Shown here: one piece after another, positions 1 through 5,976 of the stretch
Numbering within the stretch: position 1 is the first letter of the stretch
Layout of the letters: each line of letters starts with the position of its first letter
From: a virus
Lineage: Duplodnaviria > Heunggongvirae > Uroviricota > Caudoviricetes
DNA length: 5,976 nt
IMG/VR virus record: IMGVR_UViG_2703718823_000007
Location: 1 to 5,976 of that record
Direction: 5' to 3' (one strand)
The notes under the pieces: model-generated
Seen by the model: the letters and a program-made list of their open reading frames with translations, nothing else
Told to the model about the DNA's origin: nothing
The model's database searches: none
Program-made: the position numbers and the translations under genes

Positions 1-2320
1 GCATTTCCGCCATCTCGTCCTTCAGCTTGCTGTTGTCAATCTCTGCCCACAACGCCTCTGCCAGATGTGTTTTTCCTATCTTTTCCCGGAAAAACTCCAG
101 ATAGCCCGCAGCATCATCACTGGCCCGTCCACTGGCTTCAACAAACGCGGATTTACCCACCAGATTGACGCTGCGCACGTAAAACCAGAAAACTTTCCCG
201 GGTTTAATCTGGCTGCCGGAGACGCTCCACTGGCTGCCTGTCCCCAGATAACGGGCAGAGGTTTCCACCTGTGCGGCGTCTGCAATTTTTGCCTCCGAAA
301 ACCAGAACTCAAACTGCACCGTCGGGTCATACACCGCAAGACGCGGTACCGCCGTTATCTGAAAATACCCCGGCGTCAGTTCAACACCGGCAGGCGCTGC
401 CGGTGCGTTAATCCGGAACGTGGTGGTGGCGGGTTCGCCCTGCTGGCCATAGCTGTTAATCGCCCTGACCGTCAGGGTGTATTCCCCGAGAGGCAGGCCA
501 CTGAAACGGTGCTCCGTATCGGCAGTGATGGCGGTGGTCAGCAGGCGGCTGTTCTCACCGCTTCCACTGGTCAGGCGCAGACTGAAGCGCACGCCCTTCA
601 CCACCCTCGGCGTGTCCCATTTCGCCAGCGCCAGATACTGGCTGTCAGCTGCGCTAACCTCCACCGTGAGGTGCTGTACTGCCGGTGGGATAACGCTGTT
701 CAGGGTGCCTGACTGCGGCTCAAAGCGGGCTCCGTTATCCACAATGGCTTCTTTTTCCGGTACGTGCTGCACCGCCGTGATGGCAAAGGTGCCGTCCGTG
801 TTTTCCCGGATGGAGACACAGCGGAACAGGCGACGGCGCAGTGACGGCAGGGAGAGTCCCCACACCCCGTATGTCTCCACGCCATCCGGCAAGGGGCTGA
901 CCTGTATCCGGTCCGGCGCGGGGTGTGCGGTGATGTCCACACTCACCGGCTTACCGCTGCCGTTAATCAGGTTCACCGTCAATGTACCTGTCCCCGGAAG
1001 TGTCACTTCACGGTCCAGCGTCAGGGTGCGGGTGGCAGCATCAATGGACAGGACACGTCCGCCGGTCAGGGTCCCGGCATAGTCATTATCACAGATTTCA
1101 ATAATGTCACCGGGTGTGTGCCGCAGCCCCTGTGACCCGAGTGTGAAATCCACCGTCTGCGTTTCCAGCAGTTCTGTCTTTATCACCCACAGCCCGGCAC
1201 GGAAGGTGTACGGCCACACCACATCCGACGGGCGGTCCTGAACGAACGTCAGCGTCTGGCCGTTCCATACCGGCATACAGCGCATCGCCGAGCAGAAATC
1301 ACTGAGAACGTCCCACACCTTACGCTGTTGTGCCAGGTACGCATTAAAGGTCATCCGCGGCTCTGTGCCCCCGAAACCATCCGGGACCGTCTGGTCGCAG
1401 TACTGCCCGATGGCATACAGCGCCCACTTGTCCACATCCGCCGCCCCCAGACGTTTTCCCATGCCGTAGCGCGGGTGAGTCAGCATGTCCCACAGACACC
1501 AGGCCGGGTTGTTGCTGTATGCCGGTTTCAGACTGCCGTCCCAGATACCACTGTACGTGCGTTTTTCCGGGTCATAGTTTGACGGCACCTGGATGATGCG
1601 ACCGCGGATATGGTAGTTCACCGTCATCTGCTGGCCGCCGAACTGCTCCGCATCCACCTGCAGCCCCACAATGGCCGTGTTCGGGTAGCACTGTTTTACA
1701 TCGATGATTTCGGTGTATGACGACCAGAGCGTCTTATTCTGCAGCTGGTCCGTGGTGCTGTCCGCCGTCTCCCTGACCATCCGGATGTTAAAGGGGCGGG
1801 GAGGCAGATTATCCAGAATCACCGAGGCCAGGAACTGTGAGGTGGTCTTGCCGTTAATGGTGACATCCTTTTCTGTCACCCAGTTACCGTTACGCTGTAA
1901 CTGAATCAGCAGACGGACAGAGGACGGATTACGGTCACCCTTTGACGTGGTCTCCACCAGTGACTGCACCCCGAAGGTCACCCGCAGGCGGTCAATGTTC
2001 GCTGACGTAATGGTGCGTGTCACCGGTTTTGCCTTCGTCACTTCCACACCCAGTACAGTTTCAGCTCCGGAGGACTCAAAGCCTTCCGGTGGTGTCTGCT
2101 CCTGCTCCCCGGCGCGCCAGACCGCGGTCACACCGTGTATCACGGGATTACCGTCCGTGTCCGTCAGCGGGGTTTTGTTCACCAGAATACTCTGCAGGCC
2201 TTTCACCGGACCTTCAATGGGTCCCTCACCAATCGCATCAATCACGCTCATCATCTGCGTGGATTTGAGATTATCCTTCGCCTCACGAGGCGTGTGTGCC
2301 TTACCGCCACCTTTTCCCAT
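1..2320 (-). CDS. J: Tail tip / host specificity protein J (central tail fibre), N-terminal 773 codons; partial, the 3' end including the receptor-binding C-terminus lies beyond the left edge of the window
   Basis: Hand translation of the minus strand from ATG at 2320..2318 gives [38 protein letters not shown]... and stays open with no stop down to position 1 (last residues ...[19 protein letters not shown]). Long blocks match my recollection of lambda gpJ (e.g. [118 protein letters not shown]). GGGGAAGG Shine-Dalgarno-like sequence 5 nt upstream of the ATG. Absent from the ORF track only because it has no stop codon in the window. Confidence 0.9.
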
Positions 2321-2423
2321 ACAGCCTTCCCCTGAATAAATTAACCGCCACTTGCCATTCCGTACAGAAGTCGGATATCCTTCGCCCGAAAAGCATGAAA
2401 CACATTTCTGCCATGCTAAACAG

Positions 2424-2459
2424 AAACCCCGGTATCAGCAGATACCGGGGTTTTCTTTC
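2424..2459. terminator. Putative bidirectional intrinsic terminator: perfect 13-bp inverted repeat with 4-nt loop, flanked by A-tract and T-tract
   Basis: AAACCCCGGTATC (2424..2436), loop AGCA, GATACCGGGGTTT (2441..2453), followed by TTTTCTTTC on the plus strand. On the minus strand the same stem is followed by TTTCTGTTT. Confidence 0.5.
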
Positions 2460-2525
2460 ATGCCCACCGATAATCCTGTTGGTTAAAACCGGTAATGGCA
2501 TAAAAATTCTGAATATCTTCACATT

Positions 2526-2553
2526 TTCACACACTGACTGTGGCGCTTATAAT
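2526..2553 (+). promoter_or_regulatory. Putative sigma70-type promoter on the plus strand
   Basis: -35 TTCACA (2526..2531; 5/6 match to TTGACA), 16-nt spacer, -10 TATAAT (2548..2553; 6/6). Predicted start near 2560. Orientation is opposite to the phage late genes. Confidence 0.35.
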
Positions 2554-2559
2554 TTCGCT

Positions 2560-2657
2560 GCGTTAGTGTTTTTTTGCCCGAGTAACAAAAACAACTCCTT
2601 AACATTAATCTTCATTTGTCTGTCCCCGCAGCTCCGCGATCACTGCGGGATTTTTTT
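2560..2657 (+). ncRNA. Candidate small RNA of roughly 100 nt, hypothetical, bounded by the promoter-like element and the downstream hairpin plus T7
   Basis: Inferred only from promoter-like and terminator-like signals in the correct order and orientation on the plus strand. No plus-strand ORF with a ribosome-binding site lies between them. The body contains a CUCCUU anti-Shine-Dalgarno-like motif (2595..2600). Confidence 0.2.
2624..2657 (+). terminator. Putative plus-strand intrinsic terminator
   Basis: GC-rich stem CCCGCAG (2625..2631) / CTGCGGG (2643..2649) with an 11-nt loop, immediately followed by TTTTTTT (2651..2657). On the minus strand the hairpin is preceded, not followed, by the homopolymer, so it is plus-strand specific. 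It lies 6 nt from the I stop codon. Confidence 0.4.
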
Positions 2658-2662
2658 ATGTT

Positions 2663-3343
2663 TTATCCCTGTCGACCAATAACCACCACCTTTCCGTCTC
2701 CGCCTTCATCACGGGTGCTGATGTCCTGAGAGATACGTCGTGAACCAACCAGCATTTCACCGTAGGGCACCGGCATCGGGTTGCCCTGGGCAATCATGTT
2801 GTCCAGTGAGGAAAAATACGTGTTCTGTCTGCCGTTATCCGTTGCGCGGTAATCCGGTGTTTTTGCCTTCGGGGCCAGCATCTGGGCCACACCGCCCAGT
2901 ATCATGCTGGCACCCAGTGAAAACAGCATCGTGGTGGCAGAAAAACCACCGGCTGCCAGGGCTGAACCCCATAACGCCATTGATGCCCCGGCAGTGAAGA
3001 AAGAGCCCACGATGGCTGCCGCCCCCAGCACAATCTGCAGTCCACCCTTTCCGGCCCCGGCCAGTCGCGGCACAATATGGATGACCGTTCCCTCACCCAG
3101 CTGTTCGTGAAGACGGGCGTACACCGCCTCCGGTGCCGTGTCATAACCGGCAATACGTATCTGGTACCAGCCTTCGTTCATCTGAAGGCGAAAGCCCGGC
3201 ATCTGCATCGACAGGGCGCGAATGGCTTCCGCTGCCGTGTTCACATACAGGCTGAGGCGGCGGCCAAATCGTTGTAAATCCCCGTGAAGGCAGATGCGGA
3301 CCAGTGGCGGTGACGCCAGACAGAATGCGTTCGTCGTTGCCAT
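2663..3343 (-). CDS. I: Tail assembly protein I (ubiquitin-like beta-grasp N-terminal domain, Gly/Ala-rich hydrophobic C-terminal half), 226 aa
   Basis: ATG at 3343..3341, stop TAA at 2665..2663. The translation MATTNAFCLASPPLVRICLHGDLQRFGRRL...SLDNMIAQGN...VVVIGRQG matches recalled lambda gpI along its length. The 5' end overlaps the 3' end of K by 103 nt in another frame, as in lambda. Confidence 0.9.
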   Translation of the reverse strand: MATTNAFCLASPPLVRICLHGDLQRFGRRLSLYVNTAAEAIRALSMQMPGFRLQMNEGWYQIRIAGYDTAPEAVYARLHEQLGEGTVIHIVPRLAGAGKGGLQIVLGAAAIVGSFFTAGASMALWGSALAAGGFSATTMLFSLGASMILGGVAQMLAPKAKTPDYRATDNGRQNTYFSSLDNMIAQGNPMPVPYGEMLVGSRRISQDISTRDEGGDGKVVVIGRQG

Positions 3344-3984
3344 TTTTCGGAATAACTCTCCCGTTTACTCAGTTGTTCAGGAATATGGTGAAGCAGTTCA
3401 CCGTTGCCGCAGTAAATGGCGGCATGATTAGCCACCGATGCGCCGAAGCAGCACAGCAGGATATCGCCCGGCAGTGCAGAGGACAGGGGCACCCGGTAAA
3501 AGCCCGTTGCCTCCATATTGTCCAGGTAAAGGTTCTGACCGTTGCACCACCAGTCATCCTCACGGTGAAAATCCGGCATATCAATGCCTGCCAGATGGTA
3601 TGCATCCCGGAACAGCGTGTAACAGTCCGTCACCCCGTGCGCAAAGCGCCGTCCTGTCAGATGTGGCACACAGCGGAATTTGTGAATGTCACCCCGGCAG
3701 ACCAGCCACCAGGGCAGTGCGCTTTTTATCTGCAGCCGCCGGTCAGCCTCGCTCAGCCAGGGCAGCCCACCGGGATGACTGTGGACCAGTGCCACAATCT
3801 CCCCCGACATCTCTGCCCGCAGCCAGTCTTCCGGTGCGATACGAAAATACGCCTCAGGCTCTGCAGAGATATTCACGCACGGCTGGTACTGGTTGCCCTC
3901 CGGCGTGCTTATCACGAAGCCGCACGACTCCGCAGGCGCACACCGCCGGGCATGCGCCAGAATCGCTGATTCAGTCTGTGTCAT
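3241..3984 (-). CDS. K: Tail assembly protein K (JAB/MPN metallopeptidase-like domain plus NlpC/P60-like domain), 247 aa with the start chosen at 3984
   Basis: Translation MTQTESAILAHARRC...HSHPGGLPWLSEAD...GVTDCYTLFRDAYH...LLHHIPEQLSKRESY... matches recalled lambda gpK. The ORF-track entry 3241..4245 extends upstream into L from a non-ATG start; I place the start at ATG 3984..3982, 10 nt after the L stop. It has no obvious Shine-Dalgarno sequence, so the exact start is uncertain (an internal ATG at 3810..3808 is the alternative). Confidence 0.85.
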   Translation of the reverse strand: MTQTESAILAHARRCAPAESCGFVISTPEGNQYQPCVNISAEPEAYFRIAPEDWLRAEMSGEIVALVHSHPGGLPWLSEADRRLQIKSALPWWLVCRGDIHKFRCVPHLTGRRFAHGVTDCYTLFRDAYHLAGIDMPDFHREDDWWCNGQNLYLDNMEATGFYRVPLSSALPGDILLCCFGASVANHAAIYCGNGELLHHIPEQLSKRESYSEKWQRRTHSVWRHRHWSASAFTGIYNDLAAASACM

Positions 3985-3994
3985 AAACCGGGAT

Positions 3995-4693
3995 TTACTG
4001 CGAAAGTTTATTAATGGAAAGGAAACCGCCAAAATTGCCGACATTCCTGCGCAGTTCACACCCGCGCATGCACTTGCTGCATCTGTCCTTACGGATATCC
4101 GTGGTGGGTTTATCGAACTCATCCGCCACAGCCCCGCCCGTGTAACCACACTCATCAGAGCGGTAGGTCCACATACAGGTGTTCGCCAGCATGATGCGAC
4201 CGGGAAACAGCGCCCCGTCCGTCTCGGTCGGTGTGGCCAGCACAAACGAGGCCGTCATGGCCGTCAGCTCTGACATCTGCTCCACCACCCAGCGGTCACT
4301 CAGCTCCTGCTCCGGGTCCGCTTCCGGATTGCCCGCAACGAAATTCACCGCATCCAGAAAACGGGCATACACCCGGCGGCGGACCACCGTGGCCCCCACC
4401 AGACTCTGCAGGTCTTCCGCCATCCCGGTGACAAGGCCAAACAGATTGGACACCGTCAGCAACGGTCTGGCACTGCTGCCCTTTCCGTTCATCTCAAAGC
4501 CGCTGCCCTCAATCGGGTATGCCTCATACTTACGCCCCTGCCAGGTGACCGGCTCCCCTTTTTCATTCAGCTCATTACAGAAAAAATACCGCTCACCGCC
4601 CTGTACCGTCAGGTCGATTTCCCAGAGTACCACCCGCGGTGACTGCTCTGATTTAACCGACTCGTTCAGACTTTCTTCGTGAATATCCTGCAT
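3995..4693 (-). CDS. L: Minor tail protein L (tail tip complex), 232 aa
   Basis: ATG at 4693..4691 with AGGTGG Shine-Dalgarno-like sequence upstream, stop TAA at 3997..3995. Translation MQDIHEESLNESVKSEQSPRVVLWEIDLTVQGGERYFFCNE... with a Cys-rich C-terminus, consistent with lambda gpL. Confidence 0.92.
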   Translation of the reverse strand: MQDIHEESLNESVKSEQSPRVVLWEIDLTVQGGERYFFCNELNEKGEPVTWQGRKYEAYPIEGSGFEMNGKGSSARPLLTVSNLFGLVTGMAEDLQSLVGATVVRRRVYARFLDAVNFVAGNPEADPEQELSDRWVVEQMSELTAMTASFVLATPTETDGALFPGRIMLANTCMWTYRSDECGYTGGAVADEFDKPTTDIRKDRCSKCMRGCELRRNVGNFGGFLSINKLSQ

Positions 4694-5022
4694 CAGTTCA
4701 CCACCTGCTTAAACTCCGCGCTGAACTCAACGCGCAACATCCCGACCCGCGCAGACCACCCGGCACAGGTCACCTTTATCTGCCGGTATGCATAGGGTGG
4801 CTTCCACAAAAATGCCTTCCAGCCACCGTGCTCTGCCAGGAACGCTTCCAGATGCCGGGCCTCCTCCCGGGTCACGGAAAGCATCACCCGGTATGTTTTC
4901 AGGTCAGCATTCAGCCCTGCCGCCATACGCTGTGAGTACCCGTCACCAAAACGCACTTCACGCACCGATGGCTGCGAGTTCACCTCCATATCCGGTTTCA
5001 CTTTCCAGCGAAAGGTTTTCAT
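4693..5022 (-). CDS. M: Minor tail protein M, 109 aa
   Basis: ATG at 5022..5020 with GGGAG 7-8 nt upstream. Translation MKTFRWKVKPDMEVNSQPSVREVRFGDGYSQR...FLWKPPYAYRQIKVTCAGWSARVGMLRVEFSAEFKQVVN is near-identical in pattern to recalled lambda gpM. Its stop TGA overlaps the L start (TGATG). Confidence 0.92.
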   Translation of the reverse strand: MKTFRWKVKPDMEVNSQPSVREVRFGDGYSQRMAAGLNADLKTYRVMLSVTREEARHLEAFLAEHGGWKAFLWKPPYAYRQIKVTCAGWSARVGMLRVEFSAEFKQVVN

Positions 5023-5976
5023 CGCCCGCTCCCCGATAACAGACCGCCATCACGCAACTGCAGCCGGAGCTCATCCTGCGCACCTTTACGGGCCATCTCA
5101 TACACCGCTTTCATCAGCTGCGGCCCGGCCTGTCCGTTGATGCCGTCGTTCTGAATCACCACGTGATTGTTCTGATTAAAATTAATACCTTCCGCCCGCC
5201 GCATCTGCGCCGGACTTCCGGCAGCACCCACATACCCCCCTTCCGCATAGCCCCGCATCAGGCGGTACAGGTTCCCGACACCAATCCGGCTGGTTGCCTC
5301 CTTCGTGAAGACAAACTCCCCGCGGTGGACAATCCCCGCTGGCTCATATTTGCCACCGGTTCCCGTAAATCCCCCGGTCGCGAAATGGAAGTTCGCCGCC
5401 GCAGCCTGAATGGCCGTCCCCGTGGAAGCGGATGCGCCACCACCGAAAGCACCACCAATGGCGCTGCCGATACGCCCGACAATCCCCACCATCGCCTGCT
5501 TCAGAAAAATCTCTGTCAGCATGGAGAGCACGGAACGGGTGAAACCACGCCAGTTCTGTTCGCTGCCGGTCAGCATCGCTGCCAGATTCTGTGCAATACC
5601 GTCAAAGGTCTGCGTGGCCGCGCTTTTAACCTGCGAAAAACTGTCCGTCGCACTTTCCGCCCACTCGCCCCAGCCGGACTTCAGACCCGCCATCCAGCTT
5701 CCACGAAGCTGCTCCTCCGCAGACCAGGTGTTCTTCAGTGCAGATGTGGCCTTCGCCAGCGCATCCGGATTATCACCGTACACGTCACGAAGGCGCTGCT
5801 CTTCCGACTCCCGCTGCGCCTGACGGTCGGTGAGGCCGCGGGCTTTTGCGCTGATGGCGGCCTGCTTCGCGCTCTGCTGCTGTTCAAACCGCGCCGCCTG
5901 CTGTGCCAGCTCATTCAGCCGTTTCTGGTGTTCAACCTTGTCGCCCAGGTCAGCCAGCTGGCGTTTGTACTCCAGC
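5019..5976 (-). CDS. H: Tail tape measure protein H, C-terminal ~318 codons; partial, the 5' end lies beyond the right edge of the window
   Basis: The minus-strand frame is open from the window edge (LEYKRQLADLGDKVEHQKRLNELAQQ...) to stop TGA at 5021..5019. The C-terminus ...YEPAGIVHRGEFVFTKEATSRIGVGNLYRLMRGYAEGGYVG...NNHVVIQNDG...MARKGAQDE...RDGGLLSGSGR matches the recalled lambda gpH C-terminus. The track start at 5783 is an internal GTG, not the true start. Confidence 0.9.
   Translation of the reverse strand, partial: LEYKRQLADLGDKVEHQKRLNELAQQAARFEQQQSAKQAAISAKARGLTDRQAQRESEEQRLRDVYGDNPDALAKATSALKNTWSAEEQLRGSWMAGLKSGWGEWAESATDSFSQVKSAATQTFDGIAQNLAAMLTGSEQNWRGFTRSVLSMLTEIFLKQAMVGIVGRIGSAIGGAFGGGASASTGTAIQAAAANFHFATGGFTGTGGKYEPAGIVHRGEFVFTKEATSRIGVGNLYRLMRGYAEGGYVGAAGSPAQMRRAEGINFNQNNHVVIQNDGINGQAGPQLMKAVYEMARKGAQDELRLQLRDGGLLSGSGR

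Follow-up and report, generated by a model that had tools for sequence, protein, structure and literature searches.

A deletion-insertion was identified in the gene for the tail-tip protein J of a lambda-like E. coli prophage, in a stretch of 5,976 nucleotides that was analyzed as a whole and that we refer to as the window. The change cuts the conserved hub core of J without disturbing the reading frame. We consider it probable that this private and recent lesion inactivates the protein and represents ordinary prophage decay, a view of its effect that is based on sequence conservation and structure models.

The window covers the distal end of a tail operon of the lambda type on the minus strand, with the genes in the order H-M-L-K-I-J (Table 1). 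Over its entire length it was 92% to 97% identical to J-bearing lambdoid prophages and Stx-converting phages of E. coli, and the closest match among 5,426 complete E. coli genomes was 96.3% identical overall. Within the window, J was the sole affected gene, and the genes I, K, L, M and the 3' part of H were identical to those of relatives. The relatives with identical H (C-terminal part), M, L, K, and I contained terminase, portal, head, and tail genes in the 10-kb flank upstream.

Table 1. Coordinates of the genes in the window and of the lesion in J.
Feature	Position	Strand	Remarks
J, 5' part (tip attachment/central tail fibre/hub protein)	1..2320	-	ATG 2320-2318, 773 codons (2320..2), left end open
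Retained block after the junction, window J residues 374-388 (lambda 446-460)	1157..1201	-	Rest of the long helix; first turn of the helix and AFGCTSRGQA deleted
Deletion junction	1203..1204		AA on the plus strand (TT on the coding strand) in place of 218 nt of the parental gene
Retained block before the junction, window J residues 359-372	1205..1246	-	Takes in model strand 367-372
I-J intergenic spacer, 342 nt	2321..2662		Variable between relatives, outside the deletion
I, tail tip assembly/plug protein, 193 aa, intact	2663..3244	-	PF06805; exact protein on many E. coli contigs
K, JAB/NlpC-P60 peptidase, 247 aa, intact	3241..3984	-	PF14464, PF00877; DNA 100% identical to contig L013, 247-aa gene called there
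L, hub HDI and Fe-S domain protein, 232 aa, intact	3995..4693	-	PF05100
M, distal tail protein, 109 aa, intact	4693..5022	-	PF05939
H, 3' part, tape measure protein	5019..5976	-	Right end open; collinear with the 868-aa tape measure protein gene of L013

Sequence, synteny, and flanking domains all place the J protein of the window in the lambda gpJ family, although it lacks a complete hub core. A phmmer search gave an E-value of 0 and 1281 bits to chain J of 8IYK, and alignments of the window J showed 73% identity to lambda J and 97% to the J protein of PhiR5_1. Lambda gpJ, for which several structures are available (PDB 8IYK, 8IYL, 8K35, 8XCG, 8XCI, 9E7M), shares with the window the gene order H-M-L-K-I-J and the same Pfam domains in the same order, that is, FNIII-A, the hub core, and 2 FNIII/Ig domains. 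The first of these was identified in the window J as PF24801 (the N-terminal HDII-insertion with FNIII-A; 140.6 bits, residues 86-207), and the 2 FNIII/Ig domains after the hub as PF24421 and PF24489 (139.6 and 132.8 bits, residues 537-640 and 642-744). The J gene runs past the left end of the window after codon 773, and the otherwise identical parent carries PF09327 (central fibre) and a C-terminus that is not of the lambda type.

The spacer between the I and J genes is also different, with 342 nt in the window versus 60 nt in lambda. Its J-proximal part, at window positions ~2330-2500, was hypervariable between relatives, and the window and its closest kin contained about 100 extra nucleotides in the spacer, including a near-perfect hairpin, GAAACCCCGGTATC-AGCA-GATACCGGGGTTTTC. 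On the plus strand of the spacer, antisense to the tail genes and especially at positions 2526-2553 and 2633-2658, we noted a promoter-like site close to the consensus (TTCACA-16-TATAAT, 11/12) and, about 80 nt downstream, a terminator-like hairpin followed by T7, which was kept in 4 of the 4 relatives aligned. These elements could represent a small moron-like RNA of about 100 nt. The spacer had no match in Rfam, and its identification as an AgvB/AsxR anti-sRNA was rejected because there was no match and because AgvB/AsxR lie at the PR' moron site.

The alignments of the window J to the J proteins of lambda (NC_001416, 15505-18903) and PhiR5_1 contained a single gap of exactly 72 residues. Residues 1-372 of the query were aligned by phmmer with residues 1-372 of the lambda gpJ chain in 8IYK, and residues 373-762 with residues 445-836, such that lambda residues 373-444 are absent from the window J and His445 is replaced by Phe. 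An earlier reading of the window, made from the sequence only, had proposed an in-frame shortening of J by about 70 residues relative to lambda J, with the junction near 1199..1230 and extra residues in lambda gpJ at this point. The alignment and phmmer results agree with all of this, and place the junction at positions 1203-1204, flanked by 1202 and 1205. The peptide that this reading had quoted is present in the minus-strand translation from ATG 2320.

In the minimal description, coding nucleotides 1117-1334 of a J gene of 1,176 codons have been deleted and TT inserted, with a net loss of 216 nt or 72 codons. The plus strand at the junction reads ...GGCACGG (ending at 1202), AA (1203-1204), and GGTGTACGG (from 1205); in relatives, these flanks are 218 nt apart. 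The junction codon TTC encodes Phe373, which takes the place of His445, and the reading frame is kept. The deletion is a definite change with respect to the parental gene and not a statistical signal.

The gap falls inside the domain PF13550 (Phage-tail_3), which represents the hub core, with the end of HDII, HDIV, and HDIII, and has 164 profile positions. The parental protein scored 129.6 bits over profile positions 2-159 versus 46.7 bits in 2 stretches for the window J, the best remaining of which covered profile positions 113-159; a complete hub core is thereby absent from the window J. With a full-length relative as the query against 1.84 billion cluster representatives, 7,713 homologues were obtained, and the best 150 of these 7,713 were used for the comparison. 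Residues 360-460 were spanned by 119 of the 150, and every one of these 119 diverse representatives, with identities down to about 33%, kept 67 to 72 of the 72 lost residues. The best-conserved motif of the 170-residue region, AFGCTSRGQA.R.G.W at residues 435-450, is cut by the lesion, with residues 435-444 deleted and residue 445 changed. Furthermore, when the 170-amino acid region was searched against phage genomes with tblastn, at least 80% of it was covered in 1,732 of 1,737 records. The phage matches listed were single-piece matches of about 470 to 510 nt, and included T1 as well as Klebsiella, Ralstonia, Burkholderia, and Synechococcus phages. The possible objection that the short form is common in functional J proteins clearly fails against both the representatives and the phage records.

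An AlphaFold2 model of a full-length relative (P0004) had pLDDT values of 85 to 95 over residues 10-600, and its superposition on chain F of 8XCG, a solved structure of the lambda gpJ hub, gave a TM-score of 0.88 and an rmsd of 4.0 Å. In this model, the strand at residues 367-372 is retained, whereas the strands at 386-389, 398-405, and 411-418, the helix at 420-426, and the strand at 430-434 are deleted. The long helix at 441-457 has lost its first turn, and is followed by the strands at 460-466 and 478-482, the OB insert, and the strand at 570-578. The lost segment corresponds in total to 4 strands, 1 helix, and the start of the long helix. The model strands 478-482 and 570-578 agree with the published strands β24 (477-482) and β25 (570-578), between which the OB insert of gpJ is located at residues 483-569 (PMC10721106).

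According to Ge and Wang, HDIV has the tail-tube fold, with HDIII in place of the β3-β4 loop and the OB domain carried on the β5-β6.1 loop (PMC11101478). [quoted passage not shown] The hub domains of J dock gpL, gpI, and gpM (PMC10721106, PMC11101478). Residue limits for HDII, HDIII, and HDIV of gpJ were not found in the literature searched, and the assignment of the lost segment to HDIV and HDIII is for this reason an inferred one. From the secondary structure of the model and the published topology, we infer that the deletion takes strands β2-β3 of HDIV and most of HDIII, with the last HDIII helix left. The deletion is not a clean excision of one domain.

Exact look-up of the L protein of the window led to E. 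coli draft contigs with the same prophage type. One of these (L013; GCA_043606725.1, contig DAZGWL010000154.1) was 100.000% identical to window positions 1-1202 and 1205-5976, such that all 5,974 positions other than the 2 junction bases were the same, and encoded a full J protein of 1,176 amino acids. Four further contigs differed from the window by one base outside the lesion. All of the related contigs that reached the site contained the 218 nt, and those that covered the whole gene encoded J proteins of 1,157 or 1,176 amino acids. Likewise, exact look-ups of the L and I proteins of the window returned solely contigs with full-length J. The full-length J protein of 1,176 amino acids (e.g. 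HAH8655486.1) was found on 5 contigs in a collection of 15 billion proteins; outside the lesion, the full-length J of this prophage type in E. coli drafts is identical to the window J, and it has the 72 codons that the window has lost. Because the undeleted parent has accumulated zero substitutions over 5,974 nt, the deletion must be very recent.

The C-terminus of J was mosaic among otherwise near-identical prophages (L013:7585-11115 versus L006 and L019). In one form, J has 1,176 amino acids, lacks a receptor-binding domain of the lambda type, and precedes a gene for a fibre protein of 499 amino acids; in the other, it has 1,157 amino acids and PF12421, with lom as the next gene. The point of exchange falls in the portion of J past window position 1202, since L006 was identical to the window over 1205-5976 and only 94.7% identical over 2-1202. 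It was also noted that the tail end of the prophage adjoins the hyaABCD hydrogenase operon in 4 of the relatives (L004, L005, L008, and L014), with a tRNA-Ser also annotated there in L004. The E. coli KTE1 scaffold KE136575.1 (L015, 7388-17983) contained duplicated and scrambled fragments of J, K, I, and lom, including a chimeric "J" of 1,067 amino acids with 2 copies of the hub core. This arrangement is probably a draft-genome misassembly of multi-copy lambdoid tail genes.

A query that spanned the junction had no one-piece match in the 5,426 complete E. coli genomes, in which each match over both flanks was split by an additional 216 nt. The junction was also absent from 50,697 phage records (INPHARED), from the IMG/VR search, from the JGI metagenomes, from the GTDB species representatives, and from 25 of 25 related loci. 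Neither the reconstructed J protein of 1,104 amino acids nor the partial product of 773 amino acids was found by exact look-up in the 15-billion-protein collection. A 20-mer scan for the junction in GTDB gave 3 matches (in Bryobacteraceae, Streptomyces, and an Actinomycetota MAG), all in unrelated high-GC genomes, and these were taken as chance matches. The KTE1 protein P0001 (1,067 amino acids), which had the top bit score, was considered as a carrier of the deletion but rejected, because the full segment is kept on a scrambled scaffold with duplicated J segments.

The deleted allele is private to the source of the window. Since the junction is shared by no other sequence and the parent is 100% identical elsewhere, we regard the deletion as a private, recent lesion and not as a trait of a lineage. 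The sequence-only reading had offered a lineage-specific domain loss as one explanation. This proposal was not supported: no collection searched held another copy of the junction, the parent matches the other 5,974 nt in full (100%), and the deletion takes the middle of the PF13550 hub core without following a domain boundary.

The same isolation of the allele raises the question of whether it is a natural chromosomal allele at all, given that the rest of the window is base for base identical to public contigs and that 2 untemplated bases are present at the junction. The junction could instead have arisen through an error in sequencing or assembly, from a minority variant that the assembler fixed, or by deliberate engineering or editing. 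J is present in multiple copies in E. coli, with up to 14 places per genome in the whole-window search, and these genes do become scrambled in draft assemblies, one case being the KTE1 scaffold and its duplicated J, K, and I pieces. However, the breakpoints offer no repeat for an assembler to collapse, and a collapse at the shared CACC would lose 220 nt. The k-mers across the junction are new sequence that must exist in the reads, and a simple cut-and-join edit at codon boundaries would not leave a filler of 2 bp. We consider an artefactual or engineered origin unlikely.

The 2 bases at the junction match neither flank and are untemplated, and the only microhomology at the breakpoints consists of 4 nt, CACC, on both sides. 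Simple slippage between the CACC copies was rejected, since it predicts a frameshifting loss of 220 nt and not the observed junction; the 2-bp filler has no simple slippage explanation. The observed sequence is equivalent to the 220-nt CACC loss plus TTCC, or to in-frame losses of 36 and 180 nt that keep an internal TTCCG. This would allow for a history in 2 steps, in which a 220-bp deletion between the CACC copies was followed by a frame-restoring TTCC insertion under selection, or in which in-frame deletions of 36 and 180 bp left the TTCCG behind. The CACC at both breakpoints fits the former, for which the window is precisely the deletion plus TTCC, and the internal GGG-TTC-CGC could supply TTCCG for the latter, with CCG as microhomology for the second step. 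Such a history is nevertheless very improbable, because it requires 2 events with intermediates that were seen nowhere, because a first step of 36 bp would have had no microhomology, and because the flanks are otherwise unchanged. A frame-restoring event would moreover imply selection for a protein that conservation marks as crippled.

A confident AlphaFold2 model was also obtained for the shortened J protein, with pLDDT values of 85 to 90 around the junction and a TM-score of 0.75 to 8XCG. This superposition on the lambda hub, together with the preserved frame and the intact flanking domains, could be taken to mean that J was naturally shortened and is functional, either in a lineage that lacks part of the hub core and yet has a working tail tip, or in a tailocin-like particle. 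Hub proteins do gain and lose decorations such as the OB and HDII insertions (PMC13243795, PMC10721106). In the reduced hubs of Alishewanella phage LSH1 (gp25) and T5 (pb3), whole decoration domains (the OB insert, HDII-ins1/2) have been lost or gained (PMC13243795, PMC10721106), and even the minimal siphophage hub, that of phage LSH1, keeps HD I-IV (PMC13243795). However, while LSH1 gp25 and T5 pb3 keep HD II, III, and IV complete, the loss in the window J appears to lie within the HDIV/HDIII core, and its ends do not coincide with domain limits. A loss of decoration only was tested for the window J, and the lost part was found in the conserved core, with no representative or phage record that lacked the segment.

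The shortened J has no second example in any collection searched, and the length of the segment it has lost is constant in 119 of 119 representatives, with the region covered in 1,732 phage records. The lost part is core and contains the best-conserved motif, rather than being a decoration. Since no substitution separates the window from its full-length parent over 5,974 nt, the protein has not existed long enough to be tested by selection; the confident AlphaFold2 model of the shortened J carries no weight for its stability. We find a naturally shortened, functional J highly improbable. That the shortened J is a working protein, as a lambda-type tail tip without part of the HDIV/HDIII core or in a new role such as that of a dominant-negative subunit, seems to us extremely improbable. 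If it were dominant-negative, the short J would co-assemble with the near-identical J proteins made by lambdoid phages that reside in the same cell or enter it, and would disrupt the assembly of their tails. If the shortened J were functional, it would reveal an unexpected plasticity in a hub core of otherwise invariant length from E. coli to cyanophages.

Inactivation by decay remains the preferred explanation, and of the meanings put forward in the sequence-only reading, a decayed or altered tail tip is the one that best describes the cut in the conserved hub core of J. One recent event, or a tight pair of events, would have removed 218 bp from the J gene of a lambda-like E. coli prophage and left 2 bp in their place. 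The loss of the HDIV strands and of most of the small HDIII that is inserted in HDIV would hit the ring under gpM as well as the receptor-triggered gate. Because 4 strands, a helix, and the best-conserved motif are gone from the hub core, folding or trimer assembly should fail, and the shortened J would most likely be unable to fold or to build the trimer that serves as tail-tip initiator. The lambda tail assembly pathway starts with J, as established by genetics. A prophage with the shortened J would be expected to make no infectious tails by itself. The protein may still be stable, as the frame is kept and the lesion spares the domains on both sides, the HDII-insertion and FNIII-A at the N-terminus and OB and FNIII-1/2 downstream. 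The frame was presumably kept by chance and not by selection; since the event is recent and unique, and one in three deletions is in frame by chance, the preserved frame is not evidence of selection.

An independent lesion in J was observed in a prophage copy that was 94% to 99% identical to the window (L009; GCA_043586865.1, 12285-15822). This copy has a GTG start and a frameshift in J near codon 62, and no full-length J gene was called, which argues that J lesions are ordinary in such prophages. Defective morphogenesis genes are common in the prophages of O157 Sakai. Defective lambdoid prophages of E. coli likewise have one tail gene hit in a late operon that looks complete, with the difference that the lesion in the window J is in frame.

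The kind of event described here, prophage gene decay, is already known, and the window contains a defective allele of a known protein and no new architecture; the finding matters little beyond annotation. For annotation, an in-frame lesion of this kind means that an automatic procedure would call an apparently intact, slightly short host-specificity protein, which is a caution for predictors of prophage intactness and for inferences about host range from J sequences. The lesion looks like the first hit on an otherwise intact tail module and, with one lesion and zero other changes in about 6 kb, would represent a clean and datable first step of prophage decay.

Follow-up and report, generated by a model that had tools for sequence, protein, structure and literature searches.

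An Antisense Small RNA Gene at the I-J Junction of a Lambdoid Prophage Tail Operon, Orthologous to the Hfq-Dependent RNA PasB of EPEC

Results

Organization of the I-J Spacer

The DNA examined, hereafter the window (5,976 nt, from the virus record IMGVR_UViG_2703718823_000007), carries on its minus strand part of the tail operon of a lambdoid prophage, with the tail assembly gene I and the 5' part of the host-specificity gene J separated by an intergenic spacer (Table 1). A preliminary description had estimated this spacer at about 340 bp and 44% G+C, in good accordance with the measured 342 bp and 43.3%, the flanks being at 58.8% and 58.9%. It had also rightly ascribed a short spacer to lambda, which is 60 bp in length (15445–15504). 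The reading of a moron-like insert holds, the segment being extra DNA with respect to the lambda junction, of lower G+C (43% vs. 59%) and provided with its own promoter and terminator. Comparison of I-J junctions also revealed homology of the segment with the loci of the small RNAs (sRNAs) PasB and EcOnc22-24 (see below). The I-J spacer of the Sakai prophage Sp12 is 99.1% identical to that of the window, and a tblastn search with the window I protein showed that I homologues adjoin the sRNA module at other loci. All the features previously described were retrieved, at coordinates either exact or displaced by one or two bases.

One of these features, a perfect 13-bp hairpin (arms 2424–2436 and 2441–2453, 100% complementary, 4-nt loop), had been proposed to insulate the sRNA unit from J. 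The hairpin is present but the insulator role does not stand, as lambda has a late-strand hairpin and U-run just upstream of J, its 60-bp spacer holding AAACCGCC-TGCG-GGCGGTTTTGTC. At the hairpin position, CAGGCACC...GGTGCCTG is found in Sakai and EPEC. The 13-bp hairpin is an ancestral feature of the I-J junction, lying outside the sRNA unit.

Table 1. Position of the genes, spacer and sRNA gene elements in the window.
Feature	Position (nt)	Strand	Basis or remark
Gene J (host-specificity), 5' part	1–2320 (start codon 2320–2318)	minus	ORFs; homologous records annotate J
I-J intergenic spacer	2321–2662 (342 bp)		ORF list; lambdoid prophage tail operon, operon on minus strand
Perfect 13-bp hairpin with U-rich run on both strands	2424–2462	minus	counterpart of the lambda late-strand hairpin
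sRNA gene module (regulatory block, promoter, RNA body, terminator)	2497–2662	plus	orthologue of the EPEC PP6 pasB locus
CRP-like site TCTGA-N6-TCACA, candidate regulator-binding site	2508–2523	plus	conserved half-sites
-35 hexamer TTCACA	2526–2531	plus	specific to the PasB/window subtype
-10 hexamer TATAAT	2548–2553	plus	column kept family-wide
Predicted primary transcript, ≈98 nt	2560–2657	plus	start placed 7 nt after -10
Weak 5' stem-loop	2567–2593	plus	predicted fold; U-run 2567–2573 pairs with A-run 2587–2593
PasB-equivalent span, 83 nt	2575–2657	plus	mapped from the PasB annotation by alignment, 81/83 identical
A-rich tract AACAAAAACAAC (A-R-N repeats), candidate Hfq distal-face contact	2584–2595	plus	read from sequence
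Predicted single-stranded seed region CUCCUUAACAUUAAUCUUCAU	2595–2615	plus	unpaired in MFE and centroid folds
Intrinsic terminator	2625–2657	plus	7-bp stem CCCGCAG/CUGCGGG, 11-nt loop, A, U7
Tail assembly gene I	2663–3343	minus	ORF list; homologous records annotate I

Promoter, Upstream Block and Terminator

As anticipated, a near-consensus plus-strand promoter (TTCACA-N16-TATAAT, nt 2526–2553) is present, agreeing with the consensus at 11 of 12 positions. It is the sole match of at least 11/12 in the window, and 5 of 300 shuffled sequences yielded one. The hexamers pointed out in the preliminary description behave differently in the family alignment: the -10 is kept family-wide (as TATAAT, GATAAT, AATAAT, TATCAT or CATAAT), whereas the near-consensus -35 TTCACA is subtype-specific, being seen only in variants m00–m06 and in the EPEC prophage PP6.

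Upstream of the promoter lies the block TCTGA-N6-TCACA, whose half-sites are invariant in 37 of 37 variants, while six versions of the N6 occur and the -35 region shows little conservation. The flanks of the block are also conserved (an A/T-rich stretch at nt 2501–2507 and TTT at nt 2524–2526), and the site is retained by the divergent copies retrieved with BLAST. The motif matches once in the window, against 0.23 matches expected; 41 of 200 shuffles also yield one, and the single match is not significant by itself. Its centre falls at -44.5 from the predicted start, to be compared with the canonical -41.5 of class II sites. We infer that the block may make the sRNA promoter responsive to cAMP-CRP.

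The expected plus-strand terminator, a hairpin followed by T7, was likewise found, with a perfect 7-bp stem (2625–2631/2643–2649) and a T-run (2651–2657) that leaves five bases to the I stop codon. Stem and U-tail are invariant across the family and the loop is variable; a GC-rich 7-bp stem followed by U7 is in accordance with the U-tail of at least six residues of Hfq-dependent sRNAs.

That no plausible plus-strand ORF lies between promoter and terminator, as previously stated, was borne out by the ORF list. On the late strand, an ATG with GGGGA before it opens a small ORF (MKINVKELF..., start 2615, stop 2547–2549), and the records ASU11 and PhiR12_1 annotate "hypothetical protein" CDSs over the sRNA region, so that the locus could be read as a small protein gene with an incidental plus-strand promoter and terminator. 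This reading is extremely improbable, and the late-strand ORF was rejected for want of a conserved frame: peptide length varies between 11 and 41 aa, copies that are nearly identical differ by indels of one base that alter the entire C-terminus, ACG replaces ATG in four variants, and only MKIN is common to the subtypes. Conservation tracks the promoter, seed and terminator blocks and not the codons, and plus-strand RNA was detected experimentally for PasB and EcOnc22. A type I toxin-antitoxin arrangement was also discarded, since neither frame, length nor start codon of the late-strand ORF is conserved.

The RNA Body

A plus-strand RNA of about 100 nt had been predicted, starting near nt 2560. 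The annotation of its orthologue PasB maps to nt 2575–2657 of the window, in exact agreement with the prediction at the 3' end; the annotated 5' end, instead, is at 2575 and not at about 2560. This displacement, 15 nt downstream of the start expected from TATAAT, may reflect either processing of the RNA or low read coverage. The 5' block of the longer transcript (GCGUUAG, nt 2560–2566) is conserved in the family, with a majority fraction of 0.94. It is followed by a weak putative 5' stem, of a U-run against an A-run with a register that shifts between copies; variant m10 carries UUCAU/AUGAA where this stem lies, and the RNAalifold consensus lacks it. The A-run of the A-rich tract is conserved at 0.86. 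A-R-N motifs have been described at Hfq sites (PMC4104026), and the tract may contact Hfq on its distal face.

A conserved single-stranded seed is predicted at nt 2595–2615. Its ends are conserved (CUCC 0.93; UUAAUCUUCAU 0.96) and its middle is variable (0.68), and the conservation of the ends also holds in copies not chosen by these motifs. The CUCCUU that had been singled out as an anti-Shine-Dalgarno-like motif is present at nt 2595–2600 and conserved across two body classes, which favors it as a candidate seed; CUCCUUAA is common to the seed region and to the class B bodies. Covariation had been suggested as a check on the hairpins. The terminator stem is indeed conserved but, being invariant in class A, it makes the RNAalifold analysis uninformative; in class B, only one-sided, pair-preserving changes were observed, in 4 sequences.

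Identity with PasB of EPEC

The module of the window (nt 2497–2662) is identical at 162 of 166 positions to nt 1466256–1466421 of NC_011601, within the I-J spacer (1466256–1466495) of prophage PP6 of EPEC E2348/69. PasB is annotated there on the minus strand (1466343 to 1466261, 83 nt) and was probed with AATCCCGCAGTGATCGCGGAGCT (Table S6, PMC8550237); this Northern probe matches exactly the minus strand of the window at nt 2630–2652. PasB and the window share promoter hexamers and their spacing, the terminator and the antisense placement, with five bases left before the I stop. The two substitutions between them, at nt 2601 (A in the window, C in PasB) and nt 2607 (A in the window, G in PasB), both fall within the putative seed. 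The spacers differ in the J-proximal part, of 176 bp in the window and made up in PP6 of ≈75 bp of Sakai-type sequence.

In the enteropathogenic E. coli (EPEC) strain O127:H6 E2348/69, PasB (pathogenicity-associated small RNA B) is backed by Northern blot, RNA-seq and RIL-seq (Pearl Mizrahi et al. 2021, Sci Adv, PMC8550237). Its log2 fold change in the hfq mutant was -6.79 and -2.39 in two conditions, and Northern blots corroborated its size and Hfq-dependent stability, with higher expression in the non-activating condition (PMC8550237). The expression pattern of PasB is reciprocal to that of Spf. An sRNA gene in the I-J spacer is thus already known, having been found experimentally as PasB, and the independently transcribed regulatory sRNA proposed for the window is supported by this Northern-verified, Hfq-dependent orthologue. 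The host strain of PasB differs from that of the window, whose RNA is predicted here from the sequence.

Thirty-seven RIL-seq interactions are reported for PasB, with bfpB (62), ler (54), perB (36), bfpI (33), ftsZ (22, odds ratio 43.6) and galE (21) among the partners listed, and PasB is always the second RNA of the chimeras listed (PMC8550237). In the non-activating condition, PasB accounts for 1820 chimeric fragments. These data bear on the possibility that the RNA is a sponge for a core-genome sRNA, as AgvB for GcvB and AsxR for FnrS, with no direct regulation of mRNAs. Validated sponges are known among EHEC prophage sRNAs (PMC4104026), the body, with conserved parts that enclose a variable middle segment, is reminiscent of AgvB and AsxR with their variable 5' and constant 3' parts, and one of the RIL-seq partners listed is a non-coding region beside pasA. 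The RIL-seq and CLASH partners listed are, however, overwhelmingly mRNAs, no core sRNA is found among those in the part of the tables covered, the non-activating RIL-seq sheet excluded, and the second place of PasB in the listed chimeras is typical of regulators. We regard a sponge function as very unlikely.

Relationship to EcOnc22, EcOnc23 and EcOnc24 of EHEC Sakai

EcOnc22, EcOnc23 and EcOnc24 of EHEC O157:H7 Sakai were identified as Hfq-CRAC peaks, with a Northern band of ≈85 nt destabilised without hfq (Tree et al. 2014, Mol Cell, PMC4104026). Their peaks belong to prophages Sp15, Sp14 and Sp11, respectively, in each case on the antisense strand of the I-J spacer, and the window module is ≈75% identical to the Sp11, Sp14 and Sp15 copies. 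The same I-J geometry is thus found in these prophages and in EPEC PP6. Common to the window and to the EcOnc22/23/24 loci are the antisense position in the spacer, TCTGA-N6-TCACA, a -10, the GCGUUA 5' end, the U-run and A-run, CUCC...GUUAAUCUUCAU and the CCCGCAG/CUGCGGG terminator with U7. Unlike the window, the Sakai loci are without a good -35, have AATAAT in place of TATAAT, encode a body 8–11 nt shorter, and carry CCAUAACGUU in the seed middle, where the window has CCUUAACAUU.

The Northern probe for EcOnc22/23/24, which matches exactly at nt 1375–1397 of locus L004, has no match to the window within 3 mismatches. Together with the exact match of the PasB probe, this assigns the window to the PasB subtype and not to the EcOnc22 subtype. 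Membership of the PasB/EcOnc22-24 family follows from homology, from the antisense I-J position with a 3' end next to the I stop, and from the PasB probe. For the Sp12 copy, 99% identical to the window, no EcOnc RNA is listed in Table S2 (PMC4104026).

RNase E-CLASH reads contain GCCTGAAAAATAACTCCATAACGTTAATCTTCA, which sets the coordinate offset at +135 and locates the peak on the RNA body. The CLASH hybrids of EcOnc22/23 pair via CCAUAACGUU, equivalent to the window seed, and those with yjbJ count 1–2 reads only. The relationship between PasB and EcOnc22 is stated neither in the note column of Table S6 (PMC8550237) nor in PMC4104026, and the targets of EcOnc22/23/24 were listed as unknown in a 2021 review (PMC7873438).

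Distribution of the Module and Its Fixed Position

Of 5426 complete E. coli genomes, 1814 carry the module, with 5545 occurrences altogether. A search of the spacer in Rfam, recommended in the preliminary description, came to nothing: no family of Rfam 15 matched even at permissive thresholds (E ≤ 1). The PGAP annotation lists nothing at the sRNA locus, and a literal search of paper full texts for the sRNA sequence gave no match. When species-representative genomes were searched with AACTCCNTAACNNTAATCTTCAT, three matches were obtained in unrelated MAGs, with about one expected by chance, none of which matches the module by BLAST.

Every family member found sits between I and J in antisense orientation, and this includes the divergent copies as well as the tandem arrays, which reach four units. 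Since the RNA is fully complementary to the I-J junction of the late mRNA, it would pair with that mRNA in the lytic cycle or whenever the late operon is leaky, and it might therefore act mainly in cis, triggering cleavage or transcription interference and tuning J, the tail-tip and host-range gene. In favor of such an action, besides the fixed position, the most conserved block of the body is the complement of late-strand AUGAAGAUUAA, before which a Shine-Dalgarno-like GGGA is found. Lambda OOP and P22 Sar are precedents of antisense RNAs acting in cis on the overlapping mRNA, and are not known to depend on Hfq. Like the window element they are short, antisense to a phage operon and ended by an intrinsic terminator; they differ from the PasB family, which has Hfq-bound trans partners. 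The Hfq dependence and the Hfq-bound chimeras listed with unlinked mRNAs (ler, perB, bfp, ftsZ, galE) speak against a mainly cis-acting RNA, as do the absence of I or J mRNA among the RIL-seq partners listed, the expression in uninduced lysogens, in which the late operon is silent, and the lack of conservation of the late-strand ORF under the RNA. We consider this mode quite unlikely as the main one, and it is compatible with a role in trans.

Discussion

The anatomy of the module, its homology, its fixed genomic position and its conservation pattern were established here for the window. On this basis, we are confident in proposing that nt 2497–2662 of the window are a gene for a Hfq-dependent sRNA, orthologue of PasB and paralogue of EcOnc22/23/24, carried as an antisense moron between I and J, with the mode of action outlined below. 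Hfq dependence and expression as an RNA of ≈83–85 nt have been published for PasB and EcOnc22; for the RNA of the window they are predicted. The new elements are modest: the family link between PasB and EcOnc22, the conserved CRP-like site, the second body class and the tandem arrays.

In a lysogen, with the late operon silent, host RNA polymerase would start at the sRNA's own sigma70 promoter and stop at the intrinsic terminator, giving a product of 83–98 nt. The terminator hairpin, the U7 tail and the A-rich tract would bind Hfq, by which the RNA would be stabilised, and the unstructured CUCCUU...UUAAUCUUCAU region would be free for trans pairing with mRNAs, likely on or close to their ribosome-binding sites. 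The identity of the seed nucleotides, and repression by occlusion of the ribosome-binding site as the outcome, are what we infer. Duplexes predicted window by window with the fragments of the RIL-seq partners did not rise above shuffled controls (z from -1.7 to +1.5), and whole-molecule RNAduplex runs against yjbJ were discarded as meaningless global duplexes. The literature on PasB and EcOnc22 reports chimeras only, with no target validated by reporter or compensatory mutation.

Prophage-encoded sRNAs offer several terms of comparison. DicF, encoded by the Qin/Kim prophage, is Hfq-dependent, is processed from a longer transcript and targets the ribosome-binding region of ftsZ. PasB is likewise prophage-encoded and Hfq-dependent and is found in chimeras with an ftsZ fragment that includes the start; it has, however, no known sequence similarity with DicF, another locus and another biogenesis, and the PasB-ftsZ duplex test was not significant. 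AgvB, AsxR, StxS and HnrS (EcOnc10-12) are, as the window element, short Hfq-binding RNAs with an intrinsic terminator, encoded by lambdoid prophage morons; they are multi-copy by way of several prophages and act on host regulators. They differ in position, some following P_R'/stx, others close to the terminase genes and none at I-J, and have no sequence similarity to the window element. AgvB and AsxR work as sponges and HnrS as a repressor of hha, whereas for PasB and EcOnc22 the partners are known as chimeras only. An AgvB-like anti-GcvB RNA was discarded as the identity of the element, AgvB and AsxR lying downstream of P_R' and having no sequence in common with it. The same holds for HnrS (PMC13502914), which corresponds to EcOnc10/11/12 at another locus near the terminase genes, and for PasA, PasC, PasD1 and PasD2, whose sequences are unrelated and lie at other loci. 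A superficially similar layout, GUUAAUC plus a terminator, was noticed in the RIL-seq candidate E2348C_1409.E2348C_1408.IGR.

A wider conjecture, which we put forward as unlikely, is that the I-J junction is a dedicated site for sRNA cassettes. A constant promoter under a regulator (possibly cAMP-CRP) and a constant Hfq frame would there enclose an exchangeable seed, recombination among prophages residing in one host would shuffle the units and pile up to four of them in arrays, and a second role in cis on the late transcript, owed to the fixed antisense position, would couple the nutritional state of the host to the expression of J.

As to the trans-acting sRNA that we propose, reading of the raw sequence recovered a real sRNA gene missing from both the PGAP annotation and Rfam. 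Its practical value lies in curation: about one in three complete E. coli genomes carries this sRNA, frequently more than once, and some phage records mis-annotate its locus as a hypothetical protein. The literatures on PasB in EPEC and on EcOnc22-24 in EHEC had not yet been linked. Linking them, together with the definition of the module, its conserved regulator site and its variable seed, provides the basis for an Rfam family and for targeted experiments on an sRNA whose RIL-seq partners in EPEC include the virulence regulators ler and perB.

Organisation of the window and of the I-J spacer

The window corresponds to a lambdoid prophage tail module displayed opposite to the direction of its genes, and many E. 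coli chromosomes are identical or near-identical to it. The AT-richer insert between I and J noticed in the preliminary description was confirmed, the spacer being 342 bases long with a G+C content of 43.3%, versus 58.8% and 58.9% in the flanks, while the lambda spacer measures only 60 bp. Comparison with Rfam 15 gave no match to the spacer, even at E<=1, and RefSeq annotation of the near-identical chromosomes has no feature under it.

The near-consensus plus-strand promoter, the hairpin with T7 terminator and the CUCCUU motif, all previously read from the sequence alone, were found in place. The promoter match is unique in the window, with one of that quality obtained in 5 of 300 shuffles, and five bases separate the end of the T-run from the I stop codon.

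Features of the window and of related loci (window coordinates unless an L number, denoting a fetched locus, is given)
Feature	Position	Strand	Basis or remark
H (end only)	start of the gene series, ahead of M	minus	ORFs
M	4693-5022	minus	ORFs
L	3995-4693	minus	ORFs
K	about 3241-3984	minus	ORFs
I	2663-3343	minus	ORFs
J, first 2320 bases	up to 2320	minus	ORFs
13-bp hairpin, perfect arms	2424-2436 and 2441-2453 (feature to 2462)	both strands U-rich	fold
CRP-like site TCTGA-N6-TCACA, A/T-rich flanks	2501-2526, core 2508-2523	upstream of sRNA promoter	conservation
Promoter TTCACA-N16-TATAAT	2526-2553	plus	11/12 consensus positions
CUCCUU	2595-2600	plus	in RNA body
Terminator stem, perfect 7 bp	2625-2631/2643-2649	plus	followed by A and seven T's, end 2657
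Tandem arrays	L085 10110-11025; also L033, L040, L081, L086, L120	antisense	module matches
Class B unit	L085 ~10560-10735; also L020, L033, L040, L081, L120	minus	shared promoter block and CUCCUUAAGG

The window element and the PasB and EcOnc22-24 sRNAs

In prophage PP6 of EPEC E2348/69, where gene I extends to 1466255 and J begins at 1466496, the sRNA PasB has been described at 1466343->1466261, on the strand opposite to I/J, with a length of 83 nt and AATCCCGCAGTGATCGCGGAGCT as Northern probe (Table S6, Pearl Mizrahi et al. 2021, PMC8550237). Judged by its sequence, the window element is the PasB gene in another strain, because the probe matches window 2630-2652 exactly, the PP6 module and window 2497-2662 are identical at 162/166 positions with -35, spacer and -10 in common, and PasB aligns to window 2575-2657 with 81/83 identity. 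The earlier prediction of an independent sRNA, with its 3' end at 2657, is borne out. PasB was confirmed by Northern blot, is Hfq-dependent (log2 fold change -6.79 and -2.39 in the hfq mutant), has 37 interactions, among the better-connected sRNAs, and reaches a higher level in the non-activating condition (PMC8550237).

Orphan Hfq-CRAC peaks of EHEC Sakai were catalogued by Tree et al. 2014, including EcOnc22 (prophage Sp15), seen as an ~85-nt band on Northern blots and less stable in the hfq mutant, and EcOnc23 (Sp14) and EcOnc24 (Sp11), given as its homologues (PMC4104026). We found all three peaks inside I-J spacers, antisense to the tail genes, and their common Northern probe has a perfect match in Sp15, located after the -10 and ahead of the terminator of the homologous module. 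RNase E-CLASH reads assigned to EcOnc22/23/24 contain GCCTGAAAAATAACTCCATAACGTTAATCTTCA and thereby reveal that the coordinates of Tree et al. differ by +135 from those of NC_002695.2, in agreement with the EcOnc42 landmark; with this offset the EcOnc Hfq peak comes to lie on the RNA body. No EHEC homologue of PasB is noted in Table S6 of the EPEC paper (PMC8550237), and the link between the two sets of names is added here. The spacer of another Sakai prophage, Sp12 (L132 13393-13733; NC_002695.2 2217392-2217732), is 99.1% identical to that of the window, has A replaced by G at one seed position (equivalent to window 2607), and has no entry among the published EcOnc Hfq peaks (PMC4104026), so that direct evidence for the PasB/window subtype comes from EPEC only. 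The first observation is confirmed and its sRNA interpretation supported; the sRNA at I-J already has a published name, PasB, and EcOnc22-24 are its paralogues.

Placement of the TATAAT predicts the start near 2560 that had been proposed, but the PasB annotation begins at the equivalent of 2575 and the CLASH fragments at that of 2576. These 5' ends, of the PasB annotation and of the EcOnc22-24 fragments, coincide at the G/C right after the U-run, 15 nt downstream of the predicted start. Low read coverage or processing at the U-run may be the reason, and RNase E might be the enzyme that cuts at 2575/2576.

The upstream hairpin and the late-strand ORF

The 13-bp hairpin is indeed present, but its proposed role as insulator of the sRNA unit did not stand, since lambda, Sakai and EPEC have a counterpart. 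On its late strand the 60-bp lambda spacer has, directly ahead of J, a hairpin and then a U-run (L133 about 866-890), and a late-strand hairpin of other sequence lies at the same place in the Sakai Sp11/14/15 and EPEC PP6 spacers. By this comparison the window hairpin, to which U-rich runs on both sides give a bidirectional look, is the counterpart of an ancestral, terminator-like I-J junction feature within the Q-antiterminated late operon. Between this hairpin and the I stop codon lies the inserted sRNA module.

A late-strand ATG occurs at 2615, preceded by GGGGA, and a 'hypothetical protein' is annotated over the sRNA gene in ASU11 (gp9c, L002 1481-1681) and PhiR12_1 (XSB41643.1, L003 1523-1621). 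A protein gene at window 2547-2615 (minus) was rejected because conservation is at the nucleotide level, with frame, length and start not conserved: depending on the variant, the encoded peptide has 11 to 41 aa, indels of one base in otherwise near-identical copies alter all residues after 15, four variants have ACG in place of ATG, and MKIN is the sole part common to the subtypes. On this pattern, the annotations are probably mis-calls.

Other inserts were observed in the tail operon. That of Sakai Sp6, between L and K (L131 35554-37209), encodes a regulator and an antirepressor, and the published EcOnc54 peak, with the +135 offset, falls between these genes; PhiR12_1 too has an antirepressor upstream of K. 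Several moron sites seem to be tolerated by the operon.

Distribution and variation of the module

Only the I-proximal half of the spacer (about 2497-2662) is widely shared, the J-proximal half (2321-2496) being limited to one subtype. Of 5426 complete E. coli genomes, 1814 carry the module, at 5545 places altogether and in as many as 11 copies within one genome; numerous Stx1 and Stx2 phages have it too, at about 75% identity. One viral contig shows a further, incomplete match to the seed and terminator stretch (L055 1651-1699), ~2.6 kb upstream of gene I and outside the I-J junction.

Variation was followed across 37 module variants, all distinct and taken from viral contigs, together with five divergent copies on chromosomes that were found by BLAST alone. 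The -10 column, the 5' GCGUUA, U-run, A-run, CUCC, GUUAAUCUUCAU and the terminator stem with its U-tail are conserved, while variation is seen in the -35 region, in the stretch that separates CUCC from GUUAAUC and in the terminator loop; a good -35 is confined to the PasB/window subtype. As the viral loci were fetched by a pattern that included TAATCTTCAT...CCGCAGC, conservation of those two blocks is partly forced in the viral set; the BLAST-derived copies carry the same conserved blocks, including those in the pattern.

The A/T-rich TCTGA-N6-TCACA block keeps its half-sites in 37/37 variants, with N6 in six forms. It resembles a CRP site of which one half (TCACATTT) is perfect, has its centre at -44.5 from the predicted start, and alone is not statistically unusual. 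In EPEC, PasB and the CRP-repressed Spf show reciprocal expression (PMC8550237). We regard the block as a candidate regulator site, as a lead only.

In some contigs three or four modules, every one of them antisense, stand in tandem, and the I-J spacer reaches as much as 916 bp. A piece similar to the 3' end of gene I comes after each unit, which suggests unequal recombination between prophages. Class B units, a second body type, keep the promoter block and CUCCUUAAGG but have another body and another terminator, which is longer (CUCCCGU...ACGGGAG) and in which copies differ by one-sided, pair-preserving changes only. Besides the link between the PasB and EcOnc names, the small additions made here are the constant placement of the family at I-J, its arrays and second body class, the conserved regulator-like site and the mis-annotated ORFs.

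Proposed mode of action

An Hfq-dependent trans-acting sRNA of classical type is the best-supported reading. In the lysogen, it would be transcribed from its own promoter and ended by the intrinsic terminator, whose U-tail would bind Hfq; the RNA would carry an A-rich tract and, in the predicted fold, an unstructured C/U-rich seed. Evidence for this seed is indirect: the stretch is kept across the family and common to both body classes, and the equivalent CCAUAACGUU of the EcOnc paralogues is used in the few CLASH hybrids with yjbJ, which are supported by 1-2 reads and involve a site within the yjbJ coding sequence. The RNA may in addition act in cis on the late transcript, as the invariant antisense position would allow; existing data are explained without such a role.

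As for partners of the trans-acting sRNA, EcOnc22/23/24 targets are given as "unknown" in a 2021 review (PMC7873438). In the portion of the EPEC data covered here, Hfq-bound PasB chimeras of the activating condition involve bfpB, ler, perB, bfpI, ftsZ, galE and rplX, with PasB as second RNA in every one, and the ftsZ fragment spans the ftsZ start codon (PMC8550237). Complements of 7-10 nt, as candidate pairing sites, are present in several partners (ler UGUGAAGGA, perB GAAGGAG, bfpI AAAUGAAGAU); windowed duplex energies against the RIL-seq partners were no better than those of shuffled controls (z -1.7 to +1.5). Both substitutions between window and PasB, one of them found in Sakai Sp12, fall in the putative seed region, and for this reason target sets may differ between strains.

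Follow-up and report, generated by a model that had tools for sequence, protein, structure and literature searches.

Bidirectional Rho-independent terminators consist of a GC-rich stem between an A tract and a T tract and are usually located between convergent genes, and RNA polymerase modified by the lambda Q protein should ignore terminators. Phage morons are promoter-gene-terminator cassettes, which are found between late genes (Juhala et al., 2000, as cited in PMC4104026). At the boundary of the late genes I and J, one described system is the small RNA PasB of the EPEC strain E2348/69, an Hfq-dependent and Northern-confirmed RNA of 83 nt, which is encoded in prophage PP6 between the I and J homologues E2348C_1436 and E2348C_1437 (Pearl Mizrahi 2021, PMC8550237). 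The corresponding RNAs EcOnc22/23/24 of EHEC Sakai have a length of ~85 nt and are destabilised in the absence of Hfq (Tree 2014, PMC4104026). For the hairpin that phage lambda itself carries in the I-J spacer, a literature search found no paper describing a function.

In this study, we analysed a stretch of 5,976 nucleotides, referred to as the window, which represents the tail-tip region of a lambda-like Escherichia coli prophage whose genes all lie on the minus strand. Phage ASU11 contains nearly the same DNA, as do the PPompW prophages of strains that carry Stx phages and numerous E. coli chromosomes. A preliminary description of the window had proposed a second short plus-strand RNA close to the start of J, transcribed from a weak promoter-like pair and ending at a 13-bp hairpin, and had named as a fallback that the minus-strand I-to-J transcript might be terminated or processed at the same hairpin, which the phage antiterminator would normally read through. 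All elements underlying this proposal, i.e., TTGCCA, the 18-nt spacer, TATCCT and the 13-bp hairpin with its T-rich tail, were recovered at the same positions (Table 1), and it is the fallback that our comparison of I-J spacers turned out to favour.

The I-J spacer and its J-proximal block

Table 1. Coordinates of genes and RNA-related elements around the I-J spacer of the window.
Feature	Position	Strand	Remarks
Late genes		minus	order: end of H, M, L, K, I, then J
Gene J (tail-tip host-specificity), 5' part	1-2320	minus	ATG 2320-2318; PGAP start at the position equivalent to 2320
Shine-Dalgarno-like GGGGAAGG of J	2325-2332	minus	4 nt ahead of ATG; read from the sequence
I-J spacer	2321-2662		342 bp
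Module B (long-form J-proximal spacer block)	2321-2505		holds all elements of the hairpin and of the promoter-like pair
Weak sigma-70-like pair TTGCCA-18-TATCCT	2352-2357 / 2376-2381	plus	9/12; no TG extension
Small 5' stem-loop GCAUGA/UCAUGC	2393-2415	plus	6 bp; in the hypothetical plus-strand RNA
Minus-strand T-rich tail	2413-2423	minus	with the TTT of the stem: TTTCTGTTTAGCAT in the window, TTTCTCTTTAG in most copies, TTTTCTTTAG in Sakai Sp12
Perfect hairpin AAACCCCGGTATC-AGCA-GATACCGGGGTTT	2424-2436 / 2441-2453 (arms)	both	from inverted-repeat search; core of the predicted bidirectional intrinsic terminator
Plus-strand T-rich tail	2454-2461	plus	TCTTTCA directly after the stem; with the TTT of the stem: TTTTCTTTCAT
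Second stem-loop, formed only in minus-strand RNA	2461-2504	minus	MFE structure; directly upstream of the terminator hairpin
PasB promoter TTCACA-16-TATAAT	2526-2553	plus	11/12; conserved in every spacer form with PasB
PasB sRNA (EcOnc22/23/24 family)	2560-2657	plus	terminator stem 2633-2649 plus T7 tract
Tail assembly gene I	2663-3343	minus	stop codon 6 nt from the PasB 3' end

Read in the late sense, the stop codon of I is followed by PasB in antisense, the antisense PasB promoter, the hairpin, a leader of 104 nt including the ribosome-binding site of J, and J itself. No minus-strand promoter with at least 8/12 matches was found in the I-J spacer or in the last 240 nt of I, so that the hairpin should be reachable only by transcription from upstream in the late operon and J would lack a promoter of its own. 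A minus-strand promoter driving either a discrete anti-PasB RNA or J was consequently rejected.

Positions 2631-2653 are exactly reverse-complementary to the published Northern probe AATCCCGCAGTGATCGCGGAGCT, and both the EcOnc22 probe and one CLASH read sequence match the body of the PasB RNA. Judged by these matches, the strong unit neighbouring the hairpin is the published Hfq-dependent sRNA PasB, alias EcOnc22/23/24. An assignment of this unit to AgvB (anti-GcvB; Rfam model RF02702, Zhu 2026 preprint) was discarded, as AgvB sits at the PR' moron site and no AgvB hit was obtained here in Rfam. Likewise, a CRAC peak (EcOnc22/24) apparently located 23-84 nt from the start of J is a coordinate artefact, which arose because NC_002695.1 and NC_002695.2 differ by +135 nt at this site; the peak represents the PasB body.

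The J-proximal part of the spacer is formed by a block of 185 bp, here termed module B. At an identity of at least 95%, module B was detected in 1446 of 5426 complete E. coli genomes (27%) across pathotypes, including CFT073 (NC_004431.1, 1364299-1364483) and O157:H7, where the Sakai copy of the long-form spacer is located in Sp12 (NC_002695.2, 2217392-2217732). Window positions convert to Sakai coordinates by adding 2215071 up to 2421 and 2215070 beyond. Module B always lies between PasB and J, with no copy at another place in these genomes or among 50,697 phage records, and most copies are at least 98.9% identical. No divergent homologue emerged from blastn searches at 'distant' sensitivity in phages and E. 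coli genomes, a hairpin-anchored pattern scan of viral contigs returned near-identical copies only, and no source locus of the block was found. The near-identity of the copies points to a recent spread, and conservation can therefore not prove function in this case. A presumed second copy of module B in one phage was rejected, since the double match reflected the palindrome hitting its own reverse complement. In the scan of genome contigs, most matches were J loci identical to that of lambda under records of unrelated organisms such as Neobacillus and Kitasatospora and are taken to be lambda contamination; the remaining ones were two Shigella loci and one Buttiauxella locus.

Variation within the block is unevenly distributed: among 152 viral-contig copies, positions 2345-2410 contain no variable site, whereas eight variable sites fall into 2411-2505. 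Such invariance could arise if a promoter, or the 5' portion of an RNA, were under constraint. The block variants cluster in the A-rich stretch 2421-2426, which corresponds to the minus-strand tail of the hairpin, and the Sakai variant improves this tail to TTTTCTTT. One divergent copy, L191, has the left boundary of conservation between 2344 and 2352, just ahead of the -35 hexamer.

The region had been described as an insert, and this premise holds only approximately. In other spacers, module B is replaced by a different segment of 83-99 bp and is not inserted into it. Similar to morons, module B is a discrete block with a terminator at a gene boundary of the late operon, and the same boundary elsewhere holds a sodC-like gene or tandem sRNA units; unlike morons, its 185 bp contain no convincing promoter or gene product. 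Module B represents a newly delineated allele, whose hairpin, a predicted intrinsic terminator, is of an ordinary type.

A hairpin with terminator features on both strands

The two 13-nt arms of the hairpin are 100% complementary, comprise 7 G-C pairs and enclose a 4-nt loop, and folding of the 10-bp core yields -18.5 to -19.1 kcal/mol. A plus-strand RNA of 78 nt reached -29.9 kcal/mol, compared to -12.5 +/- 2.7 kcal/mol for dinucleotide shuffles (z = -6.5; 0/200 shuffles as good), and the minus-strand fold of the hairpin region gave a z of -5.9. Besides the GC-rich stem, which clearly exceeds 5 bp, and the short loop, an intrinsic terminator features a U-rich tract directly 3' of the stem, and such a tract is present in both directions, namely UUUUCUUUCAU on the plus strand and UUUCUGUUUAG on the minus strand (UUUUCUUUAG in Sakai Sp12). 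The plus-strand tail UUUUCUUUC has four U followed by C; the minus-strand tail of the window (TTTCTGTTTAG) is interrupted as well and weaker than its plus-strand counterpart.

Scoring with our own implementation of a d'Aubenton-Carafa-type terminator score, of which only the relative values are meaningful, was positive on both strands, with +32.9 for the plus strand and +22 to +34 for the minus strand (window: +22). The plus-strand value was surpassed only by the minus-strand variant of Sakai (+34.3). An automated terminator scan did not report the hairpin at 2424-2453, probably because a G.T extension of the stem (2423/2454) takes up the first T of the tail.

Beyond the perfect stem, the flanks extend the pairing, first by AAA...TTT and then by GCATGAAA (2393-2400), the left arm of the small 5' stem-loop, which forms an inverted repeat with TTTCATGC (2456-2463) on the far side of the main hairpin as well. 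From the sequence, this extended pairing resembles that of a bidirectional terminator whose A and T flanks are symmetric, and compared with a longer perfect palindrome, GCATGAAAGAAAACCCCGGTATC, its left arm appears to have been split by a gain of ~22 nt. In contrast to the usual arrangement of bidirectional terminators, the hairpin is not placed between convergent protein genes; it lies inside a unidirectional late operon beside an antisense sRNA cassette. The two-hairpin layout of the minus-strand RNA (Table 1) was also seen in a sub-threshold Rfam alignment.

Late-sense hairpins in other spacer alleles and in lambda

From the fetched loci, 82 I-J spacers were recovered, which fall into four length groups. 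These comprise a short form of 234-254 bp, the long form of 337-344 bp to which the window belongs, a tandem form of 424 bp with two PasB-type units, and a form of 851 bp, in which a sodC-like gene, oriented antisense to the late operon, precedes a PasB remnant that lacks a promoter. In E2348/69, PhiR12_1, Sakai Sp11, Sp15 and others, the PasB cassette is shared with the window and module B is exchanged for an unrelated segment of 83-99 bp.

Every short form with a detectable PasB promoter contains a hairpin, CAGGCAyCC-NNNN-GGrTGCCTG, between that promoter and J. On the plus strand this hairpin is preceded by AAAAACAA, which places TTGTTTTT behind it in the minus-strand direction, and it therefore has the form of a terminator on the minus strand only, in line with scores of +12 to +31 for the minus strand versus -13 to -63 for the plus strand. 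Across ten distinct versions, 98.9% of the cells are paired, compared to 34-43% when the partners were slid. One compensatory change from C-G to U-A and two U.G variants (u23 and u24) were observed, and the U.G pairs of the latter can form in the minus-strand RNA only, being C.A mismatches on the plus strand. As the covariation score was reached by 22 of 500 shuffles and few independent events are available, the pairing evidence is supportive, but short of conclusive.

A hairpin in the same orientation is also present in lambda and in lambda-like Shigella prophages, where AAACCGCC-TGCG-GGCGGTTT, followed by TGTCATTTAT, is located on the sense strand of a 61-bp I-J spacer. Like the hairpin of the window, it lies between the I stop and the ribosome-binding site of J in the late sense and has a GC-rich stem with an A run and a T run. 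Differences concern the stem of 8-9 bp (13 bp in the window), the distance of ~24 nt between stem and J ATG (104 nt in the window), the lack of PasB in the spacer, and the opposite strand, on which only the window hairpin has a good tail too. The short-form spacers of, e.g., E2348/69 PP6, Sakai Sp11 and Sp15 agree with the window in a predicted late-sense intrinsic terminator between the PasB promoter and J, and deviate in that it is restricted to the minus strand, embedded in the unrelated 83-99-bp block and subject to compensatory and G.U variation, whereas the hairpin of the window is invariant. In lambda and the short forms, the hairpin is about 24-45 nt away from the J ATG, and relative to these, the stretch 2321-2423 represents an extra ~100 nt.

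No sequence homology between the hairpins of lambda and the window could be demonstrated. In a MAFFT alignment, the hairpins fall into the same columns with few shared bases (AACAG..CCCCGG). We regard the three versions as sharing their position and, by analogy, presumably their function; common descent is not claimed. All versions share a conserved T tract 3' of the stem (TTGTTTTT, TTTTGTCATTT and TTTCTCTTTAG), and a late-sense hairpin with T tract between the I stop and the ribosome-binding site of J was found in the window, in the short forms with a PasB promoter and in lambda/Shigella. It is this three-version comparison that places a terminator-like hairpin of late sense upstream of J both in lambda, which lacks PasB, and in both PasB forms, with the PasB cassette sitting between the I stop and the hairpin. 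The sodC-like form of 851 bp, inspected by eye, showed no obvious sense-strand terminator beside J, and the late-sense element is therefore not universal.

Taken together, the hairpin at 2424-2453 is on balance probably the I-J intercistronic Rho-independent terminator predicted for lambda-like late operons, in a version equipped with U-rich tails on both strands. In the lysogen, it would halt unmodified RNA polymerase that moves along the late operon, or across the PasB antisense region, before J, lom, the tail-fibre and the effector genes are reached. During lytic growth, Q-modified polymerase would be expected to pass the hairpin, as deduced from the behaviour of lambda Q. In the allele of the window, the plus-strand tail may additionally stop antisense-J transcription short of the PasB promoter. 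The strength of the hairpin, the lack of a minus-strand promoter and the clustering of block variants in the minus-strand tail likewise favour a late-sense terminator, whereas the interrupted minus-strand tail of the window, the 104 nt to the J ATG, the invariance of 2345-2410 and the sodC-like form count against it. The fallback of the preliminary description, a terminator or processing site on the I-to-J transcript, is thus the best-supported reading of the sequence comparisons, considering the minus-strand-only hairpins of the short alleles, the G.U variants and the lambda hairpin, and is better supported than the second sRNA.

The promoter-like pair and a candidate plus-strand RNA

An independent sRNA gene on the plus strand is the strongest competitor, albeit an unlikely one. 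Here, the pair TTGCCA-18-TATCCT would start an RNA of ~72 nt (~2388 to ~2459), composed of the 5' stem-loop, an A-rich (ARN)3 linker and the terminator, which could act as a moron-type riboregulator expressed in the lysogen, like PasB. Besides the PasB promoter, the pair is the only site with at least 9/12 matches on either strand of the window, it lies 43 nt upstream of the hairpin, and the high plus-strand terminator score is in agreement with an RNA ending there. Moreover, the I-J spacer is a proven site of antisense-oriented cargo, including PasB, the sodC-like gene and the tandem sRNA-type units of one locus (L085), and the invariance of 2345-2410 as well as the block edge of L191 just before the -35 hexamer would fit a conserved promoter. 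However, the extra unit among the two tandem ones of L085 uses a duplicated PasB-type promoter instead of TTGCCA/TATCCT, and the positional counterparts of the hairpin in the other alleles and in lambda are elements of late sense.

A sigma-70 promoter should present its hexamers at a spacing of 17 +/- 1 nt and match better than chance. The pair in the window combines a poor -10 element with an 18-nt spacer and lacks a TG extension, and when the 103-nt stretch preceding the hairpin was dinucleotide-shuffled 5000 times, 8.1% of the shuffles contained a site of at least 9/12 and 33% one of at least 8/12. A second candidate, TTCCCA-17-TAAATT (2314-2342), is weaker still with 8/12. The hexamers are unchanged in the 152 viral-contig copies, but equally there is no variant site anywhere in 2345-2410, and their conservation follows from the near-invariance of the whole 185-bp block. 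The TTGCCA/TATCCT pair is therefore most likely a chance match.

The candidate RNA resembles PasB (PMC8550237; PMC4104026; Zhu 2026 preprint) in being short, located in the same spacer and on the same strand, moron-like, antisense to the late operon and equipped with its own terminator. PasB, in contrast, has an 11/12 promoter, diverse alleles, and Northern and Hfq evidence, whereas the candidate promoter is at chance level and the block has no similarity to PasB. Regarding the 3' end, about 6 or more consecutive U would be expected for an Hfq-dependent sRNA, and the U7 of PasB stands against the interrupted tail of the candidate, UUUUCUUU. Rfam searches with the whole window and with the spacer alone gave no family at gathering score and only sub-threshold, terminator-like matches, the best of them generic with 26.8 bits against a threshold of 48. 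Neither with PasB nor with the J initiation region did the complementarity of the candidate RNA differ from that of shuffled sequences.

With respect to published data, the Hfq-CRAC peak table of O157 Sakai lists no EcOnc peak for the Sp12 I-J spacer, which carries the block almost unchanged, and the rows covered of the RNase E-CLASH tables contain no entry named ECs2235 or ECs2236. This absence weighs little, because the PasB copy of Sp12 itself is likewise unlisted in both. The Pas papers make no mention of a second RNA, neither the hairpin sequence nor the tags ECs2235/ECs2236 were found in any paper, and a literature search for dRNA-seq of CFT073 returned nothing. The proposed second short RNA thus gained no support beyond the bare sequence match, with hexamers at chance level, no Rfam family and no CRAC peak or CLASH entry listed for Sp12. 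It would nevertheless be compatible with a terminator role of the hairpin, as the two are not mutually exclusive: if TTGCCA/TATCCT fires at all, a minor RNA of ~72 nt might end at the hairpin terminator.

Further readings of the hairpin

Alternatively, the hairpin could mainly act in the stabilisation or processing of the polycistronic late mRNA, either as a 3' stem protecting M-L-K-I after cleavage or as an RNase III/RNase E site setting the I:J ratio. Since Q-modified polymerase should ignore terminators, any role during lytic growth would in fact have to be post-transcriptional. The maintenance of a late-sense hairpin at this place in three unrelated sequence versions and the G.U variants, which point to selection on the minus-strand RNA, would suit such a function. 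Yet the T tract after the stem in every version is a signature of termination that a protective stem would not need, and we consider a predominant role in stability or processing improbable.

A more far-reaching option would be a compound RNA control node at the I-J junction. The late-sense terminator would then end non-antiterminated transcripts after the PasB antisense, giving an RNA with perfect complementarity to PasB (sponge or co-cleavage) and thereby tying PasB activity and the silencing of J, lom and effector genes to the lysis-lysogeny state, and the long-form hairpin would also close a ~72-nt plus-strand sRNA from the weak promoter. As a whole, this scenario is quite speculative and its probability appears low.

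Even more doubtful is a functionless relic, i.e., foreign DNA such as an old convergent-gene junction with a bidirectional terminator, which was fixed by recombination with one J allele and hitch-hikes with PasB. The near-identity of the block everywhere and the lack of any divergent homologue in the phage records would be expected for such DNA, and so would the seemingly broken left arm of the hairpin. Against this speak the presence of the block in more than a quarter of the complete E. coli genomes across pathotypes, the functionally equivalent hairpins at the same place in other alleles, and the failure to find a source locus.

A small protein gene is hardly tenable: open reading frames exist on the minus strand (2301-2534, 66-77 aa; annotated as hypothetical protein in the record of phage ASU11) and on the plus strand (2296-2682, 128 aa), but coding was rejected because natural 1-nt deletions (Sakai Sp12, MS20657 and copy u16) frameshift the former and 2-, 3- and 5-nt indels between alleles break the latter within PasB, which it crosses, so that neither frame is kept among homologues, and because family hits are lacking (no Pfam hit, PHROG hits only at E > 0.1), with neither frame featuring a Shine-Dalgarno sequence and no PGAP annotation here.

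Relevance for prophage annotation and regulation

About one in four complete E. coli genomes, O157:H7 Sakai and CFT073 among them, carries module B beside PasB without annotation. Assigning its hairpin to the late operon itself, as the I-J terminator, protects against annotating a spurious sRNA. It also clarifies the architecture of the PasB cassette, which is set between the I stop and a late-sense hairpin that PasB-less lambda has as well. If the terminator works in lysogens, it would help to explain how J, lom, the tail-fibre and the effector genes are insulated from stray transcription. If, on the other hand, the weak promoter were active, the block would add one more prophage sRNA to pathogenic E. 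coli.

Among further small RNAs, HnrS (EcOnc10-12) is listed at ~2.234 Mb in Sp12, roughly 17 kb off the I-J spacer, and MavR is located in O-island 48.

Sequence variation and repeats in the J-proximal block

Across 152 viral-contig copies of the block adjoining J (window 2321-2505), the segment holding the candidate promoter hexamers and the 5' stem-loop is invariant, and the segment that follows it contains eight variable sites (see table). The invariance may mean that the J leader, a promoter or an RNA is under constraint, or else that the copies share a recent origin. The block also takes part in two pairs of direct repeats, one of them reaching into the coding sequence of J, and both pairs may be recombination or duplication scars.

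Features of the I-J region (window coordinates)
Feature	Position	Strand	Detail
Segment with hexamers and 5' stem-loop	2345-2410		0 variable sites
Following segment	2411-2505		8 variable sites
Direct repeat 1	2353-2369 / 2409-2425		TGCCATTCCGTACAGAA / TGCCATGCTAAACAGAA; 76% identical, 56 nt apart
Direct repeat 2	2303-2310 / 2344-2351		ACCGCCAC, two copies; J codons 4-6 / immediately before the -35 hexamer
Break in L108 and L069	2471 (equivalent)		continues into TGTAGTGGTCAAGTAATATTGGCCAC...
PasB unit	2526-2657	+	promoter to terminator
Gene I, from first ATG	2663-3343	-	226 aa, overlapping K
Gene I, PGAP	2663-3244	-	193 aa, start further downstream

The neighboring PasB unit

The strong promoter-terminator unit beside the 13-bp hairpin is the published Hfq-dependent sRNA PasB, alias EcOnc22/23/24, which carries no annotation in the RefSeq and GenBank records. 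The EcOnc sRNA coordinates were published on NC_002695.1 and, around 2.17-2.90 Mb of the Sakai genome, lie approximately 135 nt below those of the current RefSeq record NC_002695.2. Peaks of EcOnc22 and EcOnc24 falling on the hairpin region were accordingly rejected as an artefact of unconverted NC_002695.1 coordinates, their true place being PasB. In two comparison loci (L108 and L069), the hairpin is parted from the PasB promoter by divergent sequence, which begins at an abrupt break and presumably resembles an IS3-family insertion-sequence end.

Alternative spacer architectures

A 424-bp I-J spacer with two tandem PasB-type promoter units is found in L085 (IMGVR_UViG_2606217173_000002). Since its J-proximal unit has a differing RNA body and a terminator of its own (CCTCCCG...CGGGAGCGTTTTTT), it is possibly an uncharacterised PasB paralogue. 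Eight further loci, i.e., L049, L064, L061 and five others, feature an 851-bp spacer containing an ORF (MKCKIIAAIAML...), judged by eye to be sodC-like, with its own terminator and oriented antisense to the late operon. After this ORF comes a remnant of the 3' part of PasB, lacking the PasB promoter, and no obvious late-sense hairpin adjoins J in these spacers.

The 61-bp I-J spacer of lambda (L013 1140-1200, lambda-identical DNA; also L018 and L019, both Shigella flexneri prophages) contains a hairpin on the sense strand, AAACCGCC-TGCG-GGCGGTTT, with TGTCATTTAT directly after it. Its stem lies about 24 nt from the J ATG, and a literature search found no paper describing this hairpin. The J N-termini of L013-L017, from Neobacillus, Kitasatospora, Pseudomonas, Chromatiales and Aquabacterium records, each match the query at 79% identity. 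The upstream spacer, inspected in L013 and L017, is identical between both and is one that we take to be lambda's. Most likely, the L013-L017 matches represent lambda DNA contamination of those assemblies.

The start of gene I is annotated in two ways, PGAP giving the shorter product and other annotations the longer form.

Follow-up and report, generated by a model that had tools for sequence, protein, structure and literature searches.

A lambda-like K–I tail-tip gene pair with intact JAMM and NlpC/P60 motifs and a ubiquitin-like domain in a likely Escherichia coli prophage

The closest described system to the gene pair considered here is gpK/gpI (TAPK/TAPI) of phage lambda. In 2006, Iyer, Burroughs and Aravind predicted a cleavage of TAPI at the C-terminal glycine of its ubiquitin-like domain, with the JAB domain of K as the protease (PMC1779556); this is the published K–I proposal that the original prediction for the present DNA had invoked, and it exists as cited. 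According to a 2025 conference report, Davidson's group showed both biochemically and genetically that lambda gpK cleaves gpI, the cut being made only once I has joined the tip complex; the report consists of a few sentences, which give neither data nor a cleavage site (PMC12908700). gpK went undetected in lambda virions by mass spectrometry and by cryo-EM (PMC10721106, PMC12617516). The visible part of gpI starts at residue 101, or at 134/135 (PMC10721106, PMC11101478, PMC12617516), with residues 134/135–223 resolved in virions (PMC10721106, PMC12617516). Papers on the tail tips of F-pyocin, LSH1 and Avs-1 give no information about I cleavage.

Parts of this arrangement recur in other systems. 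The archaeal PfJAMM1–SAMP2 and HvJAMM1 systems resemble it in that a minimal JAMM protease (E...HxH...S..D) acts on a beta-grasp protein of the MoaD/ThiS kind that bears a Gly tail at its C-terminus. They differ in that I carries its ubiquitin-like domain as a translational fusion to the 'target', the reaction being the processing of a linear precursor rather than the reversal of an isopeptide bond; in that the K–I system comes without E1/E2 genes and has its protease fused to an NlpC/P60 domain; and in that the tail of I is Gly-Ala/Ser, not Gly-Gly, in most family members. The E. coli enzyme MepS/Spr (NlpC/P60, C40) has the papain-like fold and the order Cys...His...His in common with K, whereas K has no secretion signal recognisable by inspection, is cytoplasmic in tail assembly and is not found in virions. 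In phage T5, the plug domain of pb3 sits at the same place in the tip as the C-terminus of I and, like it, serves as a plug below the tape measure; both also have hydrophobic segments for which entry into the outer membrane has been proposed (PMC10721106); the T5 plug, however, is an insertion in one large hub protein, without a ubiquitin-like prodomain or a K-like partner.

On the minus strand of the DNA analysed here, a stretch of 5,976 nt (the window), lies a lambdoid tail-tip operon in the order H-M-L-K-I-J, the same as in lambda. The C-terminal part of H is followed by M (4693..5022; 109 aa), a distal tail protein by Pfam (PF05939, E 8.4e-38), and L (3995..4693; 232 aa), a Phage_tail_L protein (PF05100, E 3.9e-92). 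Next come K (3241..3984; ATG 3984, TGA 3243..3241), which encodes a tail-tip assembly protein of 247 aa with two peptidase domains, and I (2663..3343; ATG 3343, stop TAA 2665..2663), which encodes a tail-tip assembly/insertion protein of 226 aa. The 5' part of J, the central tail fibre gene (1..2320), starts at ATG 2320 and leaves the window after 773 open codons; the best-matching phages have it annotated as J. The pair had been assigned to positions 3041–3984; these coordinates are right, but the span stops inside I, and the pair really occupies 2663–3984.

Both proteins follow their lambda counterparts closely. K is approximately 85% identical to the corrected 246-aa K of lambda/DE3 and I approximately 66% identical to gpI; domains and motif residues are the same, and two glycines of I, G100 and G101, have identical residue numbers. 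In the lambda reference record K is annotated with only 199 aa, because that record lacks one G, whereas the 247-aa K of the window is correctly annotated. K is also 85–95% identical to proteins annotated as 'tail tip assembly protein K / C40 family peptidase'. The locus differs from lambda in the spacer between I and J, which is AT-rich and measures 342 nt as against 60 nt in lambda; the remaining differences are ordinary sequence divergence. The anti-sRNAs AgvB/AsxR were ruled out as the spacer element, since they lie at the PR' moron site and are 51–60 nt long (PMC4104026), and are therefore a different element. Rfam, applied to the entire window at E <= 1, returned just two chance C/D-box matches, both within J.

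As in lambda, where the overlap is about 100 nt, the 3' end of K and the 5' end of I overlap, here by 103 nt (3241..3343), I lying in the −1 frame of K. Within the overlap the I-frame synonymous divergence is 0.17, whereas it is approximately 1.27 over the remainder of the ubiquitin-like domain and 1.25 over the C-terminal part. Because of this frame relationship, a programmed −1 frameshift giving a K–I fusion was conceivable in principle; no canonical X_XXY_YYZ slippery site occurs anywhere in K, and the idea was therefore dropped.

K and I serve a lambda-like siphophage as its tail-tip assembly proteins, and this phage is most likely an E. coli prophage. Many lambdoid prophages are defective, and a pair residing in a decaying cryptic prophage, non-functional even though its motifs look intact, has to be weighed, the more so as related tail modules occur in 4122 of 5426 complete E. 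coli genomes (median 2, maximum 15 places per genome) and just 6 kb of the element is in view. The sequence itself argues against decay. All frames in the window are open, namely those of M, L, K and I, of the C-terminal part of H and of J over its first 773 codons; a stop in H hinted at by the open-reading-frame listing was rejected, the H frame being open up to the end of the window. Compared with lambda/DE3, K shows a dN/dS of 0.12 and I one of 0.25, so that both genes are under purifying selection. The region is, moreover, 92–97% identical to inducible or plaque-forming phages, among them ASU11, the PhiR series and Stx-converting phages. We therefore consider decay improbable, and the earlier judgement that the pair is 'probably functional' is borne out by the open frames and the dN/dS values.

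The N-terminal half of K carries a JAB/MPN+ (JAMM) metalloprotease domain (residues 3–105; 3670..3978, minus strand), identified by Pfam, Foldseek and alignments. Against PF14464 (Prok-JAB) it scores 58.1 bits (curated cut-off 25; E 9.6e-16), residues 3–105 covering positions 3–113 of the 114-position profile. The motif HSHPGGLPWLSEAD at 3783..3742 on the minus strand, which the original prediction had singled out as a JAMM signature, fits the pattern H-x-H-x7-S-x2-D and supplies H68, H70, S78 and D81; the upstream catalytic Glu is E19 in PAESCG (3930..3928). A six-frame search of the window finds this pattern a single time, while mononucleotide shuffles average 0.03 matches. The five residues align with the same residues of PfJAMM1 and of 2kks. 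In the predicted structure of K (mean pLDDT 77) the N-terminal domain reaches about 90, and its best Foldseek matches are PfJAMM1 entries 5ld9/5lda, with and without SAMP2 (E 1e-5, target TM-score 0.64–0.65, rmsd 2.7–2.9), followed later in the list by Rpn11 and CSN5. The model thus points to an MPN fold for this half of K. NCBIfam gave only sub-threshold matches for K, to the desampylase model (30 bits, cut-off 130) and to TIGR02219 (21.8, cut-off 81.9); a desampylase score so far under the equivalog cut-off means that K is not a desampylase orthologue.

Conservation of the catalytic residues had been named as one way to check the motifs, and it supports them. E19, H68, H70, S78 and D81 of the JAB domain, together with C121, H187 and H199 of the NlpC/P60 domain, are invariant in 20 enteric K homologues. 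An IMG/VR scan with the K alignment yielded close relatives only (91–97% identical), and diverse sequences were obtained instead by tblastn against GenBank phages, with rows spread across the matches, and by a search of representatives at 50% identity. Among 13 further phages (HK97-like, T1-like, Burkholderia, Pseudomonas, Moraxella, Acinetobacter, Stenotrophomonas and Dhillonvirus), the catalytic residues are kept in 12, as read by eye from the alignment; the exception is the truncated 199-aa lambda K entry, which is without E19. K lies directly upstream of I in every annotated one of these phages, and in the diverse-phage alignment the full JAMM set is kept wherever I carries the ubiquitin-like domain. 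Apparent K–I and L–K 'fusions', mostly clusters of one or two sequences, were treated as frameshift or assembly artefacts.

The partner protein I starts with a ubiquitin-like beta-grasp domain (residues about 12–97; 3053..3310, minus strand), delimited by AlphaFold2, Foldseek and conservation. Residues 16–97 match PF06805 (Lambda_tail_I) over positions 4–83 of 83 with 60 bits (cut-off 23.8; E 3.2e-16), while NCBIfam gave no match for I. The AlphaFold2 model has a pLDDT of about 70–75 over residues 12–95 and low confidence elsewhere, with strands at 14–19, 30–33, 60–64 and 87–92. When residues 12–95 were searched with Foldseek, nearly all of the top 50 matches were of the ubiquitin type, led by MoaD, SAMP1, Urm1 and CysO, with ThiS, ubiquitin, NEDD8 and SUMO at lower ranks. 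The best matches have probabilities of 0.9–1.0 and target TM-scores of 0.60–0.71, with marginal E values (2e-3 and weaker), and it is the uniformity of the list that makes the case for a predicted MoaD/SAMP/Urm1/ubiquitin-like beta-grasp. The structural comparisons thus pair the two proteins with the two sides of the archaeal system, PfJAMM1 being the best match of the N-terminal domain of K and SAMP1, MoaD and Urm1 those of I. The ubiquitin-like region that had been read from the N-terminal sequence of I is therefore recovered by both Pfam and Foldseek, just as profile searches find JAB and NlpC/P60 in K. The I family comprises 3207 clusters at 50% identity (E <= 0.001). Sequences in which I appeared joined to a methylase, a terminase, a capsid protein, a tail-tube protein or the C-terminus of J proved by Pfam to be chimeric assemblies and not real architectures.

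The end of this domain differs from what had been proposed. The original prediction had the ubiquitin-like region end in Gly-Gly, and the codons of G100-G101 are indeed present at 3041..3046 within VIHIVPRLAGAGKGG; they form part, however, of a variable linker that leads from the ubiquitin-like domain to the first of the hydrophobic helices. Among 74 diverse I proteins, 28 retain G100 and 66 retain G101, the linker varies in length, and 47 have a Gly-Gly somewhere within it. The conserved end is the motif P92-x3-G96-[A/S/G]97, found in 67 of the 74, with P92 in all 74, G96 in 72 and A, S or G at position 97 in 69. In the I of the window this reads P92-R-L-A-G96-A97 (G96-A97 codons 3058..3053), four to five residues past the last strand; the fold ends at P92 in the model and the Pfam domain at residue 97. 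To judge from the alignment, then, the ubiquitin-like domain has a conserved C-terminal glycine and no conserved diglycine. Ubiquitin itself ends in H68-LVLRLRG-G76, and H89-IVPRLAG-A97 of I is in register with this tail residue by residue. We infer, as the best reading of these positions, that the predicted JAB cut in I falls between G96 and G101, likeliest right after G96-A97. With a cut after G96-A97, the JAB domain of K would accept Ala or Ser at P1.

What follows the linker had been described as a Gly/Ala-rich hydrophobic tail. Its composition was described correctly, but the roughly 125 residues after the Gly-Gly correspond, by alignment to lambda gpI, to a pair of predicted membrane helices and the C-terminal domain found in the virion tail tip. 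The Gly/Ala-rich hydrophobic segment proper, defined by alignment to lambda gpI, spans residues 102–157 (2873..3040, minus strand) and corresponds to the helices H1 and H2 of gpI, both predicted to be membrane helices (PMC11101478); the model of I has a helix at 107–130 with low confidence. Residues 158–226 (2666..2872, minus strand) form the C-terminal structural domain by homology to virion-resolved gpI, where they correspond to the plug and beta-strands in the lumen of the lambda tail tip, and are the most conserved part of the family. Over residues 1–224, I matches gpI chain 8iyk_I with E 1e-93; the solved gpI chains 8iyl/8k35/8xcg are matched with E 1e-93 as well, and a 90-residue modelled gpI fragment, 9e7m, with E 8e-38. 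By its homology to the virion-resident part and its position between K and J, I matches a gpI-type tail hub insertion protein.

Taken together with the work on lambda, these features suggest how the pair may operate. I would be made as a precursor in which a ubiquitin-like head (~12–97) is followed by a short linker rich in Gly, a pair of hydrophobic helices and a C-terminal domain. This last part would be structural and, as in lambda, would insert in trimeric form into the tip that J and L build, plugging the lumen beneath the tape-measure protein. K would be a non-structural enzyme whose N-terminal JAMM zinc-metalloprotease recognises the ubiquitin-like domain of I and severs this head at its C-terminal Gly-containing tail, by the same chemistry as deubiquitinases and desampylases. 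Cleavage could then serve as an assembly checkpoint, leaving only the membrane-active and plug part of I in the virion. By analogy with lambda, for which the literature supplies three points, namely that gpK cleaves gpI, that virions lack K and where the C-terminal part of I is located, I is very probably such a precursor, from which K JAB removes the ubiquitin-like head as an assembly checkpoint, and this locus presumably behaves in the same way.

The ubiquitin-like domain could instead stay in place, full-length I being present in the virion with a flexible, invisible N-terminus, and the JAB domain of K having another substrate or acting as a chaperone of I. The cryo-EM work does term the N-terminal domain of gpI 'unresolved', not absent, and assumes it to be present (PMC11101478), and mass spectrometry of lambda virions gave a single gpI peptide (9.87% coverage), whose position is unstated. 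Retention would, however, leave three 11-kDa domains without density in three independent reconstructions, and it conflicts with the cleavage reported to have been shown biochemically and genetically (PMC12908700). The co-occurrence of the JAMM set with the ubiquitin-like domain described above speaks against it too, as does the conservation of the G96-[A/S/G]97 tail, as in the substrates of such enzymes. We regard retention as very unlikely and continue with removal of the head by K.

The C-terminal half of K is an NlpC/P60 (C40) papain-like domain (residues 111–224; 3313..3654, minus strand), identified by Pfam, Foldseek and conservation, with 49.2 bits against PF00877 NLPC_P60 (curated cut-off 23; E 5.6e-13) over residues 111–224 and the full profile (1–105 of 105). 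The Cys codon at 3622..3624, already picked out from the sequence, encodes C121 in GVTDCYTLF, which opens helix 121–131 of the model. C121 would form the putative triad with H187 (3426..3424) and H199 (3390..3388), two His residues 12 positions apart, as suggested by the profile match and the family pattern; all three are kept in 14 diverse K proteins in an alignment read by eye. The model of this domain is less confident (pLDDT 50–90), and its Foldseek matches (E 3e-5 to 2e-3) are MepS 8xup (3e-5), Spr 2k1g, Acd33800 9ubf, 7v6s-u and CwlO 23tz, which points to a papain-like alpha+beta fold.

In another reading, K would chiefly be a cell-wall hydrolase carried by the virion, with an NlpC/P60 domain that cuts peptidoglycan at DNA injection and a JAB motif that is incidental. 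In its favour, enzymes of the NlpC/P60 type typically act on peptidoglycan as endopeptidases, MepS, CwlO and Acd33800 are the best structural matches, TIGR02219 (a weak match, below cut-off) is a 'putative phage cell wall peptidase', and lambda's own peptidoglycan enzyme is still unidentified (PMC11101478). We regard this reading as very unlikely: neither mass spectrometry of lambda virions nor any cryo-EM map has revealed gpK (PMC10721106, PMC12617516), its F-pyocin counterpart is likewise not resolved, the JAB residues are as strictly conserved as those of NlpC/P60, and peptidoglycan is out of reach for a cytoplasmic assembly factor. Since K is absent from virions, cytoplasmic and strictly conserved in Cys-His-His, its NlpC/P60 domain may be a second protein-processing peptidase of tail assembly and not a cell-wall hydrolase. 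One candidate substrate may be the tape-measure protein, as the cleavage of gpH to gpH* falls in a Gly-rich region and has no known protease (PMC12617516). The combination of a JAB cut after G96-A97 with an NlpC/P60 domain serving as the second assembly peptidase of K is a doubtful proposition when both parts are taken together.

The K–I pair was already known, and its occurrence here is confirmed; the window itself adds nothing new, being one more intact copy of a module found in most E. coli genomes. The pair is of wider interest as a clear viral case of a ubiquitin-like domain and a JAMM protease serving as an assembly checkpoint, and it bears on the pre-eukaryotic origin of deubiquitinase-type chemistry. 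For annotation, K should be given 247 aa, not 199 aa, and I should start at the upstream ATG, which brings in the first beta-grasp strands. The conserved C-terminus of the ubiquitin-like domain is best marked at G96-A97, not at the Gly-Gly four residues on.

All long reading frames of the window lie on the minus strand and make up the lambda tail-tip operon. By reading frame and Pfam these are M (4693-5022), L (3995-4693), K (3241-3984) and I (2663-3343), and by reading frame the C-terminal part of the tape-measure gene H, whose frame stays open between the window end and 5019, and J, which starts at ATG 2320 and continues off the left end. H, M, L, K, I and J are likewise annotated in the records of the closest phages, the E. 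coli lambdoid ASU11, the PhiR series and Stx-converting phages, which are 92-97% identical to the window; 4122 of 5426 complete E. coli genomes carry sequence related to it. The original prediction placed the K/I pair at 3041-3984, coordinates that hold except that the end point falls inside I; as a functional unit the pair spans 2663-3984. The adjacency of K and I is not absolute, since in Vibrio phage Her (L094, 1-2585) about 1.7 kb, including two opposite-strand genes (anti-repressor-like and hypothetical), lies between a K-like peptidase gene and I.

Both peptidase domains proposed for K were recovered in profile searches, well over the curated cut-offs: Pfam Prok-JAB at residues 3-105 (E 9.6e-16) and NLPC_P60 at residues 111-224 (E 5.6e-13). 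The JAMM motif HSHPGGLPWLSEAD is encoded at 3783..3742 and the NlpC/P60 cysteine at 3624..3622; every position originally assigned proved correct on checking. The pattern H-x-H-x7-S-x2-D matches once in the six frames of the window, compared with a mean of 0.03 in shuffled sequence, and the upstream catalytic glutamate, absent from the earlier account, is present as E19 in PAESCG. An AlphaFold2 model of K built with 20 homologues has a mean pLDDT of 77, rising above 90 in the N-terminal domain. Its Foldseek matches in the PDB form two groups, the first comprising Pyrococcus JAMM1, both alone and together with SAMP2, its ubiquitin-like substrate, then Rpn11 and CSN5, and the second MepS/Spr, Acd33800 and CwlO. 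In HMMER alignments, E19, H68, H70, S78 and D81 sit on equivalent residues of JAMM1 and the MPN protein 2kks.

The motif residues were also conserved as expected: E19, H68, H70, S78, D81, C121, H187 and H199 do not vary among 20 enteric homologues (66-93% identity). Read off the alignment, the same eight persist in 12 of 13 additional phages (HK97-like mEp043; T1-like IME-JL8, BUCT-XGG-1, vB_Kpn_F13, KL3; Bcep176, PP9W2, Mcat7, Acba_18, ANB28, EP23 and PMBT14), the sole exception being the truncated 199-aa lambda entry. The dN/dS of K against lambda/DE3 is 0.12. The lambda reference (J02459/NC_001416) lacks one G, at GAGGC-TATTTCC (L003, the lambda locus, 1125-1330 = lambda 14124-14329 = window 3780-3995), which is present in DE3, HK629/630 and independently re-sequenced lambda records (207 versus 206 nt). 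Putting this G back extends lambda K to 246 aa and completes its JAB domain, catalytic Glu included; the usual 199-aa annotation begins partway through that domain.

The ubiquitin-like region claimed for I was borne out by Pfam Lambda_tail_I over residues 16-97. In the structural model, residues 12-95 alone are confident (pLDDT about 70-75); strands occupy 14-19, 30-33, 60-64 and 87-92, and confidence is lost from residue 96 on. Its Foldseek matches are almost all of the ubiquitin-type beta-grasp (MoaD, SAMP1, Urm1, CysO, ThiS, ubiquitin, NEDD8, SUMO), the best having probabilities of 0.9-1.0 and target TM-scores of about 0.6-0.7, yet E-values of just 2e-3 and weaker. Full-length I matches lambda gpI chains from solved structures of the virion tail tip (E 1e-93). 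The start of I differs between records (window 3244-3343; comparison loci L001 3277-3858 and L098 1600-2172), with an upstream ATG giving 226 or 223 aa and a GTG giving 190-193 aa. The GTG, used in PhiR5_1 (193 aa) and ev243 (190 aa), overlaps the K stop. The upstream ATG 3343 is the correct start, because the first beta-grasp strands lie upstream of the alternative GTG 3244 and are contained solely in the long I (the Pfam match begins at residue 16, and a model strand spans 14-19). From this start, I shares 103 nt with K, and within the shared stretch the I frame shows reduced synonymous divergence, as expected for dual coding.

One feature of I required correction. The ubiquitin-like region had been taken to end in Gly-Gly (codons 3046..3041), but G100-G101 sits in a variable linker. 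I homologues give 3207 matches at E <= 0.001 in a 50%-identity representative library, from which 74 full-length proteins were aligned. P92 and G107 are kept in all 74, at a distance of 15-24 residues, and G96 in 72; position 97 is A, S or G in 69, position 98 is G or K in 65, G101 is kept in 66 and G100 in only 28. G96 is followed by A, S or G in 67/74, and GG occurs at any place in the linker in 47/74. Judged from these counts and the varying linker length, the ubiquitin-like domain has P-x3-G-[A/S/G] as its conserved C-terminus, which is also the end point of the Pfam domain. The I sequence H89-I-V-P-R-L-A-G-A97 aligns in residue-for-residue register with the C-terminal H68-L-V-L-R-L-R-G-G76 of ubiquitin. 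G100-G101 is numbered identically in lambda gpI, a protein described as visible from residue 101 onward in the closed tail tip (PMC11101478). A cut after G101 is hard to reconcile with this, whereas any cut between 96 and 100 fits; we infer that cleavage would fall there.

Two irregularities were seen among I sequences. In Klebsiella phage KL3 (L088, 2061-2818) a frame change, which is a sequencing error or else a genuine frameshift, splits I exactly at the junction of ubiquitin-like domain and linker (…IRIIPVP / …GSKNAGLFQIVLG), and the record annotates just the 124-aa C-terminal part plus a spurious opposite-strand ORF. Five library entries (P0244, P0247, P0286, P0287, P0326) join I fragments to a DNA methylase, terminase large subunit, major capsid protein, tail tube protein or the J C-terminus; such joins are most likely products of chimeric assembly between prophages and not real domain architectures.

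The published proposal invoked for the pair is that of Iyer, Burroughs and Aravind (2006, PMC1779556), who recognised a ubiquitin-like domain in TAPI and the combination of JAB with NlpC/P60 in TAPK, and proposed that the JAB cuts at the C-terminal-most glycine of the ubiquitin-like domain, releasing it. By cryo-EM and mass spectrometry, the C-terminal part of lambda gpI forms a trimeric plug beneath the tape measure (PMC10721106, PMC11101478, PMC12617516), and gpK was not found in virions (PMC10721106, PMC12617516). Cleavage of gpI by gpK was stated to be shown for lambda in a talk by Alan Davidson at the 2025 Conference on Bacteriophages (meeting report PMC12908700); our literature search found no full paper or preprint with these data. 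The best explanation is the one already known, namely that I would be a precursor whose ubiquitin-like prodomain is taken off during tip assembly by the JAMM domain of K, a non-structural protein, and that the hydrophobic helices and plug domain of I would stay in the tail. The copy in the window looks functional, as originally supposed, because the frames are open, the catalytic residues intact and the genes under purifying selection. The original finding was right and its interpretation sound, and what it describes was known before.

The I-J spacer (2321-2662) is 342 nt long, compared with 60 nt in lambda, and has 43% G+C versus 58% for the window. Its plus strand, which runs antisense to the tail operon, has a promoter close to the sigma-70 consensus (TTCACA-16-TATAAT, 2526-2553) as well as an intrinsic terminator (2633-2649, then a T-run, T7); the two together suggest a candidate small RNA of about 100 nt. 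The candidate had no Rfam match, and its identification as AgvB or AsxR was rejected. Of 27 comparison loci that carry the spacer at close to full length, the best match it at 99.4-99.7% identity, and in these it is more conserved than the flanking genes; in a 240-nt class, promoter and terminator are conserved and the middle is divergent. Across the comparison loci (L001-L003, L004-L083) the junction falls into discrete length classes of about 60, 240, 342 and 800-1600 nt, which suggests a moron insertion point. A strong minus-strand hairpin, CCCCGGTATC-TGCT-GATACCGGGG, with runs of A and T on its flanks, lies at about 2419-2455 in the same orientation as the tail operon. Situated some 100 nt before J begins, it resembles a terminator within the late operon, through which an antiterminated late transcript would be expected to pass.
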